Assembly (NCBI GenBank): GCA_026066175.1
Contig: GCA_026066175.1_4721.1
Length of the DNA stretch: 64,000 bases
Source of the DNA: a phage
Direction: 5' to 3' (one strand)
Shown here: piece by piece, positions 1 to 64,000 of the stretch
How positions within the stretch are numbered: position 1 is the first letter of the stretch
Layout of the letters: every line of letters starts with the position of its first letter
Made by a program: the position numbers and the translations under genes
Notes under the pieces: model-generated
What the model was told of the DNA's origin: nothing
Seen by the model: the letters and a program-made list of their open reading frames with translations, nothing else
Database searches by the model: none

Positions 1-31
1 TCGCTTCGTCGAGGTAGGGGAGGATAACACT

Positions 32-1786
32 TTATGCCGCTACATACCCAGGCCAACGTTCTCTTGGCCAGTTTGTTGCGCCCTGTCCAACGTTGTCCTT
101 ACCAGAAGTTACATTACTTACGTCCCAACCACTAAGATCCTGGTTAAATGCGGTGTTGTTGCGCATCATGAGGTCGATCCTACGTAACGATTGGGTATTC
201 CAGCCGGAAATGTCTTGGTTGAATGCCGCGTTGTAAGCAAACATGTTAACAACGTCTTGTAATTTTGAAGTGTTCCAGCCGCTTATATCGCTATTGAACT
301 GCATGTTCGAGAACATACTGCTAGCGTTGACAAGACTACCTGTTTTCCAGTTAACCAGCTTGTCCCCATCAAGTGCAACGCAGCTACTGAACATGTAACT
401 CATGTCGTTAACTTTGGATACATCCCATTTATCTAACCCGTTACCAACGAACTCGTAACAAGCTTGGAACATCCAGCTCATATCGGTAACCTGGCTCACA
501 TTCCATTTGCTAAAGTCGAGGTTGAGTTTTGCGCATCCGGAGAAGGTTTTATACATACTGGTGATACGACTAACATCCCATTCTTGAATGTTAGGATCAT
601 TAAGTATAGATAAGAATTTGAACAATTCGTCTAACGACGTCCATTTCTCTGGGATACGGTTTGGTACGGTACGGAGTGATGAAAGGTTACTGATTGACGG
701 AGAGCGGAACATACCGTTATCCCAATTTACGATTTCTGTAATGTTGGACCCACGGATCGTTTGGCGTCCGTTACCATTATACACAGACCCTGTTGCAGTT
801 ATTGTATATTCGTTTGTATCAGCATACGTATATTCAGCCTGTGTAGGCCACTCACCTATTACATCCCTATTCCCGTCGCCCCAATCAATGGAAATATCTA
901 TCCAGCCATCAAGATCTAGGGTAACGGTCCCGCCATTGGTCTTCAGGACGTATTTACCTGCATTGTCGGTATAATAACAAACAATCATCGCACCGTACAG
1001 GTTACCAATTTGCCAATCATCCTTTTGAGTTACCGCGATATGTGCTGTGCCACGTTGTAGGAAAAGAACCGTACGGTTCTCGTCAGTCTGTAATGTGGTT
1101 AATGCTTGAGCCTTATCATCGTCGGTAATTTCACCAGCTTCCACTAAAGCACTTAACATTCTTTCGAAGTAATCGATGGGTAATTGGCGTCCTACAGACA
1201 TATCAACTGATGGAACAGCGAGATCATCCAATGCGGCGGCAGTTGCAAGCACTAATGATCCATTGGTGGTGTCTGTTTCTTGGAGGTAATGCAGTCCCGT
1301 AATCTGGTACGCTTGAATGATTGTAATCAGATCCAGCGTATCGTTAATGACCTGTACTTGTAAATGTCCAGACCAAACATAGCTGCTTTCAGCAATCGGT
1401 AATTCGACCGACTGAATACCCGATGTTTCAAAACTGATCTTCTTATTAAGATCGGCTTCCAGGAAATCAACCGCGAGGTCGAAATTTATACCGTACTTTT
1501 CAGCGATGGAATCTATGATGTTCCTGAAAGCAACATCGGTACTTACGATGAATCGTAAAGGGATTCCTGTGAACGCATTAGCAATATCTCGACGAACATA
1601 CGTAAGTGATTGTTCGAAGAAATAGGGACTGTTATCTCCAGGTTTGATGGTTACCTGACACATTTCAGGATGTTCAACTGGGATGAACGATTCAAATTTA
1701 ACATCGGATTCCTTCAACGAAAGCATGTTCTTCCGGTTTACCAGCGCCAGAAGATCGGCTTTCCATCCAGGATAAACAGTAGACAT
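32..1786 (-). CDS. Fibre / receptor-binding-like protein with C-terminal DUF285-type repeats
   Basis: C-terminal tandem repeats of the form FNQDISGWNTS / WDVSKVNDMSYMF typical of DUF285 repeats; N-terminal ~150 aa paralogous to the N-termini of 45949-47403 and 5434-6300; start moved to MSTVYPGW (GGAGTG 5 nt upstream). Confidence 0.55.
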   Translation of the reverse strand: MSTVYPGWKADLLALVNRKNMLSLKESDVKFESFIPVEHPEMCQVTIKPGDNSPYFFEQSLTYVRRDIANAFTGIPLRFIVSTDVAFRNIIDSIAEKYGINFDLAVDFLEADLNKKISFETSGIQSVELPIAESSYVWSGHLQVQVINDTLDLITIIQAYQITGLHYLQETDTTNGSLVLATAAALDDLAVPSVDMSVGRQLPIDYFERMLSALVEAGEITDDDKAQALTTLQTDENRTVLFLQRGTAHIAVTQKDDWQIGNLYGAMIVCYYTDNAGKYVLKTNGGTVTLDLDGWIDISIDWGDGNRDVIGEWPTQAEYTYADTNEYTITATGSVYNGNGRQTIRGSNITEIVNWDNGMFRSPSISNLSSLRTVPNRIPEKWTSLDELFKFLSILNDPNIQEWDVSRITSMYKTFSGCAKLNLDFSKWNVSQVTDMSWMFQACYEFVGNGLDKWDVSKVNDMSYMFSSCVALDGDKLVNWKTGSLVNASSMFSNMQFNSDISGWNTSKLQDVVNMFAYNAAFNQDISGWNTQSLRRIDLMMRNNTAFNQDLSGWDVSNVTSGKDNVGQGATNWPRERWPGYVAA

Positions 1787-1824
1787 AAGCACTCCAATCA
1801 TGGGGCGGTAACCGCCCCCATCAG

Positions 1825-4800
1825 TTAAATTGTCGGTTTCACGTCGCGTAATAGGGCAATATAATAGCCTAATCCTCGGAGGATCTCCCCACTCCAGAAA
1901 CCAAAATACATTCCGTCTCTGCCGAGATTAGCACTATCTGGTGCAGGACTCCACCCACCATTCATTGCGTCATCAACGGTGTAATGATTGATGTAGTTTT
2001 CAGCGATCTCGTTATAAACGTTAACAGCAACAGGATAGCCTTTATCGTTGGGATGTCCGTACAACATCGCTAACGACGCACCCGCTAGCCATAATCCTGC
2101 CATGTGACCAGTAAAGTCATTCGGGATAAACGCAGGCGGTTTCTCCATTGGAAAATCCGTTGGTGATTGATAAGCATTTTCCTGCTGGAACGTATATAAG
2201 AAATCGATCCAATGACTGATGTAATGGGTTAACTTCTCAGGGACAGTTAATTTACGATCGATCAATCCCGCGTAAAGCCGTACCGCTGAAAAGAAAGCCC
2301 GCGGCTGATAACCAGACCATGCTGTTTGATCGCCGAAGTGGTACATCGTAAAATCATTGACCTTTGATCCGCTTGGCGCATCCCAACGATCCCACACGTA
2401 CGCACTCGCACCCGGCCCTAAAACACCGAACTTCTGATAGTACCATTGCTGTGAGTCATACCAGAAATCCACAACATTCTGAATCATGAGGTCACGACGT
2501 TCAGCCGAAACGTCCATATCCAGGAAGACCCACGGATGCTGGTAACCCGGATAAGGCTGACCGCGCCAGCTGTCGAAAGTCGGTGCGTTAGGGATATAGT
2601 TGTTAGAAAACGGAATAATACCTGGGGTATAAGGTAGTGGATCAAGACGTTGGTTAACGATCGTGCAGTCACCAACACGTAATGTTCCCTCCGCTTCAAA
2701 GGTTGCTTTTAATGTAAACAACATGGTATATCCGTCATCCGTGGCGTAAGTTGATGGCGGATTGTTGATAGCGTAGAGCTTAAATACCCCTTCAGCGATA
2801 TCGCTATCATCTGGCAAGAACAGAATTTCAGTTGAGCCATCACCCCACACAGGTGCAGAAGGTTTAGGGTCAGTATCAGCATGGTTCGGTTGATACCCTG
2901 AGAGCGTCCATCCAGTAGCCGAAAGCGTCAATGTATTTCTTGCTGTGGTGGCCGGTAGCATCTGCCACCATCGCCAACCATTTGCATCTTCTACACGAAC
3001 GTTGTAGTCAATCGACGCGAAATAACTGACCTGCCTTACGATCTGTTTTGCCGTTGGATTGAATTCAAATTGCCCGCCTGCCGCAGTAAGCTGCGCTTTT
3101 AAGAACAGTCCGTCACAGGAATCTTCAACAGCGTCGCTGAACTCCGTGGTGATTGCCACGTCATCCTTCCAACCGACTTTATCCGCCGATATCAATACAG
3201 AACCTGTAACAGCATCACCGGTTGGCGTTGAAGCTTCATCAACCGCATCAGCAGGAATCAACGCGCCTATTTTGAAATCCCATTCTTTCGGTTCAACGCT
3301 GGAAGGTAATACCAGCTTGTACGTTTTGGCTTTCGCTTCGGTTTTGTCCAAAGAAAGCGATAGTGAGATCTCAACCGGAATTGCAACGCCCGCTACATCT
3401 TTACCTCCGCAGGTTACACGAAGAATTGAATCGCGATTGACGCGGAACGGAATGGCCTGCTGTTCAAGGTAAATCTGTGCCGAAGATGCTTGAATCACGA
3501 TCCAACCGTCAACATCACGTGTGATCGTGAACGGTGCTTTCGATGGATAGGTATACGTGTAAGCGATACCGTCGGTGTCGTAACGATCGGTTCCTTTTAC
3601 CTGGCGGAAGAACTTGTCATTCGCATCAATGCGGGTATATTCCTCAATCGTAAACAAAGATGCCTTATACGCTTTCTGATAGCGCTCCTGCTGCGTTAAA
3701 CGGTATAAGGTGTAGGCTGCTTCACAAAACCACTGTTCAGCGTCTGATGCGTTTCCCATGTAGTCTCTGGTGACCGGTACCTGGATTGGTCGGTTATGCT
3801 GACACTCATTCGTTTTAATGAGATATCCACCATATTCAACAGGTACACGGGGTGCCCATGCAACCAAATAAGAACCGGTAACGGATTTATCTTTGAGTAC
3901 GATAGTCCCTACCTCGTCATCCGCACACGCCTCAAGATCTTCACCGTCCGCTGTTACGTAACGTTTTGTTCGCAACGCCAATTTCTCAATGGGGAATACA
4001 GTACCTTTTGTATTCCAGTCAATCGTCCCATTTTCATTCGTCTTGAACACATCCGCATTTAGATTTTGCCATCCAAGCTTACCCTCATAGACCTGAACAA
4101 CAAGATCCATGTATTCCCCGAACGTTGGTGAACCGTGAGGGATCTTACCGATTCCGTTGGTAAACACAACCGCGGTATCATGGAAACCACCATGTGTTGG
4201 GTAATCGTCTTTCGCAAGCGGGTAATGAGCCAACACCGGCTGTTTCCCATTAACAATCCAGTTTGCTATCCAACGTGTTGGGGTATCCGGTGGTTCAAGT
4301 CCTGCATAGAACGCTTTTACGTACGCGTCGAACGATGATTCCGCTAACGTAAGAAAATGGGCTTTAAGCTGGGTATCGTCGGTCGTATGACTGAAAATGC
4401 TTGCACCCAGGATCAACAACGATTGTCCTTCCGTTGTCGCGTCGCCATCCGGTTGTGCTTCCTGACGCGTTGCTGCGATAAAGTGACGGTTATTCACCAA
4501 CACACCGCTTTCATTCAAGACGTAATGATCGGTTTCAGGATCGGTAAACGTTCCTGTATTTCGCGTTAAGAAGCGAGCGTGGCCGTAACCAACGAAATTC
4601 ACCGGAGACGCTGTGATCATCCATTTACCGATAAGTTGTGCGACGTCCTTATAACGTTCCGACGCCGCGATCTGTTTTACGTACCAGTCTTGTCGATTGA
4701 ACGTCCAAAGCAGGAAGTAATACGTCTTATTGATCTCCATTACCGGAAACGTGGGCGTCAACGGTTCCAACGTTAAATAGTTACTCCAGTCAATCTGACC

Positions 4801-5421
4801 ACCAACAACCGACGGGGTGATTTCAAGCAGTTGGCACCATTCGTAACGTTTCGGTTTCGCATCGTAGGTAACTGGCAATGACTGTTTATACGTTCCGACA
4901 CGGTTCAGGTTGTACTTCTTCCTGGCCGATCCTAAATCAACGTAAATGCTAGAACTCGAACTCGCTCCGTATGTACCTAAACCACCCAACGTTGAACGGT
5001 ACAATGAAATAAACAACGTATCTTCCCAGTAGGGATTATCCTCGGTAGGTTCTAACGCAATCTGAGCGGATATCGAGTTCCATGTACCGAGTTGATACGT
5101 TGCGTCGAGAGATTCATCCGTGAAGTACGACTCTGGTAAGCTGAGTTGATACCTTTCGTTAATTAATGCTAACGCGGCACGACCCGTAATATCTTCATTA
5201 CCAGTTTCTTTCTTTACGATCGCGCCGAATGGAAACAACGTTGCAAATGAACGTTTTGGTTTATTTACGGTTACCGTTCCTGTGTAGCTTCCTGTTCCCG
5301 TGAGTTGTTGGCCATCAACTGTTGCGGTAACGTTGATAGTCGCATCTGGAACGTTCGTTTTGTTGAGCGTGTTTAGTTGCTCGATCAATTCGTGTTTATC
5401 GTCGGGTAGAAATGTTGCCAT
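1825..5421 (-). CDS. Large (1198 aa) putative virion structural protein, tail fibre/tailspike-like
   Basis: Very long ORF lying between two fibre-domain paralogs; Trp/Tyr/Gly-rich C-terminal region; no catalytic motif recognised. Confidence 0.35.
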   Translation of the reverse strand: MATFLPDDKHELIEQLNTLNKTNVPDATINVTATVDGQQLTGTGSYTGTVTVNKPKRSFATLFPFGAIVKKETGNEDITGRAALALINERYQLSLPESYFTDESLDATYQLGTWNSISAQIALEPTEDNPYWEDTLFISLYRSTLGGLGTYGASSSSSIYVDLGSARKKYNLNRVGTYKQSLPVTYDAKPKRYEWCQLLEITPSVVGGQIDWSNYLTLEPLTPTFPVMEINKTYYFLLWTFNRQDWYVKQIAASERYKDVAQLIGKWMITASPVNFVGYGHARFLTRNTGTFTDPETDHYVLNESGVLVNNRHFIAATRQEAQPDGDATTEGQSLLILGASIFSHTTDDTQLKAHFLTLAESSFDAYVKAFYAGLEPPDTPTRWIANWIVNGKQPVLAHYPLAKDDYPTHGGFHDTAVVFTNGIGKIPHGSPTFGEYMDLVVQVYEGKLGWQNLNADVFKTNENGTIDWNTKGTVFPIEKLALRTKRYVTADGEDLEACADDEVGTIVLKDKSVTGSYLVAWAPRVPVEYGGYLIKTNECQHNRPIQVPVTRDYMGNASDAEQWFCEAAYTLYRLTQQERYQKAYKASLFTIEEYTRIDANDKFFRQVKGTDRYDTDGIAYTYTYPSKAPFTITRDVDGWIVIQASSAQIYLEQQAIPFRVNRDSILRVTCGGKDVAGVAIPVEISLSLSLDKTEAKAKTYKLVLPSSVEPKEWDFKIGALIPADAVDEASTPTGDAVTGSVLISADKVGWKDDVAITTEFSDAVEDSCDGLFLKAQLTAAGGQFEFNPTAKQIVRQVSYFASIDYNVRVEDANGWRWWQMLPATTARNTLTLSATGWTLSGYQPNHADTDPKPSAPVWGDGSTEILFLPDDSDIAEGVFKLYAINNPPSTYATDDGYTMLFTLKATFEAEGTLRVGDCTIVNQRLDPLPYTPGIIPFSNNYIPNAPTFDSWRGQPYPGYQHPWVFLDMDVSAERRDLMIQNVVDFWYDSQQWYYQKFGVLGPGASAYVWDRWDAPSGSKVNDFTMYHFGDQTAWSGYQPRAFFSAVRLYAGLIDRKLTVPEKLTHYISHWIDFLYTFQQENAYQSPTDFPMEKPPAFIPNDFTGHMAGLWLAGASLAMLYGHPNDKGYPVAVNVYNEIAENYINHYTVDDAMNGGWSPAPDSANLGRDGMYFGFWSGEILRGLGYYIALLRDVKPTI

Positions 5422-5433
5422 TTATACACCCCT

Positions 5434-6300
5434 TTAATCGTAACTAAAATAAAGCTGGCTGCTAATTCCGCTATCTGGATGCGGTTTTAACACGAGTACG
5501 GATTCACCAAACGATGGTTTTACGGGTGCTGAGGGACCGCTCGTGATACCGTTATAAACGACGGTAGCGTTCGTGACAAGTTCCCACGCAAGGGTATAAT
5601 CCATAGACGACAATGCCGTTGCTAAACAGTAAGCTGCACGTCCTGTCGGTGATGTTCCAGCCGCGAGCCGACGTATCGCACCTTGTATAGGCACATCAAG
5701 TAATATCCCGTAGGTACTTAACGCGTGAATACCGGATTGCGCTTGATCTTCAGGGTAGTACGATGTTAACGGTGTTTTCACCATAAACAACTCGGTGAGG
5801 TTATTGCTCTGTGCTTTCTTCGCAACGAATTGGAAAGTCCCATACCACGATTCTGAGGCGTTGGCACGAACAGCAATTGAAACCGTCTTCTCTTGGGTTT
5901 CGAATACGATCGATTGGGTTAACGTATCCTGATCGAATATTGCTAAATCAATCACTAATCCGTATTTTTGAAACAGCTGGCTTAAACAATCCGCGACGGT
6001 GGTTGCGTTAGCGACGATAACATAAGGTTGATGATGAATGAACAGTTTACTGATATCGCGTCGTTGGAGATAAATGGAGACAGGATCGTCGGAATAATAC
6101 CGTGATTGTGGCGCGGGATTAATGGACAAGCGTATACGTCCAGAGTTACCGTACCAGTCAGGCGTTATCGTGATATCCGATAAGGTTAGCGGTTGGTGTA
6201 TATCTTGGTTTAATCGAGAGAGTACATCCTCTTGCCATGTTCGTTCTGGGTACATTTTTTGACCTCGTAACTTATAAATATAACGGAGGACTGAATTCAT
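5434..6300 (-). CDS. Protein carrying the fibre N-terminal-like domain only
   Basis: Segment ITITPDWYGNSGRIRLSINP...YLQRRDISKLF...LFQKYGLVIDLAIFD aligns with TIKPGDNSPYFFEQSLTYVRRDIANAF...IAEKYGINFDLAVDF of 32-1786. Confidence 0.45.
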   Translation of the reverse strand: MNSVLRYIYKLRGQKMYPERTWQEDVLSRLNQDIHQPLTLSDITITPDWYGNSGRIRLSINPAPQSRYYSDDPVSIYLQRRDISKLFIHHQPYVIVANATTVADCLSQLFQKYGLVIDLAIFDQDTLTQSIVFETQEKTVSIAVRANASESWYGTFQFVAKKAQSNNLTELFMVKTPLTSYYPEDQAQSGIHALSTYGILLDVPIQGAIRRLAAGTSPTGRAAYCLATALSSMDYTLAWELVTNATVVYNGITSGPSAPVKPSFGESVLVLKPHPDSGISSQLYFSYD

Positions 6301-6309
6301 ACCATGGGA

Positions 6310-6371
6310 GAGGCGAAAAAAAAACGAAAAAATAGGAAAACGGTGTTCATCCTTTTTAGGGGATGAACACC
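6310..6371 (-). terminator. Intrinsic terminator
   Basis: 11-bp stem GGTGTTCATCC / GGATGAACACC followed on the minus strand by a long U-rich tract. Confidence 0.65.
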
Positions 6372-6382
6372 GGATAACAAAA

Positions 6383-6961
6383 TTAATGAGGAATGAGAGA
6401 ACTTAATTCGCTTTCTTCGATAACGAAGGTTTCGTTTTGGTTATCGAGATTCGTCAGCAAGACTTGTCCGACCGTAAAACAATCACCGCCTTTCTTCGGT
6501 ACCCAAACCGGTTCGTTGGTTACCGAATCAGGATACCATTTAAAGCGGTTGGTGTCCAGGAAGAACGCTGCTTTGTTTTCATTATCGGTAGAACGATAAC
6601 TGATCAATGCAGGCCACTCAATCCATGTCTTGGTGCACGGCACATGCAGGGGATACCACGCACGCCAATACTTACCAGGACGTTTTGGATCCTCCCAGTA
6701 TTCTGCCGTTAGCACGGCATCTTTATACTGTTTCTGCATCAGCATCTCAAGAACAGGTTCGTTGCCGAGCGGTAAACGCACCAATTCTCTTTCGACGTAC
6801 GCGGTATCGTCAAAAACGTCTCGATGTAAGTGGGTGGATACCCCAACAGGGGGTTTCGCGATCGTTGGTTTACGTTTCTGCTCTTTACGACGTGTATACA
6901 GAAACAATCCGATCGCTACTGCCACGAGTAAAACAAACAACACTACATTAATCCAATTCAT
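6383..6961 (-). CDS. Membrane-anchored hypothetical protein
   Basis: N-terminal hydrophobic helix VVLFVLLVAVAIGLFLY followed by basic RRKEQKRK; strong intrinsic terminator immediately downstream. Confidence 0.5.
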   Translation of the reverse strand: MNWINVVLFVLLVAVAIGLFLYTRRKEQKRKPTIAKPPVGVSTHLHRDVFDDTAYVERELVRLPLGNEPVLEMLMQKQYKDAVLTAEYWEDPKRPGKYWRAWYPLHVPCTKTWIEWPALISYRSTDNENKAAFFLDTNRFKWYPDSVTNEPVWVPKKGGDCFTVGQVLLTNLDNQNETFVIEESELSSLIPH

Positions 6962-7653
6962 TCGTCAACGTCTCCTTCTGCAAACAGGGTCAATTTGATT
7001 TCTGGATCATAGAACATGGTGATCACACCATCTTGTTCTGCTGAACGCTGCGCTGTCCATATTAACTGTTCATCCCGAATATCAAATTTATACCGTTCGT
7101 CGGTAACCACCGCTTCTGCATCGACGTAATGATAAATGGCACCTTCAGGATTCTCAATCCAGCCACGTACCATCAAACGGTCTTTCTGCTTACGTGTGAA
7201 GAATCGATACGGATCTTCACATGTTTGCCAAACATCACCGCTTTCGCTTACCAGTTCGTCATACACCTTCGAAAGCTCGTCAGGCACTGGAATCAGAATG
7301 TTATCCTGATAACTTGACCAGAAGCGACGTACGTCTTGTAATAGATCATCGCCCTGAAGTTCGATGGTTTCAGTATCATTGCCCTTTACAATTTCAATGC
7401 GGTCATGATAAACCCGAACCCAACCGTCATGCCAGTTATTACCATCAATCCGAAAAAGCAACGTATGAAAAACAACAACGTCGATATCGTCGAATGAGTC
7501 AAGTAACGCTTTAGCTGCTAACAACGGCGAATAATTCTTCGATTGCGTTGCTTTATGGATCTCTTCTTTGATGTACAGCTTTCCATGGATTGGGTGTTCT
7601 ATAACAAAACCACAGGAAAGCATGATGCTTCCTTGATAACGTGCTTCTTGCAT
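6958..7653 (-). CDS. Hypothetical protein
   Basis: 231-aa ORF in the minus-strand gene array; stop overlaps the start of the next gene. Confidence 0.45.
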   Translation of the reverse strand: MQEARYQGSIMLSCGFVIEHPIHGKLYIKEEIHKATQSKNYSPLLAAKALLDSFDDIDVVVFHTLLFRIDGNNWHDGWVRVYHDRIEIVKGNDTETIELQGDDLLQDVRRFWSSYQDNILIPVPDELSKVYDELVSESGDVWQTCEDPYRFFTRKQKDRLMVRGWIENPEGAIYHYVDAEAVVTDERYKFDIRDEQLIWTAQRSAEQDGVITMFYDPEIKLTLFAEGDVDE

Positions 7654-7738
7654 TTCTATTCCTCAAAATAATGATTGTCTTTTTACGTGACACGATTACA
7701 GTTTTATCAGTTCACAGGTTACTGATTTTCGGTAAGAA

Positions 7739-8269
7739 TTAATTTTGGCCTATCACCTTTTCTACCGCTTCAAGAATAGCGTCGTTTAGTCGTTGCCCAC
7801 GTTCCTCCATTGTTCCACCATCGCGATGTTTGTAGTTAACCGAGCAGATATCCCAAGCCCAGTAAGGCATCTCCGATGACTTGTCATCTCTGGTAGGATC
7901 GTTCAATCTGCTAGCACTAATCTGCCAGATGAAATCGGCGGGTTGTTGCCGTAAGCATTCACCTATAGCGTCTATATAAGACAACCCTTCGGTCGTCATA
8001 GCGACGATGACGTGCGGGTGTTTATTAACAACCTTCGTGATTGGTTTCCCATTAACAACCACTATACGGGTTACGTTATCGTGCCCTTCGCACGACCACA
8101 TCGGTGCGATACCAGGCGCATCCAATAATGCCTGACAGGCGGGTAAAATACGCGGTTCGACTACACCTGCTTCGATAGCAGCCCGTGCGCGCTCTTTAAA
8201 ACGCATCAGTTGTTCTTCAGTGATAACAAAAGAAAACATGGTTACTCCTTTCTGGTTCTTCCCCTCCAC
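7739..8269 (-). CDS. Hypothetical protein
   Basis: 176-aa ORF; no motif recognised. Confidence 0.45.
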   Translation of the reverse strand: MEGKNQKGVTMFSFVITEEQLMRFKERARAAIEAGVVEPRILPACQALLDAPGIAPMWSCEGHDNVTRIVVVNGKPITKVVNKHPHVIVAMTTEGLSYIDAIGECLRQQPADFIWQISASRLNDPTRDDKSSEMPYWAWDICSVNYKHRDGGTMEERGQRLNDAILEAVEKVIGQN

Positions 8270-8311
8270 AGCCTCAGGAAGAGAAGAACCATTTGTTACG
8301 TTGACGGATGA

Positions 8312-8569
8312 TCAAAATCCACTGATTGGATTGTTCAACGCTTTATCGCGGATTTTAATTGCCGCCAACATCGCTTTCTGATACGAATCGTAGGTATCGA
8401 CAGAAACCGTTAAATCGACCAATTTCTCTAACACAGATTCAGTCGCTTTTACGCGAACGCGAAACTTGGTAATGACATTATCTTTGTTACGGTAAACTGT
8501 GATGTGATGCAACGGCTGAACTTTAGTTTTATTAGTTTTAACGGATTTAGTTACTTTGATCGTTTTCAT
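8312..8569 (-). CDS. Hypothetical small protein
   Basis: Start moved to MKTIKVTK (AGGAAACCGCC upstream); the longer ORF-track start would translate through the terminator hairpin at 8624-8641. Confidence 0.4.
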   Translation of the reverse strand: MKTIKVTKSVKTNKTKVQPLHHITVYRNKDNVITKFRVRVKATESVLEKLVDLTVSVDTYDSYQKAMLAAIKIRDKALNNPISGF

Positions 8570-8623
8570 GGCGGTTTCCTTTTTAACTAGGATGATTGCA
8601 TATACAGGGTTTAACGGCATAAA

Positions 8624-8641
8624 CCCTCCCCGGAGGGAGGG
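8624..8641 (-). terminator. GC-rich stem-loop with TTTATGCC tail
   Basis: CCCTCCC / GGGAGGG stem; minus-strand tail TTTATGCCG. Confidence 0.5.
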
Positions 8642-8658
8642 CATACGAACAGTTCGAT

Positions 8659-9153
8659 TTACGTATGTCGGCGTTTGCCAAAGAAAATGTGATTATCTAC
8701 CACGGTGATGTTGGTAGCATGCTTTTTGAAATGTTTGGGGCGAAGGTGTTTCGCGTTGAAGAATACGGCTCCTTTAGTTGGATCAGCTTTTCGATAGGCG
8801 GGCATATCGTTACGTAAGACAGCAACTTTACGCGCGATTGCTCTTGCACGGTCGAAAGCGACTTTATCGGTAATGACGATCCTTTTACGTTTTGTCCAGG
8901 GGAATTGACCTCTTTGCAGAACCACATCTCTGACGTTCGTAGGGAATCGGGAATCCATCGAACGGTTATGTATTAAAAACGCCACGGAGTATTGTCCTTT
9001 CAACGATTCGCCTCTGGCCTCCATATACACGGCACAGGCGACGATCTCTTTCCGACAATCTATTCTAGGCCCTGCGTTCACCGATGCTTGACTGAACGGT
9101 GTGATAAGTAACATAACAAGCCCTAAAACCAACGTGTGTAAAATACCTTGCAT
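8659..9153 (-). CDS. Secreted cell-wall hydrolase, SleB / Hydrolase_2-like
   Basis: Signal-peptide-like N-terminus MQGILHTLVLGLVMLLITPFSQASV; motifs YMEARGES, HNR..RFPT, RGQFPW match the SleB-type hydrolase pattern; GAGGT upstream of the internal Met. Confidence 0.55.
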   Translation of the reverse strand: MQGILHTLVLGLVMLLITPFSQASVNAGPRIDCRKEIVACAVYMEARGESLKGQYSVAFLIHNRSMDSRFPTNVRDVVLQRGQFPWTKRKRIVITDKVAFDRARAIARKVAVLRNDMPAYRKADPTKGAVFFNAKHLRPKHFKKHATNITVVDNHIFFGKRRHT

Positions 9154-9398
9154 CTTAATAACCTCACGATAAGGTGCTGTCCACTGGCGTTTTCTTGTTG
9201 TCAACGCGTGCTGTTAATCAGCGGGCAGCAGGTTAGCGTCAGATGTTTGCCCGACATCCACGACAGAAATAAACGGTACTGAAAATACGGTCTCCTCTGG
9301 TTTGGCAATAAACATAACGTTGGATAACAGAACCCATTTCCCGCATCCAACGCGGTAAAGGTGTACATCGTTTGAATTCATATAGTTTCTCAAAGATG

Positions 9399-9701
9399 TT
9401 AACCTCTACCGTCGAGCCACAGGTTATATTTCTCACGGGTAGTCGGATCACGATAGATACGACGATACCTTAATTCCGGTAATAACCCGGTTCGTACCAA
9501 CTCATCCGTTATCTTCCGACGTCGTTCTACGCCATCATGAATACGACGTAACTCACGGAAGTTAAGCGGTGTTTGTTTCATCAGAATTCCCATTACAACC
9601 GGGCGATGATCGATTTCGTACAGTGACAATACTCCACGTATTTCGTCTAACACGCGTTCTCGATCGATCAATATACGGTCGTGGTATTTTAACTGTTCCA
9701 T
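9399..9701 (-). CDS. Hypothetical protein
   Basis: ORF in array; start tentatively placed at MEQLKYHD. Confidence 0.3.
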   Translation of the reverse strand: MEQLKYHDRILIDRERVLDEIRGVLSLYEIDHRPVVMGILMKQTPLNFRELRRIHDGVERRRKITDELVRTGLLPELRYRRIYRDPTTREKYNLWLDGRG

Positions 9702-10066
9702 AACGACCACTCTTGTTCTACACGTCGACATACCGGTAATAAACACCACCAACATAAGGCGCTAAACGATAACAGCGCGAGAATAGCTGTGATTCCATTC
9801 AGGTGTCCGCTGATTTGCCATGAAGTAAACATGAATAGAACATAACCTAAACCATACCCGATGAACCGTTTGATGTTATATACCGATTGTACACAGATGT
9901 ACAGCAACGGGATTTGCCCAACAATAGAAATAACGGATCGTACCACAAAGTTAATACGCGCTGACGTATCAATGAAATCCATTGTAACCGCATTAATACC
10001 AATCAACGTAAGTGTGATACCGAGAAAGATTTTTATATACGTGCTGAATTTAGTTGCTTTTTGCAT
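9689..10066 (-). CDS. Multi-pass membrane protein
   Basis: Several hydrophobic segments (IFLGITLTLIGINAV, ILALLSFSALCWWCLL). Confidence 0.4.
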   Translation of the reverse strand: MQKATKFSTYIKIFLGITLTLIGINAVTMDFIDTSARINFVVRSVISIVGQIPLLYICVQSVYNIKRFIGYGLGYVLFMFTSWQISGHLNGITAILALLSFSALCWWCLLPVCRRVEQEWSLWNS

Positions 10067-10277
10067 TGTGCTTATTCCTACCTACATTCCTCAACAATGT
10101 AACGATAACGAATACCGCTATCATCAAGAAGATGAACCATAACCCAACGTTGATTCGGGCTGCAGGTTCATCGACGAGAAAGAACATCCATCCGCAGAAC
10201 CCGATGACAATCCATACCAACACCATCCCGGTTAATCCACGTAACAGCAGATGTCCCATAATCCCTCCTGATTTCAT
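10050..10277 (-). CDS. Small membrane protein (holin-like by size and topology only)
   Basis: 75 aa with two hydrophobic stretches (VLVWIVIGFCGWMFFLV, LWFIFLMIAVFVIVTLL) and a basic C-terminus. Confidence 0.4.
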   Translation of the reverse strand: MKSGGIMGHLLLRGLTGMVLVWIVIGFCGWMFFLVDEPAARINVGLWFIFLMIAVFVIVTLLRNVGRNKHNAKSN

Positions 10278-10444
10278 TTATCCTGATACAACGATAACTC
10301 CAGTCGTAGAAATACCGCTAACGCAATAGACAGTAACGCTACGCGTACCCACATCCCACCTTGAACGCTGTTATACAGCATAAAGACCAGAGCGATGCCG
10401 CCCATATGCAGGCGGCACTTATCGAAAAGTGTTGGTTTATACAT
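10274..10444 (-). CDS. Small membrane protein (ORF absent from the supplied track)
   Basis: Hand translation: MYKPTLFDKCRLHMGGIALVFMLYNSVQGGMWVRVALLSIALAVFLRLELSLYQDK; stop overlaps the start of 10050-10277 (ATGA). Confidence 0.3.
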   Translation of the reverse strand: MYKPTLFDKCRLHMGGIALVFMLYNSVQGGMWVRVALLSIALAVFLRLELSLYQDK

Positions 10445-10664
10445 AGGAAATTAATCGTCGTGTGATTTTTACTTTACCTTTACCTGGGCCTTTCTTGCGA
10501 CGATTCAACAGACGGATGCGGTATCCGGTTACGGTATCCCCATCGTAATCAGCGCGTAACGATAACGAGAGAGCACGATGTTCCCGATCAACGCCCGGGT
10601 TGTTATAGAAACGATTGAAACTTAAAAGATGATTACTTGGAATCATTGTGTTATCCTTACTCAA
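10437..10664 (-). CDS. Small basic protein with KKGPGKGK motif
   Basis: C-terminus RLLNRRKKGPGKGKVKI resembles three small ORFs at 30600-31193. Confidence 0.35.
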   Translation of the reverse strand: MSKDNTMIPSNHLLSFNRFYNNPGVDREHRALSLSLRADYDGDTVTGYRIRLLNRRKKGPGKGKVKITRRLISYV

Positions 10665-11024
10665 TTATCGGCCCAGGTCGAGGTATTCAGCACCAACCAC
10701 GGTATTAGTGGTAGGATCAACCAATACGCGAACACGCGCGTAAGTACGATACCCTGGATTGAACACTTCGAAATCCGCAACACGCAGTTTCACTTTAGGG
10801 TCGGTTGGACTTTTCACACCTGGCAGTTCTTTCGGTTCACCGAAGTCTACGCCCATTTCTTCAAGGTCATTTGACGTAAACTCATTCATGGCCATATAGA
10901 CACGTGAGGCTGTATTGAATACATCACGGCTGTAGAGGAAATCGGTTTGGTTAGCATGTACAGAACCAATAAAACCACCGAACAGAATAGCAACAGCAAC
11001 AAACAGTTTTGTTAACGTTTTCAT
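10665..11024 (-). CDS. Secreted hypothetical protein
   Basis: Signal-peptide-like N-terminus MKTLTKLFVAVAILFGGFIGSVHA. Confidence 0.5.
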   Translation of the reverse strand: MKTLTKLFVAVAILFGGFIGSVHANQTDFLYSRDVFNTASRVYMAMNEFTSNDLEEMGVDFGEPKELPGVKSPTDPKVKLRVADFEVFNPGYRTYARVRVLVDPTTNTVVGAEYLDLGR

Positions 11025-11062
11025 GAGCGTTTCCTTAATAACTTAAATAGAACAATATCGTA

Positions 11063-11485
11063 TTAACGTACAGCTGCTACACCGCGTGAGCATGCCTGGA
11101 TACCATCGGTGTTCACGATGATGGTTTCGTTAAACGCGCGAATACGTGCACGACGGGCTTCTTTAAGGCTGGCGATAGCGCTAGCAACTTCGTTAACGTT
11201 AGCGAGACTTACGACCGGAATCAGACGAGCGTCAGGGCTGCAGATGTTCAAGCCTTGATAAATACGTCCGTTAATTCCTAAGGTATCAGACATCGGATAA
11301 TGCGCGCGGCATTGATTTTGGCCCATCACCACAAATGAACGATCGGAGAGACCAATTTGGTAACGACCGTCTTCACTGTAGGTGTAGCAATTGTGTCCAC
11401 GAAGCATCCAGTTTGCTTGTGCTTGAACGCTTACGAAAGCCAGAGATGCAACGATAGCCAGTACGATGTTTTTGATCAGTTTCAT
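11063..11485 (-). CDS. Secreted hypothetical protein
   Basis: Signal-peptide-like N-terminus MKLIKNIVLAIVASLAFVSVQA; AAGGAA upstream of the start. Confidence 0.5.
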   Translation of the reverse strand: MKLIKNIVLAIVASLAFVSVQAQANWMLRGHNCYTYSEDGRYQIGLSDRSFVVMGQNQCRAHYPMSDTLGINGRIYQGLNICSPDARLIPVVSLANVNEVASAIASLKEARRARIRAFNETIIVNTDGIQACSRGVAAVR

Positions 11486-11569
11486 GATAAGATTCCTTAT
11501 TAAAGATTAAAATGAATATTGAGAAATAAGAGATTGATAAGGCCCTCATCACGAGGGCCTCCGTAACCA

Positions 11570-11878
11570 TTAATTTGCCGAGAAGAAATGCATTATAGCA
11601 TCTACCGGCTGCGGGTTGCTTTCAAATTTGTCGTTAGTAAACACGACGCGCTGTCGTAGGACGTGTGCGGCTATGATATCGCTTTTATCTCCGGCAAGCG
11701 AAACGAAACTCATCGTCCCAGCAGGGATCGCGATTTCGAACGTTGATGTACGACCTTTAGCTTTCTTGATGCTCTGTAAGGTGCTGTTGAGCGTTTCCGT
11801 TTTCTGACCGATCAGAAGACCGGTAACAAAACGATTTTCGATTTTACCAGCAACGTTCATCTTGAATGAAGTTGACAT
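11570..11878 (-). CDS. Hypothetical protein
   Basis: 102-aa ORF followed by the stem-loop at 11541-11559. Confidence 0.45.
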   Translation of the reverse strand: MSTSFKMNVAGKIENRFVTGLLIGQKTETLNSTLQSIKKAKGRTSTFEIAIPAGTMSFVSLAGDKSDIIAAHVLRQRVVFTNDKFESNPQPVDAIMHFFSAN

Positions 11879-11928
11879 AATTACATCCTCTTAATACGGA
11901 TTGATTTTAGATTGATAACAACATAACA

Positions 11929-11947
11929 GCCCTCCGAAGTGGAGGGC
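11929..11947 (-). terminator. Stem-loop terminator
   Basis: GCCCTCC GAAGT GGAGGGC with a U-rich minus-strand tail. Confidence 0.45.
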
Positions 11948-11955
11948 CTGGTTAA

Positions 11956-12267
11956 TTACTTGTAGAAATGACGTAAAACCGTTGCGATAGGGAACAACCC
12001 TGTAACGGTGTTATCACCCGCGAACATCATGTTCGAACCGTTAACCGTGATGAAACGGATATCGGTTGCTGAACCATCGATGGCGACAAATCGCATCGAG
12101 TTAGGTGGAAGATCTTCAACAACATCCTCCAGGTATTCACGGTTTTCAAACGCTTCTTTAACACGACGCATGAAACGAATCAAGGTTCCTTCAGCATCAG
12201 CTTCCAAATGGCCTAAGGTTTCACGATTGTTACGAATAGCGAATACAGTCATCTTAAACATATTCAT
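11956..12267 (-). CDS. Hypothetical protein
   Basis: 103-aa ORF; preceded by promoter-like motif copy 1 and AAGAGGA. Confidence 0.5.
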   Translation of the reverse strand: MNMFKMTVFAIRNNRETLGHLEADAEGTLIRFMRRVKEAFENREYLEDVVEDLPPNSMRFVAIDGSATDIRFITVNGSNMMFAGDNTVTGLFPIATVLRHFYK

Positions 12268-12338
12268 CCTAGCATCCTCTTGTGTTGGATTGATTTCTAA
12301 ACATCTAGGTGAAGCATATTACTGCTTTGCTTCACCTT

Positions 12339-12370
12339 GGTAATATAGCCGTGAAAATTATTGTATTAGC
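12339..12370 (-). promoter_or_regulatory. Promoter-like motif, copy 1 (GCTAATACAATAATTTTCACGGCTATATTACC on the minus strand)
   Basis: Shares a near-identical core TTTCACGGCTATATTAC with the copy at 43614-43645; lies ~70 nt upstream of the minus-strand start at 12267. Confidence 0.45.
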
Positions 12371-12373
12371 TTA

Positions 12374-13327
12374 TCACGCCTTCGTTAAATAAGGTCGGAT
12401 CTCATTAATACGTTTAATCACAACGTCAGGGAAAAGTTTAATGATCTCATCTGGCGGTGCCTCGTCTTTCGTCCAACGATAACGTTCAACCTTTTCAATC
12501 CGTGGACTCCCTCCTACGTCAGCGATACGAAAGATGCTGGCAATACCCAAATCAAAACTTACACTGTAGATATCTTCTACGCCTCCTTTATCAGCAAGCA
12601 TTTTCGCAAAATGTTCGGTATCAGGAAGAATCGCCAAATTGCGTATACACCACACATTGTCACCCATCTCCTCAAGTTTCGGGTACGTCAACGTATGTCC
12701 GTGTTGCGTTAACCAGCGGTGGTTTTCAAGATAAAAGTCTTTATCTCCCGGACGATAACCCAATATCACTCTTGTATAGAAAAGATTAGGGGTATCCAGC
12801 AGTTCTCGAATTGTCGGTCCGGTGTGCTCCCAGAGACAAATCCGATTACGGTCTATGTCGTAATCGGCGTCATTGCTCACTTCCCAACTTATCGTAAGTT
12901 CGTCGATAACATTCCAGCCAAATACACAATCACAGCCGAGTAGGTTGACGATGGTTGAAATATCATGCTTGTCGAATATGCCAGGATTACGCGGAGGTTC
13001 CATTATGCGTAGCGGCTCCCACAGCTCGGCATAATCGTAAAGCAAATGACGACATAAGCTTTTTGTTAACGGCGTTTGTTCGCGGAACAGTGGAAGAATC
13101 ACTCTATCCAATAACGGACGCAGTGGGTGATTATCCGGTGGTAGCGGGGCAATTAACCGACCTCCCTCTTTAGAGCCGTCAAGACCGAACCCGTAACGCT
13201 CTGAAAGGAGCGCAATCAACACTTTTGCTATGCGATTACGTACTACGCGGTGGACATCATCGGTGTAGCCGAATGTCGGTTTATTACCGCAAACGAAGGT
13301 GAAGTATCTAGGCGTTAGCTTAACCAT
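12374..13327 (-). CDS. Hypothetical protein
   Basis: 317-aa ORF; no motif recognised. Confidence 0.5.
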   Translation of the reverse strand: MVKLTPRYFTFVCGNKPTFGYTDDVHRVVRNRIAKVLIALLSERYGFGLDGSKEGGRLIAPLPPDNHPLRPLLDRVILPLFREQTPLTKSLCRHLLYDYAELWEPLRIMEPPRNPGIFDKHDISTIVNLLGCDCVFGWNVIDELTISWEVSNDADYDIDRNRICLWEHTGPTIRELLDTPNLFYTRVILGYRPGDKDFYLENHRWLTQHGHTLTYPKLEEMGDNVWCIRNLAILPDTEHFAKMLADKGGVEDIYSVSFDLGIASIFRIADVGGSPRIEKVERYRWTKDEAPPDEIIKLFPDVVIKRINEIRPYLTKA

Positions 13328-13337
13328 CTTCTTTCCT

Positions 13338-13784
13338 TTAATCTAAATAGTAGATGATAGAAAGGTCTTTTCCATCAAATACGATATCCGTACAATCATG
13401 GAGCGTTGGCAAGACCATTTTTGCCGCGATTGGAACATACGCTTGTAATTCCATGAAGTTGTTCATACGGAACGCACGGCGTACCATCAACGGGGTTAAC
13501 GTAAAGGTTACGCTGACATTACCGTTTTGTGTTAAATGCATGATCGCATGACCGTGATCGCACCAGCAATGGTTCTCAATCCATCCAGTATAAACAAGAA
13601 CGTTTTTATTCTCGTCGTAATAAGCAATACCTGGTTGCTTTAGACGACTGGTGAATCGAGAAGCCTGCTCGTAGCCTGCGCGTAACATACGGGCGACCAA
13701 ACGGGTGTTGTTATCCATTCGGTTTTGTTCGTTGGTTTTCGTGGTGTTGAAAAGTTCGATACGTTCTGCTTTTGTAATTTGCAT
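13338..13784 (-). CDS. Hypothetical protein
   Basis: 148-aa ORF. Confidence 0.45.
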   Translation of the reverse strand: MQITKAERIELFNTTKTNEQNRMDNNTRLVARMLRAGYEQASRFTSRLKQPGIAYYDENKNVLVYTGWIENHCWCDHGHAIMHLTQNGNVSVTFTLTPLMVRRAFRMNNFMELQAYVPIAAKMVLPTLHDCTDIVFDGKDLSIIYYLD

Positions 13785-13786
13785 GA

Positions 13787-14203
13787 TTACTGTCCTAAGA
13801 AATTGCGGTTGAATAAAGGAATGCCTGAGCCACTAAAGATACGGGTGGTGGAATGTCCTTGATGTTCGGTTGATTCGTAATACTCGATAGGCCGTGATAC
13901 GGGTTTAGGGAGACGATCTAATGCTCGCAACACACCGAGCTTGATCAAATTGCTTTCGAACGGGTAGGGTTGTATCGTTAGCGAACAGAACACTCTCGTT
14001 CTATGCAGATGAATAAGCCGTTGTTGGAGCTTCGATAACCGTTTGTATTTAATCAGGAAACCGATAACATGGCTCTCTGGATGATCGTGGTGGTAGCGTG
14101 CGTTATCAAAGTAAGCGTGCTCTCCTCTTGCAATGAGATACTTTATTGCTTGCATGAATGAATAGCGCCGCAATTCACCGTCGGCTAACATCACACGAAT
14201 CAT
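13787..14203 (-). CDS. Hypothetical protein
   Basis: 138-aa ORF. Confidence 0.4.
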   Translation of the reverse strand: MIRVMLADGELRRYSFMQAIKYLIARGEHAYFDNARYHHDHPESHVIGFLIKYKRLSKLQQRLIHLHRTRVFCSLTIQPYPFESNLIKLGVLRALDRLPKPVSRPIEYYESTEHQGHSTTRIFSGSGIPLFNRNFLGQ

Positions 14204-14610
14204 GGCTTCGCATCCATGACAGGTCCGAACATCCAGAACGCAAGCTGCTGATACACTTGCTCAACGACAGCGGCTTCGGTTTGTTCGTTCATCACTCTCC
14301 CTTTTGTTTGTCTGATTCCAGGTGGTATATCGCCAGGATGGACATAACTTGTCGGAAATTGCCAGAGCAGACATTTACCTAACGTGGGTAAATAAACTTC
14401 GTCGAACTGGAAGGCTTTTGGATTCCAATGAAGCAACTGGTCCGATTCGACGTTCAGCGCTTTCTTACGTTTGCTTGGTGGGTTACCAAAATACTGAACG
14501 ATTTCCGACGCCAGAATCTGTTCAACAAAACGTTTTGCTTCTGCGTCATCGATGGGTGGTAAACGATGCGACAGATTCATCCTTCGCTGCTCTGTGTCGA
14601 TTCTCCGCAT
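14200..14610 (-). CDS. Hypothetical protein
   Basis: 136-aa ORF; ATGA overlap with the downstream gene. Confidence 0.4.
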   Translation of the reverse strand: MRRIDTEQRRMNLSHRLPPIDDAEAKRFVEQILASEIVQYFGNPPSKRKKALNVESDQLLHWNPKAFQFDEVYLPTLGKCLLWQFPTSYVHPGDIPPGIRQTKGRVMNEQTEAAVVEQVYQQLAFWMFGPVMDAKP

Positions 14611-14803
14611 GTTTTTTTACCAACTCACGAGCATCGAGCTTACCGTTGTGTCCAACCTGTCGATGTAATATCTGTCCCTGGAACAAAACGCAAAGTTCTT
14701 GAGGCGCGGTACTTTCCATACGTCCGTAAGCAACGATCACCGAGCGCCGACGGTCGATAACCTCGCGGATGAACCGCGGCTCAGTAATACTCACCACTAT
14801 CAT
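14546..14803 (-). CDS. Hypothetical small protein (uncertain)
   Basis: 85-aa ORF filling the gap 14611-14847, overlapping the neighbour in a different frame. Confidence 0.25.
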   Translation of the reverse strand: MIVVSITEPRFIREVIDRRRSVIVAYGRMESTAPQELCVLFQGQILHRQVGHNGKLDARELVKKHAENRHRAAKDESVASFTTHR

Positions 14804-14847
14804 TTAAAGCCCTCTTTATCTTTTTCCATTTCTCTTTACATAGCCAC

Positions 14848-15573
14848 TTAAGACGTTGCCATCTTATATTCCAGAGATTTCTTCGATAGACCATGAATAA
14901 TACCTTCTGGGGTTAACAGTAGACAATCTGGATTCTGTGTTTTGGAACGGTCGTCATGGCTGTTCAATGAAAACAGCAACGCAGAAATCCCCTTTGTTCT
15001 ATTTAACGTTGCAGCAATAACGTCGTATTGCCTTAACGCTTCTGACACGGTACGATGCGGAACCACACGCGACTGCTTAAAGCTGGCTAACCGCCACGTC
15101 TCGAACAGGCAACGCAGTTTAAACACATCCGTCGGAACAGCATTGGCCCCCTCTTCGATAACCTTAACACGATCAGCCTCAGGATATCCGACGGCAACAG
15201 CTCCAAAGTGACGCACGCCATCATGGAAAGCATCGACGGACGTTTCCGCATACTTACACACGGTACCAGAAACCACCATGACCTTCGCTAACCCACGGTA
15301 ATTGATGGTTAACGGAATACGGAATACACGGAACGCATGTTCTGGTGTTAATGCGGTATCATTGACCTTTGTTGCAGTCAGTTTACCGCGTTCATAACGC
15401 GCCTCGAACGTAAGCCCATCGTAAACAGGATTGATAACAACGCCCCCAGGGGAGGCGTTAGCGTTGAGATGGGTGTTAAGCCAATCCGATACTTCCTGTT
15501 TGGTGGTCACGATTAACATAAAACGGTCCTCCATTTCTGTTCCTTTATTGTTGAACGGTTTCTTCCAAACCAT
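14848..15573 (-). CDS. Hypothetical protein
   Basis: 241-aa ORF; the true start may be an internal Met. Confidence 0.45.
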   Translation of the reverse strand: MVWKKPFNNKGTEMEDRFMLIVTTKQEVSDWLNTHLNANASPGGVVINPVYDGLTFEARYERGKLTATKVNDTALTPEHAFRVFRIPLTINYRGLAKVMVVSGTVCKYAETSVDAFHDGVRHFGAVAVGYPEADRVKVIEEGANAVPTDVFKLRCLFETWRLASFKQSRVVPHRTVSEALRQYDVIAATLNRTKGISALLFSLNSHDDRSKTQNPDCLLLTPEGIIHGLSKKSLEYKMATS

Positions 15574-16195
15574 CTTTCTGTTTTGTTAATTCTGATTGCT
15601 TGCGATACACCGTCCACGAGTCGTATAACCCGGTAAACGTCAAATGACGGGCATTTAAGTTCACGGTGAATTCCGTCACGTTGACGAAATCCGAACGAAG
15701 CATCCGATGAAAGTTATCATCTCCGGTACAGCCTCCGTTTCCTTCGCCCTGATAAATCAGAAGCTGATGCGGTTGAATCCGCGTTGCAACCAATGTGGCT
15801 TGTGGTTCGTTGTAAGGCGGCCACGACAATAAAATGACATCGTATTGCGAAAGGTCGACGTTCGTGTAGTCAGCCTGCTGAATGTCCTCAATAAACGGAT
15901 GGGGATGTATTGTCGTATCGTAAGCGGTAACGTCCTCAACACCAAGTTTACGCAGTACGTGAGTCAGGTAACCTGTCCCACAACCCAGGTCAGCAACACG
16001 CCGTCCGTAACAGATGTTCGCTAACTGAAGCGCGGTTTCCATGGTTAACAGCGACCATCCAACGTGTTGGGTGTATTCTTCACGTGTGTCCCATTGTTGT
16101 TGAAATGACATCGGTTCGATGATACCGGCAAGCCGTGGATAGGGCAACGGCATCTTGTTTTCACCCTGAGTGAGTAACGCAATAACATCGTTCAT
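15545..16195 (-). CDS. SAM-dependent methyltransferase (class I)
   Basis: Motif I VADLGCGTGYLT; substrate not determinable from sequence. Confidence 0.6.
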   Translation of the reverse strand: MNDVIALLTQGENKMPLPYPRLAGIIEPMSFQQQWDTREEYTQHVGWSLLTMETALQLANICYGRRVADLGCGTGYLTHVLRKLGVEDVTAYDTTIHPHPFIEDIQQADYTNVDLSQYDVILLSWPPYNEPQATLVATRIQPHQLLIYQGEGNGGCTGDDNFHRMLRSDFVNVTEFTVNLNARHLTFTGLYDSWTVYRKQSELTKQKDGLEETVQQ

Positions 16196-16220
16196 TTCTT
16201 TTCCTTCTTATCGGCATAAA

Positions 16221-16239
16221 CCCTCCCATACCGGGAGGG
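16221..16239 (-). terminator. GC-rich stem-loop with TTTATGCC tail
   Basis: CCCTCCC / GGGAGGG; minus-strand tail TTTATGCCG. Confidence 0.5.
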
Positions 16240-16244
16240 TACAA

Positions 16245-16688
16245 TCATTCATTATCAATAACCCTGAGATTCGGTGCACCAAGTTCTCTTTTGGCTATCG
16301 CACTAAGTAACCGTTCTTCAACGAAACAGGTTTCTTTGCTGCCATCGATTGTACGCATATCACCTCGGAAATTGTTAAGAACCATGAACAGTTCGCAACC
16401 TTCGATCGGGATAGCGATATCGTAATTAACCTGGGATGCTGTGAAGCGAATACCTACCACGATACCAGGAACGTAGATGACGGGTGCGGTCGGTATCTGG
16501 GCGGCTTCATTATCTGGATCTGCCTCCATTATAAGCTCAACCCGGTCACCAATATGGAATTGCGAGTACCCGTTCACTTCGCGTAAATAAGCAGATTGCT
16601 GCATATTGACAAACTTCTCTTTGCTTGAGTCGCAAGGTAAATCCAGGACTTCTTCCAACGTTAAGAATTTGCGATCGAACCAACTCAT
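16245..16688 (-). CDS. Hypothetical protein
   Basis: 147-aa ORF. Confidence 0.45.
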   Translation of the reverse strand: MSWFDRKFLTLEEVLDLPCDSSKEKFVNMQQSAYLREVNGYSQFHIGDRVELIMEADPDNEAAQIPTAPVIYVPGIVVGIRFTASQVNYDIAIPIEGCELFMVLNNFRGDMRTIDGSKETCFVEERLLSAIAKRELGAPNLRVIDNE

Positions 16689-16689
16689 C

Positions 16690-17229
16690 TTAAGCTCCTT
16701 TATGTTTTGTTTTGATTGATGATGTTAACCAGGATGATCTTACCGTAAAGCCTTCGGATTCATAGAACGCTTGGGCTTCAGCGTTATCGGCACGAACATC
16801 CAAACCGATGGCGTGCCCACCGCAATGGTACGCGACGTTACGGGCTTCGTTCATCAAGGCATGACCAATTCCGCGTCCGCGATACTCTTGCTTTACGATA
16901 ATCGACGTCACGTCATGAATACCCATATGGCTCTCGGTGCTCACTTCCAGGAGTCCTACCGGTATTGAGGCAATAGCATCGATCATGACAATCAACATCG
17001 CGCCAGCTGGGAGACGGTCTTCCAATTCCAGGGAAGCGTACTCGTCTTTTAAACCAGGGATACGTTCTGGTAGGAAGGTATCTATCCAGGCTTCTGATTC
17101 CGCATCATCGAGAATGCGATACAGTTCACGAATCCGCTGTTTATGTGGATAGAGGTGTGGGTCAGCCGCCGTTGAAGCGATAATGCAATGAAACGGTCGT
17201 TCATTGATCACCAATGATTTAATACTCAC
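16690..17229 (-). CDS. GNAT-family N-acetyltransferase
   Basis: Acetyl-CoA-binding motif A: VKQEYRGRGIGHALMNEA. Confidence 0.6.
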   Translation of the reverse strand: MSIKSLVINERPFHCIIASTAADPHLYPHKQRIRELYRILDDAESEAWIDTFLPERIPGLKDEYASLELEDRLPAGAMLIVMIDAIASIPVGLLEVSTESHMGIHDVTSIIVKQEYRGRGIGHALMNEARNVAYHCGGHAIGLDVRADNAEAQAFYESEGFTVRSSWLTSSIKTKHKGA

Positions 17230-17735
17230 GCTAAGTTTTCCTCGTTTTCTAAGAGTCGATTACGATGACGTTTATACATTTGATGTAACGCTGTGATCTG
17301 ATAAAATTTCTTATAGCGTCTTTCAATCCGCTTCTGCACCTCTTTCCATGGGAGTTTATCGTATTGACGATAACGATGGATTTCATTTAACATGCGGAGT
17401 CGATCAGGGTCTGTGTTCTGTATCGTCCTGAGTTTGATACGCTGGTAACCGCGTTGTAACCCCGATTCAGAATACGTCACACCGAATTCATCTTGAATTA
17501 AGGTGATGATCTCCCGCCAACGTCGTTTCTCACCGTCGCGCAAATGCACGACCCGCGATAAAATATCGTTACGATTACGATGACTCAGCTTGATATTAAG
17601 CATTGAAGCGATCGCGCTTATCCCTCTCTGACTCCGTCCTAACGCTTCACCGATCTCCTTTGATGTCATGACGCCAGCGTTTCGGCGTATGAATGCGATT
17701 TCGGTTGTTGTATATTCACGGTTACCCACGATCAT
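17226..17735 (-). CDS. HTH/Myb-like DNA-binding protein, paralog 1 of 6
   Basis: YTTTEIAFIRRNAGVMTSKEIGEALGRSQRGI plus C-terminal W..I..I..EFG..Y shared with the five neighbours. Confidence 0.5.
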   Translation of the reverse strand: MIVGNREYTTTEIAFIRRNAGVMTSKEIGEALGRSQRGISAIASMLNIKLSHRNRNDILSRVVHLRDGEKRRWREIITLIQDEFGVTYSESGLQRGYQRIKLRTIQNTDPDRLRMLNEIHRYRQYDKLPWKEVQKRIERRYKKFYQITALHQMYKRHRNRLLENEENLA

Positions 17736-18190
17736 ATCACCTGATAATAATGAAGACGTTGACGTAACGTAATCGGTTTATATTGCTTTCCAAATTCCTT
17801 GTTAATAATAGAAACCGTTTCCTTCCACGTGGGTCCTTGTTCACGTAGTGTTTTCGCCCGCGTTAGCAGCCGCGTGCGTTCTGTGGTGTCATAGCGACGC
17901 AGTCCTAAACGTCTTGCTGTTGCCGCTACGCTGTCACGCGAACGGTTGAGTTGTAGAGCGATCTCTTTAAACGACAACGTTCTTATGTTTTCACTGATAA
18001 AAGCGATCTCATCTTTGGTGTACGGTTTGTTCGTACGAACGGAGGGGAATAACGCAAGTTTATTCTTTATAGCGCTTCTTGAACGATTTAGCTGTTTAGC
18101 GATTATCGCGGTTGATGGACGTGGTATCTGTTCAGCAAGACGCTCCAGGCGCTCAAACTCTTCTTTCGTCCAACGGCGCTTCTGTCCCAT
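17732..18190 (-). CDS. HTH/Myb-like DNA-binding protein, paralog 2 of 6
   Basis: WTKEEFERL...IAKQLNRSRSAI; YTKDEIAFI...KEIALQLNRSRDSV; WKETVSIINKEFGKQY. Confidence 0.5.
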   Translation of the reverse strand: MGQKRRWTKEEFERLERLAEQIPRPSTAIIAKQLNRSRSAIKNKLALFPSVRTNKPYTKDEIAFISENIRTLSFKEIALQLNRSRDSVAATARRLGLRRYDTTERTRLLTRAKTLREQGPTWKETVSIINKEFGKQYKPITLRQRLHYYQVI

Positions 18191-18662
18191 TGGCTACACT
18201 CTCCTTCTTCTTGTTAAGAAACCATCGTTGATAAACAGCATGCTTACTGTAATGTGTACCGAACACCGTGTTCACATGGTCCGCGATCACGCTCCAACGA
18301 TAGCCCTGACGGTGTTGTTCGTCAATGTAGTCCAACAATGTCTGACGGAACGTCTCTGATGTTCGATAGATTTTATTCCGCATAGCAAACAATCGAACGG
18401 TGTCGTACGGTCGATTAAGATCAATAGCGATTTCCTTTAACGTTTTGTGTTTGACGTTATCCCTTAAGTAGTTCAGCTCTCGAGTTGTAAACGGTATGCG
18501 TGTTTGTCGTCGCTGTAACGTCAATCGTCGGATACGGCTTTCGACACTATAGCGAGAGCGTTTTAAACGTTCCGCAATCTCTCTTATTGGCGTTGTGGTT
18601 TCTGTATACAGAAAAACTAACAACGTTATTTCATCGGGTTTCCAGGGCCTAATTTCCTTCAT
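18153..18662 (-). CDS. HTH/Myb-like DNA-binding protein, paralog 3 of 6
   Basis: WKPDEITLL...EIAERLKRSRYSV; FTTRELNYL...KEIAIDLNRPYDTV; WSVIADHVNTVFGTHY. Confidence 0.5.
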   Translation of the reverse strand: MKEIRPWKPDEITLLVFLYTETTTPIREIAERLKRSRYSVESRIRRLTLQRRQTRIPFTTRELNYLRDNVKHKTLKEIAIDLNRPYDTVRLFAMRNKIYRTSETFRQTLLDYIDEQHRQGYRWSVIADHVNTVFGTHYSKHAVYQRWFLNKKKESVANGTEAPLDERRV

Positions 18663-19107
18663 TGATTACTTCCCCTTCTTCCTTATTTCTCTTCTCGTGA
18701 TACCACCAACGCTGACGAACCGCTTGTTCACTCCAATCAGAGTTGAAATGTTCGTTCGCTGTGTTGGTAATTTGGTGCCAACTGTCGCCTTCTTTTAACC
18801 TTTTGTTCACAAAAGCTAAGAATGCATGCGTGTATTCTCCACAAGAGCGTCGTATGCCATGTCGGTACGCAATAGCTCTTAAACTGTTTGGATCGCGACC
18901 TAAATCTCTCGCAATCGCTTTATACGTTTTTCGAGCAATGTTTGCTCTGATATACGCTATTTCATGTGATTTGAAATATTGATACGCGCGCCGTCTTGGA
19001 ACACCCAGTCGATGTAGTCGTGCTTGAACGGCCCCGTACGTCGTCTCCATGATTTCCGCGATTTCATGAATCTTTAATCGCGGTTGCCGAAAATACAGTT
19101 TCAACAA
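18649..19107 (-). CDS. HTH/Myb-like DNA-binding protein, paralog 4 of 6
   Basis: IHEIAEIMETTYGAV; FKSHEIAYIRANIARKTYKAIARDLGRDPNSL; WHQITNTANEHF. Confidence 0.45.
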   Translation of the reverse strand: MLKLYFRQPRLKIHEIAEIMETTYGAVQARLHRLGVPRRRAYQYFKSHEIAYIRANIARKTYKAIARDLGRDPNSLRAIAYRHGIRRSCGEYTHAFLAFVNKRLKEGDSWHQITNTANEHFNSDWSEQAVRQRWWYHEKRNKEEGEVINEGN

Positions 19108-19151
19108 CTGCTTATCGGACTTATGATTCCATCGTCATATCGTTGGTCTCA

Positions 19152-19634
19152 TTAATAAATAACCCTGTTCCTACGCGTCTTTAAAACATGTGTGTAATAG
19201 AGGCTATGTACGCCGCTTAAGGTGTAATGTGTGCCAAACTCCTGATTGATGATGTTCTTTATCTTCTCCCATGTTAGTGCGTCCTTTCGAAGATCCTCTA
19301 CGCGATGATAAATCATTTCTCGACGGGATGCTTTGCAGGCTACAATACCGTAACGGTAACATAGTTTGTGGATTGAGTTCACGCTACGATTAAACGCCCG
19401 TGCGGCTTCGGCTAGGCTATGTGTTTTCACGTATTGTGCGATACGTGCCCGTTCGTCGAAGCTGCTGGTATGATGGCGTTGCTTTAGTTTCCACCGTTTT
19501 CGATTACGATTGAGGCGTCCTTGGACCGAACCTTCCGTCCGACCCAAGCGCGACGCAATTTCCAACATCGGGACGCCATCTTGATACAGCGTGATCAACA
19601 CAGCATCCTCTTCAGGTGTCCAGTCCTTGACCAT
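19152..19634 (-). CDS. HTH/Myb-like DNA-binding protein, paralog 5 of 6
   Basis: WTPEEDAVLITLYQDGVPMLEIASRLGRTEGSVQGRLNRNRKRW is a clear Myb/SANT-like repeat; WEKIKNIINQEFGTHY. Confidence 0.55.
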   Translation of the reverse strand: MVKDWTPEEDAVLITLYQDGVPMLEIASRLGRTEGSVQGRLNRNRKRWKLKQRHHTSSFDERARIAQYVKTHSLAEAARAFNRSVNSIHKLCYRYGIVACKASRREMIYHRVEDLRKDALTWEKIKNIINQEFGTHYTLSGVHSLYYTHVLKTRRNRVIY

Positions 19635-19644
19635 CGTACCTACC

Positions 19645-20103
19645 TCATCTTGCGTGATAACTTAAAAGACGCCCAAGCGAGGCGGGCGTATAGCGTGCTT
19701 TGAATTCTTTGTTGATTTGCTTGGTGAGGTCCTTCCACGCGAGCTTATCTCGAAGTTGATTAACCCGATTGCAAACCGCTAATCGTTTTAGTTTGTTAAT
19801 CATGATACCGTTACGATGACAATAACAACGTACCGAATGAACGCTCCGTCCGAGTTCTTCTGCGATCTCCGCTAACGTATGCGTTTCAGCAAGCTGGACT
19901 AGACGTCGTTTCTCCTCTTGACTGTAACTTGGCATTCGTGTAGGCAAAGAACGTTCTTTACGTCGCAAACGTAAGTAACGCGCTCGTACACTCTTCGGTG
20001 AACGGTTCATGCTTTGCGCGACTTCTGCATAACTCGCATTGGGGAGTGTTTTAAGAATCCGCAGCAACGTTGCATCTTCTGCTGGTGTCCAATGTCTACC
20101 CAT
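19645..20103 (-). CDS. HTH/Myb-like DNA-binding protein, paralog 6 of 6
   Basis: WTPAEDATLLRIL...EVAQSMNRSPKSVRARYLRL; LAEIAEELGRSVHSV; WKDLTKQINKEF. Confidence 0.55.
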   Translation of the reverse strand: MGRHWTPAEDATLLRILKTLPNASYAEVAQSMNRSPKSVRARYLRLRRKERSLPTRMPSYSQEEKRRLVQLAETHTLAEIAEELGRSVHSVRCYCHRNGIMINKLKRLAVCNRVNQLRDKLAWKDLTKQINKEFKARYTPASLGRLLSYHAR

Positions 20104-20107
20104 GTTC

Positions 20108-23230
<3,123 letters not shown>

Positions 23231-23256
23231 GTTGGGAGGGACACAGGCGAATCACC

Positions 23257-23889
23257 TTACGATTTCACAACACATTCGACTTCGTCGTTCATGTACGCGT
23301 CGTATAAAGACAAGACTTCTTTCATTTTGATTTCAGGTAACGCAACGGAACGTATCGCTTTCAAGATGTTCCGCGTTTGATGATGTTTTGCTGTGGCCTC
23401 ACGTGCTTTACAGAACCGACGGATACAGGTATTAACTTTACCGCCTTCAGCACGTTCGAGAGCAACATGCAGCTTCAAATCAAGCAATACATCGGTAAGT
23501 TCCTGAGTAGCCGGATCGTTACGAATGAGTCGTACGGTATGTTCATCAGGATTCAGCATCGTGAGGAACTGAAGTTTTATGTGCTCTGGTACCGGTTTCG
23601 TGTTCGCCATGATGGCATCAAGCTGTTCTTTAACGTCCAACTCGTTGAACACATAACGTTCGACGTGTACAACATGTGCTTTTCCTGATTCACCGTAAAT
23701 CGCCATCGCACGATAATCATCAAACAACACGACGTACATCAGATCTTGTTCTGGTCCTAGGGTACCATCGATGAGTTTCGGGGCATGTTTCTTGAAGAAA
23801 CCGTAACGAACAGCTTCATCCGGCTGGAGCGTCCACGCATTAACAGGCTGTTTTACGAGTTCCATGTAACACCTCATCAAGATCATCAC
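23257..23889 (-). CDS. Hypothetical protein
   Basis: 210-aa ORF. Confidence 0.45.
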   Translation of the reverse strand: MMILMRCYMELVKQPVNAWTLQPDEAVRYGFFKKHAPKLIDGTLGPEQDLMYVVLFDDYRAMAIYGESGKAHVVHVERYVFNELDVKEQLDAIMANTKPVPEHIKLQFLTMLNPDEHTVRLIRNDPATQELTDVLLDLKLHVALERAEGGKVNTCIRRFCKAREATAKHHQTRNILKAIRSVALPEIKMKEVLSLYDAYMNDEVECVVKS

Positions 23890-24154
23890 TTACACCAGAC
23901 GGCACAACCACACCGGTACGAATCACTGCCGCGATTTCCTGCATCGCTTTGCCTTTCAACGCAAAGGTTTCGTATACAACAGCACGTCGGGTTGTTAGGC
24001 CCACAAACTTACAGACGACCATGTTGTCTTCTGAAAGATACGCGGTTTCCAACTCACCGTGCAGCAGTTCTTTTTCTCGAGTATCAATGCCGATTAAGGC
24101 AATTTGATAGGCAGATAGTTTCCAATAACGCATATTCATCCTACTTGTAAACAA
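23840..24154 (-). CDS. Hypothetical protein
   Basis: 104-aa ORF. Confidence 0.3.
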   Translation of the reverse strand: MFTSRMNMRYWKLSAYQIALIGIDTREKELLHGELETAYLSEDNMVVCKFVGLTTRRAVVYETFALKGKAMQEIAAVIRTGVVVPSGVSDDLDEVLHGTRKTAC

Positions 24155-24966
24155 TCAAATATTCCGAAACCGAGTTCCTCGTTTCTACTTTAGCCGAGAT
24201 CATTCTCCTTACCGTAATCGGATGAAATTCTGATGCGGTACTATAGATTTCTTCAACCAATGGGCACGTACTATTACTGATTACGGTAGGGATACCCGAC
24301 TTACGAAGTTTGTCGGCCGTTTCTGCAAGGTATCGGTGGTCATCCAACGTGAATCCTTCCTTGGTATAACCTGTAAAAGAGGCTGTGGTCGAAATAGGGA
24401 TATACGGCGGGTCGCAATATACGACATCGCCCGATCTCACGTTTTCGAGGTGTCGTCTAAACCCACCACTTACAATTTCCACCCCCCCCCCCCTCGACGG
24501 TGGTACGAAGATGGTTAGCAGCCGTCCGTAATTCGTATTTCGGACAATAGATCGTCTTGTATCGTCCGTGCGCAACGTTAAATAATCCGTTTTGGTTATA
24601 GCGACACAAACCATTGAATCCGTAACGGTTCAGGTATATGAAACACACCGCACGTTCCCAAGGATCGTTGCTTTGATTAAAACGATCGCGTACCTCGTAA
24701 TAACGTTTAACGTCTTCCGGTGAAATTTGGAATAAACGTTCAACATCCTCAATGAATTGTTTCGGACATGTCACCAACGCTCTCCAAACATTAAGGATAT
24801 CCTCGTTAGCATCCCCAATGGAATAACTAGGATATTTCAGTGAAAGCGTCACCGCGCCAGAGCCGACGAACGGTTCAACCAAGCGTTTTCCATCCGGCAA
24901 CACATTCCTAATTTCAGGGATAAGTTTGGTTTTGTTACCCAACCATTTAAGAAACGTTTTATTCAT
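24141..24966 (-). pseudogene. dam: Dam-family N6-adenine DNA methyltransferase, split by a frameshift in a 12-nt homopolymer
   Basis: N-terminal ORF (24457-24966) has FLKWLGNK...LVEPFVGSGAV; C-terminal ORF (24141-24614) has VVYCDPPY; the two frames meet in the run of 12 C on the plus strand (12 G in coding sense) at 24482-24493; one fewer G gives ...RTTVEGGGVEIVSGGF... in frame. Confidence 0.75.
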
Positions 24967-25387
24967 CGAGAGACCCCTGCGACCCGATGAACTCGATGCT
25001 TATTTCCGTTCGAATCGGGTTGATAAGAATTTCACGTACACGCTCCAACCATTCGGGATTATCCGTCAGAACAACATCGGCGTATTTCAACGGTGTATGT
25101 TCGAACGTATCGGTTGTGCTTACCATCAATACACCGTTAAGTTCTACGTACAGCGGTATACGTCCACGAATACGTTGCCATGTGTCATGGGTCAGATCTT
25201 CGCATTCAAGCGCAATCGCGATGATGGGGCTGATGTTAAGTGGGAAGCTAGGATGCAACGTGCGGCGAAATGTCACCCAGTTCTCAACATGAGAAACCGC
25301 AAGTTCTATCGAACAACATTTTGGTGGTATCTGAATATGAATTTGTTGGACAAGTTTATTGGGGTTTTGTACAGACTTATCGGCCAT
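24959..25387 (-). CDS. Hypothetical protein
   Basis: 142-aa ORF. Confidence 0.45.
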   Translation of the reverse strand: MADKSVQNPNKLVQQIHIQIPPKCCSIELAVSHVENWVTFRRTLHPSFPLNISPIIAIALECEDLTHDTWQRIRGRIPLYVELNGVLMVSTTDTFEHTPLKYADVVLTDNPEWLERVREILINPIRTEISIEFIGSQGSLDE

Positions 25388-26356
25388 TTACTTTTTCCTG
25401 AAAATCAGCGTCGGTAATCCATTTCTTACAGCGTAGTATAACACCAATAAGTTAATCTTACCGGCCGATACCGTCAGGGTCTTCTTACGACGCGGTAAAC
25501 TGATCGGGATCTCGGTGGCGATTTCGCTGACGTTATGGAACGATTGAGCGTATCGACGCAGTGACGCTTCACCGAGGATCGGTAAGAAGAGATCTTCAGT
25601 AAAGGTACTATCGCAAATATACTGGATGTTAATAAGCGGGGGATTAAACTCATCCAGGAAATCGAAGAGTTCATCAACGATTTTCAACAGGTTCGCGGGT
25701 AATGGAACTTCACGAACATATTTCTGATTCCCTTTCTCAAGTAGAATCATCGTCATGCAGTAATCCTGGATGATATCAACAACGTCTTGCTGGGTGGTTG
25801 CCGCATTTAACAACGTGCAGGCTTCCGACCAGGAGAGTTGTCGGCGTGTCTCGTAGTAAGACGGTTGTAATACCGCGTAGAACTCACGGAGTAAACGACC
25901 AACATCACCACGGGTACGTATCGCTAACTCAACAGCATAACCTGTCTTTTCAGCATCGCTCAGAATGTCGTTACGCCACAAAACGTAATCGTCAAGCATG
26001 CTGCGGTATTTCTCGGTCCAATCAGATGAAAGATAATAACCGATTTCTTCAATAAGGACATTTACCTTACCGCCCAATGCCTCGCGACGAGGATCGACCG
26101 AAGGCTCGAATGTAAACGGTAATTTAGGTATGCCGAAACCATCAGCCACGATAACGTCGCTAAGGAAGGTCCCTAATGGCGACCAAGGACCCAGAAGATC
26201 CTGATACAGCATGGGGTGCATGCTATTAATCAAGGTGAATCGATCATCAAAGAAACGAATGCTTGGGTGCTCGGCGAGCGCAAGTTCCGCGTAGACTTTC
26301 TCAAGCTGTATTTTTATTGCGTCCCGTGTTTTATCGATAGGGCCTATAGAAGCCAT
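25388..26356 (-). CDS. Hypothetical protein
   Basis: 322-aa ORF. Confidence 0.5.
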   Translation of the reverse strand: MASIGPIDKTRDAIKIQLEKVYAELALAEHPSIRFFDDRFTLINSMHPMLYQDLLGPWSPLGTFLSDVIVADGFGIPKLPFTFEPSVDPRREALGGKVNVLIEEIGYYLSSDWTEKYRSMLDDYVLWRNDILSDAEKTGYAVELAIRTRGDVGRLLREFYAVLQPSYYETRRQLSWSEACTLLNAATTQQDVVDIIQDYCMTMILLEKGNQKYVREVPLPANLLKIVDELFDFLDEFNPPLINIQYICDSTFTEDLFLPILGEASLRRYAQSFHNVSEIATEIPISLPRRKKTLTVSAGKINLLVLYYAVRNGLPTLIFRKK

Positions 26357-26370
26357 GTCGTATATCCTCG

Positions 26371-26637
26371 TTAAAATGTGCCCATGATAGACAGGGCAAC
26401 GTGATCTTTACTCGCACGTGCTTGTAAGGACATATCCAGATTGCCTTTCTTAACACGCCAACGTGCGATCAGTTCTGGCTGCTCGACGGAATATAACCCT
26501 TCCCGGTGTTTATTCAACCATTTCGCGATCGGATGCAATTTATCGGGATCGACGACACCCAATTCCAATCCGCCTGCCGTCAGTGGTTTAGAATAAAAGT
26601 CAAGCGCGTTCCGTAAAAAGTCATCCTCGATACTCAT
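26371..26637 (-). CDS. Hypothetical protein
   Basis: 88-aa ORF. Confidence 0.4.
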   Translation of the reverse strand: MSIEDDFLRNALDFYSKPLTAGGLELGVVDPDKLHPIAKWLNKHREGLYSVEQPELIARWRVKKGNLDMSLQARASKDHVALSIMGTF

Positions 26638-26750
26638 CGCAGCATACCTACCATGCCGATAACCGCAAACAGTACGCCAACAGCGCTATACGCCAGCAGG
26701 ACTTTTGCAGCCCACGATTTTATTTCTACGTACTCTTCATTATTTACCAT
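26634..26750 (-). CDS. Very small membrane peptide (ORF absent from the supplied track)
   Basis: Hand translation: MVNNEEYVEIKSWAAKVLLAYSAVGVLFAVIGMVGMLR; stop overlaps the start of 26371-26637 (ATGA). Confidence 0.25.
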   Translation of the reverse strand: MVNNEEYVEIKSWAAKVLLAYSAVGVLFAVIGMVGMLR

Positions 26751-26826
26751 ATTTCACCCCGTTAGGTTATTGTCTGATCTCATACCTTTACCGAAGCGCA
26801 TCCCCGCCATTAAGACGGGGTGTTTA

Positions 26827-27201
26827 TTACCAGAGACGATTACCTTCCTCGTCCCACCAAGCAATCGCTTGCGTCGACTCAAATGAGTGAGGACGTAATG
26901 CCATGCCTTTGCGGTCAACGACTAACCGTAATTCGGTACCGAACCATTCAATCGAGATAAACAAACCCTTCCGAATGATGGCCTGGTAACCCGATAACCG
27001 TTCAAAGAGCCGTTGAAAGATCGTATCGTGTTCACACGACGTTAACGCTTCTGAATAACGCTGCAGGGATCTTGCATCAACAGGTAACCGTGTTTTACAG
27101 TTCCACCACAATACCGCGTACATCAATGCCGCATTACGCAAACGTAACGATTGAACCGGTGTGAGTTGTCGTCCTTCAACATCATCAATAATAACATACA
27201 T
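26827..27201 (-). CDS. Hypothetical protein
   Basis: 124-aa ORF. Confidence 0.4.
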   Translation of the reverse strand: MYVIIDDVEGRQLTPVQSLRLRNAALMYAVLWWNCKTRLPVDARSLQRYSEALTSCEHDTIFQRLFERLSGYQAIIRKGLFISIEWFGTELRLVVDRKGMALRPHSFESTQAIAWWDEEGNRLW

Positions 27202-27433
27202 TGCGTTTTATTCCGCGCTTGTTTCCTTAACATGGACACATTCCGCATCGATAATCACGCCGGTAGAACGATTCGTCTCGTTGGAGGAATCAAATCCGCT
27301 ATTAAACAACATCGCGAACGTGTTGTTATCCATACGAGCAAAGGTCTCCGCAATACGATCGGGATGAAAATCGGTGCGGTTGATGGTCGATTTCACAAGA
27401 ACTCCTATAAACAAATTAGTAATGGTGTTGAAA

Positions 27434-27913
27434 TTAAAGCAGGATCTGCGGGCAGCAGCAAGATTCGTAACCGCCTTCATACGGTAGTGTATTGCTGGTG
27501 TCAGGCCAAACAAGTTGAATACCCGCAACCTTCCCATAACGGACAACAGCGGTTGTTGCGTATTCTTGATTGAATGCGTCGATATCTTCGATTTCACGTA
27601 CATCCAAACGAAGGGTTTCACCAGTACCTTTCAGGGTCAGGTTACCATCAAAAGCACCTAATGGAACGGTCTTTGTTTTGACCATGAAATTACCCAGTTT
27701 GTTAATCGCGTTACCTAACGCCGGACAATAACCAGATACGAAGATTTCCGGCATTCCGTGTTCGGTTAACCCAACGGTATACATAAAGCCAGGCTCGTCG
27801 CTTCCTTCATCAGGAGCGACACCGATAATAGCCCAATGCTTTTTCTCGATTTGTTCTTCAACGAGATCATTCAGTTTGGAGAAATTATTATTAAGTTTAG
27901 CAACATTACTCAT
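27434..27913 (-). CDS. Hypothetical protein
   Basis: 159-aa ORF. Confidence 0.45.
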   Translation of the reverse strand: MSNVAKLNNNFSKLNDLVEEQIEKKHWAIIGVAPDEGSDEPGFMYTVGLTEHGMPEIFVSGYCPALGNAINKLGNFMVKTKTVPLGAFDGNLTLKGTGETLRLDVREIEDIDAFNQEYATTAVVRYGKVAGIQLVWPDTSNTLPYEGGYESCCCPQILL

Positions 27914-28193
27914 GTTCTCTTTCCTTTAATGCGTTTTCTAACCAACGGACGTAGCTTTCACGATAGATGTGAATATGTCTTTTCCCGTCCCGGAAGTTAG
28001 GGTCAATGAGGTGAACAGCGGCGGACGTAGACGCCACCGCGTGCTGAAGATGTTTTCGCGTTAATCGTCCAAGTTTTACCCAACGTCTGATGTAACGTGC
28101 ATCTGTTGCTAAGCATGTTCGCTCATCAACGAAAGGCACCAGGACTTGGACGATGCTGCCGTAATACACCATCGAACTATTGAACATCTGCAC
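27906..28193 (-). CDS. Hypothetical protein
   Basis: 95-aa ORF. Confidence 0.35.
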   Translation of the reverse strand: MQMFNSSMVYYGSIVQVLVPFVDERTCLATDARYIRRWVKLGRLTRKHLQHAVASTSAAVHLIDPNFRDGKRHIHIYRESYVRWLENALKEREHE

Positions 28194-28217
28194 CTCCGTG
28201 CAAATGGATGGAGCTGA

Positions 28218-28517
28218 TTAGTGAAGAATTACTGTTTGTGACCCGTTCTCGTATTCGGCCTGCAACTCGTCGTAACGACGATTGACAACTTTGATTGCGT
28301 TATCGATCTCCGACGTATCTGACGCAACCGATCGTCTCGCTTCCAATCGGTCTAACAACGCATCGCGCATACCTTCTGCGGCGGCGAGCTCACAGGTTGC
28401 CTGGTGTCGATCGTCTGAAAAGATGAAGAATGATTTGTTTTCTTCATCGGCCAGGAAGTAGTTACGAATCTCAGCCAATCGTTCCTCTGAGATTGGTCCA
28501 CGGTTATTTTCGCTCAT
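28218..28517 (-). CDS. Small acidic helical protein
   Basis: 99-aa ORF in the AT-richer stretch. Confidence 0.4.
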   Translation of the reverse strand: MSENNRGPISEERLAEIRNYFLADEENKSFFIFSDDRHQATCELAAAEGMRDALLDRLEARRSVASDTSEIDNAIKVVNRRYDELQAEYENGSQTVILH

Positions 28518-28529
28518 CTTGTATCCCTC

Positions 28530-28850
28530 TTAAAGTTTTAATGTATTTACGCCGTTTATAAGGGCATTGATTTCATCATCGATATTACTCACTCGTTCGA
28601 TAATCTTCTCCACTTGAATGATAGATTTCTTGTAAATACTCGCTGTCGCCGCAAGACCTTGTCCGTAAACACTCGAAATGTATATTCGAAGTTCTTTTAG
28701 GCGATCGAGCAACGACTGTGCTAGTTCTAAATATAACAATGTTTCGTTTGTTGGAATCGCTGTATTGAAAACACGTAACTTATGTTCTAACAACGATGTT
28801 GCGGCTTCAAGTTGGTAGGTGTATCTACGGTAAGCTTTAGGGTCAATCAT
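28530..28850 (-). CDS. Small helical protein
   Basis: 106-aa ORF in the AT-richer stretch. Confidence 0.4.
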   Translation of the reverse strand: MIDPKAYRRYTYQLEAATSLLEHKLRVFNTAIPTNETLLYLELAQSLLDRLKELRIYISSVYGQGLAATASIYKKSIIQVEKIIERVSNIDDEINALINGVNTLKL

Positions 28851-28857
28851 AACGACT

Positions 28858-29253
28858 TTATTTGTCAGGGTCTGGAAAATAGTAAAATCGCCAATGTAAC
28901 ATGGTAATTGCGTTTCTTATTCGATGTGCCTGAACACGGCGTCCAAGGAAGGACTTGTAGCATGAATCGCGATCCATAAACAACTCATGATTCGCTTTCA
29001 TCAGAATCACGATGTCCCTTAGATACGAATGGCAACACTCGATAAATGGGTCCGTATCGTACGTATATTTCCTCGCACTACCTATCCCCAACTCTCTATT
29101 TAACTCGCGACTGTTTATCATCAGCTTCGCATAACCGATAAGCCGAACGAAGTCCCGTAAATTGCGACGAAAGCAAAAATGTCGCCAGGTTCTTAGTACG
29201 TTATGTGACGGACCGGCGAGCGTCTGAGCCTCCGTATTAGAGTTAGTCATCAT
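28858..29253 (-). CDS. Hypothetical protein
   Basis: 131-aa ORF. Confidence 0.35.
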   Translation of the reverse strand: MMTNSNTEAQTLAGPSHNVLRTWRHFCFRRNLRDFVRLIGYAKLMINSRELNRELGIGSARKYTYDTDPFIECCHSYLRDIVILMKANHELFMDRDSCYKSFLGRRVQAHRIRNAITMLHWRFYYFPDPDK

Positions 29254-29875
29254 TGATACCTTCTATTAGTTGTACAGCAACTTCTTTTTCGGTGTTATAA
29301 AAGAACTTGCGGTGGAACTGAACAAGAAGCTTTTCAAATTTACATTGGACGATCTTTTTGCGTTCGATATGACCCAGGGAGAGCAAAGCACCCATGCAAC
29401 GTACAGCTTGCTCAAGAACTTGTTTTGCGGTATCGTGATCGTCTGGCAACGGTAAATCATTATCGTCCTGAGCGATAAGCCGTTTAATGATATTATCGAT
29501 ACGTACGCCATCACCATCGATGAACGCCGTTTTCTCCCATTTTTCGATTCGTTGGCGTGCCTCTTCCTGTATGAGTTGACGATATTCGGTTAACTCTTTT
29601 ATCTGGGTTTCTAAATCGTTTACGATTTGTTGGACGGACTGAAATTCACTTTTATTTTTATACCACCAATCGTTATGCGATGAAATCTTTTTAGCTTGTA
29701 ATACCACGCCACGACATACGTTAACCAAATGGTCACCATCCGGTAGCTCGGTACCGAAATGACGTTTGTGTTGATAACGCATCACACGTAGTAAACGTTT
29801 AGCCAGGAAACTTTGTTTATCGAGTTTCTTCTTCAGTTGTGTATATTTCTCTTCTCTTATTTCCATTAATTCCAT
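29243..29875 (-). CDS. Coiled-coil-like hypothetical protein
   Basis: 210-aa Lys/Glu/Gln-rich ORF. Confidence 0.4.
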   Translation of the reverse strand: MELMEIREEKYTQLKKKLDKQSFLAKRLLRVMRYQHKRHFGTELPDGDHLVNVCRGVVLQAKKISSHNDWWYKNKSEFQSVQQIVNDLETQIKELTEYRQLIQEEARQRIEKWEKTAFIDGDGVRIDNIIKRLIAQDDNDLPLPDDHDTAKQVLEQAVRCMGALLSLGHIERKKIVQCKFEKLLVQFHRKFFYNTEKEVAVQLIEGINDD

Positions 29876-30264
29876 GATGTTGTACCTCGTTCAGCGATCA
29901 GGAGAGTCTTGGTTACGCTTTTTGCTAACACACCGCAGTTACGATATATGCGCCTAAGGGACGATTTCAATTCGCAATAACGACTAAAATAAACTTTCAA
30001 GTCGTCTCTTGTTACCTCATCAGTATGTATTTTCGTAGAAACGCCGAGATCGATAAACTCTTTTCTTAATTGAGATAGTTCGTCAAGAAGGCGATGATAA
30101 CTTAGAGAGATAATAGATTTATCGGATAGTGGCTCGCCAGTTATCTGGCTCTGACGCTCATCGAAGTATTGTAAGTGCCATTCGATTCGCTTATGCAATT
30201 TATCGAGTAAACCAATAAAAGTATTATAGTTGGTAACGGCCAGGTTAACTTGGCTAGTTAACAT
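29866..30264 (-). CDS. Hypothetical protein
   Basis: 132-aa ORF. Confidence 0.4.
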   Translation of the reverse strand: MLTSQVNLAVTNYNTFIGLLDKLHKRIEWHLQYFDERQSQITGEPLSDKSIISLSYHRLLDELSQLRKEFIDLGVSTKIHTDEVTRDDLKVYFSRYCELKSSLRRIYRNCGVLAKSVTKTLLIAERGTTSWN

Positions 30265-30596
30265 TTCACATTCTCCGTTATTTGCTTTAAACAGTTACGT
30301 ATACTTTTCAATCGATGGTTAAATTCAGAACGATAGCACTTTCGTACATCCCGTCCTGCTCGCGCTTTGTTTGCCTGATGAAGCTGTTCATTCACCTGGG
30401 ATGCTATACGTAAACGCTGTAATAATGACCTCAGCCGAACAACAACCAACGGCTGTTCTTTCACTTTCTCGAGTTTAAGTAGATAGTCAATATGAAACTT
30501 TATTCCGATGATCTGATTCCTATTTTTGCGGTACTGGCGAATATGCCAACATCGACGGAAATAGGCGATGCTAAACATGGGGTAGATTCTCTTCAA
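30258..30596 (-). CDS. Basic hypothetical protein
   Basis: 112-aa Arg/Lys-rich ORF. Confidence 0.35.
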   Translation of the reverse strand: MKRIYPMFSIAYFRRCWHIRQYRKNRNQIIGIKFHIDYLLKLEKVKEQPLVVVRLRSLLQRLRIASQVNEQLHQANKARAGRDVRKCYRSEFNHRLKSIRNCLKQITENVKC

Positions 30597-30599
30597 ATG

Positions 30600-30797
30600 C
30601 TACCTCCGATAATACTTCGGATTAGGTGCTTTATGGTACTTATAAATACCTATTTTCTTCTGTTTGTCTTTACCAGGTCCTCGCTTAACGCGTTTGTTGA
30701 AAACACGATCCAAATATCGAGTAGCTATAAATCTGGACAAATACACCGGATCGATATAATCCATGGTACCTGCTTCTGTTTCTTCGAGACACTGCAT
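30600..30797 (-). CDS. Small basic protein with KRGPGKDK motif
   Basis: RVFNKRVKRGPGKDKQKK; member of a four-copy small-protein family. Confidence 0.3.
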   Translation of the reverse strand: MQCLEETEAGTMDYIDPVYLSRFIATRYLDRVFNKRVKRGPGKDKQKKIGIYKYHKAPNPKYYRR

Positions 30798-30823
30798 CCG
30801 TAACTCCTCTTTCCTCTAAGAAA

Positions 30824-31027
30824 TCAATCCAACATAAGCCACGACATCGCTTTCACGAGATAATCCAATGCAACGTCCATGATTCTTCGTTCCGACGTTT
30901 GTGTGATGCGTGCCGTAAATCGCTTTCCTTTATTACAACCCTTCTTGTATTTCCCTTTGATATAACGAACACCAATCGTGTCACGAATAACAAGTTCGGC
31001 TACGTCGTAGGGCGATATCTTAGTCAC
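30824..31027 (-). CDS. Small basic protein with KKGCNKGK motif
   Basis: RYIKGKYKKGCNKGKRF. Confidence 0.3.
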   Translation of the reverse strand: MTKISPYDVAELVIRDTIGVRYIKGKYKKGCNKGKRFTARITQTSERRIMDVALDYLVKAMSWLMLD

Positions 31028-31037
31028 CGTGTTTACC

Positions 31038-31193
31038 TCAAGTAGAGAAGGTTATCGGCTTTATTTCTACCTGTCCGTACATCCAGGTGTATCTCGATTT
31101 TCCTTTACGAGGACCTTTCTTAAATTTGGTGCTTATCGAAATACGATAACAGTACGACCAGGTCGCACGATTTATAGTGATCTTGTCCGCCAT
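31038..31193 (-). CDS. Small basic protein with KKGPRKGK motif (ORF absent from the supplied track)
   Basis: Hand translation: MADKITINRATWSYCYRISISTKFKKGPRKGKSRYTWMYGQVEIKPITFST; GAGGG upstream. Confidence 0.25.
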   Translation of the reverse strand: MADKITINRATWSYCYRISISTKFKKGPRKGKSRYTWMYGQVEIKPITFST

Positions 31194-31202
31194 GCCTTAC
31201 CC

Positions 31203-31496
31203 TCAGTGCAATTGTTTCTTAAACCCAGCATTAAGGAGCTGGGTTCTTTCATCGATAGTATCCAACGTGGTCAATAACAACCTGCGTTGTTCTTTCGTCA
31301 ACATCTCTCCTTTAAGACGCTGTTCTATTTCTATCTTCAGTAGCATCGGCATCGTTTGCGATAGCACGCTATCCGCTTCTATCTCGTAATTATCTTCCGG
31401 CGTGGGTAATACATCACTAACACCGACAAGATAATGGCCGATAACGGTTCGTCGTCTTTCCATTGCCTCCAGCAGTTCGCTGCTCACTTCATCCAC
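31203..31496 (-). CDS. Hypothetical protein
   Basis: 97-aa ORF with a GTG start preceded by AAAGGAGGA. Confidence 0.4.
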   Translation of the reverse strand: MDEVSSELLEAMERRRTVIGHYLVGVSDVLPTPEDNYEIEADSVLSQTMPMLLKIEIEQRLKGEMLTKEQRRLLLTTLDTIDERTQLLNAGFKKQLH

Positions 31497-31539
31497 GATT
31501 ATCCTCCTTTAAGGGCGAGGTACCTCGCCCTTAAGATCT

Positions 31540-32559
31540 TTATACCGCTACTTGTGCTTTAATAGCAGGGTGTGATTGATATCCGACGAACACAAAGTCT
31601 TCGTAACGGTAATCCGTGATACTCTCCGGTTTCCGCACAATTTTCAGTTTCGGTAGTGGATACGGCTCACGACTAAGTTGTTCTTTAACCTGTTCGAAGT
31701 GGTTATGGTAGATGTGACAATCTCCACCTGTCCACACAAACTCCCCAACGTCCATGTTCAGCTGTTGCGCAAGCATGTGTGTTAACAACGAATAGGAAGC
31801 AATGTTAAAGGGCGTCCCGAGCAGCGCGTCCTGGCTACGACAAGTCAGCATACACGACAGTGCGCGCGTAGGTACGTTATGCGCATTCAACCAGAGTTCG
31901 GTTTCGCTCTGTTTAACATCGTCGGTAACCCATCGTGCTCTTAGCGCATCGTTGCGGTGGACGTAATAAACACGTTCATCGATAGTGAGTTCATGGGTGT
32001 AGAACTGATAGAAACTGTGGCATGCAGGAAGCGCCATATCGTCTAAATTGCCTACGTTCCATGCGCTAACGATAATCCGTCGAGAATCAGGATCTTCTTT
32101 GAGTTGACGCATCACGTTTGCAATTTGGTCATGGTGTTTAACATACAAGAGATGTTTAACCATACCGTCGTTAACAATACCGCAATACTCATAACCGCGT
32201 TGCATCAAAGTACGGGTACGTTCGGTGTCGTGCGGAACAACAACTTTGTAGTCGATCCATTCACGCCATTGTCTACCGTAAATCGGCCCTAGGTTCCCTT
32301 CTTTATCAGCCCACTCATTCCAAATACGTACGCCGTTATCCTGAAGATACGCGACGTTCGTATCACCGTTAAGGAACCAGAGTAGTTCGTGAACAACGCT
32401 CTTAAGGTGAATCTTCTTGGTGGTGACCAACGGAAACCCTTTCTTTAAGTCAAAATGCATTTGACGTCCGAATACCGAACGTGTGCCGGTACCGGTACGA
32501 TCAGCTTTATCGCGACCGCTATCCATGATGTCTTGTAAGAGATCTAAGTACTGTTTCAT
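31540..32559 (-). CDS. thyA: Thymidylate synthase (ThyA family) with two insertions
   Basis: Collinear with E. coli ThyA from MKQYL..DRTGTGT..FPLVTTK..HELLWFL to [14 protein letters not shown], the catalytic Cys in [21 protein letters not shown] and C-terminal REP.PLPKL; ~40-aa and ~30-aa insertions give 339 aa versus 264. Confidence 0.85.
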
Positions 32560-32768
32560 TTCAATCCTCTAAACGCTTTAGGTAGTTCCTGAAGTTTGTC
32601 ACGATATTTAGAATCGCTTAACGTGTAACAACAACCACGTAACACGTTGTATGCGTAATCAGCTTGTAAACCACGAACCATCGGATCCGACGATAGATTC
32701 AATGGTACATCATCAAAAATCCACACTTCAACGTTCTTCTTGTGTTCCTTCGTTAACATCGTTTTCAC
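32556..32768 (-). CDS. Hypothetical small protein
   Basis: 70-aa ORF, ATGA-coupled to thyA. Confidence 0.35.
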
Positions 32769-32828
32769 CTCACGATAAAGTAAATAGGATTTGTCGAGAC
32801 GCCCTATTCTTTTATCGTTGGTTTTCCA

Positions 32829-33692
32829 TTAGTAATAATATCTGATACGTTCGGGTTTTGCTAAAACACTCTGTTCGAATGGCCTTACATGTACGCAAAC
32901 ATCGACAGAATAATAGATACTACCATCGCCACACCATCGCATTACCACACATCCCTTTCTTGTACGAATATGGTAAAACGTCCACTGTGTTTGCCAGTTA
33001 TCGTCTGTGGATTCTTCCGTTCTTTCTTCCGCATCAAGAATCTTTTCACCGACAATATCGCTTAAATCACCATCGATATCGCTGAGATATACCGTCTCGC
33101 AACACTCACGGCTGTGGTACATTTCTACCACGTTATCGTCTTCGCGATGAAAAAGGATAGCTTTACAGTATTCCAGCTGTTCCTCGGTTATTTCTGACGC
33201 GTTAAGTAATTCGTCGTTATCAGTCACCATCCAGATATTTTTGATTACATGCCCGTCGAGCTCCTCCATTGTAAATACCTCGATATTCGGACGAACGGGT
33301 TCAGGTTGAACAATCGGAATACGAACACAACCAATTAAGGCCATCCGTCCTTTCTTTGGTCTAACCGCAAGGTAAGGTGATTTTCTTGGGTGGTTATGCA
33401 GACGTATTTCTAATTCGTCGAATTTAATCCCGTATATACCTAAGAAACGATCGAACAACCGATGAAACTCATCTGTTGCTTCTTCCAACGTTATGGCGTC
33501 TACCGTGAGTTTATGTCCCCTGAACACTCTGGTTAAATCGATAACGTCCAGTGTCTTGAAATATATTTCCGTAAGGGGATGATTTGTATTTTCCAGGTAC
33601 GTAATGGTTCTTTGAACCCAGATTTTAGGCGCAGCGCCTTTAAAACGTTTCAGGTATTTAAAGCGATAACGGGTATGATCTGATGTTATCAT
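32829..33692 (-). CDS. Hypothetical protein
   Basis: Start moved to MITSDHTRY (GAGAGGAGG upstream); the longer ORF would read through the terminator hairpin. Confidence 0.45.
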   Translation of the reverse strand: MITSDHTRYRFKYLKRFKGAAPKIWVQRTITYLENTNHPLTEIYFKTLDVIDLTRVFRGHKLTVDAITLEEATDEFHRLFDRFLGIYGIKFDELEIRLHNHPRKSPYLAVRPKKGRMALIGCVRIPIVQPEPVRPNIEVFTMEELDGHVIKNIWMVTDNDELLNASEITEEQLEYCKAILFHREDDNVVEMYHSRECCETVYLSDIDGDLSDIVGEKILDAEERTEESTDDNWQTQWTFYHIRTRKGCVVMRWCGDGSIYYSVDVCVHVRPFEQSVLAKPERIRYYY

Positions 33693-33766
33693 TTTAGCCT
33701 CCTCTCTTAGCTTCAGAGAATTCTCAAAATCCGTTAGTTTTGATAGACCGAGTAAGACGGCATAAA

Positions 33767-33787
33767 AGCCTCCCTCCATGGGAGGCT
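33767..33787 (-). terminator. GC-rich stem-loop with TTTTATGCC tail
   Basis: AGCCTCCC / GGGAGGCT; minus-strand tail TTTTATGCCG. Confidence 0.5.
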
Positions 33788-33800
33788 TTATTACGATAAT

Positions 33801-34349
33801 TTACATTACGCGGACAGCGAATTCAAGGACGTATACGTCATCGGCGTCCATTGGGTTTGTGGTCGAATAACCAATGAAACAATACCCCATCGCTGAAACG
33901 AAATCTTCGAGTTTATCAATGCTATTTGCGAGAATGCGATCATCGATGCTCAAACGGCATTTACGCGTTATTTTGTTACCGCGCGGTACGGCGGATAACA
34001 AACACATGAAATGCGTGATGCGGTTGTTATGGATAAACTGCGAATAGACATCAGAAGGATTGAGACTCCCCATAACGTCCTGAATGTGTGCACGACGTCC
34101 AGGTGATACATATTCCGAGTATGCGAATGTCGCTACCGTACGACGATCTTCAGTGAAATACGTATTACCTTCAGGGTGGTAGCTCTCCACGGTTCCATCT
34201 TCGCGGGCGACGGTTACGATAGGTGCACCGTATTCGTCACGGCTGAAATCAACTTTGCATTTATCCGTGAGTGGTAGTATCGTGCACGGCTTCGCGGTGT
34301 TCTCATCCGGGAGATCATAACCACTCATCATTTTCAAGAACATAGACAT
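33801..34349 (-). CDS. Hypothetical protein, paralog A of a local three-gene family
   Basis: N-terminus MSMFLKMMSGYDLPDENTAKP..TVATFAYS resembles 34436-34975; C-terminal KITRKCRLSIDDRI resembles 35051-35362. Confidence 0.45.
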   Translation of the reverse strand: MSMFLKMMSGYDLPDENTAKPCTILPLTDKCKVDFSRDEYGAPIVTVAREDGTVESYHPEGNTYFTEDRRTVATFAYSEYVSPGRRAHIQDVMGSLNPSDVYSQFIHNNRITHFMCLLSAVPRGNKITRKCRLSIDDRILANSIDKLEDFVSAMGYCFIGYSTTNPMDADDVYVLEFAVRVM

Positions 34350-34401
34350 AATAGAACCTCATGGTAATAGAAGATAGAGTTAATAGATACTACAACAGAT
34401 T

Positions 34402-34425
34402 GAGGGGGTATTATCCCACCCCCTC
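34402..34425 (-). terminator. Stem-loop
   Basis: GAGGGGGT / ACCCCCTC. Confidence 0.4.
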
Positions 34426-34435
34426 GCAGGGATTA

Positions 34436-34975
34436 TTACTTCTTATAAGGCGTGACTCTAAAGACACCCTCATTCTGATCATAAACAACCACGAACTGTC
34501 CGGCGAATAGATGACGGAGTAATGAGTCGATATTGTTTATAAATTGACTGTCATTTATCTGTACAAAATCGATTACGCGATCTCGCTTCAAACTACGATC
34601 GATTAAGCGTATTTCAAGCAACGCCATGATAAGTTTATCGTTAAGATATCCGCCTGCCTCCAAGGCTTTTCCATAACTGACGTTTTTGATATCAGCACGC
34701 ATACGCTCGACGTCTACCATGGGGAAACCGCAAGAATACGCATATGTTGCGACAGTGTTACCGTTATCCATCACGTAGACGTTACCGCCGGGATAATCGA
34801 TAAAACGTTGGGTTTTGTCACCATGAACAGCGATTTCTAACGTCGGTTTACCCATCGAATTGCGGTTGAATTCGATGGTCGTCAAGCGATCCGGCACCAC
34901 ATGCAGTGTAAACGGTTTCGAGTTGTTTTGATCGCTGGTATCGCAGTTGCCCATCATTTTTACAATAACACTCAT
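34436..34975 (-). CDS. Hypothetical protein, paralog B
   Basis: MSVIVKMMGNCDTSDQNNSKP..TVATYAYS. Confidence 0.45.
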   Translation of the reverse strand: MSVIVKMMGNCDTSDQNNSKPFTLHVVPDRLTTIEFNRNSMGKPTLEIAVHGDKTQRFIDYPGGNVYVMDNGNTVATYAYSCGFPMVDVERMRADIKNVSYGKALEAGGYLNDKLIMALLEIRLIDRSLKRDRVIDFVQINDSQFINNIDSLLRHLFAGQFVVVYDQNEGVFRVTPYKK

Positions 34976-35050
34976 GTTTAACTCCTTAGTAGTCCTAGTA
35001 GTAGTTAATGAGGGAGTTCACCTCATCAGATAACCTATACTGGTAAGATC

Positions 35051-35362
35051 TTACCGAAACGTTACGTGAAATGAAACAATGTAACCTTCTGGTTTGTCAG
35101 CCTTATATCGAGTACAGAAATAACCAAACTTCGTTAGGAATTCACACAACGCATCGGCCTGATATAACGGTATACGGTCGTCATCGAGTAACGAGCATTG
35201 ATGTGTAATCTTCTCCGAAGGATCGACACGACACAAATAAAGAAGGAATCCTACTATAGCCTGATTACTCGTAAAGTTGTCGAACTCGTCTTTGGCTTTA
35301 AACTCTTTAATGGACGTTAGCGTTTTCGTCAATCGCTCACGATCAAGCATGTTAACCTCCAT
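35051..35362 (-). CDS. Hypothetical protein, paralog C (C-terminal domain only)
   Basis: KITHQCSLLDDDRI...GYFCTRY resembles the C-terminus of 33801-34349. Confidence 0.4.
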   Translation of the reverse strand: MEVNMLDRERLTKTLTSIKEFKAKDEFDNFTSNQAIVGFLLYLCRVDPSEKITHQCSLLDDDRIPLYQADALCEFLTKFGYFCTRYKADKPEGYIVSFHVTFR

Positions 35363-35414
35363 ACAAACATAACCCTCCTCCTTCCCTTACGGGTTGGAGG
35401 AGGGGATTATGCTG

Positions 35415-35729
35415 TTATTCTGTTTTAGGTGACGAACCGTTCTTCTTGAAGTCGGATTCGTATTTCACATTAGAATCGAGAACCTCACGAACGGTTTTAT
35501 CTGTACAACCGCGGGCGATATACGCGTTCAAATCGTCACGCAATTTACGCATCGTTGTTTTATCCACATCAGAAACATCTGACTTGGTAAGACGGAATGC
35601 AATCGCATCACGAATTTTATTCAACGTTGCTGGATTATTACGCTGCTCTGCAAATACCGCTTTGATGAAGGTACCGCTGTCTTTCGAAGCAACGGCAGCA
35701 TCAAGAATCTCAATATGCTTTTCAGACAT
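35415..35729 (-). CDS. Hypothetical protein
   Basis: 104-aa ORF. Confidence 0.4.
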   Translation of the reverse strand: MSEKHIEILDAAVASKDSGTFIKAVFAEQRNNPATLNKIRDAIAFRLTKSDVSDVDKTTMRKLRDDLNAYIARGCTDKTVREVLDSNVKYESDFKKNGSSPKTE

Positions 35730-35780
35730 TTTCTTTCCTTTAATAAACGATCATCGTCATATTCATTGCGCAGGATACCG

Positions 35781-37094
35781 TCACTTAGACACCGCCATGC
35801 TTCGCGCTAACGCAACGTCGTACGCATCCATGATTGCGTCGCCGATAGCAGTATGACGAATCAACGGAATACCTACGTCTGGATACTCTTTGGTACCCAT
35901 GATCGATACCGGTTTGTCCTGATAGGCTGCGATCATCGAACGAATGTCCTGAACCTGGTTGTATCGGCAGATGGGTTTAAAGCCTGCTTTACGGAACCAA
36001 TACTCTAATTGAGGCCAATCGGTTTCACCGCGGGCAAGATAATAGAAGGTATCTTTACCGTAGTATTCTGTCATTTTGTCACGAATATTGTTAACGAACG
36101 CATTGACTTCAGCAATGGCTTCTTTATAGCCCATTACCTTACCATGCTGGAAACAATAATCACGTGCTTCTTTCGGTGCTTTGGTTTGCCACCACTCTAC
36201 CGTTGATTCGCTGATACGACCACCGTCAGCGATTTGACCGTGCACGTCAGGGAAGACATCAATACGCGGACCGTTAACGATGGATTCTGGATTAGCCAGA
36301 TCGAAGAACACGATACCGATTTCTAACAACACCCCGTTCTTTTCCAGACTAAGGTTCTCAACATCCAAACAGAATGCAGGCTTCTCTACCGCTAATGGCT
36401 CGAATGAATGGTTGCTGGTATCCGACTCAGCTTCGAGTTCGGTGGCGTCCAGATCGGTATCCGCAGGTTTCAGTTCTAATACAGCATTATCAAGCCCGGT
36501 TAACGAAAAATAGTCTTCGAAGAAATCGGGTACCGTCATGCCATGCAAATCGATACCACAATCTTCCATCCATTGTTTAAACTGGCACTCATCGACATCG
36601 ATCGCTAAACGGCATGGTCCGTAACGATTATCCAATGACGCATCAATCCAGAAGAAAGTGCGTATAAGTAAGTAAGGATTATGCTCCGCGATGATTTCTT
36701 GGCTAGCGTGAGCATCATACACCATTACCTGTATTATTTCCTTACGTGTGTTATACGGATCAACCATCAATCGCCGCACGACTTCTCCCAGGTATTCCAG
36801 CGCACGTGTGTACACGGTAGATCCAACTTGTCCGTACGCGCTTATACCCGTCAATAGTTCCTTATAAGACGCGTCTGAAAGCGAAGACGATAGCACACGC
36901 GCCAGCTCGGCATTGTATATACTGCATGATTTCTTCGGGGCGATAGCATCATGTAACGCTTTAATAAACGCTGGTCCATCAATATCAAACAACCATCCTT
37001 GGCGTCGGTGGGCGGTATATCGTAATAACGCACCGATAGCTGCCTGGGGTGGTGTATATTCTTTTTCGTTAATTTCAAACAGTAGTTCGCTCAT
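35781..37094 (-). CDS. Two-domain protein with C-terminal DnaQ-like 3'-5' exonuclease (DEDDh)
   Basis: Exo I FCLDVENLS (D.E), Exo III RHTAIGDAIMDAYD (H...D); ~200-aa N-terminal domain of unknown function. Confidence 0.55.
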   Translation of the reverse strand: MSELLFEINEKEYTPPQAAIGALLRYTAHRRQGWLFDIDGPAFIKALHDAIAPKKSCSIYNAELARVLSSSLSDASYKELLTGISAYGQVGSTVYTRALEYLGEVVRRLMVDPYNTRKEIIQVMVYDAHASQEIIAEHNPYLLIRTFFWIDASLDNRYGPCRLAIDVDECQFKQWMEDCGIDLHGMTVPDFFEDYFSLTGLDNAVLELKPADTDLDATELEAESDTSNHSFEPLAVEKPAFCLDVENLSLEKNGVLLEIGIVFFDLANPESIVNGPRIDVFPDVHGQIADGGRISESTVEWWQTKAPKEARDYCFQHGKVMGYKEAIAEVNAFVNNIRDKMTEYYGKDTFYYLARGETDWPQLEYWFRKAGFKPICRYNQVQDIRSMIAAYQDKPVSIMGTKEYPDVGIPLIRHTAIGDAIMDAYDVALARSMAVSK

Positions 37095-37110
37095 TTTAAC
37101 ACCTTTTTTG

Positions 37111-37446
37111 TTATTCTGGTTTATCTGCTGACAGACCGAGACCCGCCAGTATTACGTAGTCGTACCACGCTTTTACTTTTGCTTTCGCGTCATCTAAACT
37201 GAATTCGGTGACGTAAGGAAATTCGCCGTTGACTTGGAAAGGCAGCTCGCAGGTGTAGCCGGTATGATCCTTCCAACCTTTCCATTCGATAATCAGAAGA
37301 CCAAAAACAGTCTCAGCGGTAACATGATTGTAGCGGCACGCTTCGTTTGGCGGATATTCTTCCGACCAGGTAATCTCCTGCTGTGCTAAAAGCTGTTGTA
37401 CGACCGCTAACGGTTGTTCCTCATTAAGTTCGATACTATCGATCAT
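37111..37446 (-). CDS. Hypothetical protein
   Basis: 111-aa ORF. Confidence 0.4.
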   Translation of the reverse strand: MIDSIELNEEQPLAVVQQLLAQQEITWSEEYPPNEACRYNHVTAETVFGLLIIEWKGWKDHTGYTCELPFQVNGEFPYVTEFSLDDAKAKVKAWYDYVILAGLGLSADKPE

Positions 37447-38039
37447 CGGATACCCTCTTTCTCTTTATCGTAATCACTGCAAACATTAACGAATGCCGTA
37501 TTGCTGGATAGCACACTTACCATCTTACGGATTGCATCCAGCGGTTCAAGTTTAGGATCAATTAACGCACCGGTCAACACGCTGATTGCTCGTGCGATCT
37601 CAGCCAAATTAACATTTGGGTCTTTGTCGTCAATAATGAGCAAACTCTTTGCTGACTTCCGGCGACGCTTGACGATCAACAAGAACGTAATCAGGTTCTC
37701 ACGCCACGCATCAGAATCCAGATTACGTATCAGGGTTAATGCCCGACGTTCTTCTGCCCAGGATGGTTTCTCACGGATCACCGGCATGTAAGCTAATTGT
37801 TCGGCAAGTCCTTTCAGACTGACGCGGTTGGTCCCACCAGGATGTTCGCTGATCCTCAACATCTCGGTTAATATACGCACATATGCGGTTGTTGTTGATA
37901 CGCCACGTAGCGGCAAGAACAAATTATGTCCTGGAACACCATCATGGCTCAACGGTGCGATATAAGTCATGAACCAGCGAATATCATCGTCGGTTTGTTC
38001 TCCAACGACGAATGTAAACGCCTCACGTAAAACACTCAC
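37443..38039 (-). CDS. Hypothetical protein
   Basis: 198-aa ORF. Confidence 0.45.
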   Translation of the reverse strand: MSVLREAFTFVVGEQTDDDIRWFMTYIAPLSHDGVPGHNLFLPLRGVSTTTAYVRILTEMLRISEHPGGTNRVSLKGLAEQLAYMPVIREKPSWAEERRALTLIRNLDSDAWRENLITFLLIVKRRRKSAKSLLIIDDKDPNVNLAEIARAISVLTGALIDPKLEPLDAIRKMVSVLSSNTAFVNVCSDYDKEKEGIR

Positions 38040-38325
38040 GATGAAATCTCCTTAACGCTTCTTGTATACGTAATCTCTTCGGTAGGTACAGACGTTTGTA
38101 CAAATCGATTAACAGATAACGCAACACTGACGCGACCACCAGGTACTCACCCTCGGATTCGGAATAGCGGATCATGTTAATCGGGTAATTCAAATAAGAA
38201 TAAGAAAAGAGATCATCGTTAGTAAGGCGATGATCCTCAAGATACTGACGAAATATGTTTGCTAAGGCATCGTACTCCATTCCGTAGTAACGCAACGACA
38301 CCTGTCTTGCAGACAGTCGTTTCAT
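38023..38325 (-). CDS. Hypothetical protein
   Basis: 100-aa ORF. Confidence 0.4.
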   Translation of the reverse strand: MKRLSARQVSLRYYGMEYDALANIFRQYLEDHRLTNDDLFSYSYLNYPINMIRYSESEGEYLVVASVLRYLLIDLYKRLYLPKRLRIQEALRRFHRECFT

Positions 38326-39164
38326 GCTGGGTTACCTTTTAGTTTTTCGCGTATCGCTTCAACAACGCTTGAAGGATCAGTAATAATGGCCGCGATAAGA
38401 TAATCGATAGGTATGTCAAGAATGATTTTCTTCAATTGAAAGGTCGTATCTTTACGACGTACACCGTAAAACACACCATCCTTAAACACGACTTCGTATG
38501 AAATTGGGAGCTGGCTAATGATGGTATTGGCGTAATCCCCTAACCACATCGACCCCGCCATCAAGTGCGCACAAATTGCATGACTGATACGCACATCCTT
38601 GTTCTTCTGGCTGACATCTTTGATTTTAGCCATGGCGACCAGAAGTTCACCAACCTTATTCAGCATGTCGTCGTATACCCCGAAGAACTTAATCAACTGC
38701 CGCGTCCCTAACGACATATACGTCTCTCGAGGTAACACACAACACACCTGTGGTAACGTACCGACACCATAGACGCAACTGTGGGGTGATAACGGAAGCA
38801 GGTCAGCAACCGCATTTTTGATGTTGTTGTAAGCCGTGATATCGTTGAAGGGTGAAAGGCCTTTTGTCATTGGCTTATCGATCGCTACATCGAACTCGGC
38901 AAACGTCCATGCGGCTTTACGAAGTTGCCCCTTTTGGTAGGGCGGGGCCAATACCGCAACAACACGAAGACGGTACTCATGGGTATCACGCAATGTGAGT
39001 TGAATGCCTTCATCATCCCCTTTACGTACAAGCAGATAACGACTTGCGCATCCATCACACACCACCGTGGGTTCATGTTGACCGTACGCGGCGAGGATCG
39101 GTTTACTAAGATCTTTATCGCAGTGTTTACAATGATGATCTTGTTCCTGATAACAGATTTTCAC
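38322..39164 (-). CDS. Hypothetical protein with N-terminal zinc-ribbon-like motif
   Basis: CKHCDK...VVCDGCASRY. Confidence 0.45.
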   Translation of the reverse strand: MKICYQEQDHHCKHCDKDLSKPILAAYGQHEPTVVCDGCASRYLLVRKGDDEGIQLTLRDTHEYRLRVVAVLAPPYQKGQLRKAAWTFAEFDVAIDKPMTKGLSPFNDITAYNNIKNAVADLLPLSPHSCVYGVGTLPQVCCVLPRETYMSLGTRQLIKFFGVYDDMLNKVGELLVAMAKIKDVSQKNKDVRISHAICAHLMAGSMWLGDYANTIISQLPISYEVVFKDGVFYGVRRKDTTFQLKKIILDIPIDYLIAAIITDPSSVVEAIREKLKGNPA

Positions 39165-39178
39165 GATTAACCCCTCTG

Positions 39179-40135
39179 TTAATGTAAAACGCGATTTGCC
39201 GGAGCTACAACGGCGTTATCCATAGACAGATTCGTTGCTTTACGATCAGGACTGAATCGACGCGCATTTTCTTCGTGATGGTTAGCAGGGTTATCTTGTC
39301 CCATCAGTTCCTCTGCCTCACTGAACGAGAGTTCTCGAAAGCCTTTCGGATACAAGAACAACGGCTCATCAACATCCAACCCTTCGACAAATCCATGCGA
39401 TAACCAGACACTACCATCTACACTGTAAAGAATCGGTTCGATATCATAATCCAGAACGTACTGATACCAGTAGTTAAACAACTGGGCAATCCAACGGTTA
39501 CGCAGTAAGTAATCAATGACAATCGCGCTACGTACGCTGTGACACCAGCCGATTTTACCGTCAACTCTCTGCAGCAAGGTGCCGTCATTTGCTTGCCGGA
39601 TAACCGCATTAAACAGCCACACGAGATCGGTTGCGAAACTTGCCGCGTCTCGGATGTCGGGGATGTAACGCATGGGTATCGTCAGATGAGAACGGTATTT
39701 AGCCAATGCTTCTTCACCGTTGTCCCCTTCAACACAGAGAATACCATTCGCCGATAGATGACCTTGATTCAACGACTGGGCGATGTAAAGCTCGCCAATC
39801 TCGTTAACATGTTCGACTGTCCCTAGGGTTAACTCGGACATAAAACGGTCGAGATCAATAGGCATCGTCGTGCTCGCAATAAACGGATTCATAGGTCGGT
39901 TTTTATCCGAGAAAACGATCGACCAAACAGCTGCACATTTCTCATCGGTTGGCACAAACGAAACATGCCATTCCTTACGTTTATTCACCACGGACACTTT
40001 CGATGCTTTCCAGCAATGCGTACAAACATAACCGGTGTCTTGTAATGGCGTATCCGAAAACACATCGTAACGAATCGATGCAATTGCGATATCATGCCCG
40101 CAGTGAGGGCAGGTGGTATCAATAAGCGTTTTCAT
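39179..40135 (-). CDS. Hypothetical protein with N-terminal zinc-ribbon-like motif
   Basis: Start moved to MKTLIDTTCPHCGH...VCTHCWK. Confidence 0.45.
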   Translation of the reverse strand: MKTLIDTTCPHCGHDIAIASIRYDVFSDTPLQDTGYVCTHCWKASKVSVVNKRKEWHVSFVPTDEKCAAVWSIVFSDKNRPMNPFIASTTMPIDLDRFMSELTLGTVEHVNEIGELYIAQSLNQGHLSANGILCVEGDNGEEALAKYRSHLTIPMRYIPDIRDAASFATDLVWLFNAVIRQANDGTLLQRVDGKIGWCHSVRSAIVIDYLLRNRWIAQLFNYWYQYVLDYDIEPILYSVDGSVWLSHGFVEGLDVDEPLFLYPKGFRELSFSEAEELMGQDNPANHHEENARRFSPDRKATNLSMDNAVVAPANRVLH

Positions 40136-40139
40136 TTTG

Positions 40140-40366
40140 TTAAATTCCTTTTGATAAAAATACGTGGATGTCTGTAAGCTGTTCTTCGGGGATATCATCA
40201 GCTGCTGTTAGAACCTTGGGACCATGTTCGTTGAGGTAGGCTTCCCGCTGAAGCTGATGGAATCGATTGGCTTCTTGGAACTCGGTGTCCGTCATGTAAA
40301 CCAACTTGTACTTCGAACGTTTATTCGGATTATATCTCTTATTACGTTTCTTTGGTTTCTTCGCCA
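40140..40366 (-). CDS. Small basic protein
   Basis: Start moved to MAKKPKKRNKRYNP (GAGG upstream); the longer ORF would read through the hairpin at 40380-40407. Confidence 0.4.
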
Positions 40367-40379
40367 TAATAGCCTCGTG

Positions 40380-40407
40380 AAGGTGGATGGCGCGTACCAT
40401 CCACCTT
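40380..40407 (-). terminator. Stem-loop
   Basis: 11-bp stem AAGGTGGATGG / CCATCCACCTT. Confidence 0.4.
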
Positions 40408-40415
40408 CCTCCATG

Positions 40416-40946
40416 TTAAAGTGCGTTCAATTCTTCAGGTGTACGTACGGTACGGGTGTTAGGATCAACCATTGCCGGTGTGCCAGCAGGACATTTGCGA
40501 ACATCGATCCGCATCTCAGGTTCGATCGGACGAATACGGTATGTTTTACCGTCATCGGTTAATACCGAAATCGTCAACGCCTGGTTCAGTTCATTAACGA
40601 AGTTCACCAAACGTTGTTGACCTCCTTTCGCCCAGAAGTTAAGATCGGTTTCTCCATTGAAATAGCTGATCCCTTCAGCGGTGCCAATCGTGATCTTAAC
40701 GATGCCAGGATAATCACGAAGAAGAGGTGCTTGATAACCTTCGTCCTCTGTATCCAGTTTTACCCACGCACCACCTGTGGACAAGCAATTAACTTCTAAC
40801 GCGGTTGGTGCACTAACCTCCGCTGATGACCAGGTATACATGGTACCTAGTTTTGCGTGTCCGGTTTCCAGTTCGCTGTAATCCCAAGCCTGTGCTGACG
40901 CGGTAATAAAGAAAGCAGCAAGAAACAACTTTTTCATTCTTTTCAA
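40416..40946 (-). CDS. Secreted hypothetical protein
   Basis: Signal-peptide-like MKKLFLAAFFITASAQA. Confidence 0.5.
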   Translation of the reverse strand: MKRMKKLFLAAFFITASAQAWDYSELETGHAKLGTMYTWSSAEVSAPTALEVNCLSTGGAWVKLDTEDEGYQAPLLRDYPGIVKITIGTAEGISYFNGETDLNFWAKGGQQRLVNFVNELNQALTISVLTDDGKTYRIRPIEPEMRIDVRKCPAGTPAMVDPNTRTVRTPEELNAL

Positions 40947-40991
40947 TTCCTATTAGAGTGACCGATTATAGTGGTCGAGATTGCTAATAAC

Positions 40992-41426
40992 TTAATTCTG
41001 GTATTGTTTTCGTAATGCGCGATTACGTTTGCGTTCTTGGTTTTTAACGGTACCAAGAAACAGCTTCAATTCTGACGGTTTAAGCGTACCCTCACGTACC
41101 GCACCGTTTTGTTCGATGTGGTACGTCCAATGATCAACTTCCGCGGTTAAGACTAACGTGGTAGGTTGTTCGTCAGGTAGCGCACGCGGCGAGAAAATAA
41201 ACAACAACTCAAAAGGCGTTTCTCGGCTAATAACAGGACGGATGCTCACATCGAGACCCTCCCATCGCTGGGGTTTAAGCATACCGCCAGCAGCACTGAT
41301 CGTTTCCGAACGTTGATCTACAAACTCAGCGAGTTCCCGATCGTCATTAAAGTAGATCTCATGCAAGATATCCGTGTCGATATAAAACCCGCGTTTAAAA
41401 TCGTGACGAACAATTGAATTCTTCAT
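40992..41426 (-). CDS. Hypothetical protein
   Basis: 144-aa ORF. Confidence 0.45.
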   Translation of the reverse strand: MKNSIVRHDFKRGFYIDTDILHEIYFNDDRELAEFVDQRSETISAAGGMLKPQRWEGLDVSIRPVISRETPFELLFIFSPRALPDEQPTTLVLTAEVDHWTYHIEQNGAVREGTLKPSELKLFLGTVKNQERKRNRALRKQYQN

Positions 41427-41478
41427 TTTAACGCCTTTTGTTGTTTGCTATCATGTCCTATACGAACATGAAAAATCG

Positions 41479-41754
41479 TTAATCTTTACCGTTGAACGTA
41501 ACGCCACGGCCGGTTACCGACGAAGGAACCTTGAGATAATAGAAGTAAATGTAATTGTCGCGATGGCTAAAATGGTTTTTGCAAGCATAGTACTCTCCAG
41601 CTCCAATGAATGATTTAATACGTGTAATTTGAGGGTGTCGTGCAAGCAACGCACGTATCACGATTTCCATCTGATGGTCATTCAAACCCGGTCGTGCGTC
41701 GACGTGGAAATGAAGGTCCTTGAGGAACCGTTTCCAGGGATCAGGCTTTGACAT
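41479..41754 (-). CDS. Hypothetical protein
   Basis: Start moved to MSKPDPWK (AAGGAGGTGACG upstream). Confidence 0.4.
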   Translation of the reverse strand: MSKPDPWKRFLKDLHFHVDARPGLNDHQMEIVIRALLARHPQITRIKSFIGAGEYYACKNHFSHRDNYIYFYYLKVPSSVTGRGVTFNGKD

Positions 41755-41794
41755 CGTCACCTCCTTTAATAAGTAGCAGGAATGCGGCATAGAA

Positions 41795-41812
41795 CCCTCC
41801 CCGGAGGGAGGG
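41795..41812 (-). terminator. GC-rich stem-loop with TTCTATGCC tail
   Basis: CCCTCCC / GGGAGGG. Confidence 0.5.
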
Positions 41813-41821
41813 TATGTAATG

Positions 41822-42379
41822 TTATTCCATCCAGACTTCTTCGTCGTAATGGTTCTCTATTGCGTTGCGCCAGAAGCGAACGGTATCCAAACTGATCGGC
41901 GTATAGAAATGTTGATCAACACCGACGTTGAGTCCGTTTGCTTTCGCTAACATACAACGATGGATATGTCCAAACAGATTGAAATACCCTGGGTTTCTTT
42001 CACTGGGTTTATGGCATAACCAATAAGACTCGTCGTTATTGATCGGCAATACCAACGGATGTTCATAAACCGCAGCAAATCCCATATCAAGGAGCTTGTC
42101 GCGGAAAGCATCAAAACTCAACCCGCTCGCCTTGCAGGCGTCCTCGTCCCAATTCCCGAGTACTAACTGAACCTGGATATCAGAACGAATGGCTTCAATG
42201 AACTCGAACTTGCCCCAATCGCCCAGATGCCACAACACGCTGTTCTTAGGGAGATTGTTGATGGCTTTCAGCATGTGTTGGTTCATGTCAGCCACGCTTG
42301 CAAACGGACGACGTGAATACACCCGGGTGCGTTCGCTGTCAAAATGCGTATCTGAAGTAAAGAAGATAGATGGGATCAT
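41822..42379 (-). CDS. Calcineurin-like metallophosphoesterase
   Basis: FFTSDTHFD (D.H), WHLGDWGK (GD), LVLGNWDED (GN.D), LFGHIHR (GH.H). Confidence 0.6.
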   Translation of the reverse strand: MIPSIFFTSDTHFDSERTRVYSRRPFASVADMNQHMLKAINNLPKNSVLWHLGDWGKFEFIEAIRSDIQVQLVLGNWDEDACKASGLSFDAFRDKLLDMGFAAVYEHPLVLPINNDESYWLCHKPSERNPGYFNLFGHIHRCMLAKANGLNVGVDQHFYTPISLDTVRFWRNAIENHYDEEVWME

Positions 42380-42858
42380 CGATCTAATTGCTCCAGAAAT
42401 GCACGCCCTGATTTACTTGCACGCAAATGTTGTTCTGCGGAAGTCAGCAGCACGTCGGTTGGCGTATAGGCTACACTGCCTTTCCACTCCGTCTTCAGCT
42501 TACCCTCTTCGATGCTGAACTGAATCAGTTGTTGGGTGCCAAAATTAAGCGTGTTGGTTGCTGCGCTGAATACACCACCCATCATGCTGTAACCAAAGAC
42601 TTTCGCATCTTCTGCATAGAAGTCGTTGTCGATCAATTTGTTCTGTAGTTCCAGCTGATCGGACGGCAGCAGTCCACCATCAAAGACACTTAGAATACCG
42701 GCTAAGCGATAAATACTCACCTTTCCTGAAACACCCACCACGTAATTGCCGTATGGTGTTTCCTCAAGCTTCGCGACGACGGTGCGATCATCGGAGGTTT
42801 TCATTGAAACCTCAATGCCATCATCGATTTCCGTTAATGTTAAATCAACAATACTCAT
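42376..42858 (-). CDS. Hypothetical protein
   Basis: 160-aa ORF, ATGA-coupled to the phosphoesterase gene. Confidence 0.45.
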   Translation of the reverse strand: MSIVDLTLTEIDDGIEVSMKTSDDRTVVAKLEETPYGNYVVGVSGKVSIYRLAGILSVFDGGLLPSDQLELQNKLIDNDFYAEDAKVFGYSMMGGVFSAATNTLNFGTQQLIQFSIEEGKLKTEWKGSVAYTPTDVLLTSAEQHLRASKSGRAFLEQLDR

Positions 42859-42879
42859 TTGTTTTCTCCGCGTTCATGT

Positions 42880-43566
42880 TTAACACATGATTTCACCATG
42901 TTTCTTTTCAACATACGTATAAACATCATCCAAATAAGCGATGAGTTTATCACGATTCGCACAAAGCGATTTGATCGTTGCAATCTCTTTCGTATAAAGC
43001 TGCTGGCCCAGGGCTGGATAAGTAATCCAAGCATAACCATCAGGTGCGAACTTAGAGATAAGGTAATCGGCGGTTTCCTGTAATGCGAACTCCTTGCTCA
43101 TCTGGCCGTAGCGGTGTTCGATAGCACGAATACCAAAACGTTCACTATCAAGACGACCCATATCCGCCAAACGAAGAACCTGAGAAGCCACAGAACTACG
43201 TGGACCGGAATACGAAGCACGATGTTCAGCAATGAGTACGCGTATCTCCTCGATATCTTCCGGTGTGAAAATATGTTGCTCATTACGAAGTAAGATAATC
43301 GACGCGCGAATACCGCCAATAAGGTGGTGGTATGTTCTGTTCTCATGACAAGCGATATCATGCATGAACGCTGCGGTTAACAGACGACGGCGTTCAACCG
43401 GTCGAATGATACCAACCACATCAGCAAGTTCATTTGCCAGTTCGACAACAGCAAGGACATGTTCTTCTTGATGGGCAAGATCGTTCTTTTTAATGTTATC
43501 AATAACTTCAGTGCGTGTTTCCTGAGATAAGAAATTTAAGCAGTCTAACGAAAATAAAGATTTCAT
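42880..43566 (-). CDS. Putative HD-domain phosphohydrolase
   Basis: AAFMHDIACHE with His residues upstream; weak call. Preceded by promoter-like motif copy 2 and AAGAGG. Confidence 0.4.
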   Translation of the reverse strand: MKSLFSLDCLNFLSQETRTEVIDNIKKNDLAHQEEHVLAVVELANELADVVGIIRPVERRRLLTAAFMHDIACHENRTYHHLIGGIRASIILLRNEQHIFTPEDIEEIRVLIAEHRASYSGPRSSVASQVLRLADMGRLDSERFGIRAIEHRYGQMSKEFALQETADYLISKFAPDGYAWITYPALGQQLYTKEIATIKSLCANRDKLIAYLDDVYTYVEKKHGEIMC

Positions 43567-43613
43567 CGTACGTACCTCTTTGACTGTATTAATAAATCGT
43601 GTTTACTCACGTA

Positions 43614-43645
43614 AGTAATATAGCCGTGAAAGGATTTGTATTGGC
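43614..43645 (-). promoter_or_regulatory. Promoter-like motif, copy 2
   Basis: GCCAATACAAATCCTTTCACGGCTATATTACT on the minus strand, ~48 nt upstream of start 43566. Confidence 0.45.
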
Positions 43646-43709
43646 ACGTTCGACGTTCATCGTATTTTATGGATTGTCGAATGACGTCATTTTAAGGGAC
43701 ATCCCCGGC

Positions 43710-43745
43710 CTCCTCCCCAGGAAAGGTGTGGGGAGGAGTTTTTAC
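43710..43745 (+). terminator. Plus-oriented terminator-like hairpin with T5 tail, ~30 nt before the SNF2 helicase start
   Basis: CTCCTCCCC / GGGGAGGAG followed by TTTTTAC. Confidence 0.5.
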
Positions 43746-43772
43746 CAGACTTTTATTAATTCGAGTGCGAGT

Positions 43773-45854
43773 ATGTTAGATAGAATAAATCGCCTAATGA
43801 ACCGGATAACGGTTAAAAATCAAAGCAACAATACCGTGCATGTTGGGGGTATCGATGCCTGGCGTCTTTCGGACGATATCCAGCGAATCTGGGGTACCTC
43901 TCGGTTTATGAAATATATGTTTCGTAACTTCTCTTCCAGCGGTCTTAGCATTCACAACTTCTATCTGCCTGATTTCGTTTATATTCTTGAAACGATCATT
44001 GATGCAAAGAACACCCGCAGCAACAAGCGGATGCTAAAACGCCTTGTTGAAGTCTTGTTAGAAGAAACCTGGCTGCAAAATACCACCATCGAACAGCCAG
44101 CCATTCTTGATAAAGCGCGCATGAAGAAAATGATGACGCTTTCTTTGTTCGATTATCAAGATGAGTATCTCGACATTTATAACCGCAACGTTCCGAAATA
44201 TCGATTAAAAGGCCATGTGTGTGCGATGGGTGCCGGGGCGGGTAAAACAATTACCGCGTTGGCGTTAAGCGCTGCCTTGGGTGTTGACGTCTTCGTGGCA
44301 TGCTGTCCTAAGAACACCATGCGTTCGGCATGGCAATCAGATTTACATAAAGCGCTTGTGGATCCTGCAACCGAATCCGCATTCTGGTCTGATGTGATGC
44401 CCCCAACCCAGTTACAGAAAAGCGATAAATATTACTTCCTGCATTACGAGCAGATGGGATTGTTAAACGAGATCATGCTCAAGCATAAACGCACAGCAAA
44501 ACGTGTGTTGATCGTTGTCGATGAAAGCCATAACTTCAACGATAAGAACAGTCAACGTTCTCAGCGTTTGGTTGATCTGGTACAGACGATGCGTCAAACC
44601 ATGAATGCGGACATACATGTCTTATTTATGTCGGGTACGCCTGTTAAACAGATGGGTTCTGAAATGATCCCATGTTTAGGTTGCATTGACCCGATGTTCC
44701 AAGGCCAGGTGGTTGATAGCTTCAAGTCGATTTACGGTTTAACCAGCAGTCGTGCTAATGATATCTTAAGGCATCGTCTTGGATTCATGATGCATGTCGT
44801 ACCCAAAGAAGCTTACCGTAAGACACGGCCTGAGGTTCAGGACGTATACGTGAAACTGCCTAACGGTAGTGATTACACCATCTCAAGTATCCGTGACGAT
44901 ATGGCGGTGTTTGTGCGTGACCGTGCAAAATACTACAAAGATAACTGGGGGCATTACCGGAAGATTTTCGATGATGCGCTGGATTTCTATCGTCGGACCA
45001 TACGGACGGAAGGTGAGCGTAAAGAACTGTCTCGTTATGAATCCATCGTCGCCCGCTTTCAGAAAGGTTACGATCCTGTCAGGGATAAAGAAGACGCCAT
45101 GTTCTGCAACGTGTTCGAGAAACGAGCGATCATGCCGATTCTTCCTCCCGATTTACGGATTGCGTTCAAAGACGCCAAAAGCGTCATCAAGTACGTCGGA
45201 TTGAAGATTCAAGGGGAAGCCTTGGCAAGGGTTCTTGGCGCAGCGCGCATTCAATGCCACGTTGATATGGTCGAGTATATCGATTTTGAAGGGTATATCA
45301 ACAATGCTGAAGCCAAAGTGCTGATCTTCACGTCATACGTTCAGGTAGTTGAACGCGTTGATAACCTGCTTCGCGATGCGGGCTTCTTACCAGAACCGAT
45401 CTACGGGAAGACCAACAAGAACATTAACCAGATCCTCGCGCGATTACGCGATGATCCTGACAGCGGTCCCGCTATCGCAACCTTTGATAGTTTAGCGGAA
45501 GGGGTTCCTATGTTAATGTGTAACGTCGGCCTTTTCTTAAATAACCCCTGGCGTTCCTCCGATGAGATCCAAGCCATCAGTCGTCTCGACCGTGTTGGTC
45601 AAACCCAACCTGTTCGTATCTATCGTTTCATGCTGGATACTGGCAGCGAAGGTAACGTTTCAACACGAAGCCAAGAGATCATGGAGTTAAGTCGTCAGCT
45701 GGTTGAAGAAATCACAGGTGTTAAATACAATGTGAATAAACAAGCCGACGTTAACCTACAAGAAACGCTGGCTATGGAAGGGTACGATAGATACTTGACG
45801 ATTAATACCCCTGGGTTTGAAATCAAACCGCGTTCCACGTTCTTAGAATGGTAA
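43773..45854 (+). CDS. SNF2-family (SF2) helicase/ATPase
   Basis: Motif I CAMGAGAGKT, motif II VVDESHNF, motif III MSGTPVKQ; start placed at ATG 43773 (MLDRINRL) because the track ORF begins with GTG at 43599 and would translate through a terminator-like hairpin. Confidence 0.7.
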   Translation: MLDRINRLMNRITVKNQSNNTVHVGGIDAWRLSDDIQRIWGTSRFMKYMFRNFSSSGLSIHNFYLPDFVYILETIIDAKNTRSNKRMLKRLVEVLLEETWLQNTTIEQPAILDKARMKKMMTLSLFDYQDEYLDIYNRNVPKYRLKGHVCAMGAGAGKTITALALSAALGVDVFVACCPKNTMRSAWQSDLHKALVDPATESAFWSDVMPPTQLQKSDKYYFLHYEQMGLLNEIMLKHKRTAKRVLIVVDESHNFNDKNSQRSQRLVDLVQTMRQTMNADIHVLFMSGTPVKQMGSEMIPCLGCIDPMFQGQVVDSFKSIYGLTSSRANDILRHRLGFMMHVVPKEAYRKTRPEVQDVYVKLPNGSDYTISSIRDDMAVFVRDRAKYYKDNWGHYRKIFDDALDFYRRTIRTEGERKELSRYESIVARFQKGYDPVRDKEDAMFCNVFEKRAIMPILPPDLRIAFKDAKSVIKYVGLKIQGEALARVLGAARIQCHVDMVEYIDFEGYINNAEAKVLIFTSYVQVVERVDNLLRDAGFLPEPIYGKTNKNINQILARLRDDPDSGPAIATFDSLAEGVPMLMCNVGLFLNNPWRSSDEIQAISRLDRVGQTQPVRIYRFMLDTGSEGNVSTRSQEIMELSRQLVEEITGVKYNVNKQADVNLQETLAMEGYDRYLTINTPGFEIKPRSTFLEW

Positions 45855-45861
45855 TTAAGAA

Positions 45862-45890
45862 GCTCTGCCCGAAGGCAGAGCTTTATGCCG
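45862..45890 (+). terminator. Terminator after the SNF2 helicase gene
   Basis: GCTCTGCC CGAA GGCAGAGC followed by TTTATGCCGG. Confidence 0.6.
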
Positions 45891-45948
45891 GATTTACCAC
45901 GAAATCGTATGACGCGATATGCGTCTTTAATTAAAGGAAAAGCGCGAA

Positions 45949-47403
45949 ATGAAAATCAAACAAAGCTGGAAAGACGAATTACTTGCATTAGTTAACAGCA
46001 AAAACAGTTTACAACTGACATTAGACGACGTAAAGTTTGAATTAACCGAACCGGTAAGCGAAGTGCCCGGAACGGTCGTTGTTACAATCAAACCGAACGA
46101 TAATAGTCGCTACTTTAACGAGCAGTCTCTGACCTACGTCCGTCGAGACATTGCTAAAAACTTCACCGGGATTCCGTTACGGGTTATCGTTAAGCAAGAT
46201 ACCGCTGTAAGGGATATCATCAATACGATTGCTGAACGTTACGGATTGGTATTTGACACAACCGTCGACTTCCTCGAATCAGAGCTGAATAAACAAATTA
46301 CTTTCGCAGACACCGGTATTAAAGACGTTACTGTTCCGGTTGCAAACACGTCTTATGTTTGGGCTGGTAATCTTCAGTTCAATATTGCGAACGATACGTT
46401 AAGCTTGATTACTATCATCAAGAAAACCAATCTTACGAATCTGGTTTATCTGGATGGTGTTGAAGCTGACACATCGGGGTCGTTACTGTTAGCCACCACA
46501 GCACTTGTTAACGATAGCGTAAATAAGCCGATGGTTGAAAACGAAGATATCGTCGATGAATTCTACAACGTTCTTAATGCTCTAGCCAAATATGGTGACA
46601 TAACTGGCGATGAATTAAATGCCGCCTTACATGCGTACGATGAAGCAGAAAACAGGAATAAAACCACGGTAATAACTCTTGGTGATATCCAGTGTGTTGC
46701 AACAGAAAAAGACGATTGGGAAATTGGACGTTTACGCGGTCAGATGGTTCTCGCGCTCAAATCCGACAAACAACCTGAGCGCGAGAACACGTTAAGGTTG
46801 TTTACGAATGGCGGTGACGTCTCACTAACGTTAAACACAATGAAAGATATCAGTATCGATTGGGGTGATGGGAATAAAGTAACGTTGGATGCTGAAGAAA
46901 GATACGCGCACCACACATACGCCGACAATAACCAGTACCAAATCGAAATTGTGTCTCGTACGGACCCAGATGTGCTGCGACCAAATTATATTTCTGGGAG
47001 TGAGATAACCGAAGTAATTCACTGGGCTACTACTTCAACAATAGCTCTGAATTTTGTTGGATGCGATAATTTAGCGACTGTTCCAGATGAGATCCCAACT
47101 TCGTGGACAACGTTGGACAGCATGTTTGAAAGTTGTACGAATTTGAATGATCCGTCTATCTCTAACTGGAATACAAGTAACATCACATCAATGAATGGTA
47201 TGTTCGGCGGATGCACTAAATTTAACCAACCTTTAGCTGCCTGGGATGTCAGCTCAGTAACTGACATTGGTGGTATGTTTGTCGGATGTGACAGTTTTAA
47301 CCAAGATTTAAGTGGGTGGCGATTACCGTCAGGAGTAAACCACACCAATTACGATGATGGTGCTTTCTCGTGGCAGACGGAACATAAACCGACATTCCAG
47401 TAA
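45949..47403 (+). CDS. Fibre / receptor-binding-like protein with C-terminal DUF285-type repeats (paralog of 32-1786)
   Basis: N-terminal ~150 aa aligns closely with 32-1786; C-terminal ITSMNGMFGGCTKFNQPLAAWDVSSVTDIGGMFVGCDSFNQDLSGW repeats. Confidence 0.6.
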   Translation: MKIKQSWKDELLALVNSKNSLQLTLDDVKFELTEPVSEVPGTVVVTIKPNDNSRYFNEQSLTYVRRDIAKNFTGIPLRVIVKQDTAVRDIINTIAERYGLVFDTTVDFLESELNKQITFADTGIKDVTVPVANTSYVWAGNLQFNIANDTLSLITIIKKTNLTNLVYLDGVEADTSGSLLLATTALVNDSVNKPMVENEDIVDEFYNVLNALAKYGDITGDELNAALHAYDEAENRNKTTVITLGDIQCVATEKDDWEIGRLRGQMVLALKSDKQPERENTLRLFTNGGDVSLTLNTMKDISIDWGDGNKVTLDAEERYAHHTYADNNQYQIEIVSRTDPDVLRPNYISGSEITEVIHWATTSTIALNFVGCDNLATVPDEIPTSWTTLDSMFESCTNLNDPSISNWNTSNITSMNGMFGGCTKFNQPLAAWDVSSVTDIGGMFVGCDSFNQDLSGWRLPSGVNHTNYDDGAFSWQTEHKPTFQ

Positions 47404-47422
47404 AAAAAAATAGTTAGCATAA

Positions 47423-47456
47423 CTTCCTCCCTACCCATAACGGGCGGGGAGGAAGG
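47423..47456. terminator. Probable bidirectional terminator between convergent genes
   Basis: CTTCCTCCC / GGGAGGAAG; GTTTATG on the plus strand and a T9 run on the minus strand. Confidence 0.55.
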
Positions 47457-47472
47457 TTTATGTGGTTATGAC

Positions 47473-47811
47473 TTAGAACCAGAGTTCTTTCATGAAGTAG
47501 GCTTCCATATCGTAAATAAGCCACTCATCTGGGATTTCTAAAGGATCGTCTTCGGTTAAGGTGAGCATGTGCAGGGCGAACGCACGCTTAATATCTTCCA
47601 ACAGCTTATCATCACCGTAACCTTCGGGTAGTTTACGGTCAACCAGCTGGGTTTGTTTATAGACATCGCGGAACGCTTCAGGATTATGTTTATCCATCGG
47701 GAATTGTTCAGCAGCCTGAACCATCGAAAGCGTCCAGCTTACAACATTGTAACGCTCACCGTTAATTTCACTGAACTTATCATCGATTAAACAGATTTGT
47801 TGTATATTCAT
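47473..47811 (-). CDS. Hypothetical protein
   Basis: 112-aa ORF. Confidence 0.4.
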   Translation of the reverse strand: MNIQQICLIDDKFSEINGERYNVVSWTLSMVQAAEQFPMDKHNPEAFRDVYKQTQLVDRKLPEGYGDDKLLEDIKRAFALHMLTLTEDDPLEIPDEWLIYDMEAYFMKELWF

Positions 47812-48701
47812 ACATTTTCTCCATTCTTATCTTGGCCGCAATCACACTCTTCGGTGTCTTTCTTACTTAAACGTAAGACACCGAGTGCGGCATGCTTGAG
47901 TTCTTGCAAAGCGCTTTTCAGCTGACCTTCTTCATCGAAATCAAAATACTTCTCGTTGTAGCTTAATGCTGGAATCATATTTACGAGAGGTTCGATGGCA
48001 GGCATCAGCATCTCAATCACAACCTTAGGATCAACGAAACGTTCGAACCCTTCAGGAAGTTTACTGGTGATAACTTTGTCGTTCTTGATGAAGAATTTAT
48101 TCTTGAACAGATCGTCAAGGATAGCATTCTCTTCATCGGTACGTTCAGCGTAAGGCCGATCGATCATCTGTACGAAAACACCGTTAAGGGCTTCAGGCAT
48201 TGCGGGGTTCTCACGAAGGTTAAACCCTGCTGGGATTTCGATATCGATCTTCGCCCAGTCGATAACCTGATGGTCTCGCGTATAGATGACGTCAACCTCC
48301 CACGCCAAGCCATCGGTACCTTCTACGGTATAACGTGTTTTAGCTTGACCTTCTGGTGCCATACGCTCGATAGCATCGAACATCTCGACCGGAATTTCCA
48401 CTTCGCTTTCCATGGCATCCCCTGGACCGCGATAAACCTTCGTGGTCATGAAGTACTTCGGTTCTTCGTTGTCGATCTGGATTGCTCGAGCACGTACCTG
48501 GCCTTTAACACCACCCACCGACGTGTTATCGTACAACCACTGGTGTTGCACCATGTGTTCAATTTTCGTGGCGTTCTGACGTAGGATATCTACACCGTCT
48601 TCAGCCAGTTTACCAAAGAAGACCAGCTCACGTTCCTGCTGTGTCTCTCCGCTCAACATCATTAAATTGGCGATTTGTCTCACGCCTTTTACTTTCGACA
48701 T
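47808..48701 (-). CDS. Hypothetical protein
   Basis: 297-aa ORF. Confidence 0.5.
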   Translation of the reverse strand: MSKVKGVRQIANLMMLSGETQQERELVFFGKLAEDGVDILRQNATKIEHMVQHQWLYDNTSVGGVKGQVRARAIQIDNEEPKYFMTTKVYRGPGDAMESEVEIPVEMFDAIERMAPEGQAKTRYTVEGTDGLAWEVDVIYTRDHQVIDWAKIDIEIPAGFNLRENPAMPEALNGVFVQMIDRPYAERTDEENAILDDLFKNKFFIKNDKVITSKLPEGFERFVDPKVVIEMLMPAIEPLVNMIPALSYNEKYFDFDEEGQLKSALQELKHAALGVLRLSKKDTEECDCGQDKNGENV

Positions 48702-48749
48702 ACATGCTCCGGTTACAAGGGCTTCATCGGAAGCCCTTCTGCTTTAATA

Positions 48750-51011
48750 TTACAATTCGAAATCTTCATCGATAACGCGTTGGGTTAGCACCTTGTCGCT
48801 GAAGAACTCCACCTTACGTTGATGGTATTTCCGATGTGCTTCAATCGACGTACACACCAGATACCAGAACGTGGGTGTCATACCCTCGAACTTCCCTTTC
48901 AGCTGACGTAGTCGACCTAACACCTGAATGTTACCAGTTCTCGACCCCATCGCTAACGTCATGAACGTCATCACCAAGTCAGGAAGATCGATTCCTGTAC
49001 CAGCCGATTTTACCGTTGTCACACTGATATCATTATCCAGTAACACCATGAAATCTTCTTCAGCGGTATAAGGACCTATCTCCAACTCAGGGATACGTTC
49101 ACTTAAGTAATGCGATAACGACTTGCACATATCAACGGTTGCACAATACACCAACATCTTCATGCCTTCCTGATATTGGTTCATGAAACCTTTGATAATA
49201 ACCGTATAGATAAAGTTGAAATAGGCGAGTTTGAGTTGCTTATTCTTCATGATAGACTGTTCGAATACCGTGTGAGAATAAGAACCTCCAAAGCCTTTGT
49301 ATCGGACTTTATCCGTACTGCGTAGTCGATACGTCACCGCATTTACCGCGATGTATTTCTTGTATTCACATTTCGCATAACGTGCTTCTTTCGGATACAT
49401 CAAATACAGCATCCGCTCGATGAACGGATCGTCAGACACCGCCGTTGCCGACAGATAAATGATTTCCGGAATATTCGCGTAACACTTCACTTTGAACAAG
49501 AAATGCAGAGCTTCGTGACATTCATCGTGGATTAACAATCCAATGCCTGTTTTCTCCCAGAACTCGACTGGATGGAAAACATAAGGTGCGACACAGTTGT
49601 TCTTTTCATAATCGGTTATATAACGCTGAAACATGTTCAGTGAGAATAACGCAATTTTGAAATCCAACTCACCTTGTTCTACCAACGTCTGAAATTCCAA
49701 CATGCTGTAACGAGGAATGTCGGGATGCGGTGGGTCAGACTGGGCTGTACCACGTATCTCGATAACATCACCTGGTTCCATACCGAAGAAACTTAGCAGT
49801 GAGCTACGCCATCCAGGCATGTACCTCGGTGACAGAATGATGCCCGTCCGTACACCACGTCGGAAGGTGATCTCCTGCGACATTGCGGTGTTGTGCGTGA
49901 CGATATGGTCTTTAATAACATAAAGGCTTTCGTCGTTGTCCACCGTGATGCAACGTGCCTTCGCTTTCACCGTCGGCACGATGCCGCCAATCGCTAAACC
50001 AGGAAGCGTGTTAACGGGAAGATCATCTGGAATCTCAATGCCGTCAGGAATAAGCTTAAGCAAATCGGAATGGTAAATTAATGTCTCCATCGTGTAACTA
50101 TTGATGGGGCATTTATACGCGATTCCCCCTAACCGATAAGCCAACTCCCAGACCTCGGTCATTATCTGCGAATCGGTGGTTCTGACCGCAAGGTGAGCCC
50201 ACCCTTCTTCAACACGCAGCACGCAACGATCTTTGATGAGTTCTCTGAAACGATCAAGACCCACGAGTTCTTTCGGTTCGTAAAGTCGGATTCTTACCGG
50301 ACGAGATCGTGACGATCTGTCATTAAGACGTTCCATGATTTCACTCGTGCTGAGCACCTTGTCAGGATCCGTGCATTGCCAGAGATGATCACCACACGCT
50401 TCAACCATTCGTCCATCTTCAAAGAAGACAGCGTAAAGCTGAATATCGTCATGATCAAAGATAGCAGTTACGTTCGTCGGTAAACCATCCGCGCCGATGA
50501 CCTCATCACCCACCTGGAGCTCACCAATCGGCTTCCAACCGCTTGGAACCTTAACGGGTGTATGGAGAGCCAATGCTTTCCCAGACCCCGTGCCTGCGGT
50601 GTTTAGGCTCATTCTGAAAGGGGTATCCTTACCCCCATCCATGTACTCCAACCATTCTTGCTGATCTTCACGCCACGGAAACTTCCAGTTCTTCACAAAC
50701 TCCACTTCCTTACCTGGAACCGGATCGTGGTAAACGATTTCCAACCACTCCTTTCGAATTCCTCGAGAAAAGATAAAATCCAAAAACGACTTCAGCTGTT
50801 CACGAAGTAAGTAGACCTCGCTATAATCGCTTCTTGCTGCGGCGTAGGTGTTGATGGTATCGGTGACCATTCTCCGTGTACGAGGGTCGCGTCGTTTCCG
50901 TAGATGCAAACAACGGTCTCGAAGGTAATGGCCAATCAAATGGGCAAATCGAAGTCCGTATCCGCTCAGCTTCATGCCATGCGAGAAGACGTCGATACGA
51001 GCTAACTTCAT
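48750..51011 (-). CDS. SF2 (DExH) helicase carrying an intein-like insertion in motif I
   Basis: Host motifs NTAGTGSGK | T (AGTGSGKT after excision), LLIHDECHEA, YLSATA, SAGTGIDLPDLV; about 229 aa inserted between K and T. Confidence 0.65.
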   Translation of the reverse strand: MKLARIDVFSHGMKLSGYGLRFAHLIGHYLRDRCLHLRKRRDPRTRRMVTDTINTYAAARSDYSEVYLLREQLKSFLDFIFSRGIRKEWLEIVYHDPVPGKEVEFVKNWKFPWREDQQEWLEYMDGGKDTPFRMSLNTAGTGSGKALALHTPVKVPSGWKPIGELQVGDEVIGADGLPTNVTAIFDHDDIQLYAVFFEDGRMVEACGDHLWQCTDPDKVLSTSEIMERLNDRSSRSRPVRIRLYEPKELVGLDRFRELIKDRCVLRVEEGWAHLAVRTTDSQIMTEVWELAYRLGGIAYKCPINSYTMETLIYHSDLLKLIPDGIEIPDDLPVNTLPGLAIGGIVPTVKAKARCITVDNDESLYVIKDHIVTHNTAMSQEITFRRGVRTGIILSPRYMPGWRSSLLSFFGMEPGDVIEIRGTAQSDPPHPDIPRYSMLEFQTLVEQGELDFKIALFSLNMFQRYITDYEKNNCVAPYVFHPVEFWEKTGIGLLIHDECHEALHFLFKVKCYANIPEIIYLSATAVSDDPFIERMLYLMYPKEARYAKCEYKKYIAVNAVTYRLRSTDKVRYKGFGGSYSHTVFEQSIMKNKQLKLAYFNFIYTVIIKGFMNQYQEGMKMLVYCATVDMCKSLSHYLSERIPELEIGPYTAEEDFMVLLDNDISVTTVKSAGTGIDLPDLVMTFMTLAMGSRTGNIQVLGRLRQLKGKFEGMTPTFWYLVCTSIEAHRKYHQRKVEFFSDKVLTQRVIDEDFEL
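49890..50576 (-). mobile_element. Intein-like element inside helicase motif I (protein residues ~146-374)
   Basis: Begins ALALHTPVKVPSGWKPIGELQVGDEV and ends CITVDNDESLYVIKDHIVTHN followed by Thr; removing it restores AGTGSGKT. Confidence 0.55.
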
Positions 51012-53047
51012 AACGTGATTACATCCTCCGGTTTAGGTTCTTTACGCGGTAGAAGCATGTAGTCGATCGGATGATCTGGCTTCATGGTTGGGATATAACT
51101 GTTCGGGTTTTGGAACGCATCCAGTTGCTCTTGGTGAGCGAACTTCATACTCAAGGAGCGCATGTTCATGTTCTTCTTGAAGGTACTGAAATAACGAGTC
51201 GTTCCCTGTTTCGGCATGCGGTAATCTTTCGTGTGTGGTGAACGAATCATACTCGCGTAGAGAATAACGTCCAGATGCGATAGATTCATTCGTAAACGTT
51301 GCGCACACAGACGATGCCAATAATACAGTACGTTGGCTACTTCTTCTGGTGTCGCTTCATCTTCCGAAAGGAATCCTGCACTGAACGAACCTTTCCCGAA
51401 TTTGAATTCACGTTCGATTTCTTTTGCGTATTCCATCATGTTTTTATGGATGAGTGGCATCTGGAATAGCGTCCGTGAATTGTCCCAATGTTTCAAGTCG
51501 AAGATCACAATCCCGTCTGCTGTTACTTCCCAGCTATGGCGTTTGAGATAACGGATAAACGCTTTGCTTGGTACAACAGGACGTCCACAGAAATCGAAAT
51601 TGACTTTGAGTTTACGATAGCTCTCATCTTTCCTGTCGTAAATCTCCATATCGCAAAGCGTCATGTTGAACAGACGTTGCGGGATAAGCGAACTGATCTC
51701 TTCCGCTTCAGCTACATCGTACAACATGTTCGCCAGACCGAGTTTCATCTTAATCAGCACGTGTTTGCCTTTCAGCTCACGGGCTAATTTGATGTCGTTC
51801 ATGTTCTGGCTGTAACGAAGGATATGTTGATATTCCGGCGGGATTGGTGACGTAGACACGGTGGACGAACCATCGTGATGTTTGGTCGAAAGAATGTTCT
51901 GGGTAACCTGTTGTGAACCTGTACGTGCTGAGCAGTCTCCGATGTTGTCGGTCAATGCAAAGTTATGGCTTAATTCACCATAGCACGTTGCACAGACACC
52001 AGCAGGATCAGAATGATGACAGTAACAAACGGAACGCATGTTCACAATGGTACCGATCAATTCTTTCATGTGAGGCTGTATCGACAACAGCGAACCATCT
52101 TCACGTAAGATGAATCGACCGTGGAAACCTTTAAGATCGGTTTCATCACGTATCGGCATCGGAATGGTTTCTCTGCTTCCACAATCACCAGGATGCAGAC
52201 GTTGTACAACCGCCGTTGCGATTTGCAGCTCACGTCCGAAATATTCTGACTTCTTAATCTGCTCCTTGTTGAACAACAAAGATTTTGCCGCAGAGCGACT
52301 TTCTTTTAAGCTGTCCGGAAGCGAGATCAAGCCTGCTGCATACGAGCGCATCACTGGGTCACGGAAGATCTCCGAGTTGATATCGGTTAAGAAACCACGC
52401 ATCCCAATACACTGCAATACCTGTCCGATTGACACGTGTTCGGTTCTTACCGCACGTGCGATCGGGTTGGCATGCAATGTTTTATCGGTACTTAAAACTT
52501 TTGTTAGTTTCTTGTATGCGCTCTCAATACCTTCGCGGGTGGGTTCCGCTTCAGCGATGATTTTCTTCACTTCGGGATGTACGGTAATCTGATAAAAATC
52601 ATCCGCACAGATGGTCGTTACGTATTCCTCCAACGCATACGTAAAGAAGTTATAAACGTGGTTAAACATATCGAACAACGCTTTCCAGAGAACCTCACGA
52701 TTCTCTTGCGGATACGCATACATGCATTGACGATAGGCTGCGCTTTGTAATGCAACGGAAGAACCTGCCGTAAACTTGCGTTTATCCACCAGGTTCTCTT
52801 TCGTTAACGGTGTCTCAGGATACATGCGATGTAAAGACCAATGCATGTAGCTAAAGAAAATGCGTCGCGCACGCAATTCATGAACACCATCGTCCATCTC
52901 GATATACACACGGTCATTAGGCTGTGCCCACTCGAACACCTCATCAACCGGCCAATGCATAAGCTCTCGCGCCCGTACACGGCGTTTCGTGGTGATCGTC
53001 TGTACTGTATTCATTATTTTTACTTTCCGATTAAGTGGTTTTATCAT
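51008..53047 (-). CDS. Large hypothetical protein with a Cys cluster
   Basis: 679-aa ORF, ATGA-coupled to the helicase gene; CYCHHSDPAGVCATCYG; no family recognised. Confidence 0.5.
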   Translation of the reverse strand: MIKPLNRKVKIMNTVQTITTKRRVRARELMHWPVDEVFEWAQPNDRVYIEMDDGVHELRARRIFFSYMHWSLHRMYPETPLTKENLVDKRKFTAGSSVALQSAAYRQCMYAYPQENREVLWKALFDMFNHVYNFFTYALEEYVTTICADDFYQITVHPEVKKIIAEAEPTREGIESAYKKLTKVLSTDKTLHANPIARAVRTEHVSIGQVLQCIGMRGFLTDINSEIFRDPVMRSYAAGLISLPDSLKESRSAAKSLLFNKEQIKKSEYFGRELQIATAVVQRLHPGDCGSRETIPMPIRDETDLKGFHGRFILREDGSLLSIQPHMKELIGTIVNMRSVCYCHHSDPAGVCATCYGELSHNFALTDNIGDCSARTGSQQVTQNILSTKHHDGSSTVSTSPIPPEYQHILRYSQNMNDIKLARELKGKHVLIKMKLGLANMLYDVAEAEEISSLIPQRLFNMTLCDMEIYDRKDESYRKLKVNFDFCGRPVVPSKAFIRYLKRHSWEVTADGIVIFDLKHWDNSRTLFQMPLIHKNMMEYAKEIEREFKFGKGSFSAGFLSEDEATPEEVANVLYYWHRLCAQRLRMNLSHLDVILYASMIRSPHTKDYRMPKQGTTRYFSTFKKNMNMRSLSMKFAHQEQLDAFQNPNSYIPTMKPDHPIDYMLLPRKEPKPEDVITL

Positions 53048-53122
53048 ACAGTGTATTCATTCCGTTGGAATTTACTCCGGGAGTCCCTTCCCTTAGGTTA
53101 TATAGGTGTTAATATATCTCGG

Positions 53123-53608
53123 TTATCCTGCTTTCTTCTGAAGGCTATAAGGATCCATCGCATCGGAGCGGTCGGCAACGATGGTAAGAATGAAGCCTTT
53201 TATCTGTCTCACTTCGGTAACCCGGAGTCCCCTATCGTTACGATAAACATTTTCTTCGCCGACCAGTTTTGGTCGAATAACATAAACCCCATCAACGAAC
53301 GGAAACGTTGAATACGGATAAATACCAATACGAATAATATTCGGATGATCACCTCGAGGGTCACGTCCAAACACATCAACTCTACCGTAAATCGTGCCGT
53401 CCGCACCTTCCACTTCAATAAGGTCGTTGCGAATATCCTGAAACAGTTGTTCTAAGGTCTCTACGGGATATGTATAAGCGACGCCTAATGCAACATCCTC
53501 AATGGTCTTAACGCTAAATCCGTTAAGCCAAATAATCCGATCATCTGTCCATGTTTCTTCATACGCTGTTAATCCGTCGCCGTATATGTTGGCGTGTGCT
53601 ATCTCCAT
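53123..53608 (-). CDS. Hypothetical protein
   Basis: 161-aa ORF. Confidence 0.45.
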   Translation of the reverse strand: MEIAHANIYGDGLTAYEETWTDDRIIWLNGFSVKTIEDVALGVAYTYPVETLEQLFQDIRNDLIEVEGADGTIYGRVDVFGRDPRGDHPNIIRIGIYPYSTFPFVDGVYVIRPKLVGEENVYRNDRGLRVTEVRQIKGFILTIVADRSDAMDPYSLQKKAG

Positions 53609-53720
53609 AATCTCATTTCCTCTTCTCTGTTAGGATAAATGACATGCTGGATAACGTTGCCTTTGCATATATTGCTTTATTTCCGTCAGAAATAACGGAA
53701 AATAAAAACAACGGCATAAA

Positions 53721-53752
53721 CCCCTCCCACCTCCACATGGGAGAGGGAGGGT
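53721..53752 (-). terminator. GC-rich stem-loop with TTTATGCC tail
   Basis: CCCTCCCACCTCC / GGGAGAGGGAGGG (imperfect); minus-strand tail GTTTATGCCG. Confidence 0.45.
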
Positions 53753-53757
53753 GTATG

Positions 53758-54120
53758 TTATTCTACATTATCTTCTACGGCTTCGGATTCATCCGCTTCT
53801 GCGAAGCTTTCCTGAACCGCAGTGGTATCCCAGTTCGCTGCGTAATCAGCCATGGCTTCGCGCAGCGCTTCTTCACCCGCATCACCAGCCAGGTCAAGTA
53901 CAACCAACCCTTGTGCGACGTTCTGCGCTACGGTATCGATAACCGTTGCATCCTCTTCAAAGCTACGTACCGGTTCAATGGTACCAACATCAACAGCGTA
54001 GTTCGTGGTTGCGGTAAGGACAGCAACCTGTAATGCGTTGCTGTCTTCGTCATGAAGTGCTGCTTCAATACCGATTGGACGGGCCAGTTCTTGCAGTGTC
54101 AATTTACGAATTAAGTTCAT
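53758..54120 (-). CDS. Highly acidic small protein
   Basis: 120 aa, Asp/Glu-rich throughout (e.g. EADESEAVEDNVE at the C-terminus). Confidence 0.45.
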   Translation of the reverse strand: MNLIRKLTLQELARPIGIEAALHDEDSNALQVAVLTATTNYAVDVGTIEPVRSFEEDATVIDTVAQNVAQGLVVLDLAGDAGEEALREAMADYAANWDTTAVQESFAEADESEAVEDNVE

Positions 54121-54143
54121 TATGTCTTTTCCTCAGGTGAATG

Positions 54144-54494
54144 TTAGCAATCGTTTAAAACTTTTTCGATACGATGGTTGACAAGCTCATTGAACGACTC
54201 TTCTGCTTGTTCGATAATTTCATCAACGTCAATATCTAATCGTTGGGGTTGGATGACGTGCTCTTTCATGGTTTCCAGCCAGTATTCGGCTTTAATCATG
54301 ACGTTAACAACATGTTCAACCTGACTGCGTAGGTCGATAATCTGGCAATCAGGATTATTAATATCGATGACGTGTCCGTGGTGGTTGATAAACCCAAGCT
54401 TATTCGATGCTTTTACGGCATCGCGAGTAAGTTCTTGCAGGATTAACGCATTTACGTAATTCACTGCGACGGAACGATTTTCTTTATCACTCAT
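54144..54494 (-). CDS. Hypothetical protein
   Basis: Start moved to MSDKENRS (AAGAGGA upstream). Confidence 0.4.
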   Translation of the reverse strand: MSDKENRSVAVNYVNALILQELTRDAVKASNKLGFINHHGHVIDINNPDCQIIDLRSQVEHVVNVMIKAEYWLETMKEHVIQPQRLDIDVDEIIEQAEESFNELVNHRIEKVLNDC

Positions 54495-54612
54495 ACCAGG
54501 GATCCTCTTTAAGTGTTCACATTCTAGTGTTAAGCAGTTAAAATAAACCGTTCCTTTAATCAGCATAAGCATCCTCCTCCCACCGCACGGGCAGGAGGAG
54601 GCGTAATATGCG

Positions 54613-55023
54613 TCAGAAAGGAAGACGATCTTTATATTCTAACAACGTATCTTCGAAGCAGGCTGCTAGCTCAGACTGCAATTCGATTCGACCTTGTTCA
54701 CCAAACAACTCCAACAGCATCAATCCACGCGCTGTTTTCGTTGCGACCTCTTCACAAATACAAAGGTCGTGTGCAACGTCATCACCAACATCCTTACGTA
54801 ACTGTGCTGCAATGGGCTTAAGATTGCCGTCCTCGTCGTATTCGTCACGAAACGCATCATAAGCCGCATCAATGTTCGCCGTCCGCGTCAATCCTTCGGA
54901 ATCTCGCCAGTCTCGATAGAGTCCAAGCAGACGATTGTGATTCTTCGTCTTGACGTTAGGTGCTGGAAGATTGCGCAATAGATGCGGAGTAATCAATGCA
55001 ATCACGCTGTCTGAATGATCCAT
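54613..55023 (-). CDS. Hypothetical protein
   Basis: Start moved to MDHSDSVIAL (GAGGT upstream). Confidence 0.4.
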   Translation of the reverse strand: MDHSDSVIALITPHLLRNLPAPNVKTKNHNRLLGLYRDWRDSEGLTRTANIDAAYDAFRDEYDEDGNLKPIAAQLRKDVGDDVAHDLCICEEVATKTARGLMLLELFGEQGRIELQSELAACFEDTLLEYKDRLPF

Positions 55024-55033
55024 ATCTACCTCG

Positions 55034-57202
55034 TTAGCTTTCGCAATCATCCGCATCGATGATCTGACCACCAGCAACATTCAACTGGTGATACAATATC
55101 CTCAACGCACGGTTACCCCCAATGGGATACTTCTCGAAGTTGGTCGCAATCGGAATCGCAGAGGGTTTGTCGGTTGCATAGATGCTTTCCGTGATGCTAT
55201 CCACCTGTTTCGGGTTGTTCGCGTAATCCATGAATACGCTTGCGAACCATCCACCGGCGAAGGCGGTGACTTCGCGATGTTCAGATTCACCACAATAACG
55301 TGTTGGTTGCTCTTTACCAGGAGAACTGTACTTATCACTGTTGCTGAGTTTCGACGGCAAACCATGTGCTTGCAGTTTAGGAATACCTACCGCAGACCAA
55401 TCGTTTGCTGTCTTCTCCAACATCATGATGTACGTATCACCAATCGCAATATCGTTCTTGGTGGTTCGCCATTGACCAGAACGACCACGATAGCGTACAG
55501 GGCCTTTCTTCAACGGGAACTCTCGAATCAGGTTCTCCATACGCTCCGAGCCTGCTGCGATACTGTCTGTCGGGATATAGACTTCTGTACCATGGCGTTG
55601 TACGTAACGTAGATGGTCCCATTTATCGTCATCTGTGATACAATGTTTCTCAACAACCTGCTCCACAAACTCAGGACTAACGATATAGTAGTAACGCATC
55701 AATGTGTTCCATGCGGTTTCCAGATCGCCTGCATCCATTACCGGTTTCAGTTCACGCATGATCTGGTCGCCAACACCATTGATATACGGTGCGTTAACAC
55801 GACTTAAACTCATCCTTTTAATTACCGTGCTGTCGTCGAACATAAAGTCCGCAACATTCCCCCATTGGTCTACGGGCATCTCGTCATCTTCCATGATATC
55901 CGTTACGACGAATTTATCACCCGCCATACCGGTAAATTTAAATCCGATACCAGGGACCACATCGTAGGTATACGTGATGGTCACACGCCAGTCATCAAGA
56001 TTCTCCTTACGATAATCACGGGTCGGCAACACATGACGTAGCTGACCGTTCGGATTGCGAATGTCAATACCATGCTCAGCATCAGCGAGGTTCAACCACC
56101 ACATCACCGTCTGATGATGTCTGATGGGTGTACCAGCACGTTCACGTTCGTATTTACGCACCGCATCCTGAATACGGGTATACAGCAGACCGATGGCGTT
56201 TTCATATTTCAGGAATTGACGATACGGAGGACGCATCTTCTCTTCCATCATAATCGCACGCTCGCGGGCTTGACATCCAGAACGACGATGTCGATCGCTG
56301 ACAACATCGATATCCGTTACACGCGCATTCGGCTCAGCGTAAGTGAGATCATCGTAAACATAATCCACACGCTGAAGATTGCACGTCATCATGTCAACGA
56401 CGCTGAGGATAGGATCGATTTCGCGTGTTGCTGCAAGTAACCCATCTTTACGAATACGCTCACCGTTCTCGGGTATTGCTTGATATACCTCGTCATCACC
56501 GTAGAGATTGATTGGGTATCGCGATTTACCTGATGTAATTGTTCGCTTCTCAATACCGGTACTGGTGAAATGCTTCAATACACCACGACGAGCAACACCA
56601 CCATCTTCAATACACTGGTAGAAGCTACCGAAACACACCTTGCAATCGCGACCGTAACCCCACTCGCGTGTTTCTTGATTGATCGCTGGGCTTTCCATCA
56701 AACGAGAATATCGCGGTACAATCTGGCCTCGACGAAGGGAATGGAACAAGTTGGTTGGTCGAAAACGGAAACCGTACTGCTGATGCATGATGTGATGCTC
56801 AGGCACTTCAAGCAAGCGTAGCTCGTGACGGTTACCATCCTCTTGGTTTTCATACAGCACGTAATGCATCGTGTTTGTTTTGATGCTGTTTGCTGTATGT
56901 CCTGGTTGAAACCGCGGAATGATATCTATGATGCGAGATTCAACTGGAAACTCTACTGACCAAGTGTTCTGTCCGTACTGGTATTCAATCCCCGTCGTTA
57001 ATCGGGACGGCTTCGCATCTTTGATAACCAACGCTTGGCTAAGATGTCCACCAAACATCGCAGCGCGCTGTGCTGAGTTATAATGCAATAGCCCGTTAAG
57101 TCCAGTCCCTACACCCGTATACTCCTGTTTAATGGGAATGATTTTACCTTCAGCGATTGCCTGCTTCACAGATTCATAAAGAGGTTTTTCTTTATAATGC
57201 AT
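55034..57202 (-). CDS. Large hypothetical protein
   Basis: Start moved to MHYKEKPLYE (AGGAAG upstream); no family recognised. Confidence 0.5.
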   Translation of the reverse strand: MHYKEKPLYESVKQAIAEGKIIPIKQEYTGVGTGLNGLLHYNSAQRAAMFGGHLSQALVIKDAKPSRLTTGIEYQYGQNTWSVEFPVESRIIDIIPRFQPGHTANSIKTNTMHYVLYENQEDGNRHELRLLEVPEHHIMHQQYGFRFRPTNLFHSLRRGQIVPRYSRLMESPAINQETREWGYGRDCKVCFGSFYQCIEDGGVARRGVLKHFTSTGIEKRTITSGKSRYPINLYGDDEVYQAIPENGERIRKDGLLAATREIDPILSVVDMMTCNLQRVDYVYDDLTYAEPNARVTDIDVVSDRHRRSGCQARERAIMMEEKMRPPYRQFLKYENAIGLLYTRIQDAVRKYERERAGTPIRHHQTVMWWLNLADAEHGIDIRNPNGQLRHVLPTRDYRKENLDDWRVTITYTYDVVPGIGFKFTGMAGDKFVVTDIMEDDEMPVDQWGNVADFMFDDSTVIKRMSLSRVNAPYINGVGDQIMRELKPVMDAGDLETAWNTLMRYYYIVSPEFVEQVVEKHCITDDDKWDHLRYVQRHGTEVYIPTDSIAAGSERMENLIREFPLKKGPVRYRGRSGQWRTTKNDIAIGDTYIMMLEKTANDWSAVGIPKLQAHGLPSKLSNSDKYSSPGKEQPTRYCGESEHREVTAFAGGWFASVFMDYANNPKQVDSITESIYATDKPSAIPIATNFEKYPIGGNRALRILYHQLNVAGGQIIDADDCES

Positions 57203-57233
57203 AGGACTTCCTATTATCGAATTGAGGTACGTC

Positions 57234-57587
57234 ATGTCTAATACGCCCCTGAACGACTTTCTTAAGACAAACCCCGATGACCTCATCCACAACCTTGATT
57301 TCAGGAACGTTGTTGAGATGCATCTGGAATATTTCAAAAATGCCGGTTTGGTTTCTACGATAGACATACCACCCGAACGCGCCTACGAATTCGATGGTAA
57401 CTTTTATGGATTATGTCGGGTTATGCTTGGCGAAGGCAGTGAACCTATGCACTGGGTTACCCTAAGAATCAACGGTTATCGTGATCCTACGGAATACACC
57501 GCCGATGTCCTAACGATGAAGATTGTCGATTCAAGCGCCATCAACACGTTAAAACAGCAATATCGCACAATCCACTACAGCGCTTAA
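57234..57587 (+). CDS. Hypothetical protein
   Basis: Start at MSNTPLNDFL with GAGGT upstream; followed by a plus-oriented terminator hairpin. Confidence 0.45.
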   Translation: MSNTPLNDFLKTNPDDLIHNLDFRNVVEMHLEYFKNAGLVSTIDIPPERAYEFDGNFYGLCRVMLGEGSEPMHWVTLRINGYRDPTEYTADVLTMKIVDSSAINTLKQQYRTIHYSA

Positions 57588-57592
57588 GATAA

Positions 57593-57630
57593 CCCTCCCA
57601 CGGCGTAAAGCGGCGGGAGGGCATTTATGC
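57593..57630 (+). terminator. Terminator after plus-strand gene 57234-57587
   Basis: CCCTCCC...GGGAGGG followed by CATTTATGCCG. Confidence 0.5.
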
Positions 57631-57653
57631 CGTCGTTCGATGCTTTTAGCGCA

Positions 57654-58934
57654 TCAGAAGCGATTTACAGGACGACCTGTCCACGCGTTCAGGATAGTGT
57701 TACGTTCCATCTCAGCGCGACGACGCAGCCCGTTCGGCGTCTGCGGTGCTGGTGGCATCCCCCATCCTGCAGGTTGCGCACCCATGCCTGGCCAAGCCCC
57801 AGTATTGAACATCGTACCGTTACGTTCCGCTACACGGTTCATCAGCATATCGAACGTACTATTACCTCCTGGTTGGTTAGCACCTCCTTCCCACGGATTA
57901 GGTTGAACCGGCGCGGTCTTACCTAACAGGTTATCGATGACATTACCTGATGCAGTAGGACGTGGTTGCATACCTTCATGTGCGGCGGCTGATGGATTTG
58001 GCTTAACCGTAGGTTGCGGTCGACTGTTGAGCGTTACACCCATGTTGTATTTCGCTGGAGGAATCTGTCCGCGATGCTGATTAATCGGTTCAAAGTCCTC
58101 AACCCAGGTAACGTCGCAATACCCATTCTCTTTACCGTCGTACTTATCACCAAACAGTTTGATGAGGTTATTCAACGGTTCCATCAGCTTAGCGAAGCTG
58201 TGGATAAGGCAATCGAAATACGGTGCATGCGGATCGCTTGACCCAGCGTTATACGTTTCACTGACTTCGCTTGCGTGCGGGATAACATACTCAACCAGGT
58301 TTCTCAGCATGTTAAGATCTTTCTTGGAGATCTCAACACCACACCAGTACGTTTTCTTATCTTTCGTGCTGATGTGTTCTTCTTCCATGAACGGGAAAGT
58401 AACAACGGCAACACGGGTCATCTTCTTACCCATGTAGGTTGCACCAGTACGACGAAGATAGATTTTAGACAGCGTATACGGTGTATCACGTTTCAGCCAA
58501 ACGGTAACCAGTTTACCCAGGGTCGTTAACGTCTTATCGCTGGCGTCCGCAAGGATGTTGAAGAACTCTTTCTGCTTCGGACCGAAACGTTTTGCTTCTT
58601 TCGGGTTGATCGCGGTTTCAACCATCCAAATCAGCATGGAGCACAGCGTAGCGTTAAAACGGACAACCATCGCACGACGCAGGAACTGCAGCACTTCCGA
58701 TTCGCCGTTCATCACGTCTTCACTTAACGGATGGAACAGCACACGTTCGGCAAGATGGCTTCCTGTACGCACTTCGGTAACCGGCATCAGCAACGGCATG
58801 CTTTCCACGGTAGCGGCAACTGCAACAACCTTACCATCACCATCTGTAAAGCGGTACTCTAACTCATGAGCATCGTTTTCAAAATAGTTAACGCTTTGTA
58901 GCGCTTTACGATAAGCTTCAATAAGCTTCGACAT
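57654..58934 (-). CDS. Hypothetical protein with Gly/Pro/Asn-rich C-terminal region
   Basis: 426-aa ORF; low-complexity C-terminal third. Confidence 0.5.
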   Translation of the reverse strand: MSKLIEAYRKALQSVNYFENDAHELEYRFTDGDGKVVAVAATVESMPLLMPVTEVRTGSHLAERVLFHPLSEDVMNGESEVLQFLRRAMVVRFNATLCSMLIWMVETAINPKEAKRFGPKQKEFFNILADASDKTLTTLGKLVTVWLKRDTPYTLSKIYLRRTGATYMGKKMTRVAVVTFPFMEEEHISTKDKKTYWCGVEISKKDLNMLRNLVEYVIPHASEVSETYNAGSSDPHAPYFDCLIHSFAKLMEPLNNLIKLFGDKYDGKENGYCDVTWVEDFEPINQHRGQIPPAKYNMGVTLNSRPQPTVKPNPSAAAHEGMQPRPTASGNVIDNLLGKTAPVQPNPWEGGANQPGGNSTFDMLMNRVAERNGTMFNTGAWPGMGAQPAGWGMPPAPQTPNGLRRRAEMERNTILNAWTGRPVNRF

Positions 58935-58962
58935 ATTGTATTTCCTTTTCTTTTACGACAAT

Positions 58963-58983
58963 GGTCCCCCATGACAGGGGACC
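58963..58983 (-). terminator. Stem-loop
   Basis: GGTCCCC CATGACA GGGGACC. Confidence 0.4.
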
Positions 58984-58989
58984 TATGGA

Positions 58990-60576
58990 TTAGAAGTTGC
59001 CTTTGGTGGTTACAGCATCAACCAGGTTGAACAAATCGATGCTCAGCTTATACACTTCCTGCTGGCTACGGTTAAGCAGCGGGCTATAAGCAGAAGGGTT
59101 GATGTTCGGCATGGTGTATGGAATCGGGGCAGAGCCATCAACGCTGATCTTGAACTGGCTATCCAGGAACAGGTTAATTGCGCCACTTACCATAACCGCA
59201 TTCGGGTTGTTCCCTAACATCGACGGTAAGATGTTGATGATCATATCGGAACGCATCTGCTCAGCAGCACGGTTACAGTCGTAGCCTTTAATGAACGGTA
59301 CCGCATCGGTAACCGCAACCGCCCACTGGCCTGGCATGATGCCCAGCTCTGGGTGACCGTGGTTGTCTGCAATGAAACGGAACGATTCCAGCATGCGATA
59401 CGTCATCGCCGCAGGCATCATGGACGCCAGCGAGGAGCAATAGATCGTTGGATAATCGATCACATCCCAGCTTTGGCTATCCGTTGGCATCCAACCGAAT
59501 TCGGTGGTTGCTGATGTACCGCGACGGGCTTCCACATACGGGAACAGCGTCAGGACATCACGGATATGTTCACCGAAATGCCGTTTCATTTCACCCCAGC
59601 TCAGGCTACCGTTAAACGAAAAGCCCTCATCACGCATGATCTCATTGAACATCGTGTGCGCAACCAGCGGTTGTTCACGGACGTATTGAGAAGCCTCAAC
59701 GTAAACATCCTCGTTGTTGGCCTCGCCGGGATGAGAACCTAGCTCGAAGGTCTGACGAACGGTACCCACGCTATCGAACGCTTTCTTCAGATAGATGGTT
59801 GGGATATTTGTATCGATGCTGGCGGGTTTTACCTTCTCTGTTGCAAAACACAGCGCAGCATCCATACCACGAACAACCGGTTCCTGTTGTGGTCGGTATG
59901 TTGAGTGGTTCACGACGTCCGCATACATCGGGTCGAACTGTTGCATCACGTTCTGCATCGAAGGATCCATGAACTGATTGTCCATACCACCATTACCGAG
60001 CCAACGTGCAGTCGATGCGTAGGTCAGCGTATCCTGCACACGGGTACTGAACTGAACGTCGTTGTTCATTGGGTCATACGCCCCGGTAAGCAGATGGATA
60101 GCATCTTGAGGAGCTGCACGTACAACCTGTTTACCGAACATATCAACGGTGGTTGTTTCCAGCACGATAATGACGTTGGTGAAGAAGAACTGCAATTCGT
60201 TCGGTAGATCTTGTACGCGGGTTGTGTATGCATCCAACGGAACAGAATAATCGGTGTATCCAGACACGTAATGAACACGTTTGCTTCCTGGAGCTAACGC
60301 AACCGATTCTTCTGCTGCCATCATGAAATGGAAACGACGGGTACCCCAACCATTAGCAATCTCTGAAACCCCTTCCGGCTGTGCGGTTTGCTCTAACATC
60401 CCGGCAGCCAGTTTATTGATCGCTGATGGTGTTGTCGCGGTGCCGAATCGCGTTGTGTTAATAAACTCTTCCAGGCTATGCATGCTGTCAGCGTGGAACT
60501 GAATTGGACGACGGTGCACATTGTTGTATGGTGCGGTTTCAACCATCAGGATTTCACGAACATTCATCGATACCAT
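58990..60576 (-). CDS. Hypothetical protein
   Basis: 528-aa ORF. Confidence 0.5.
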   Translation of the reverse strand: MVSMNVREILMVETAPYNNVHRRPIQFHADSMHSLEEFINTTRFGTATTPSAINKLAAGMLEQTAQPEGVSEIANGWGTRRFHFMMAAEESVALAPGSKRVHYVSGYTDYSVPLDAYTTRVQDLPNELQFFFTNVIIVLETTTVDMFGKQVVRAAPQDAIHLLTGAYDPMNNDVQFSTRVQDTLTYASTARWLGNGGMDNQFMDPSMQNVMQQFDPMYADVVNHSTYRPQQEPVVRGMDAALCFATEKVKPASIDTNIPTIYLKKAFDSVGTVRQTFELGSHPGEANNEDVYVEASQYVREQPLVAHTMFNEIMRDEGFSFNGSLSWGEMKRHFGEHIRDVLTLFPYVEARRGTSATTEFGWMPTDSQSWDVIDYPTIYCSSLASMMPAAMTYRMLESFRFIADNHGHPELGIMPGQWAVAVTDAVPFIKGYDCNRAAEQMRSDMIINILPSMLGNNPNAVMVSGAINLFLDSQFKISVDGSAPIPYTMPNINPSAYSPLLNRSQQEVYKLSIDLFNLVDAVTTKGNF

Positions 60577-60577
60577 T

Positions 60578-62164
60578 TTATTTTTTTCCTCTTAAATTTA
60601 CTACATGTTCATTTAATCGAACAACTAATTGCACAAGCTGCTGACGGATATCTGCTGGGCAAAGCATCAATCCTTTACGATCAGCGGGGACTTTCTCAAG
60701 GATTTCAGGGCCTGCTGCTGAAACATCCCAATCCCATTCACAAAACGCATCGGCTACCATGTTAATACCGACAACCGGTAAAGTTGTACGTTCATCTTCA
60801 TACATGGCATGCGGATACAATTTATTGACGGTAATAATCTCCTGTGGTTTTAATTGGTGGATAATCTGATAAACATCATCACGTTTAACCTGGATGCCTA
60901 CGGTTAATGCGGCCAGTTGAGGGAAACCCCAATGGTCTAACAAGCATGCCGCAATCGCTAACGCTTTTGCCTGATGCACGGCTTCAATCGGTGCCAGACT
61001 TCTCGCCGGAAGATGGCTGTCCAACAACCATTGCGCCAGTGCTCGGCATCCGCGATTGATCGGTTTTAACTCAACGGTATCATCATGCTTCGCGTAGGTG
61101 TATCCGTCGTAACGTTTTGCGATACGCGCATACATGTCTTCAACCTTACCGTACGGTGCGGTTTCATCAACGTCGTGTAACACCCGTTCCATCTGGGTAA
61201 GATAAGCGATATCAAGAATGAGTACACGTGGTGAACGTTTATCTTTCACCATCAGCGCATCAATCACACCTTGGCTATCTTCATCTTGCGCATTCCCTCG
61301 CGGAGTTTTCTCACGTATGGGTCCGCTGAAACGACGTTCCGTACAGAGGTTATTCACATAACTGAAAATCAGCGTCACCAGATGCGTACAACTGACCAAC
61401 ACCCCATCTTTAACGACGGGCTGCACGGCTTGGTCCAAATCACGTACCGCAAGGCGTCTGACGATGGCTTGCGAACGCAACCAACCCGGCACTTTTTCTG
61501 TTGACATGTAATCCACGGTCATCGACAACGTGATCTTTTTATCGCCTGTCTGTGCACGGATATAGTCTTCCAGTCGGTCATAAGCTGCGATATCATGAAT
61601 GCGTGTTTTATACATCAGCGACATCGCCACTTCTTCTTTACGTACTGTCCCGTACGTTTTCCCCGCATCAATCAGGAACTCAGCCCAGATAGGCACCATC
61701 AAACGAACGTAAATCGCTAACGCGGTTAACTCAACATAATCGTTTCGTAAATAGGTTTTCTCTGGGATATCATCCTCGCCTAATGTCGTTTTCATATCCG
61801 GCGGTAATTTTACCCAACCTGGGGTATTACACAACGCCAGAATCTCTTCGTATACAACAGGTTTGTAGATTTCACCAACAGCGCGGCTCAGCTCCTCCAT
61901 TTGTTGTTGTGGCGCAATGTAATTATCCATCGCTTCACGTGCTTTAACGAACCCTTCAAAGATATCATCGGTTCGACGTGGGTTCTTTTGCTCTATCCAG
62001 GCAAGATACTTGTTAATCTCTCGCATCTGATTGCTGGCCATATCCCCATCGATCTTGATATACCCTTGGCCTGAAAATTCCACGGTACGTCCATCACGAT
62101 GTTTGATAAGATAATGGTCTAGCTTTTCTTTGCCTTGCGTCGTAATGACGGGCACAATGTGCAT
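60578..62164 (-). CDS. Hypothetical protein
   Basis: 528-aa ORF; preceded by promoter-like motif copy 3 and AAGAGG. Confidence 0.5.
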   Translation of the reverse strand: MHIVPVITTQGKEKLDHYLIKHRDGRTVEFSGQGYIKIDGDMASNQMREINKYLAWIEQKNPRRTDDIFEGFVKAREAMDNYIAPQQQMEELSRAVGEIYKPVVYEEILALCNTPGWVKLPPDMKTTLGEDDIPEKTYLRNDYVELTALAIYVRLMVPIWAEFLIDAGKTYGTVRKEEVAMSLMYKTRIHDIAAYDRLEDYIRAQTGDKKITLSMTVDYMSTEKVPGWLRSQAIVRRLAVRDLDQAVQPVVKDGVLVSCTHLVTLIFSYVNNLCTERRFSGPIREKTPRGNAQDEDSQGVIDALMVKDKRSPRVLILDIAYLTQMERVLHDVDETAPYGKVEDMYARIAKRYDGYTYAKHDDTVELKPINRGCRALAQWLLDSHLPARSLAPIEAVHQAKALAIAACLLDHWGFPQLAALTVGIQVKRDDVYQIIHQLKPQEIITVNKLYPHAMYEDERTTLPVVGINMVADAFCEWDWDVSAAGPEILEKVPADRKGLMLCPADIRQQLVQLVVRLNEHVVNLRGKK

Positions 62165-62218
62165 AACAACCTCTTTTCGCGGTTCCCTGTTAAACGTTTT
62201 CTATAACGCCATCAAGGA

Positions 62219-62250
62219 GGTAATATAAGCGTGAATAATTTTGGATTCCT
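62219..62250 (-). promoter_or_regulatory. Promoter-like motif, copy 3 (degenerate)
   Basis: AGGAATCCAAAATTATTCACGCTTATATTACC on the minus strand, ~55 nt upstream of start 62164. Confidence 0.35.
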
Positions 62251-62366
62251 GCTGAGTCATCGCTCAGCATGCAAGGCATCCCGCCGAAGCGAGACACCTT
62301 GCACTAACGGAAAATACTCGCGTTACCTTCTGAATCGAAGACCCAGAATGCGATACTAAAGCATCA

Positions 62367-63155
62367 TTAGAATGCTAAGCCATCAAAGGCGATTGACGGA
62401 TCATCATCGTCATTTGCGCTAGGCGCGTCCCAACGCGTGTCAGGGGCTGCTGGAGCCGAACTTGAGGCATTAGAGTTACCGTTGTACTGGCCGTTACCAG
62501 CATTACGGTTACCGCCACCGTTGTTATTGTTACGATTGTAGCTGTTGTTACCATTACTTACGCTACGGCTTTCACCGTCAAAGTTGGTTGCGAGGATGCT
62601 TGGTAACACCGCACGATGAATACGTACGAATTCCAGCGCACAAAGCGGAGAAACAACACCGATCTGCAAAGGTTGTCCAGACTCATCAACCAAAGCGTGG
62701 AAACGCGGTGGTTTGAACACGAATTGGATGTTCGGTTTTTGGTATGCGGTTACCGCGATGTACACCGAACCATCGTCATTCTTACCGACCCACGTTGTGC
62801 TCTCGGTAATCTGCTTTTTCTTACCTGGGTTATTGCGATCATCGATAACCTTTTCGTTCTTCATCGCAAAGCGTTGACCAGGTTTACCCTTAGCAACCTG
62901 CTCAAGGATCGCCAGTAGGTTATAGAACGCGTATGAACTCATACGTGCCCAAATGCTTTCAGCACGACCCTGTTGGTCTTTACGTCCTGTATAAACCGTA
63001 ATACGTGGTTGATTTTTAGCGACGCTAATTTTCAATGATGGAATTGAATTACCGCCCTCAACCTTCTCGTCCGCCCACAGTTTCCAGTTGTTGTCGTCAT
63101 AAGCCGTAGGAATGATATTTCCTTGTGGTTTACTGCCCGAATTCCAATTGCTCAT
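62367..63155 (-). CDS. SSB-like protein (globular N-domain, Asn/Gly-rich linker, acidic C-terminal tip)
   Basis: Linker NGNNSYNRNNNNGGGNRNAGNGQYNGNSNASSS and C-terminal ANDDDDPSIAFDGLAF; architecture-only inference, no OB-fold motif recognised. Confidence 0.3.
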   Translation of the reverse strand: MSNWNSGSKPQGNIIPTAYDDNNWKLWADEKVEGGNSIPSLKISVAKNQPRITVYTGRKDQQGRAESIWARMSSYAFYNLLAILEQVAKGKPGQRFAMKNEKVIDDRNNPGKKKQITESTTWVGKNDDGSVYIAVTAYQKPNIQFVFKPPRFHALVDESGQPLQIGVVSPLCALEFVRIHRAVLPSILATNFDGESRSVSNGNNSYNRNNNNGGGNRNAGNGQYNGNSNASSSAPAAPDTRWDAPSANDDDDPSIAFDGLAF

Positions 63156-63229
63156 TTTCAGCCTCGTTACGTAGTGTGAATCAATTTCTGACTTCAGATG
63201 ATAGTCAATATTAGTTAAAAATTACAGCC

Positions 63230-63931
63230 TCAACGAAACATGTCCAACAGAAAACGTTTCGCAAACGGGTCTCGTAATTGGTTAACGCCGAAGCGGGTAC
63301 GGTCTTCCGTGGTTAACGGATTCCATTGACTTTGTTTCGCAAGGTCTAATAACATCCTTTTTACTTTCACCGGTCCGCTATTGAACTGTACCGCTTGGTC
63401 ACCGAACGTACCCAGGGTCATTTTCGTAAAGGGGAGGTTCGCAACCTCTGGACGATCACCCCCCGTCAGTTTGGTTGACCATTGATGTTTTCGTTTCAAA
63501 GTTCCGGTATGGCTCTCTACCAAAATAAGTTCACCAAAACCGGTTCTTGCTAACAGGTCAGAAACATAATGGGTGGTGATATACGACGTCTTGGTTATCG
63601 TGGGTAATTTACAATCCATTGATTCGATATTCGGAAACTTCTCTACCGACGATAGCAACCCATGATAAAGTGCTGCAAGCCCTTTTTGTTTTTCGGTATG
63701 CGGCTCCTTGTGTATGGCGTGCGGATAAACACGCTTGATCGATGCGTAGGTTGGCGCATAAATCCGTAAACGAATATGCGGGATAACTTCGTTAGCCAGT
63801 TGCCGTAATTGCGACAATTCGTTTTGGAAATCACCAGCAATCATTGACACCGGTAATCGGTGCTGCTCAACATCCTCGTAGCTTTCAACGAAGTTACGTG
63901 CTAACGTACGCAGGTTAAAAAGCCAATCCAT
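63230..63931 (-). CDS. Hypothetical protein
   Basis: 233-aa ORF. Confidence 0.45.
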   Translation of the reverse strand: MDWLFNLRTLARNFVESYEDVEQHRLPVSMIAGDFQNELSQLRQLANEVIPHIRLRIYAPTYASIKRVYPHAIHKEPHTEKQKGLAALYHGLLSSVEKFPNIESMDCKLPTITKTSYITTHYVSDLLARTGFGELILVESHTGTLKRKHQWSTKLTGGDRPEVANLPFTKMTLGTFGDQAVQFNSGPVKVKRMLLDLAKQSQWNPLTTEDRTRFGVNQLRDPFAKRFLLDMFR

Positions 63932-64000
63932 CGGCGTCTCCGGCTGTTGCTGTATTGCCGTGAGTGTTACCGACGTCCCTACCGATAACGGATAATCACC

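Follow-up and report, generated by a model that had tools for sequence, protein, structure and literature searches.

The closest described counterparts of the proteins considered here are four gene products of Escherichia phage Goslar (vB_EcoM_Goslar), gp137 (QBO63930), gp138 (QBO63931), gp139 (QBO63932), and gp102 (QBO63895), all of which are annotated as "hypothetical protein". In the literature that we searched, these orthologues were nowhere grouped as a family or tied to a motif. Short basic elements with a Gly/Pro turn that contact the groove or backbone of nucleic acids are familiar from other proteins and include the β-ribbon arm of HU/IHF, the KOW hairpin (..GPfKGk.G.V), and the AT-hook (RGRP). 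Some phages, T4 with its internal proteins among them, package small basic proteins in the virion, and many tiny phage proteins act as small early modulators.

The DNA analysed here (the window) is a stretch of 64,000 nucleotides from a phage (GenBank assembly GCA_026066175.1, contig GCA_026066175.1_4721.1). Its DNA identity to Goslar was 77 to 84%; the window comes from a giant Goslar-like phage of E. coli that is distinct from Goslar itself. A preliminary description, made from the sequence alone, had reported four very small ORFs that share a peptide motif. All four were present on the minus strand, and the peptide strings had been quoted exactly:

Gene A: positions 30600-30797, minus strand; 65 aa, pI 9.9, orthologue of Goslar gp137; motif KRGPGKDK at 30663-30686.
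Gene B: positions 30824-31027, minus strand; 67 aa, GTG start, pI 9.9, orthologue of Goslar gp138; motif KKGCNKGK at 30923-30946.
Gene C: positions 31038-31193, minus strand; 51 aa, pI 10.2, orthologue of Goslar gp139; motif KKGPRKGK at 31098-31121.
Gene D: positions 10437-10646, minus strand; 69 aa, pI 11.0, orthologue of Goslar gp102; motif KKGPGKGK at 10473-10496.

The eight residues common to A to D read [KR][KR]G[PC]xK[GD][KR]. A six-frame translation of the window contained this motif four times, always inside A to D, while 200 Markov shuffles gave a mean of 0.005 and a maximum of 1; the recurrence is far beyond chance. The motif had been described as C-terminal, which is correct for D, where 11 residues remain after it, but not for A (residues 38 to 45 of 65), B (28 to 35 of 67), and C (25 to 32 of 51), where it is central. 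Gene D had been given as 10437-10664, and the frame is indeed open as far as a TTG at 10664; the start, however, is most likely the ATG at 10646, which has an AAGGA Shine-Dalgarno sequence 8 nt upstream and is the start annotated in Goslar. A Shine-Dalgarno-like site precedes each of the other genes as well (GAGGAAAGAGGAG upstream of the ATG of A, GAGGT for B, and GAGGGTAAGG for C), and the GTG start of B is replaced by ATG at the identical position in a 97%-identical strain.

The products fit the earlier characterization as short and highly basic, with net charges of +6 to +10 and pI values of 9.8 to 11 against a background median of 6.45. Each window protein contains 6 to 9 aromatic residues (8 in C), and the Goslar orthologues contain 2 to 8. 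No hydrophobic or membrane segment was found in any of A to D, which are soluble, strongly basic small proteins (48 to 69 aa, orthologues included). Gene D also encodes an invariant ADYDGD just upstream of its core; this string resembles the NADFDGD motif of the RNA polymerase β′ subunit, a likeness that is probably a coincidence in a 69-aa protein.

Next, conservation of the four genes was examined. Orthologues of the same length and in the same order were found in Goslar, in one 237.5-kb UViG, and in several Logan contigs. The Goslar proteins are 55 to 82% identical to A to D (82% for A and Goslar_00137) and are encoded in an identical order; A and B are identical in length to their counterparts, whereas C has 51 aa in the window and 48 in Goslar. 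The motif is unchanged in Goslar B, C, and D, and that of A differs only conservatively. A is conserved in five genomes, and the frame, length, and order of A to D were kept in at least five. Synteny in related genomes, which the preliminary description had suggested looking for, is thus present in Goslar and other Goslar-like genomes. Relative to Goslar, dN/dS was 0.17 for A, 0.48 for B, 0.39 for C, and 0.38 for D, at a dS of ∼0.5 to 0.7. Among the motif codon columns of five genomes, 15 changed only synonymously and 3 changed a residue, all 3 conservatively, while the flanks had 14 synonymous-only and 27 residue-changing columns (Fisher P = 6e-4, motif versus flanks). In each protein, constraint is strongest on the motif, and the last 38 residues of D hardly vary across the five genomes. 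Individual members appear dispensable, since one lineage has a frameshift in D and one strain has a truncated B; in a further relative (L011), the position of C is occupied by a diverged 93-aa version (P0007).

These data bear on whether the ORFs encode proteins at all. Chance ORFs, or noncoding DNA in which the motif reflects a repeat or a regulatory element, might be suspected from the very short lengths and from the reported absence of one ORF from the annotation track. This reading is scarcely tenable against comparative data that refute it: frame, length, and order persist across the genomes, every dN/dS value lies below 0.5, and the motif codons vary mainly synonymously. A DNA-level repeat or regulatory motif was ruled out by the different codons used for the same motif residues and by the low DNA identity of the paralogue cores (36 to 50%). 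No Rfam family or tRNA was found, and the antisense ORFs over A to C contain in-frame stops in 8 of 9 comparisons with relatives. A literature search for ribosome profiling or a genome-wide fitness screen of Goslar found none. A to D are real genes under selection.

The relationship among the four genes was then analyzed. Exactly four family members are present in the whole 237-kb Goslar genome, as in the window, and HMM scores left a clean gap between the members (E ≤ 3e-9) and everything else (E ≥ 5.8). The likeness between paralogues lies at the protein level and not the DNA level. With HMMs built from single groups, paralogues matched each other at E values of 0.02 to 0.7, the family always being the top non-self match, and A and B went unrecognized in leave-one-group-out tests. 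Outside the motif and its immediate flanks, the sequences of A to D are unrelated to one another. The earlier term "paralogs" therefore stands for a motif-sharing family with four members per genome but has weak backing beyond the eight residues (E of 0.02 to 0.7). In P0005, a D-like relative, the unit D.D.D..V...RIRLL..RK is present a second time in degenerate form, which demonstrates that the module does duplicate. Tandem duplication followed by divergence is the probable origin of A, B, and C, and D would be a dispersed copy.

To place the family among known proteins, sequence and fold databases were searched. The motif had not been recognized in the preliminary description, and no database that we searched treats it as a family. 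Scans of Pfam, PHROGs, and NCBIfam at E ≤ 10 returned no meaningful match for A to D, and no DNA- or RNA-binding family was matched in these collections or, by sequence, in the PDB. When 1.84 billion protein representatives were scanned exhaustively, 8 matched, all of them close relatives; a word-indexed search of 5.8 billion proteins with a concatenated query had no matches and missed even the proteins of Goslar. In tblastn searches of 50,697 phage records, A and D matched only Goslar. The flanking 97-aa and 105-aa genes were likewise Goslar-only and therefore offer no distant synteny to exploit. A to D constitute an orphan accessory family confined to a narrow Goslarvirus clade.

AlphaFold2 models were of low confidence. 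In a fused four-domain construct (pLDDT 31), C was the sole part predicted as a β-hairpin, with the motif at its tip. B modeled alone (pLDDT 55) gave helix 6-17, strand 18-23, strand 38-43, and helix 46-65, a predicted layout of helix, strand, motif loop, strand, and helix. The models thus tentatively suggest a strand-loop-strand in B and C, and at such pLDDT values a hairpin is a prediction rather than an established fold. With B as the query, Foldseek returned only the Goslar orthologue A0A482GDS2 from BFVD and otherwise noise from both the PDB and BFVD. PDB sequence searches gave two candidates that were rejected. The C-terminal half of B resembled the first β-α unit of GluRS (E ∼ 0.5), a chance likeness because Pfam aminoacyl-tRNA synthetase models miss B and the search of 1.84 billion representatives recovered no such synthetase. 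Matches of D to fibronectin FN3 and to ribosomal protein S1 were not significant; the weak matches of D landed on the FN3 β-hairpin and were counted toward the strand-loop-strand layout.

The motif was also found inside proteins of unrelated phage families, namely, HNH endonucleases, Mu-type portals, and tiny pelagiphage proteins. Pfam confirmed the families of the loop-bearing endonucleases and portals, both of which act on DNA. In HNH_3/zf-His_Me_endon endonucleases (PF13392, PF05551), the loop lies between the GYG and AHR segments; models of these families hit motif-bearing viral endonucleases at E values of 7e-9 and 1.5e-7, and seven such viral proteins carry SGYGKMSMRFKKGPRKGKVKSALAHRVALV. 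Examples are 122-aa proteins on IMG/VR contigs L099 to L101, with an identical FKKGPRKGKVK loop placed after an upstream GY-x-h-x-h and before a downstream segment, a layout like that of D and C. These enzymes continue into a catalytic/zinc part, HxCNN...CxNPxHL, whereas A to D have no such Cys/His pattern and no match to PF13392 or PF05551 (hmmscan, E ≤ 10). The likeness of A to D to the HNH_3 hairpin is best read as a structural analogy, with no demonstrated relationship.

The pelagiphage proteins are similar in size to A to D (54 to 82 aa; Pelagibacter phages HTVC019P, AGE60630, and HTVC024P, gp31) and are annotated as hypothetical. Their KKGPNKGK is nearly invariant and follows GT-x-x-Y-x-I. 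They differ from A to D in that the motif stands at the extreme C terminus without a return strand and in that the N-terminal parts are unrelated; host and phage lineage differ as well from those of Goslar-like phages. In hhalign comparisons with the pelagiphage alignment, D aligned over 23 columns at 84% probability and B over 13 columns at 16%, scores that are inflated because the motif had served to choose the proteins compared.

Of the nucleic acid-binding elements introduced above, HU/IHF, KOW, and the AT-hook would be functional analogues of A to D, whose loop is proposed to work in a similar manner. The KOW family (PF00467) gave no Pfam match at E ≤ 10, a search in which HMMER speed filters can drop very weak matches, and no confident barrel was modeled. 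HU/IHF (PF00216) gave no Pfam, NCBIfam, or PDB sequence match for A to D, which lack the helical dimerization body of HU/IHF. Direct reading showed that the AT-hook core R-G-R-P is absent from A to D and that none of the four loops contains the G-R-P tripeptide. For SH3-like proteins of the Cren7/Sso7d type, there was no Pfam match, the models were of low confidence, and Foldseek against the PDB and BFVD gave noise apart from the Goslar orthologue.

The two sites of the family have different surroundings. A to C lie next to thyA in a nucleotide metabolism region, where the gene run is the 97-aa gene, C, B, and A. D lies among multipass membrane proteins, two signal peptide proteins, and a SleB-type cell wall hydrolase. 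Two further features accompany the genes:

Stem-loop: positions 31508-31535; palindromic and GC-rich, between thyA and the 97-aa gene.
Hydrophobic 56-aa ORF: positions 10274-10444, minus strand; its ATG overlaps the stop codon of D (ATGTATAA).

In Goslar, compensatory changes preserve the stem (GGGCGAGG/CCTCGCCC versus GGGTGGG/CCCACCC). The 56-aa ORF is 171 nt long in four genomes, with a dN/dS of 0.18 relative to Goslar and a 19-residue hydropathy that peaks at 1.94, and its position is a gap in the Goslar annotation. From its sequence, it appears to be a conserved, previously unannotated membrane gene.

The reading that we favor, with a probability of roughly 0.4, is that A to D are clade-specific accessory, nonvirion proteins in which a basic β-hairpin loop grips a polyanion, most probably DNA or RNA. 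The proteins would be synthesized in the infected cell and would not enter the virion. Each would be built around one module, consisting of a hydrophobic/basic strand, the K(K/R)G(P/C)xK(G/D)K loop, and a return strand, and this module is most likely a β-hairpin with a basic, turn-forming tip. The tip would be the probable working surface that clamps the polyanion, the likeliest candidate being the phosphate backbone or groove of DNA or RNA, and nearby aromatic residues may add stacking contacts. Nucleic acid binding by the loop is plausible because of the charge, the aromatic content, the predicted strand-loop-strand, and the presence of the same loop in DNA-handling endonucleases and portals. 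Operon packing was counted in favor of this reading, beside the translation signals. Basic charge alone is also compatible with binding to acidic proteins or lipids, and the four proteins need not share one target, since D lies in a membrane/lysis-like cluster and A to C in a nucleotide metabolism region.

Other readings of function and origin were weighed against nucleic acid binding. The preliminary description had proposed packaged internal proteins, which would be injected with the DNA, and the T4 proteins provide a precedent. A complete LC-MS/MS table of purified Goslar virions is available (bioRxiv 10.64898/2026.04.21.720040, Table S4), and searches by gp number and RefSeq accession demonstrated that gp102, gp137, gp138, and gp139 are absent from it, although the neighboring gp103 and low-copy proteins were detected. 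The Goslar orthologues of A, B, and C have 2 to 5 tryptic peptides of detectable size each, which lends some weight to their absence. D yields no such peptide and could escape mass spectrometry; for D, therefore, absence from the table is uninformative. The genes also lie outside the structural gene blocks. Packaging, for which these data (from Goslar virions rather than those of the window phage) give no support, is very improbable. Membrane or lysis factors, in which a polybasic, aromatic-rich hairpin binds anionic phospholipids or regulates neighboring membrane proteins, would suit at least D, given its membrane neighborhood and the overlap of its stop codon with the start of the 56-aa ORF, and the motif-bearing pelagiphage proteins are encoded near a lysozyme or M15 peptidase. 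This context argument is one of gene order alone, and the nonmembrane neighborhood of A to C and the lack of a hydrophobic segment in all four proteins speak against it; we consider it improbable. Descent from homing endonucleases, in which the core would be what remains of an HNH/His-Me finger enzyme (its GY-x-h-x-h...GK...HRLV hairpin) after loss of the catalytic half, draws on the SGYGKMSMRFKKGPRKGKVKSALAHRVALV of the viral endonucleases, which aligns by eye with TGYRIRLLNRRKKGPGKGKVKITRRLISYV of D and STKFKKGPRKGK of C, and on the free-standing HNH genes and group I introns that the phage carries. With the motif masked, however, flank similarity to HNH_3 fell within the shuffle distribution (best for D, P ∼ 0.23), and hhalign covered only 13 to 15 columns, i.e., the very motif by which the endonucleases had been selected. 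The loop is missing from the HNH_3 proteins of Goslar itself, unrelated portals carry the same loop, Pfam HNH models miss A to D, and the ORFs are under purifying selection rather than decaying, all of which makes such domestication highly doubtful.

Two readings assign the loop to protein partners. As host takeover inhibitors of the early modulator kind, A to D would dock the basic loop on a protein of the host or the phage, at an acidic surface such as an acidic tail or a region that mimics DNA. The genes are tiny, clade-specific, nonvirion accessory genes embedded in extended series of small hypothetical genes; the loss of or damage to single members in certain lineages is what one would predict for accessory modulators; and strong constraint on a short surface loop suits a docking motif. 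The loop in endonucleases and portals points instead to DNA contact, and no likeness to any known inhibitor was found in Pfam, PHROGs, or NCBIfam, so inhibition is on balance unlikely, though it is to be taken seriously. Alternatively, one phage or host factor might read the motif for phage nucleus import, localization, or modification. A common reader would explain why otherwise unrelated proteins carry the same strict string, only the motif and its immediate flanks being shared and the motif being more constrained than the flanks, and protein sorting matters to this phage, a nucleus-forming chimallivirus. Published work, however, finds no conserved linear import signal, import relying on folded surfaces (10.1101/2024.03.21.585822); no other Goslar ORF contains the motif, not even those of proteins that must enter the nucleus; and phages without a nucleus, pelagiphages among them, carry it. 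A targeting role is accordingly one to which we give little credence.

For annotation, the window gains four real genes, a corrected start for D, and one new membrane gene, and the idea of packaged proteins is set aside. The loop may be a more general device, because tiny proteins that are abundant in marine pelagiphages carry it as well. A speculative extension, which we regard as a long shot, is that KKGPxKGK is a portable minimodule repeatedly acquired by tiny proteins of unrelated phages (Goslar-like jumbo phages and SAR11 pelagiphages) for one universal target, such as the ribosome, RNA, or the nucleoid, or a surface loop read by sorting machinery. If that were true, A to D would be adaptors, delivering their differing N- and C-terminal parts to a common location. 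If the loop binds nucleic acid or targets the proteins, A to D would be among the smallest functional modules of a nucleus-forming phage, and the motif would provide a simple eight-residue handle for following the destinations and contacts of tiny accessory proteins in cells infected by chimalliviruses.

The four open reading frames (ORFs) that share the K-K-G-P-x-K-G-K motif were located where the preliminary description had placed them, with the quoted peptides exact. All lie on the minus strand, the one used for coding in both neighborhoods:

30600-30797, minus strand: gene A, 65 aa, motif central
30824-31027, minus strand: gene B, 67 aa, GTG start, motif central
31038-31193, minus strand: gene C, 51 aa, motif central
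10437-10646, minus strand: gene D, 69 aa, start most likely the ATG at 10646, motif close to the C-terminus

The motif had been described as C-terminal, which is correct for D; in A, B, and C it is central. For D, the ORF given as 10437-10664 is genuine, but its start is most likely the ATG at 10646, as indicated by an AAGGA ribosome-binding site and by the start annotated there in Goslar.

The source phage is related to Escherichia phage vB_EcoM_Goslar, a jumbo phage that forms a nucleus and was the sole match (77-84% identity) in a megablast search of 50,697 phage records. Goslar carries counterparts of A, B, and C with order and sizes as in the window (gp137, 198 nt; gp138, 204 nt; gp139, 147 nt) and a counterpart of D at the second site (gp102, 210 nt), all annotated as "hypothetical protein." The synteny check proposed earlier gave a positive result, with all four genes also present in order in a 237.5-kb IMG/VR genome and A, B, and C in L011, a Logan contig of greater divergence (thyA, 94, 97, C [93], B [72], A [65], and 105 aa). 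The additional 94-aa gene of L011 (1506-1790), between thyA and the 97-aa gene, is found in neither the window nor Goslar, and its C-terminal segment is helix-turn-helix-like in appearance (...GKEVAMRYGVTPPRVTQIVNEMEKL...). Between the window and Goslar, dN/dS was 0.17 for A, 0.48 for B, 0.39 for C, and 0.38 for D (dS 0.5-0.7), compared with 0.18 for the neighboring 97-aa gene and 0.045 for thyA. A Shine-Dalgarno-like site precedes each gene, ORFs antisense to A-C were broken by in-frame stops in 8 of 9 comparisons with relatives, and no Rfam family or tRNA was found in the window. These results demonstrate that A-D are real protein-coding genes, and the comparative data refute a non-coding reading.

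The constrained element of A-D is the motif, at the protein level. Six-frame translation yielded four matches to the pattern [KR][KR]G[PC]xK[GD][KR], against a mean of 0.005 in 200 Markov shuffles, confirming the motif common to the four ORFs. A DNA repeat as its source was ruled out, since the paralogue cores are 36-50% identical in DNA and specify the same residues with differing codons. The motif comprises 32 codon columns; in a comparison of five genomes, 15 of these showed synonymous-only variation and 3 changed a residue, each conservatively (D/G or K/R), whereas the flanks (17 codons per gene) had 14 synonymous-only and 27 residue-changing columns (p = 6e-4, Fisher's exact test). One orthologue of B (P0006) has KKGYNKGK as its motif.

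A hidden Markov model (HMM) of the core, run against every six-frame ORF of the window and of the whole Goslar genome, recovered the eight expected members (E <= 3e-9) and no further member below E = 5.8. In leave-one-group-out searches, the A+B+C HMM picked up D (E 0.009 and 0.03), and A and B were not recovered; single-group HMMs gave E values of 0.02-0.7, with the top non-self matches always other family members. This cross-recognition is weak. The motif underlying the earlier term "paralogs" is secure; descent from one ancestor is no more than suggestive. In a D-like protein of 96 aa (P0005), the unit D.D.D..V...RIRLL..RK is present twice, one copy being degenerate, so the module is able to duplicate in tandem. 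The degenerate first repeat of P0005 reads GDRDSD where D has ADYDGD, which is invariant in D (5/5 genomes; window 10539-10556, minus strand; residues 32-37) and lies immediately upstream of the predicted hairpin core. ADYDGD resembles metal-binding DxDxD motifs, such as NADFDGD of RNA polymerase beta-prime.

A HMMER search covering about 15 billion proteins through their 1.84 billion representatives, all of which were read, gave 8 matches, each with an identity of 52-94% to one of the four query proteins. No match to A-D outside Goslar was found by tblastn against all phage records, and the genes of 97 and 105 aa on either side of A-C are as restricted (Goslar only). This block is accessory DNA belonging to a narrow clade of Goslar-like phages.

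Variants also occur naturally. The Logan contig L012 matches the window at ~97% identity across the region of interest; here, about 79 nt have been lost between short direct repeats, ATGGA (4001-4360; window 30790-30880), a deletion that removes the predicted C-terminal helix of B and the ribosome-binding site of A. Gene A in this contig also has a 12-nt (4-codon) in-frame deletion that leaves the frame intact, and was missed by the gene finder. Gene D is frameshifted by one extra base in the A-run GGAAAAAAG, just before the core (window about 10520-10530), in L014 (3001-3400), L015, and L016, a lineage present in three samples (SRR13292340, SRR13292343, and SRR13292345); the core is still perfect in the +1 frame. 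This may reflect recent inactivation, or expression via slippage or an internal TTG. The B/A deletion and the D frameshift point to single members being dispensable.

Genes A-C belong to a long leftward run of small hypothetical genes and follow directly downstream of thyA and the 97-aa gene. Around D are encoded multi-pass membrane proteins, two signal-peptide proteins, and a SleB-type hydrolase. Two further features occur at these sites:

10274-10444, minus strand: 56-aa hydrophobic ORF (MYKPTLFDKCRLHMGGIALVFMLYNS...), its ATG overlapping the D stop codon (ATGTATAA)
31508-31535, between thyA and the 97-aa gene: GC-rich palindromic stem-loop (CTTAAGGGCGAGGTACCTCGCCCTTAAA)

The 56-aa ORF is 171 nt in four genomes (dN/dS 0.18), falls without annotation in the Goslar gap between gp102 and gp101, and probably encodes a genuine small membrane protein whose translation is coupled to that of D. 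The stem-loop is directly upstream of the AGGAGG of the 97-aa gene, and in Goslar the stem is kept by compensatory changes (GGGTGGG/CCCACCC). Since no T-run follows the stem on the coding (minus) strand, the stem-loop does not qualify there as a canonical intrinsic terminator; its role may lie in processing, stability, or termination by the phage polymerase. Immediately downstream of A, a 105-aa gene (30258-30575, minus strand; 86% identical to its Goslar orthologue gp136) is Arg/Lys-rich by eye and restricted to the Goslar clade. The A-C block as a whole may be rich in small basic proteins.

The proteins are short and highly basic, as first described (pI 9.8-11, net +6 to +10; background median pI 6.45), with 6-9 aromatic residues in the window and 2-8 in Goslar. 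The motif, unrecognized at the outset, had no recognized match when A-D were searched against Pfam, PHROGs, and NCBIfam (all E <= 10) and PDB sequences. AlphaFold2 models were of low confidence (fused survey of all four, pLDDT 31; B alone, pLDDT 55, pTM 0.28), and their sole recurring feature was strand, motif loop, strand, flanked by helices in B (H6-17, E18-23, E38-43, H46-65; pLDDT 55) and forming a long hairpin in C (fused survey, pLDDT 31). Foldseek returned only Goslar's own orthologue.

A degenerate-DNA scan of IMG/VR located K-K-G-P-x-K-G-K at at least 120 loci, and nearly all of the matches listed were in frame inside real ORFs. Besides the Goslar clade, three groups were notable among the matches listed: pelagiphage tiny proteins, HNH_3 endonucleases, and Mu-type portal proteins ('...FELVY..PKKGPLKGK.TLKK...'). 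The first comprised ~54 tiny ORFs of 54-82 aa with C-terminal '...GTQRYRIKKGPNKGK(IL)', a hypothetical protein that is widespread in Pelagibacter phages (24 records from cultured pelagiphages), with the nearly invariant ending ...GTQ(R/K)YRIKKGPNKGK and no Pfam match:

L031, L041, and about 50 other IMG/VR loci; KC465901.1, 38812-38976 (L137, 3498-3662): pelagiphage tiny-protein loci, near lysozyme and maturase B or near an M15 peptidase

We conclude that KKGPxKGK is a loop that recurs in several phage protein folds unrelated to one another, two of them acting on DNA, and that it probably forms a hairpin tip.

We favor a reading in which the predicted basic hairpin tip would bind a polyanion, most probably nucleic acid, at a probability of roughly 0.4. 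The recurrent loop fits this structure and way of working; descent is not established by loop sharing. A-D might alternatively be domesticated endonuclease fragments: seven HNH_3/zf-His_Me_endon endonucleases among the matches listed carry FKKGPRKGKVK between 'GYG' and 'AHR', and D and C align well by eye with this hairpin. The likeness fails controls, however, as flank-only scores fell inside the shuffle distribution (best p ~0.23), hhalign aligned just 13-15 motif columns, and Goslar's own HNH_3 proteins are without the loop. Membrane or lysis association, for D especially, would suit the neighbors of D; none of the four proteins has a hydrophobic segment, and the differing neighborhoods of A-C and D weaken any single context-based function. 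The loop might also dock on acidic protein surfaces, with which its basic charge is compatible too, or be a common recognition or targeting motif; both are rivals to polyanion binding.

The packaging of A-D as internal virion proteins, also proposed earlier, is disfavored. In the complete LC-MS/MS table of a 2026 Goslar virion study (bioRxiv 10.64898/2026.04.21.720040), searched by gp number and RefSeq accession with the numbering offset checked on gp041, gp146, and gp103, none of gp102, gp137, gp138, and gp139 was listed, and the neighbor gp103 was present. This absence is informative for A-C, whose orthologues each yield 2-5 tryptic peptides 7-30 residues long, whereas it is silent for D, which has 0. 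The preliminary observation stands, and its interpretation survives in part, without packaging. The four tiny basic proteins A-D form a genuine and statistically robust family, restricted to one clade, with one strictly conserved loop: an orphan accessory family without demonstrated function, whose motif recurs in unrelated phages.

Follow-up and report, generated by a model that had tools for sequence, protein, structure and literature searches.

A predicted canonical thymidylate synthase with two surface insertions in a Goslar-like jumbo phage

The closest PDB relative of the thymidylate synthase (TS) described here is E. coli ThyA (E 1e-109), a 264-aa enzyme of solved structure (PDB 2TSC, 1TYS). 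Viral TS homologues were the subject of a 2026 study (PMC13326640), which lists the 12 residues that lie within 6 Å of dUMP C5 and identifies positions that vary with product and substrate. According to that study, residue 143 (E. coli numbering, Ec) is Leu in methyl-forming enzymes and Asp or Glu in hydroxymethylases, and residue 169 is Asn in 5-hydroxy-dCMP synthases; a further rule, which it attributes to Hardy & Nalivaika (1992), assigns Asn at 177 to dUMP and Asp to dCMP. Among phages, the nearest described system is Escherichia phage Goslar, a nucleus-forming chimallivirus whose gp141 is annotated 'thymidylate synthase'. In a literature search on Gln165 mutagenesis, on the Goslar and SPN3US TSs and on insertions in jumbo-phage ThyAs, the insertions did not come up, nor did any biochemical or structural characterisation of the insertion-bearing ('decorated') TSs of chimalliviruses and jumbo phages.

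The 64-kb stretch of phage DNA that we analysed (the window) is syntenic with Goslar around gp141. Its thyA gene (31540..32559, minus strand) is an open reading frame of 339 codons with an ATG start and a TAA stop, and encodes the gp141 orthologue (86% nucleotide and 92.9% amino acid identity), a 339-aa protein that is 58% identical to its SPN3US counterpart. The stop of a 70-aa ORF upstream (32556..32768, minus strand) overlaps the thyA start in an ATGA, an arrangement shared with Goslar gp142/gp141 that implies translational coupling. A perfect 12-bp palindromic hairpin (31508..31535) lies between the thyA stop and the ribosome-binding site and GTG start of the next gene (31203-31496); lacking a T-run behind it on the minus strand, the hairpin does not qualify as a canonical intrinsic terminator of thyA. 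A 316-aa DUF7448 ORF (32829-33779) is found near thyA in the window and in one relative, and is missing from Goslar and from P0001, the contig of a related allele discussed below.

Assignment of the product to the TS family was consistent across searches. It matched Pfam PF00303 (Thymidylat_synt) over its whole length (374 bits, cut-off 24.3; E 3.9e-112), exceeded four NCBIfam equivalog cut-offs for thymidylate synthase (NF002497, 411 against 327; NF002499, 406.4 against 405; TIGR03284, 351 against 108; NF002496, 336.6 against 325) and was placed in phrog_160. An AlphaFold2 (AF2) model, computed from a 95-sequence alignment, had a mean pLDDT of 97, a pTM of 0.94 and no low-confidence segment, and Foldseek superposed it on E. 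coli ThyA with a target-normalised TM-score of 0.96. In the alignment to the PDB sequence, three collinear blocks (residues 1-101, 141-188 and 233-339, matching Ec1-101, Ec107-154 and Ec158-264) contain 172 identities over 264 aligned positions (65%), confirming the first-pass annotation of a ThyA with two insertions. That annotation had put the insertions at about 40 and about 30 residues. Both are real, but the sizes were approximate and the second is in fact the larger: insertion 1 replaces Ec102-106 with 39 aa (net +34), and insertion 2 replaces Ec155-157 with 44 aa (net +41).

Which reaction does this core catalyse? The three diagnostic positions are all in the TS state: Leu177 (Ec L143), the methyl-product signature, in the catalytic Cys motif L177-P-A-C180-H181 (32017..32031, minus strand), and Asp244 (Ec D169) and Asn252 (Ec N177) in the strand and loop encoded at 31804..31863 (minus strand), which also holds C240 (Ec Q165), R241, S242, Q243 (Ec C168) and G248. 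None of the 95 aligned sequences, subfamily and outgroup alike, departs from L143 or D169. The catalytic Cys and His, the phosphate-binding Arg quartet and the Ser are kept (C180, H181, R21, R160, R161, R241, S242), and in E. coli numbering the conserved set comprises R21, K48, E58, I79, W80, W83, Y94, R126, R127, L143, C146, H147, R166, S167, D169, L172, G173, F176, N177, H207, Y209 and the C-terminal VAV. The folate residues and the C-terminal lid (I79, W80, W83, L172, G173, F176, V262-A263) are identical; the terminal AQVAV (31543..31557, minus strand) corresponds to the lid and terminal carboxylate of Ec APVAI, and the final Ile to Val is the only change among the folate and lid residues. 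The catalytic Cys and the Asn of PFNIAS are both present, and the Asn points to dUMP as substrate, in agreement with the first-pass annotation. A 5-hydroxy-dCMP synthase of the RB69 gp48/DLP3 gp80 type was rejected, its D169N and N177D signature being absent. From these residues, an intact TS active site is predicted for the thyA product.

Ten of the 12 residues within 6 Å of dUMP C5 are kept; the two that differ are Q165, replaced by Cys240, and C168, replaced by Gln243. In addition, the context of the catalytic Cys is LPACH as opposed to the usual L(A/P)PCH, the order of Ala144-Pro145 being swapped to Pro178-Ala179, and Ala at 145 is rare (4 of the 95 aligned sequences). Gln165 is replaced more often, by Met, Ile, Ala, Leu or Cys in 28 of the 95. 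Position 168 is Asn or Gln in none of the 67 sequences that have Gln at 165, and in 14 of the 28 that do not. The pair of changes thus looks like the relocation of an amide, compensatory in nature, with the chemistry unchanged. An allele about 91% identical in protein sequence, P0001, has the canonical LAPCH...QLYQRSCD, which suggests that the two active-site forms are interchangeable in function.

Nevertheless, Q165C, C168Q and P145A may have a quantitative effect or one on specificity. In TS structures, Gln165 helps to orient Asn177, the residue that excludes dCMP, and the substitutions might on this ground loosen pyrimidine discrimination and allow dCMP methylation or another altered specificity. 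Both 165 and 168 belong to the shell around dUMP C5 (PMC13326640), and dCMP-methylase-like variants do exist in the subfamily, one member (P0200) combining Asp177 with Leu143. However, Asn177 itself is retained in the window protein, the 165/168 pattern appears compensatory, and the QRSCD of P0001 suggests equivalence of the two forms, so that we consider altered specificity very unlikely.

Q165C and C168Q lie in a mosaic region of the gene. When four Goslar-like thyA alleles are compared, nucleotide identity drops sharply at codons ~191-250 (nt 31810-31989): between Goslar and P0001 it is 97-100% over codons 1-100 and 94-98% over codons 261-339, and only 68-70% over codons 221-245. Between the window and Goslar, dS reaches ~2.3 in insertion 2, against 0.96 in the core, at low dN/dS, a combination that points to import of a divergent segment and not to relaxed selection. 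Host gene conversion was rejected as the source of the canonical patch in P0001, as the patch shares 64% identity with E. coli thyA DNA, against 67% for the rest of the core.

The classical homing site of td falls within the patch. The I-TevI motif of T4 td, CAACG, spans the Gln175 codon and the next two bases, which begin the Arg176 codon (Ec Q165-R166); the intron site follows 23-25 nt downstream, at Gly183 (Ec G173, window G248), and positions C1 and G5 of the motif are critical (PMC5009752). The homologous 5-mer reads TGTCG in the window, GCAAG in Goslar and GCGAG in P0002, and CNNNG is kept in all Gln165 alleles. The recurrent loss of Gln165, with the amide moved to 168, may represent an escape from I-TevI-like homing endonucleases, C1 being the first base of the Gln codon. 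Loss of CNNNG is consistent with such an escape without being evidence for it, because it follows automatically from the codon change. The swap and the mosaic patch could together provide a small, testable case of endonuclease-driven evolution in an essential active site.

Insertion 1 (residues 102-140; 32140..32256, minus strand) occupies the small-domain site Ec101-107, which we take to be the place of the 8-residue insert of eukaryotic TSs; the site of the 50-residue insertion of L. casei TS, between W83 and Y94, is presumably distinct from it and corresponds to a third hot spot described below. In the AF2 model, insertion 1 folds as beta-alpha-beta-beta (strand 101-107, helix 112-120, strands 124-130 and 135-143). 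The solved Burkholderia thailandensis TS (3V8H) superposes on it. A PDB sequence search with insertion 1 alone returned chance matches only, and the link to 3V8H rests on position, length and structural superposition because no sequence similarity is detectable within the insert. On these grounds, insertion 1 would be a unit that is also found in Burkholderia-type cellular ThyA. Membership of the window protein in that long type (NF010393/PRK13821) was rejected (218 bits against a cut-off of 576), and the single stretch aligned to NF010393 covers residues 1-203 only, insertion 1 included.

Insertion 2 (residues 189-232; 31864..31995, minus strand) is modelled as a three-helix bundle (helices 193-202, 204-213 and 217-226) on the tip of a beta-hairpin, between lengthened strands 181-190 and 232-244. 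This hairpin joins the Cys180 strand to the Arg241 strand. The first-pass annotation did not recognise the insertion, and indeed we found no solved precedent: structure and sequence searches of the PDB yielded no chain that covers these ~50 residues, and a sequence search with insertion 2 alone gave chance matches only. In TSs, the hairpin strands that carry the Cys and the RS.D motif are part of the sheet at which the two subunits of the obligate dimer meet. Since Cys180 and Arg241 sit at the active-site ends of their strands, insertion 2 should project from the opposite end, and strand topology together with TS structures would place it beside the dimer interface, ~25-30 Å from the catalytic Cys. 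The bundle is acidic and lengthens the hairpin at the ends of the two strands remote from Cys180 and Arg241.

Insertion 2 is not confined to this phage. When 1.84 billion cluster representatives were searched exhaustively, 16,135 TS-family matches came back, and in ~100 of the best 150 of these the spacing from the Cys to RS.D is 44-110 residues, compared to 20 in canonical enzymes. In the 95-sequence alignment, 72 sequences carry insertion 2, 42 of them together with insertion 1 and 30 alone, and six carry insertion 1 alone; this sample is enriched in insert-bearing members because such sequences score better against the query. Many of the 95 also have up to 86 extra residues at the third hot spot, Ec83-88. 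By tblastn, ThyAs of 338-407 aa were found in SPN3US, in Erwinia Machinavirus and relatives, in CR5 and in others, and a Foldseek search of BFVD returned the TS of Pseudomonas phage 201phi2-1, which covers the entire model (TMq 0.93).

All sampled contigs that carry insertion 2 look phage-like. They include a 370-kb contig with genes for a T4-type RNA ligase and DnaJ, a 78-kb contig with a primase and a sigma factor, one further contig with a primase and one with a terminase, a contig with an intein-rich replication and nucleotide module, and a jumbo-phage-like element of roughly 107-224 kb labelled Salmonella or E. coli. The window protein belongs to a large phage-associated subfamily of decorated ThyAs, whose conserved catalytic core carries added modules on its surface, at a maximum of three hot spots. 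The three-helix module is conserved in many phage ThyAs at a place where no solved TS carries anything.

What is the function of insertion 2? Among its carriers, both ends are conserved (L191, E195 and R196, the latter in 66 of 72; L224/D225, V229, P230 in 67 of 72, and R232), and the middle is variable, both in sequence and in length (26 to 69 residues). The insertion is net acidic in 78% of carriers, with a median charge of -2 and extremes down to -11. Its conserved anchors, its acidic and variable surface and its confinement to phages agree with a role in dimer stabilisation or docking, and insertion 2 is most likely an added surface of one of these two kinds, an assignment of role that is a guess by analogy. 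More specifically, we tentatively propose, as one possibility that is less probable than its alternatives taken together, a dedicated docking module whose anchors (E195, R196, P230, R232) are conserved and whose lineage-variable surface recruits ThyA to a phage-specific nucleotide-synthesis assembly. The candidate partner would be thymidylate kinase or DHFR, or else, in chimalliviruses, the side of the phage nucleus that faces the cytoplasm. If so, dTMP production would be channelled to phage replication, and insertion 2 would mark phage 'metabolon' ThyAs structurally, a widespread signature that has gone unrecognised.

Alternatively, the insertions could be inert translated footprints of mobile elements, such as a degenerate intron, an intein or an endonuclease remnant. 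The idea draws on thyA/td being a classical target of group I introns and homing endonucleases (PMC5009752), on the group I introns and HNH genes present elsewhere in the Goslar genome, and on the recombinant, mosaic DNA around insertion 2. Strong purifying selection argues against it: compared to Goslar, dN/dS is 0.20 in insertion 1 and 0.04 in insertion 2, with 0.03 in the core, and the anchor residues are conserved among representatives less than 50% identical. Moreover, the folds are compact and confidently modelled, insertion 1 is present in a cellular TS that is solved and looks functional (3V8H), and the td intron site is ~15 codons downstream of insertion 2 and does not coincide with it. 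The GC content of both insertions matches that of the thyA core. An Rfam scan of 30500-34500 (E<=1) detected nothing in thyA and two chance Phe-leader matches outside the gene; with no Rfam match and with insertions that are in frame and under selection, an actual intron, intein or RNA element in thyA was ruled out. We see little chance that the insertions are inert; they are folded surface modules under purifying selection, and we infer that they leave TS chemistry unchanged.

Insertion 2 might also bind RNA or DNA, for instance in translational autoregulation of thyA as in E. coli and human TS. TS proteins do bind their own mRNA (PMC6523895) and three-helix bundles often bind nucleic acid, yet a module that is net acidic in more than three quarters of its carriers and has a single strongly conserved Arg makes a poor candidate, and we regard this role as very unlikely.

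Would the product be dTMP or a modified pyrimidine? As a canonical folate-dependent TS, the window ThyA would convert dUMP and CH2-H4folate to dTMP and H2folate, the dihydrofolate being recycled by host FolA. In PhiPA3, TS-GFP is excluded from the phage nucleus (PMC9067925), from which we infer that chimallivirus TS works in the cytoplasm; the window ThyA would accordingly supply dTMP for phage DNA synthesis in the host cytoplasm. Goslar also encodes a thymidylate kinase. Its annotation and tblastn searches revealed no dUTPase, dCMP deaminase or second TS-family gene, and the annotation lists no hmU-modifying enzymes, dTTPase, hmdUMP kinase, 5-HMUDK or transferases. Likewise, tblastn gave no match to Dut, to dCMP deaminase or to a further TS-family gene in the 64-kb window, and the HD-domain and phosphoesterase genes of the window have no assignable function in nucleotide pools.

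A phage DHFR was not found by tblastn in Goslar or in the window; the best match, Goslar gp203 (E 0.001 over 57 aa), was taken as chance. This absence is neutral because host FolA can serve, and it costs one positive argument for the phage itself. We therefore turned to DHFR adjacency in homologues. One two-insert homologue (P0247) lies in a DCD-DNMK-ThyA-DHFR operon in which the DHFR gene overlaps the ThyA stop codon, and in another (P0139) DHFR is two genes away. A hydroxymethylase does not need DHFR (PMC4528723).

The first-pass annotation had asked whether the enzyme makes 5-hmdUMP, a dUMP hydroxymethylase reaction that could be the first step of thymidine hypermodification. Phage TS homologues do include hydroxymethylases (PMC8989533), positions 165 and 168 are non-canonical, and the amide at 168 recurs as Asn in SPO1 gp29 and T4 gp42. 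Even so, this is the least likely of the readings that we weighed: Ec143 is Leu and not the Asp of SPO1 gp29 and T4 gp42, Asn177 and Asp169 are in the TS state, the enzyme retains W80, W83, F176, N211, H212 and the C-terminal lid, each of them altered or absent in SPO1 gp29, identity is 22-23% to SPO1 gp29 compared to 65% to E. coli ThyA, the partner enzymes sought in Goslar and in the window (dTTPase/dUTPase, dCMP deaminase, 5-HMUDK, transferases) were not found, and homologues pair with DHFR.

Two methyltransferase genes had been taken as a further hint of a modified pyrimidine. They have no bearing on the C5 chemistry of pyrimidines: the Dam-like gene (24141-24966, minus strand) belongs to the D12 class of N6-adenine enzymes and is frameshifted, and the second SAM methyltransferase is a weak generic class I match. 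The Dam-like gene, which is absent from Goslar, is broken at a G12 tract (24482-24493), the only homopolymer of at least 9 bases in the window; G11 at this place would restore an intact 274-aa protein.

Thus, the window thyA very probably encodes a canonical TS of a Goslar-like, nucleus-forming jumbo phage, a member of the decorated subfamily whose predicted chemistry is unaltered by the insertions. Phage thymidine is then most likely ordinary, and there is no new DNA modification to infer from this gene. The effect on genome annotation is small, since the gene remains a thymidylate synthase. Decorated ThyAs may instead give a handle on the organisation of phage enzymes of nucleotide metabolism during infection, also in cells that contain a phage nucleus.

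How does the window ThyA compare with known systems? E. coli ThyA has the same catalytic Cys, Arg quartet, folate residues, Asn177, Leu143, Asp169 and lid, but lacks both insertions and has Gln165/Cys168 and Ala144-Pro145 where the phage protein has Cys240/Gln243 and Pro178-Ala179. The long-type B. thailandensis ThyA (323 aa) is 37% identical to the window protein and lacks insertion 2. SPO1 gp29 and T4 gp42, dUMP and dCMP hydroxymethylases, respectively, share the superfamily fold and the Cys, Glu58, Tyr94, Arg166, Ser167 and Asp169; SPO1 gp29 (BLASTP E 3e-05) has a different, extended C-terminus in addition to its Asp at 143, in contrast with the Leu177 and TS-type C-terminus of the window ThyA.

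The nearest likeness is with Goslar gp141, SPN3US gp37, the Erwinia Machinavirus TS, 201phi2-1 B3FJL1 and phiKZ gp235, which have the same decorated architecture. The decorated TSs of chimalliviruses and jumbo phages are all annotated as plain thymidylate synthase, and the lengths of their insertions vary (339-457 aa in total). The TSs of pEa_SNUABM_9 and ChrisDB have a third insertion, of 70 aa, at Ec83-88, and ChrisDB lacks insertion 1. T4 td TS (1TIS; 286 aa) is also phage-encoded and is DHFR-adjacent, but has a canonical hairpin (FNVRNGYLDLQWYQRS) without insertion 2, and its gene, the classical I-TevI/intron target, contains a group I intron that the window thyA lacks. Finer-Moore and colleagues reportedly proposed in 1994 that surface insertions of T4 TS are contact sites for a dNTP-synthesising complex. 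The docking role suggested here for insertion 2 is modelled on that proposal.

Comparison of the window with loci L001:12001-13020, L014:3001-4020 and L015:3001-4020 (the last on the contig of the Goslar-like allele P0002) revealed a patch within thyA, at window positions 31810-31989 (codons ~191-250), whose history differs from that of its flanks. Between Goslar and P0001, another Goslar-like allele, nucleotide identity is 97-100% over codons 1-100 and 94-98% over codons 261-339, and falls to 68-70% over codons 221-245. Between the window and Goslar, synonymous divergence is elevated in insertion 2 (dS ~2.3, vs 0.96 in the thyA core), where omega is 0.04. Judged from these nucleotide profiles, thyA of the Goslar-like alleles is a recombinant mosaic, and the active-site differences between alleles fall inside the patch. 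Host thyA was considered as the source of the patch and rejected.

How is the altered active site organized? In our 95-sequence alignment of ThyA proteins, positions 165 and 168 (E. coli numbering, Ec) covary across phage enzymes: Asn or Gln is never found at 168 when Gln165 is present (0/67), vs 14 of the 28 sequences that lack Gln165. The window protein carries the pair C240/Q243 at these positions (codons 240-243, window 31831-31842). Because the two positions covary, the pattern suggests that the amide adjoining dUMP has been relocated.

The same codons overlap a known homing site. In T4 td (L020:5236-7113), the I-TevI cleavage motif CAACG consists of the Gln175 codon and the CG of Arg176, equivalent to Q165-R166 of the E. 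coli enzyme, and precedes the intron site by 23-25 nt. CNNNG is retained in canonical alleles, SPN3US having the exact CAACG, and the critical C1 is gone from the alleles that lack Gln165, namely those of the window, Goslar and P0002; the window reads TGTCG at this position (31838-31842, minus strand). Loss of C1 could reflect escape from the endonuclease.

Upstream of the thyA operon, the window contains an extra gene, a 316-aa ORF with a C-terminal DUF7448/phrog_2650 domain of unknown function (32829-33779, minus strand). It is absent from the corresponding position in Goslar and in the P0001 contig, and the P0002 contig carries a 294-aa version (L015:1467-2351). Downstream of thyA, a palindromic hairpin with a perfect 12-bp stem, TTTAAGGGCGAGG TACC TCGCCCTTAAG (31508-31535), separates the thyA stop from the AGGAGG ribosome binding site and GTG start codon of the following gene. 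Since it lacks a trailing T-run on the coding strand, it is not a standard intrinsic terminator.

The D12-class (Dam-like, DPPY) N6-adenine methyltransferase gene (24141-24966, minus strand), which has no homologue in Goslar, consists of two overlapping ORFs divided at a G12 tract (24482-24493), the sole homopolymer of at least 9 bases in the 64,000-nt window. Eleven G would yield an intact 274-aa protein. The gene could be switched on and off by slippage, it could be a pseudogene, or the split could be a homopolymer sequencing error.

Assemblies labelled Salmonella enterica, E. coli or Shigella sonnei contribute more than 100 near-identical two-insert ThyAs (P0004-P0120, 339-351 aa), encoded on contigs of ~220-225 kb. 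L021, the single contig of this kind inspected, is jumbo-phage-like, with dense ORFans, a DUF7941 protein and a 2377-aa SLT-domain protein. Together, these observations suggest that a jumbo phage is widespread and is sequenced along with the isolates. On a metagenomic phage contig, a two-insert ThyA belongs to a compact dTMP operon (L018:5932-9400) ordered dCTP deaminase (DCD), dNMP kinase (DNMK), ThyA and DHFR, the DHFR gene overlapping the ThyA stop codon; its neighbourhood includes NDK and intein-containing genes for DNA methylase and replication. Another member of the insertion-bearing subfamily, P0200 (386 aa), has Asp at both Ec177 and Ec169 and Leu at Ec143, a signature predicting a dCMP methyltransferase, not a thymidylate synthase.

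Finally, the alignment exposed a third hot spot for insertions. It lies at Ec83-88, the L. casei/eukaryotic small-domain site, where many phage ThyAs have 16-86 additional residues. Erwinia Machinavirus ThyA genes (L007:2001-3224 and L008:2001-3119) illustrate its combinations: the pEa_SNUABM_9 enzyme (407 aa) has all three insertions together, whereas that of ChrisDB has the third insertion and insertion 2 without insertion 1.

Follow-up and report, generated by a model that had tools for sequence, protein, structure and literature searches.

DexA-type exonucleases are common phage enzymes that usually consist of a single domain of ~200-250 aa, and the question raised by the locus described here is what one of them does with an extra N-terminal region of ~235 residues. 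The gene occupied positions 35781..37094 on the minus strand of the window, which is the whole stretch of phage DNA analysed (64,000 nucleotides), and it encoded a protein of 437 aa followed by the stop codon. The reading frame started with an ATG, the ribosome-binding site AAGGTG (37100..37105, minus strand) was located 5 nt before this codon, and the upstream gene ended, stop codon included, at 37111. Because the frame was intact in over 20 protein clusters whose contigs measured ~240 kb, and both of its halves were under purifying selection, it was considered to be far beyond chance. The window belonged to a Goslar-like jumbo phage (Chimalliviridae), with the nucleus-forming Escherichia phage Goslar as its best phage match. 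The encoded protein was 52.7% identical to Goslar gp147 across 98% of its length, the neighbouring proteins were 59-96% identical to their Goslar counterparts, and the gene order agreed over gp141-gp159, so that gp147 was the positional ortholog. Goslar gp147 (YP_009820832.1) is named '3'-5' exoribonuclease' in RefSeq and hypothetical in GenBank, and literature searches for the protein or its accession numbers found no functional study. A search of 5.8 billion protein clusters returned 24 clusters with this protein, nearly all from contigs of ~235-250 kb, some of which were labelled E. coli, Salmonella enterica or Shigella by NCBI. Two such loci were present in IMG/VR, and megablast against the INPHARED phages and complete E. 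coli genomes gave no match. Among the chimalliviruses, tblastn found the exonuclease gene only in Goslar and the RAY-like Erwinia phages, which placed it outside the Chimalliviridae core. An annotation of the gene exists in Goslar, and its nuclease family is well known. The new findings are that the N-terminal domain can be delimited as an orphan and that it behaves as a module which is exchangeable and deeply polymorphic.

The C-terminal half, which the preliminary description had recognized as a DnaQ-like DEDDh exonuclease, was confirmed as such by a family match and by five invariant catalytic residues. Residues 236-437 (35784..36389, minus strand) constituted the predicted DexA/Rv2179c-type DEDDh 3'-5' exonuclease domain. 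Within it, residues 242-424 (35823-36371) matched PF16473 (Rv2179c-like) with 60.2 bits (E 2.8e-16), above the gathering threshold of 27 by which Pfam defines membership, and covered profile positions 4-170 of 177; they also matched phrog_255 'exonuclease' (E 2.5e-26). T4 DexA (79.6 bits), gp064 of Erwinia phage RAY (51.6 bits) and the metagenomic protein P0024 likewise passed PF16473. The Exo I motif FCLDVENLS and the Exo III motif RHTAIGDAIMDAYD that had been quoted beforehand were real and stood at residues 241-249 (36348..36374, minus strand) and 413-426 (35817..35858, minus strand), respectively. The first contained D244 (36363-36365) and E246 (36357-36359), and the second contained H414 (35853-35855) and D419 (35838-35840), whose Hx4D spacing assigned the domain to the DEDDh subtype. 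The Exo II motif GETDWPQLE (36003..36029, minus strand) provided D359 (36018-36020). These five residues, which formed a complete DEDDh set, were invariant in an alignment with relatives of 22-48% identity that took in P0024, RAY gp064, Salmonella phage SA002 and Xanthomonas phage X1. The C-terminal module is therefore predicted to be a metal-dependent 3'-5' exonuclease of the DEDDh type with an intact catalytic site, belonging to the T4 DexA / Rv2179c family.

When the profile of the C-terminal family (A5) was compared with solved structures, T4 DexA was the sole match (8KEL/8KEN, E 1.6e-21, chain residues 4-211 of 227), and none of the Rv2179c PDB chains was found at E 0.01. The pairwise similarity between the window protein and the single-domain, 227-aa DexA was weak (phmmer E 0.11); nevertheless, both belong to PF16473, their profile alignment was full-length, and their DEDDh residues corresponded. 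In the DexA structures 8KEL/8KEN, the catalytic motif is labelled as D7, E12, D119, H186 and D191 in the figure legend (PMC12153337). The catalytic residues of the window protein aligned with the catalytic-motif residues of DexA, with the glutamate aligned in the profile match being E9 of FIIDFET. Residue W152 of DexA has been implicated in the recognition of 5hmC (PMC12153337). The DexA-type exonucleases that recognise 5hmC (HREX) are characterized by this conserved tryptophan and by a quaternary switch between dimer and tetramer (PMC12153337). In the HMM alignment, the corresponding position of the window protein was N379 (CRYNQVQ), which implied that the 5hmC speciality of DexA is not shared by the window protein. 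M. tuberculosis Rv2179c, the founder of PF16473 and a member of the same Pfam family as the window protein, is a single-domain bacterial exoribonuclease. Since DexA acts on DNA and Rv2179c on RNA, although both exonucleases are members of PF16473, the substrate of the window enzyme is not legible from sequence alone.

In the rest of the family, the nuclease module stood by itself. No N-terminal domain was found in the five comparators, namely T4 DexA (227 aa), RAY gp064 (250 aa), the SA002 protein (220 aa), the Xanthomonas X1 protein (211 aa) and P0024 (244 aa), and the fusion partner of ~200 aa was accordingly not a routine part of the exonuclease family, in agreement with the preliminary description. 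The statement that the N-terminal half lacked any recognisable motif was also borne out, as residues 1-235 had no match in Pfam, PHROGs, NCBIfam or PADLOC. An AlphaFold2 model of the N-terminal domain, residues 1-200 (36495..37094, minus strand), was built from a 13-sequence alignment and reached a pLDDT of 82.7 and a pTM of 0.83. The predicted fold was all-alpha, with a beta-hairpin at residues 6-13, eight helices within residues 15-155, and a small beta-alpha-beta-alpha unit at residues 162-195. In the full-length model, the C-terminal half had a pLDDT below 50 because the alignment there was almost invariant, and this model was uninformative on contacts between the domains. Foldseek with the N-terminal domain gave nothing below E 0.6 against the PDB and returned only Goslar gp147 itself from BFVD. 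A profile HMM of the same region, searched against 1.84 billion representative proteins, found Goslar-group proteins only, apart from two repeat-protein artefacts. One of these, P0026, was an RHS-like repeat protein. The other, P0027, contained at least 10 copies of 'AKELQNAGIDLGDLTVxDIF', which is like residues 162-198, and showed the scattered partial Pfam matches typical of repeats; the resemblance was treated as a short-motif lead rather than homology. The N-terminal domain of the Goslar-like phages is a lineage-restricted orphan with no relative by sequence or fold in the searched sets.

More specific identities of this domain were also considered. An hmmsearch within the window linked it to an HTH protein (18153..18662) at E 0.003; however, hhalign against the paralog family of that protein, an array of HTH proteins in the window, scored 17.5, inside the shuffled range, with a probability of 0.8%, and the HTH identity was rejected. 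An SAP/HeH element at residues 165-196 was not supported either, since Pfam support was absent and the segment was acidic, and no consistent Pfam match to SAP, HhH or HTH was obtained for the domain even at E 10. The domain as a whole was acidic, with a pI mostly of 4.5-5.5 and up to 6.2, and such values speak against a general affinity for nucleic acids. In ERI-1 / 3'hExo, an N-terminal targeting domain (SAP) is followed by a linker and a C-terminal DEDDh exonuclease. The resemblance of this arrangement to that of the window protein is an analogy of architecture between non-homologs, because the N-terminal domain of the window protein has no match to SAP or any other Pfam family and is acidic instead of basic.

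Comparison with the Goslar clade revealed that the two modules of the protein have had different histories. Goslar gp147 shared the two-module architecture, and its C-terminal domain was 91% identical to that of the window protein (~91% over the C-terminal 202 residues for the clade), whereas the N-terminal 235 residues were ~21% identical and their DNA was at noise level. Along the DNA, the flanks and the nuclease domain were 76-94% identical between the window and the Goslar clade, and the identity fell abruptly to 33-43% between ~37110 and 36400. The exchangeable variable cassette thus delimited, from the start codon to ~codon 230 (36405..37110, minus strand), was 0-60% identical in DNA to the Goslar-type alleles, with flanks of 76-100%. 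The form found in the window, which comprises subtypes, is referred to as type A, and the Goslar form is referred to as type B. The two types were nonetheless homologous in the N-terminal region: hhalign gave a score of 34.4 over 179 collinear columns, compared with 14.1 +/- 2.4 (maximum 20.9) for 60 column-shuffled controls. Replacement of the N-terminal region by a non-homologous sequence was rejected on this ground, the score being ~8 SD above the controls.

The same pattern was found between genomes that were otherwise nearly identical. The loci L008 (type A) and L010 (type B) were 93-100% identical in the flanks, of which ~1.7-3 kb were available per side, and 0-60% identical from the start codon to ~codon 230. 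The window and locus L004 were 100% identical outside a patch ending at codon ~222, with a dS of 0.03 in the C-terminal part and 0.85 in the N-terminal part. The breakpoints coincided with the start codon and the junction between the domains. In the comparisons of type A with type B, the right-hand breakpoint recurred at a conserved peptide of this junction, SFEPLAVEKPAF (residues 230-241; 36372..36407, minus strand), where the nuclease domain starts. The linker between the two modules (residues 201-235; 36390..36494, minus strand) was acidic in its second half in type A (DTDLDATELEAESDTSNH), and 22 of its residues were absent from the Goslar type. A diversity-generating retroelement was rejected as the source of the variation, since blastn of 36380-37100 against the whole window gave chance matches of at most 27 nt and no template repeat. 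The N-terminal DNA of type B was slightly AT-richer (GC 0.39-0.41 vs 0.45), a difference that is not decisive for a foreign origin. Both types were common, with ~206 member sequences of type A and ~386 of type B, and both occurred in contigs labelled E. coli and Salmonella, so that host-genus-specific alleles were also rejected. The N-terminal module is a recombining, deeply polymorphic cassette that is exchanged at the module borders. As the alleles moved as a unit between nearly identical genomes, the binding partner of a putative adaptor may itself be variable or contested.

A fast-evolving region of this kind might be a functionless appendage, left over from a gene fusion and free to drift and recombine. 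This explanation would account for the absence of detectable relatives, for a rate of evolution far above that of the nuclease, and for the linker, which was nearly neutral (dN/dS 0.7-0.9). The selection analysis nevertheless argued against it. By the Nei-Gojobori method, the nuclease had a dN/dS of 0.04-0.10 and the N-terminal part one of 0.25-0.50, and in sliding windows the ratio was 0.36-0.57 for residues 31-114 and only 0.15-0.27 for the domain core (residues 100-186). These values indicate that the N-terminal domain is constrained and functional, evolving faster than the nuclease, and they do not allow pervasive positive selection to be demonstrated. Moreover, the reading frame was intact in every full-length member, the fold prediction was confident, and the collinear homology of types A and B persisted despite saturated divergence. 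The N-terminal module was kept in all ~590 member sequences, including those in which the nuclease half had been deleted. In this lineage (L016, a 247-kb contig, with the protein on three contigs), a 304-bp deletion took away Exo II, Exo III and the stop codon and left the N-terminal domain in place, which implied that the nuclease activity is dispensable in nature. A functionless appendage is thus disfavoured by selection, fold prediction and domain retention, and we regard it as highly improbable.

The neighbourhood of the gene pointed to nucleotide metabolism. The neighbours included genes for an HD phosphohydrolase, a metallophosphoesterase and thymidylate synthase, the last of which (31540..32559, minus strand) was located ~3.2 kb downstream on the same strand. 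In five divergent phages (the window phage, Goslar, RAY, SA002 and locus L011), no more than a few genes separated the exonuclease gene from that for thymidylate synthase (thyA). In Erwinia phage RAY, gp064 was three genes away from thyA; like gp067 of phage AH06, it belongs to the same exonuclease family and is an accessory protein of a chimallivirus. DexA of T4 scavenges host DNA for nucleotides and also assists intron homing (PMC12153337), and host DNA is degraded by Goslar (PMC10541120). The reading that we prefer, with a probability of roughly 0.5, is that of a cytoplasmic DexA-type exonuclease for nucleotide salvage, flexibly tethered to a lineage-specific protein-interaction adaptor with a variable partner. 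Its substrate, cytoplasmic location, dimeric state and adaptor role are what we infer here. The nuclease module, by analogy with DexA, would probably act as a dimer. It would work in the host cytoplasm, outside the phage nucleus, and trim fragments of host-derived DNA, possibly also of RNA, to mononucleotides. The mononucleotides would then supply the products of the three neighbouring nucleotide-metabolism genes. The N-terminal module would not be a part of the catalytic cleft; as an adaptor for protein interaction, it would determine the localisation or the regulation of the nuclease, and the linker, partly acidic and nearly free of selective constraint, would allow flexibility between the two modules.

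The cytoplasmic location was suggested by the RAY homolog, an accessory gene product whose GFP fusion was distributed diffusely in the cytoplasm and not in the phage nucleus (PMC10299810). RAY gp064 is a stand-alone protein ~22% identical to the window protein, and the N-terminal domain that it lacks could change the localisation, so that the location of the window protein in the cytoplasm is proposed by analogy. The same observation could be taken in favour of an RNA-processing enzyme that trims RNA 3' ends like Rv2179c of M. tuberculosis, with mRNA fragments, tRNA or nanoRNA as possible targets and with the N-terminal domain as a tether to the cytoplasmic translation or RNA-decay machinery. 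The cytoplasm of cells infected by nucleus-forming phages holds RNA, the phage DNA being shut away (PMC12908238), and the Pfam family is named after an exoribonuclease. However, the only solved relative found by sequence was the DNA exonuclease DexA, the linkage to thymidylate synthase suggests DNA-precursor metabolism, and the RefSeq name of gp147 was transferred from Pfam and does not reflect a tested function. An RNA-processing role therefore appears unlikely. The salvage reading itself faces difficulties. RAY has a homolog of the enzyme and yet leaves the host DNA undegraded (PMC12908238), which weakens a simple form of this reading, and a variable adaptor would be odd for a housekeeping salvage enzyme and is better suited to a conflict role. 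If the domain is not a targeting or conflict interface, the protein would represent a well-defined orphan domain on an ordinary salvage nuclease.

Because the behaviour of the cassette suits a conflict interface better than a housekeeping function, two readings, counter-defence and competition between phages, were retained beside salvage. The exchange of the domain hints at a targeting or conflict module, and the earlier suggestion that the fusion partner may confer substrate targeting is compatible with the cassette polymorphism, which is not proof of it. In the first of these readings, the variable N-terminal domain would dock on a host immune component, or would be the part of the protein that is sensed by the host, and the exonuclease would destroy a defence-related nucleic acid whose 3' end is free; candidates are retron msDNA, DRT cDNA, linear signalling oligonucleotides and guide RNAs. 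Cyclic signalling nucleotides, which the preliminary description had mentioned as substrates, were unsupported, as a 3'-5' exonuclease requires a free 3' end. The allelic diversity would then be the result of an arms race with variable host defences. Consistent with such a role, deep allelic types were present at high frequency in near-identical genomes and were swapped exactly at the module borders, the gene was accessory and sat in a block of orphan genes, the nuclease was dispensable in at least one natural lineage, and the nearest stand-alone homolog, P0024, was encoded two genes from an AcrVA2-like gene. Bacteria, for their part, deploy DexA homologs as a defence, so that the family is already involved in phage-host conflict (PMC12153337). 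On the other hand, no PADLOC model matched the window protein, which was unlike any known anti-defence protein, the window-averaged dN/dS was below 1, and the allele type was independent of the host genus. Among its nine neighbours, PADLOC gave a single, marginal match (33801..34349; 36 residues, E 0.0024). Overall, a counter-defence nuclease seems possible but not probable.

In the second reading, the N-terminal cassette might decide whether the nuclease enters a phage nucleus, so that the enzyme could attack the DNA of a co-infecting relative, and the alleles would diversify alongside the selectivity of nuclear import. The alleles segregated among near-identical co-circulating phages, which is the pattern expected of a conflict within a species. 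Import into the chimallivirus nucleus is selective, and differences in import shut a harmful nuclease of one phage out of the nucleus of a relative (PMC12908238); furthermore, under the conditions of laboratory imaging, cells are commonly co-infected by Goslar (PMC10541120). A weapon of this type is suggested by analogy, and the RAY homolog, which has no such domain, is cytoplasmic, so we consider it very unlikely. A reading that covers both kinds of opponent would take the N-terminal cassette as a specificity module, with a balanced polymorphism maintained by conflict, whose role is to guide a conserved DexA-type nuclease. The target would be an immune component of the host that is itself variable, or else the nucleus of a co-infecting sister phage, which the nuclease would be led to enter or to avoid. 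This reading is tentative, with the odds clearly against it. If it were true, the allele type would set which hosts or competitors the phage overcomes, and nucleus-forming phages would possess a polymorphic weapon composed of a targeting domain and a nuclease, built like the nuclease bacteriocins.

In nuclease colicins and S-type pyocins, recombination at a conserved junction joins divergent N-terminal modules, which determine specificity, to a nuclease module that is conserved. The pattern of breakpoints is the same as that of the window cassette, and the likeness is an evolutionary analogy: colicins and pyocins are secreted bacteriocins with immunity proteins, whereas nothing in the window gene suggests secretion or an immunity partner. 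In the window phage, a DexA-type enzyme has gained a domain restricted to Goslar-like phages that behaves like a specificity determinant. Should this domain prove to mediate targeting or conflict, it would reveal how a cytoplasmic nuclease is used by a phage whose own DNA is hidden in a nucleus. The role of the domain is directly testable in Goslar, a tractable E. coli model of the nucleus-forming phages. In a published alignment of RAY gp064 with Goslar gp147 (Fig. S4L), the N-terminal extension is already visible, without being discussed there (PMC10299810).

The exonuclease gene was found with its nuclease half truncated by a natural deletion at a related locus, L016. There, on a 247-kb Goslar-like contig, 304 bp were missing at position 3935, corresponding to positions 3939-4242 of L010, a type B locus. 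The deletion removed the last ~97 codons of the gene, which encode Exo II and Exo III, together with the stop codon, and the open reading frame ran through the intergenic region into the next gene. The type B N-terminal domain was retained, and the protein product of the deletion allele (P0023) was found on 3 contigs.

The closest stand-alone homolog of the exonuclease, P0024 (244 aa), lacked the orphan domain, and its nuclease domain was 48% identical to that encoded in the window. In its neighbourhood (L011, 341-6075), the P0024 gene was located two genes upstream of a gene for an AcrVA2-like protein (PF26125). Downstream of P0024, a thymidylate synthase gene was interrupted by a GIY-YIG/I-TevI-like homing endonuclease, in the manner of the T4 td intron. 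Residues 1-13 of P0024 (MKEIITKIKTPKF) loosely resembled the N-terminal β-hairpin of the fused proteins (MSELLFEINEKEY). From this very short stretch, it is conceivable that the fused form arose when the helical domain entered the gene behind an ancestral N-terminal strand. A further short resemblance involved window residues 162-198 (KQWMEDCGIDLHGMTVPDFF), the best-conserved sub-motif within the N-terminal domain, which matched P0027 with an E value of 4.5e-6. P0027 is a metagenomic repeat protein of 1076 aa with at least 10 copies of “DENIAKELQNAGIDLGDLTVxDIFTK”, and the match probably reflects chance similarity of a short motif that the repeats have amplified.

The exonuclease gene was directly followed on its downstream side by a block of three small ORFs, paralogs of 182, 179, and 103 aa, at 33801..35362 (-); related loci differed in how many such ORFs they carried. 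The two longer ORFs shared the N-terminus MSxxxKMMxxxDxxDxNxxKP, and the small ORFs cross-matched Goslar gp143/gp144 with 33-70% identity. Next to the block, 32829..33779 (-) encoded a DUF7448 protein of 316 aa. Because its Goslar alignment covered only 24 residues, this gene is another replaced segment of the variable region.

Elsewhere in the window, the NAD-dependent DNA ligase (20802..22877, -), the SNF2/DEAD-type helicase homologous to Goslar gp160 (43599..45854, +), and the DUF7941+DUF285 protein (45949..47403, +) were ordinary content for a jumbo phage, which confirmed the context of the window. Seven small ORFs (152-179 aa) formed a tandem array at 16690..20103 (-); six were clearly paralogous, with 25-32% identity to the reference, and the seventh showed only 14%. 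Three of the array proteins were scanned against Pfam and contained helix-turn-helix motifs resembling Myb, sigma-70 region 4, or HTH_23, with two motifs in each as judged by eye.

What the first reader, a model, noticed from the sequence alone, without database searches (positions are those of the whole stretch)
41822..45854. Divergent unit: metallophosphoesterase, coupled ORF and HD-like protein leftward, SNF2 helicase rightward
A metallophosphoesterase (DxH / GD / GNxD / GH.H motifs), an ATGA-coupled 160-aa ORF and a putative HD phosphohydrolase are transcribed leftward from promoter-like motif copy 2, while an SNF2-type helicase is transcribed rightward from the same intergenic region. Phosphoesterase, HD hydrolase and SNF2 ATPase combinations recur in nucleic-acid defence and counter-defence systems; the grouping could be functional or coincidental.
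Basis: inference. Interest (0 to 1): 0.45.

Follow-up and report, generated by a model that had tools for sequence, protein, structure and literature searches.

The report
Goslar-type phage early and virion genes
The four genes are real and correctly typed, but they are the already-annotated gp157–gp160 genes of a Goslar-like nucleus-forming jumbo phage. They look like a lineage-specific juxtaposition of an early enzyme gene, two probable virion-cargo genes and a virion-packaged helicase, not a recognisable defence or counter-defence module.

Summary
The window comes from a Goslar-like chimallivirus, 83.8% nucleotide identity to Escherichia phage Goslar. All four ORFs exist.

**Domain calls**
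- Metallophosphoesterase and HD pass Pfam's gathering scores.
- For the helicase, ResIII and Helicase_C pass; the SNF2 model is 0.3 bit short.
- The helicase starts at ATG 43773, not GTG 43599.

**Linkage**
- The layout is kept only in the Goslar-like clade (three deep lineages).
- In 14 other chimalliviruses, HD and helicase lie 12–49 kb apart.
- No metallophosphoesterase or 160-aa ORF homologue was detected in any other chimallivirus.
- No defence-system model matches above domain level.

**Expression**
- The repeated motif is the chimallivirus early-promoter box TATATTAC. It also precedes chimallin and an nvRNAP subunit gene, and here it faces left toward HD.

**Published Goslar virion mass spectrometry** (estimated copies per virion)
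- 160-aa ORF product: ~930
- Phosphoesterase: ~75
- Helicase: ~11, similar to the virion RNA polymerase subunits
- HD: ~1

**New observation**
An 85-nt non-coding block (43661–43745) lies just upstream of the helicase. It contains a TATG, a conserved loop motif, a hairpin and a U-run. Motif and layout are conserved across the three lineages, with a different terminator stem in each. It may be a leader or small RNA.

The cluster is ordinary and mostly already known. The virion-cargo reading and the RNA element are the only modestly novel leads.

The parts
41822..42379 (-). Metallophosphoesterase (185 aa), orthologue of Goslar gp157. It belongs to the Aq_1665/COG4186-type binuclear MPE family.
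   Evidence: Pfam PF12850 E 4e-7 and phrog_547 E 2.5e-30. It is 92% identical to Goslar. A family profile matches PDB 1xm7 at E 9e-13. The AF2 model has pLDDT 96.5, and Foldseek matches 1xm7 at E 6.9e-10. Goslar virion MS estimates ~75 copies per virion.
42376..42858 (-). 160-aa acidic protein of unknown fold, orthologue of Goslar gp158. It is restricted to the Goslar-like clade.
   Evidence: No hit in Pfam, PHROG, NCBIfam or PADLOC. Only Goslar matches in the phage database. An exhaustive HMMER search found 3 relatives, all in Goslar-like contigs, plus one weak hit to a repeat protein. Goslar virion MS estimates ~926 copies per virion, with the accession mass matching my translation.
42880..43566 (-). 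HD-domain phosphohydrolase (228 aa), orthologue of Goslar gp159, of the YedJ/YpgQ-like type.
   Evidence: Pfam PF01966 E 1.5e-7 and phrog_3921 E 2.2e-31. A family profile matches PDB 2pq7 at E 3.8e-7 and YedJ 3gw7 at E 2.2e-6. The AF2 model has pLDDT 90.7 with generic HD-fold matches including YpgQ. It is present in 97 phage records, in some lying beside or near thymidylate synthase or DHFR. It is only ~1 copy per virion in Goslar MS.
41795..41812 (-). GC-rich hairpin immediately after the MPE stop codon. It is a possible end of the orf160-MPE unit.
   Evidence: Sequence CCCTCCC..GGGAGGG. In lineage B (L018) the same position holds a strong hairpin plus T5 terminator, followed by a new early-promoter-like box.
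43607..43645 (-). Chimallivirus early (virion RNA polymerase) promoter motif, with the TATATTAC box at 43615-43622. It drives the HD gene leftward.
   Evidence: Three copies in the window, all on the minus strand and all upstream of minus-strand genes. In Goslar the same box precedes chimallin gp189 and the nvRNAP subunit gene gp175. It matches the published phiKZ and 201phi2-1 promoter consensus TTTRARR-BTATATTAC...GTG (PMC7058600). It is invariant in six Goslar-like genomes.
43661..43745 (+). Conserved non-coding block containing TATG (43668-43671), a 5' stem with the loop motif UGUCGAAUGA, a 10-bp GC hairpin (43710-43738) and a U-run (43739-43743). It is a candidate ~73-nt leader or small RNA, or a terminator, just upstream of the helicase.
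   Evidence: It is almost 100% identical in six genomes against a ~85% background. Motif and architecture are kept in the distant lineages L018/L019 and L021, with a different terminator stem in each. The motif occurs once in the 64-kb window. There is no Rfam match. Goslar's record annotates a terminator here.
43773..45854 (+). SNF2-family SF2 ATPase/helicase (693 aa, corrected start), orthologue of Goslar gp160 and RAY gp131.
   Evidence: ResIII, Helicase_C and SNF2-rel_dom hits. phrog_62 E 4e-88. PDB SNF2 C-lobe hits at E 3e-7. It is 35% identical over 97% of its length to RAY gp131, which is annotated 'virion-associated SWI/SNF family helicase'. RAY gp131-GFP localises with capsids (PMC10299810). 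Goslar MS estimates ~10.6 copies per virion, against 7-21 for vRNAP subunits.
45861..45882 (+). Hairpin (AGCTCTGCC-cgaa-GGCAGAGCT, followed by TTTAT) after the helicase stop codon.
   Evidence: Sequence. Goslar annotates a terminator at the equivalent site.
45949..47403 (+). DUF7941 + DUF285/BspA-like repeat virion protein (484 aa), orthologue of Goslar gp161. It is co-oriented with the helicase.
   Evidence: Pfam DUF7941 E 2e-25 and DUF285 E 2.6e-25. Goslar MS estimates ~111 copies per virion, and the authors propose a role in host recognition. The C-terminal half is strongly diverged from Goslar.

Best explanation
This is the gp157-gp161 region of a Goslar-like nucleus-forming jumbo phage (Chimalliviridae). 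It is a boundary between transcription units, not one functional module.

**Leftward unit**
A virion-RNA-polymerase early promoter (TATATTAC box) drives a YedJ/YpgQ-like HD phosphohydrolase. By inference this enzyme acts on the nucleotide pool and is not packaged. Downstream lie a clade-specific acidic 160-aa protein and an Aq_1665-type metallophosphoesterase. Both of these are recovered from purified Goslar virions and are probably capsid cargo.

**Rightward unit**
A short reverse-strand island encodes an SNF2-family ATPase packaged at about the same copy number as the virion RNA polymerase. A DUF7941 host-recognition protein follows it.

**Shown versus inferred**
- Shown: gene identities, promoter identity, lack of linkage outside the clade, and virion detection (published MS and GFP localisation).
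- Inferred: after ejection the helicase works on the incoming DNA or with the virion RNA polymerase, in the manner of RapA or poxvirus NPH-I, and the phosphoesterase acts on a nucleotide or nucleic-acid-end substrate early in infection.
- Inferred: the helicase gene is preceded by a conserved TATG-hairpin-U-run element that probably yields a short leader or small RNA and limits helicase expression.
For: **Identity of the region**
- 83.8% nucleotide identity to Goslar across the whole region, with the same annotation.
- All domain calls verified.

**Promoter**
- The promoter box is identical to those upstream of chimallin and the nvRNAP subunit gene gp175.
- It matches the published chimallivirus promoter consensus. 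The review's general rule is that such motifs mark early operons.

**Linkage**
- HD and helicase are unlinked in 14 other chimalliviruses.
- HD lies beside DHFR and ThyA in phage pTD1 and within about 5 kb of thymidylate synthase in RAY and SA002.
- In lineage B, dUTPase and ThyA genes lie downstream on the same contig.
- MPE homologues elsewhere sit among gyrase, dCMP deaminase, RNase H, NT5C, ThyX, RNR, Thg1 or CCA-adding enzyme genes. Two are fused to a nucleoside 2-deoxyribosyltransferase-like domain.

**Virion association**
- Goslar virion MS estimates gp158 ~926, gp157 ~75, gp160 ~10.6, gp161 ~111 and gp159 ~1.1 copies per virion, against 7-21 for vRNAP subunits. I checked the identities by protein mass.
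- RAY gp131-GFP co-localises with capsids, and a PhiPA3 SNF2 helicase localises to phage bouquets.

**Gene layout**
- In Proteus phage 10, RAY and Eowyn the helicase is likewise a reverse-strand island.
- In lineage B, HD has its own terminator and orf160-MPE are bracketed by terminators.
- The conserved leader-like block is supported.
Against: - Virion association of gp157 and gp158 rests on a single MS data set. That data set also contains chimallin (~126 'copies') and thymidylate synthase (~20), which shows carry-over of non-virion proteins. Neither protein was validated by GFP.
- Abundant virion proteins sitting directly behind an early promoter, with no terminator between them in lineage A, is unexpected.
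- The five-gene layout is conserved at 34-63% protein identity. That could reflect functional linkage rather than general collinearity.
- No substrate is known for the MPE (its nearest structure, 1xm7, has unknown function) or for this HD subfamily.
- No transcript data exist for Goslar-like phages, so the promoter class, the leader RNA and the gene timing are all inferred.
Confidence: 0.6

Rival explanations
1. One reading: MPE, the coupled ORF, HD and the SNF2 ATPase form one functional nucleic-acid defence or counter-defence module expressed from a shared divergent control region.
For: - Adjacency is kept in three deep Goslar-like lineages despite 34-63% protein identity.
- Three of the products are detected in virions and so could be delivered together.
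- SNF2 helicases and phosphoesterases do occur in defence systems, as shown by domain-level PADLOC hits to DrmD, BrxH, ZorD and DpdE.
- RefSeq names some Vibrio phage orthologues 'DarB-like antirestriction'.
Against: - Outside the clade the genes are unlinked or absent.
- The whole neighbourhood is collinear among Goslar-like genomes, so local synteny is not specific to these genes.
- HD is essentially absent from virions while the others are present.
- The promoter motif serves only the leftward genes.
- The ATGA coupling is not conserved.
- Family-level defence models are missed by a wide margin (36.5 against 610 bits).
- MPE homologues elsewhere have DNA/RNA-metabolism neighbours, never HD or SNF2.
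Confidence: 0.12
2. None of the leftward products is true virion cargo. HD, the 160-aa protein and MPE are simply abundant early cytoplasmic or nuclear accessory proteins (nucleotide or RNA-end metabolism) that co-purify with virions. Only the helicase and the DUF7941 protein are structural.
For: - The early-promoter box lies directly upstream, with no terminator before orf160 in lineage A.
- The MS preparation demonstrably contains chimallin, PhuZ and thymidylate synthase.
- MPE homologues in other phages sit in early DNA/RNA-metabolism blocks.
Against: - gp158 at ~926 copies exceeds chimallin carry-over about seven-fold and ranks second among unmodelled proteins.
- HD, encoded in the same operon, is about 800-fold lower than gp158.
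- In lineage B, orf160-MPE are set apart from HD by a terminator.
Confidence: 0.2
3. The conserved 43661-43745 block is not an RNA gene or leader. It acts at the DNA level or purely as an insulator: a terminator that shields the helicase gene from stray rightward transcription, or a protein-binding site (palindrome ATGACGTCAT) that regulates the adjacent early promoter.
For: - Goslar's record annotates it simply as a terminator.
- The palindrome also occurs in the chimallin leader.
- TATG is only a 4-mer.
- The plus-strand fold z-score is weak at -1.47.
- Only three independent lineages are available, so covariation is thin.
Against: - No rightward genes lie upstream that would need terminating.
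- The motif-to-early-promoter distance varies from 24 to 48 nt, while the motif-to-hairpin distance is steady at 24-30 nt.
- The palindrome itself is not conserved in lineages B and C, whereas UGUCGAAUGA and the 5' stem are.
Confidence: 0.35

Closest known systems
Escherichia phage vB_EcoM_Goslar gp157-gp161 (MK327938.1 140999-146585)
   Same: Same genes, order and strands. Protein identity is 92-96% for gp157-160 and 61% for gp161. The intergenic elements are the same.
   Different: Overall nucleotide identity is about 84%, so this is probably a different species. The C-terminal half of gp161 is replaced or strongly diverged. The neighbouring SF2 helicase carries an intein here.
Erwinia phage RAY gp131, virion-associated SWI/SNF-family helicase (Prichard et al. 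2023)
   Same: Full-length orthologue, 35% identical over 97% of its length. It is also a reverse-strand island, and it localises with capsids.
   Different: In RAY it lies 36 kb from the HD gene, has no MPE or gp158 neighbour, and has no TATG-hairpin leader upstream.
Bacterial RapA and poxvirus NPH-I (SNF2-family ATPases that work with an RNA polymerase)
   Same: SNF2-type ATPase core. Like NPH-I it is packaged with a virion RNA polymerase, and at a similar copy number. Iyer et al. proposed a RapA-like role for another chimallivirus SF2 helicase.
   Different: There is only a trace sequence match to RapA (E 0.003, 15.8 against 576 bits). No interaction with vRNAP has been shown. This is a functional analogy only.
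Aquifex aeolicus Aq_1665 (PDB 1xm7) / COG4186 metallophosphoesterases
   Same: Best sequence-profile match (E 9e-13) and best fold match (E 6.9e-10). All metal-ligand motifs are shared.
   Different: 1xm7 itself has no known function. The phage protein is shorter around the C-terminal insert and has W in place of the usual H in the GNHD motif.
E. coli YedJ (3gw7), B. subtilis YpgQ (5dqw) and 2pq7 HD hydrolases
   Same: Stand-alone HD domain with the N-terminal D-x-A-H...H, HD, EHR-S and AD-G motifs. These are the best profile and fold matches.
   Different: Identity is only 17-22%, the Foldseek E-values are about 1e-2, and there is an extra C-terminal helical region. Substrate has not been tested.
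phiKZ / 201phi2-1 early promoters (TATATTAC consensus)
   Same: The box and flanks TTTCAcGGC-TATATTAC-ttacGTG fit the published consensus.
   Different: No transcription start has been mapped in any Goslar-like phage.

Membership tests
Calcineurin-like metallophosphoesterase superfamily (Pfam PF12850/PF00149) | Profile score above Pfam's gathering cut-off | tested here: met
   PF12850 scores 30.6 bits against 27. PF00149 scores 16.7 against 21.5, which is below cut-off.
Calcineurin-like metallophosphoesterase superfamily (Pfam PF12850/PF00149) | Metal-ligand motifs DxH, GD, GNxD/E, H and GHxH | tested here: met
   D10/H12, G53-D54, G75-N76, H123 and G137-H138/H140 are invariant in a 40-sequence alignment.
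Calcineurin-like metallophosphoesterase superfamily (Pfam PF12850/PF00149) | Alpha-beta-beta-alpha sandwich fold | tested here: met
   The AF2 model has pLDDT 96.5. Foldseek finds 1xm7 at E 6.9e-10, followed by the PolD small subunit, Mre11 and PptH.
HD-domain phosphohydrolase superfamily (PF01966) | Profile above cut-off, plus the H...HD...D metal ligands | tested here: met
   32.2 bits against 22. H36, H69-D70, H115 and D135 are invariant across 11 chimallivirus homologues.
HD-domain phosphohydrolase superfamily (PF01966) | Defined substrate class, for example (d)NTP pyrophosphohydrolase as in YpgQ | not testable with these tools
   Only a remote resemblance to YedJ, YpgQ and 2pq7. An enzyme assay is needed.
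SNF2/SWI2 family of SF2 ATPases | SF2 core: Walker A, DExH and the Helicase_C lobe | tested here: met
   ResIII scores 40.5 against 22.5 and Helicase_C 30.3 against 23.5. GAGAGKT at residue 153 and DESH at residue 250.
SNF2/SWI2 family of SF2 ATPases | SNF2-specific N-lobe profile above cut-off, and an SNF2-type motif VI | tested here: inconclusive
   SNF2-rel_dom scores 24.6 against 24.9, just under the cut-off. All of the best PDB matches are SNF2 C-lobes (SWR1 and SMARCA5, E 3e-7). QAISRLDRVGQ is present.
Known defence-system helicases (DISARM DrmD, BREX BrxH, Zorya ZorD, Dpd DpdE) | Full-length match to the family model, plus the system's partner genes nearby | tested here: not met
   NCBIfam DrmD scores 36.5 against 610 and DpdE 21.1 against 500. 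PADLOC hits cover only the helicase lobes. The neighbours are phage virion and early genes.
Chimallivirus virion-associated SNF2 helicase (RAY gp131 / Goslar gp160 group) | Full-length orthology | tested here: met
   92.5% identical to Goslar gp160 and 34.8% over 97% of RAY gp131. There are 205 phage records, 193 of them with at least 80% coverage.
Chimallivirus virion-associated SNF2 helicase (RAY gp131 / Goslar gp160 group) | Presence in the virion | not testable with these tools
   Literature only: ~10.6 copies per Goslar virion and RAY gp131-GFP with capsids.
Chimallivirus early (vRNAP) promoter | Conserved AT-rich box TATATTAC with TTTCA..G upstream and GTG downstream, located upstream of early operons | tested here: met
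   The same box precedes Goslar chimallin and gp175.
Chimallivirus early (vRNAP) promoter | Transcription start about 10 nt downstream, early in infection | not testable with these tools
   No transcript data are available.
Conserved co-functional gene module (guilt by association) | Adjacency retained across distantly related genomes beyond general collinearity | tested here: not met
   Adjacent only in Goslar-like genomes, whose flanking genes are also collinear. HD and helicase lie 12.6-49 kb apart in 14 other chimalliviruses. No MPE or orf160 homologue was detected there.
Rfam RNA families | Covariance-model match for the 43661-43745 element | tested here: not met
   No match at E<=1 in 43400-43900.

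The most novel reading that the evidence does not exclude
The cluster encodes a Goslar-clade set of capsid-packaged, co-ejected proteins that act in the first minutes of infection inside the early-infection vesicle. The set comprises ~900 copies of the acidic 160-aa protein, ~75 copies of a metallophosphoesterase and ~10 copies of an SNF2 ATPase. The phosphoesterase would destroy a host nucleotide signal or heal nucleic-acid ends. The ATPase would serve the virion RNA polymerase. Helicase dosage would be set by a previously undescribed TATG-initiated leader or small RNA with an intrinsic terminator.
Probability: 0.2. Interest if true: 0.65.

Novelty: new member of a known kind. Interest (0 to 1): 0.3.

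Why it matters
As a gene cluster it adds little. It is the Goslar gp157-161 region in a related phage, and the proposed defence-type module is not supported.

Two leads have some value for chimallivirus biology.
- A small phosphoesterase and an orphan acidic protein may be high-copy ejected cargo alongside the virion RNA polymerase and an SNF2 ATPase. This bears on the open question of what these phages inject to survive before the nucleus forms.
- A conserved non-coding element upstream of the virion helicase would be one of the first candidate regulatory RNAs, or attenuators for the phage's own polymerases, in this family.

Tried and rejected
- **N-terminal extension of the helicase from GTG 43599.** Rejected because frame-breaking indels occur among six genomes.
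- **Homology between the 160-aa ORF and the small genes that follow HD in other chimalliviruses** (RisingSun gp239, Miami 243, ACP1, Yubaba, SA002, RAY gp74 and others). tblastn found nothing in the first four loci tested. These genes are not even clearly related to one another, and several have N-terminal hydrophobic segments.
- **Remote homologues of the 160-aa ORF.** Word-indexed and exhaustive HMMER searches found only Goslar-like contigs. There was also one E 3e-6 hit to an 885-aa tandem-repeat protein, which I regard as repeat-inflated.
- **Single-sequence PDB searches for MPE and HD.** They gave nothing useful. Family profiles were needed.
- **The word-indexed protein search for HD.** It returned only the near-identical cluster, so I built the HD alignment from phage tblastn loci instead.
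- **Rfam and tRNA scans of the intergenic region and window.** Nothing found.
- **The leader motif in IMG/VR.** Only Goslar-type genomes, plus three chance matches without hairpins.
- **The leader upstream of helicase orthologues** in Proteus phage 10, RAY and Eowyn. Absent.
- **Sigma-70 promoter scan.** Fewer sites than in shuffled sequence, and not relevant to a phage with its own polymerases.
- **The ATGACGTCAT palindrome as a general regulatory site.** Only two intergenic occurrences in different positions, and it is not conserved in the distant lineages.
- **P1 DarB-like naming.** No Escherichia record other than Goslar matched the helicase at E<=1e-5. It remains an untested lead.

Full report
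**What the window is.** The region 41400-46000 matches Escherichia phage vB_EcoM_Goslar at 83.8% nucleotide identity over its full length. Goslar is a jumbo phage of the nucleus-forming Chimalliviridae. The four ORFs correspond to Goslar gp157 (putative phosphoesterase), gp158 (hypothetical), gp159 (HD hydrolase) and gp160 (helicase), followed by gp161. Protein identities are 92%, 94%, 96%, 92% and 61% respectively. Almost every gene in the 64-kb window is on the minus strand. The helicase and the next gene form a two-gene plus-strand island.

**Checking the observation.**
- The three leftward ORFs are as described, and the ATGA overlap at 42376-42379 is real.
- The metallophosphoesterase passes Pfam's cut-off (PF12850, 30.6 against 27 bits) and matches phrog_547 at 2.5e-30.
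- In a 40-member family alignment all metal-ligand motifs are invariant.
- The family profile finds Aquifex Aq_1665 (PDB 1xm7) at E 9e-13. A pLDDT-96.5 model finds the same structure by Foldseek at E 6.9e-10. That structure has no known function.
- The HD protein passes PF01966 (32.2 against 22 bits). H36, H69-D70, H115 and D135 are invariant across chimallivirus homologues. Its nearest solved relatives are 2pq7 and E. coli YedJ by profile (E 4e-7 and 2e-6). By fold it matches generic HD proteins including YpgQ.
- The helicase has a complete SF2 core with SNF2-type C-lobe matches, though Pfam's SNF2 model falls 0.3 bit short of its cut-off.

One correction is needed. The 751-aa ORF from GTG 43599 is an over-extension. 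Goslar annotates 693 aa. The stretch 43599-43772 carries frame-breaking indels among six Goslar-like genomes, and all of them share the start ATG 43773.

**Is the grouping conserved?** Only within one clade.
- HD homologues occur in 97 phage records, nearly all chimalliviruses. Helicase homologues occur in 205.
- In the 14 non-Goslar genomes listed in both searches, the two genes lie 12.6-49 kb apart. Examples are RAY at 61 against 97 kb and Proteus phage 10 at 46 against 59 kb.
- The phosphoesterase has an unrelated, patchy distribution: Yoloswag-like Erwinia phages, Enterococcus, Bacillus and Streptomyces phages, and a few other jumbo phages. Goslar is the only chimallivirus among them.
- Phosphoesterase homologues in large metagenomic phage contigs sit beside gyrase and dCMP deaminase, beside Thg1 and a CCA-adding enzyme, or beside RNase H, NT5C, ThyX and RNR. 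None sits beside HD or SNF2 genes. Two are fused to a nucleoside 2-deoxyribosyltransferase-like domain.
- The 160-aa ORF has no family assignment. Even in an exhaustive search of 1.8 billion representatives, its only relatives are in Goslar-like contigs.
- Those contigs define two further deep lineages, L018-L020/L030 and L021. Identity to the window is HD 34-39%, ORF 38-39%, MPE about 50% and helicase 58-63%. They keep the same five-gene layout. Their flanking genes are collinear too, so this is clade-wide synteny rather than specific linkage.
- The ATGA coupling is replaced by gaps of 20 and 10 nt in the two distant lineages.
- PADLOC and NCBIfam defence models give only lobe-level helicase hits far below family cut-offs, and nothing for the other three proteins.

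**The control region.**
- Read on the minus strand, its core is CACGGCTATATTAC. Every TATATTAC in the window and in 62 kb of Goslar is on the minus strand, in an intergenic gap upstream of a minus-strand gene. These include chimallin (gp189) and the nvRNAP subunit gene gp175.
- TATATTAC is the published phiKZ promoter box. The longer 201phi2-1 consensus (TTTRARR-BTATATTAC...GTG) fits the copy here.
- Such motifs mark early operons transcribed by the virion RNA polymerase.
- The motif is therefore directional. It drives HD leftward and does not serve the helicase.

**A conserved non-coding element.**
- Between this promoter and the helicase start lies an 85-nt block (43661-43745). It is essentially invariant in six genomes whose flanks are about 85% identical.
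- On the plus strand it reads cATTTTATGG-AT-TGTCGAATGA, then about 25 nt, then a 10-bp GC hairpin (43710-43738) and T5.
- The two distant lineages keep the motif (one copy per locus, one in the whole window) and the spacing to a hairpin plus U-run. The terminator stems differ entirely in sequence. The 5' stem changes from GGAU/AUCC to GGGG/CCCC around the conserved loop.
- The distance to the early promoter is variable, at 24-48 nt.
- TATG is the core of phiKZ late promoters, with the start at the G.
- I read this as a candidate ~73-nt leader or small RNA, or an attenuator, ahead of the helicase. It has no Rfam match. It is absent upstream of the helicase in other genera. With only three lineages and no transcript data, this stays a hypothesis.

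**Published experimental context.**
- None of gp157-gp161 is in the 72-gene chimallivirus core list.
- RAY gp131, the orthologue of the helicase, localises with capsids as a GFP fusion. A PhiPA3 SNF2 helicase localises to phage bouquets.
- A 2026 preprint on the Goslar virion reports label-free MS copy numbers. I matched the accessions to my translations by protein mass. The estimates per virion are:

| Product | Estimated copies per virion | Note |
|---|---|---|
| gp158 | ~926 | Second most abundant unmodelled protein; no fold match per the authors |
| gp157 (phosphoesterase) | ~75 | |
| gp160 (helicase) | ~10.6 | vRNAP subunits are 7-21 |
| gp161 | ~111 | |
| gp159 (HD) | ~1.1 | |

- The same preparation also contains chimallin (~126) and thymidylate synthase (~20). 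Mid-range values therefore do not prove packaging.
- In lineage B, HD is followed by its own terminator, and orf160-MPE are closed off by a strong terminator and a fresh early-promoter-like box. That fits the split between HD (not packaged) and the orf160-MPE pair (packaged). In the window a hairpin follows the MPE at 41795-41812, but no terminator separates HD from orf160.

**Interpretation.** The best-supported reading is a lineage-specific junction of units.
- An early HD enzyme that in other chimalliviruses keeps company with thymidylate synthase, DHFR or dUTPase genes. This points to nucleotide-pool metabolism.
- A two-gene pair (orphan acidic protein and phosphoesterase) whose products are probably capsid cargo.
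- A reverse-strand island encoding the low-copy virion SNF2 ATPase and a host-recognition protein. The helicase is also a reverse-strand island in Proteus phage 10, RAY and Eowyn.

The mechanisms are inferred. The ATPase may assist the co-packaged RNA polymerase or handle incoming DNA. The phosphoesterase may act on a nucleotide or a nucleic-acid end. The defence or counter-defence module idea is not excluded for the packaged proteins, but the comparative evidence does not support it.

**Verdict.** The domain calls are right. The functional grouping is not supported beyond one clade. The cluster is already annotated in Goslar. Interest is modest, resting on the virion-cargo lead and on the conserved leader-like element.

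Noticed in passing
window 48750-51011 (-): The nuclear RAD2/SF2 helicase (Goslar gp164 = phiKZ gp75 = RAY gp250, core gene cg17) is 753 aa here against 524 aa in Goslar. A 229-aa insertion sits exactly inside Walker A (GTGSGK|ALALHTPV...IVTHN|TAMSQ), and the flanks are 98-99% identical. It gives weak Hint and intein-type hits. This is a probable mini-intein with Ala1, a C-terminal HN and Thr+1.
   Followed up: partly
window 46500-47400 (+), C-terminal half of the DUF7941/DUF285 gene: The N-terminal half is 87-97% identical to Goslar gp161 at the nucleotide level, but the C-terminal repeat (BspA/DUF285) half drops to 40-65% with indels. This looks like module exchange or rapid divergence of a host-recognition domain.
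   Followed up: no
L018 3857-6991 and L019 2295-5429 (Goslar-like metagenomic contigs): In lineage B the virion SNF2 helicase is 1044 aa with a Pfam LAGLIDADG_3 hit, so it carries an intein with a homing endonuclease. Several Vibrio and Photobacterium phage orthologues match in two pieces, which suggests similar insertions.
   Followed up: no
window 43681-43690; Goslar L006 12931-12940: The 10-nt palindrome ATGACGTCAT (CRE-like TGACGTCA core) occurs once in the window, inside the conserved block. In the Goslar stretches examined it occurs elsewhere only in the chimallin 5' leader. It is not conserved in the distant Goslar-like lineages.
   Followed up: partly
window 12332-12370 and 62212-62250: These are the other two copies of the early-promoter motif. 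Copy 3 precedes the homologue of Goslar gp175 (an nvRNAP subunit). Hairpins lie just upstream of it, giving a terminator-then-promoter arrangement between consecutive leftward genes.
   Followed up: partly
L007 (NCBI GCA_007609835.1, contig AAIKXK010000039.1): A 36.9-kb Goslar-like phage contig sits in a Salmonella enterica Enteritidis genome assembly, and similar contigs occur in several SRA runs. Goslar-like phages therefore circulate with Salmonella and E. coli samples and contaminate isolate assemblies.
   Followed up: no
Goslar L006 9270-9646: Goslar's record annotates a group I intron with a NUMOD1/HNH endonuclease next to an nvRNAP beta-prime subunit gene. Together with the inteins above, this shows that this clade's transcription and helicase genes are hot spots for selfish elements.
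   Followed up: no
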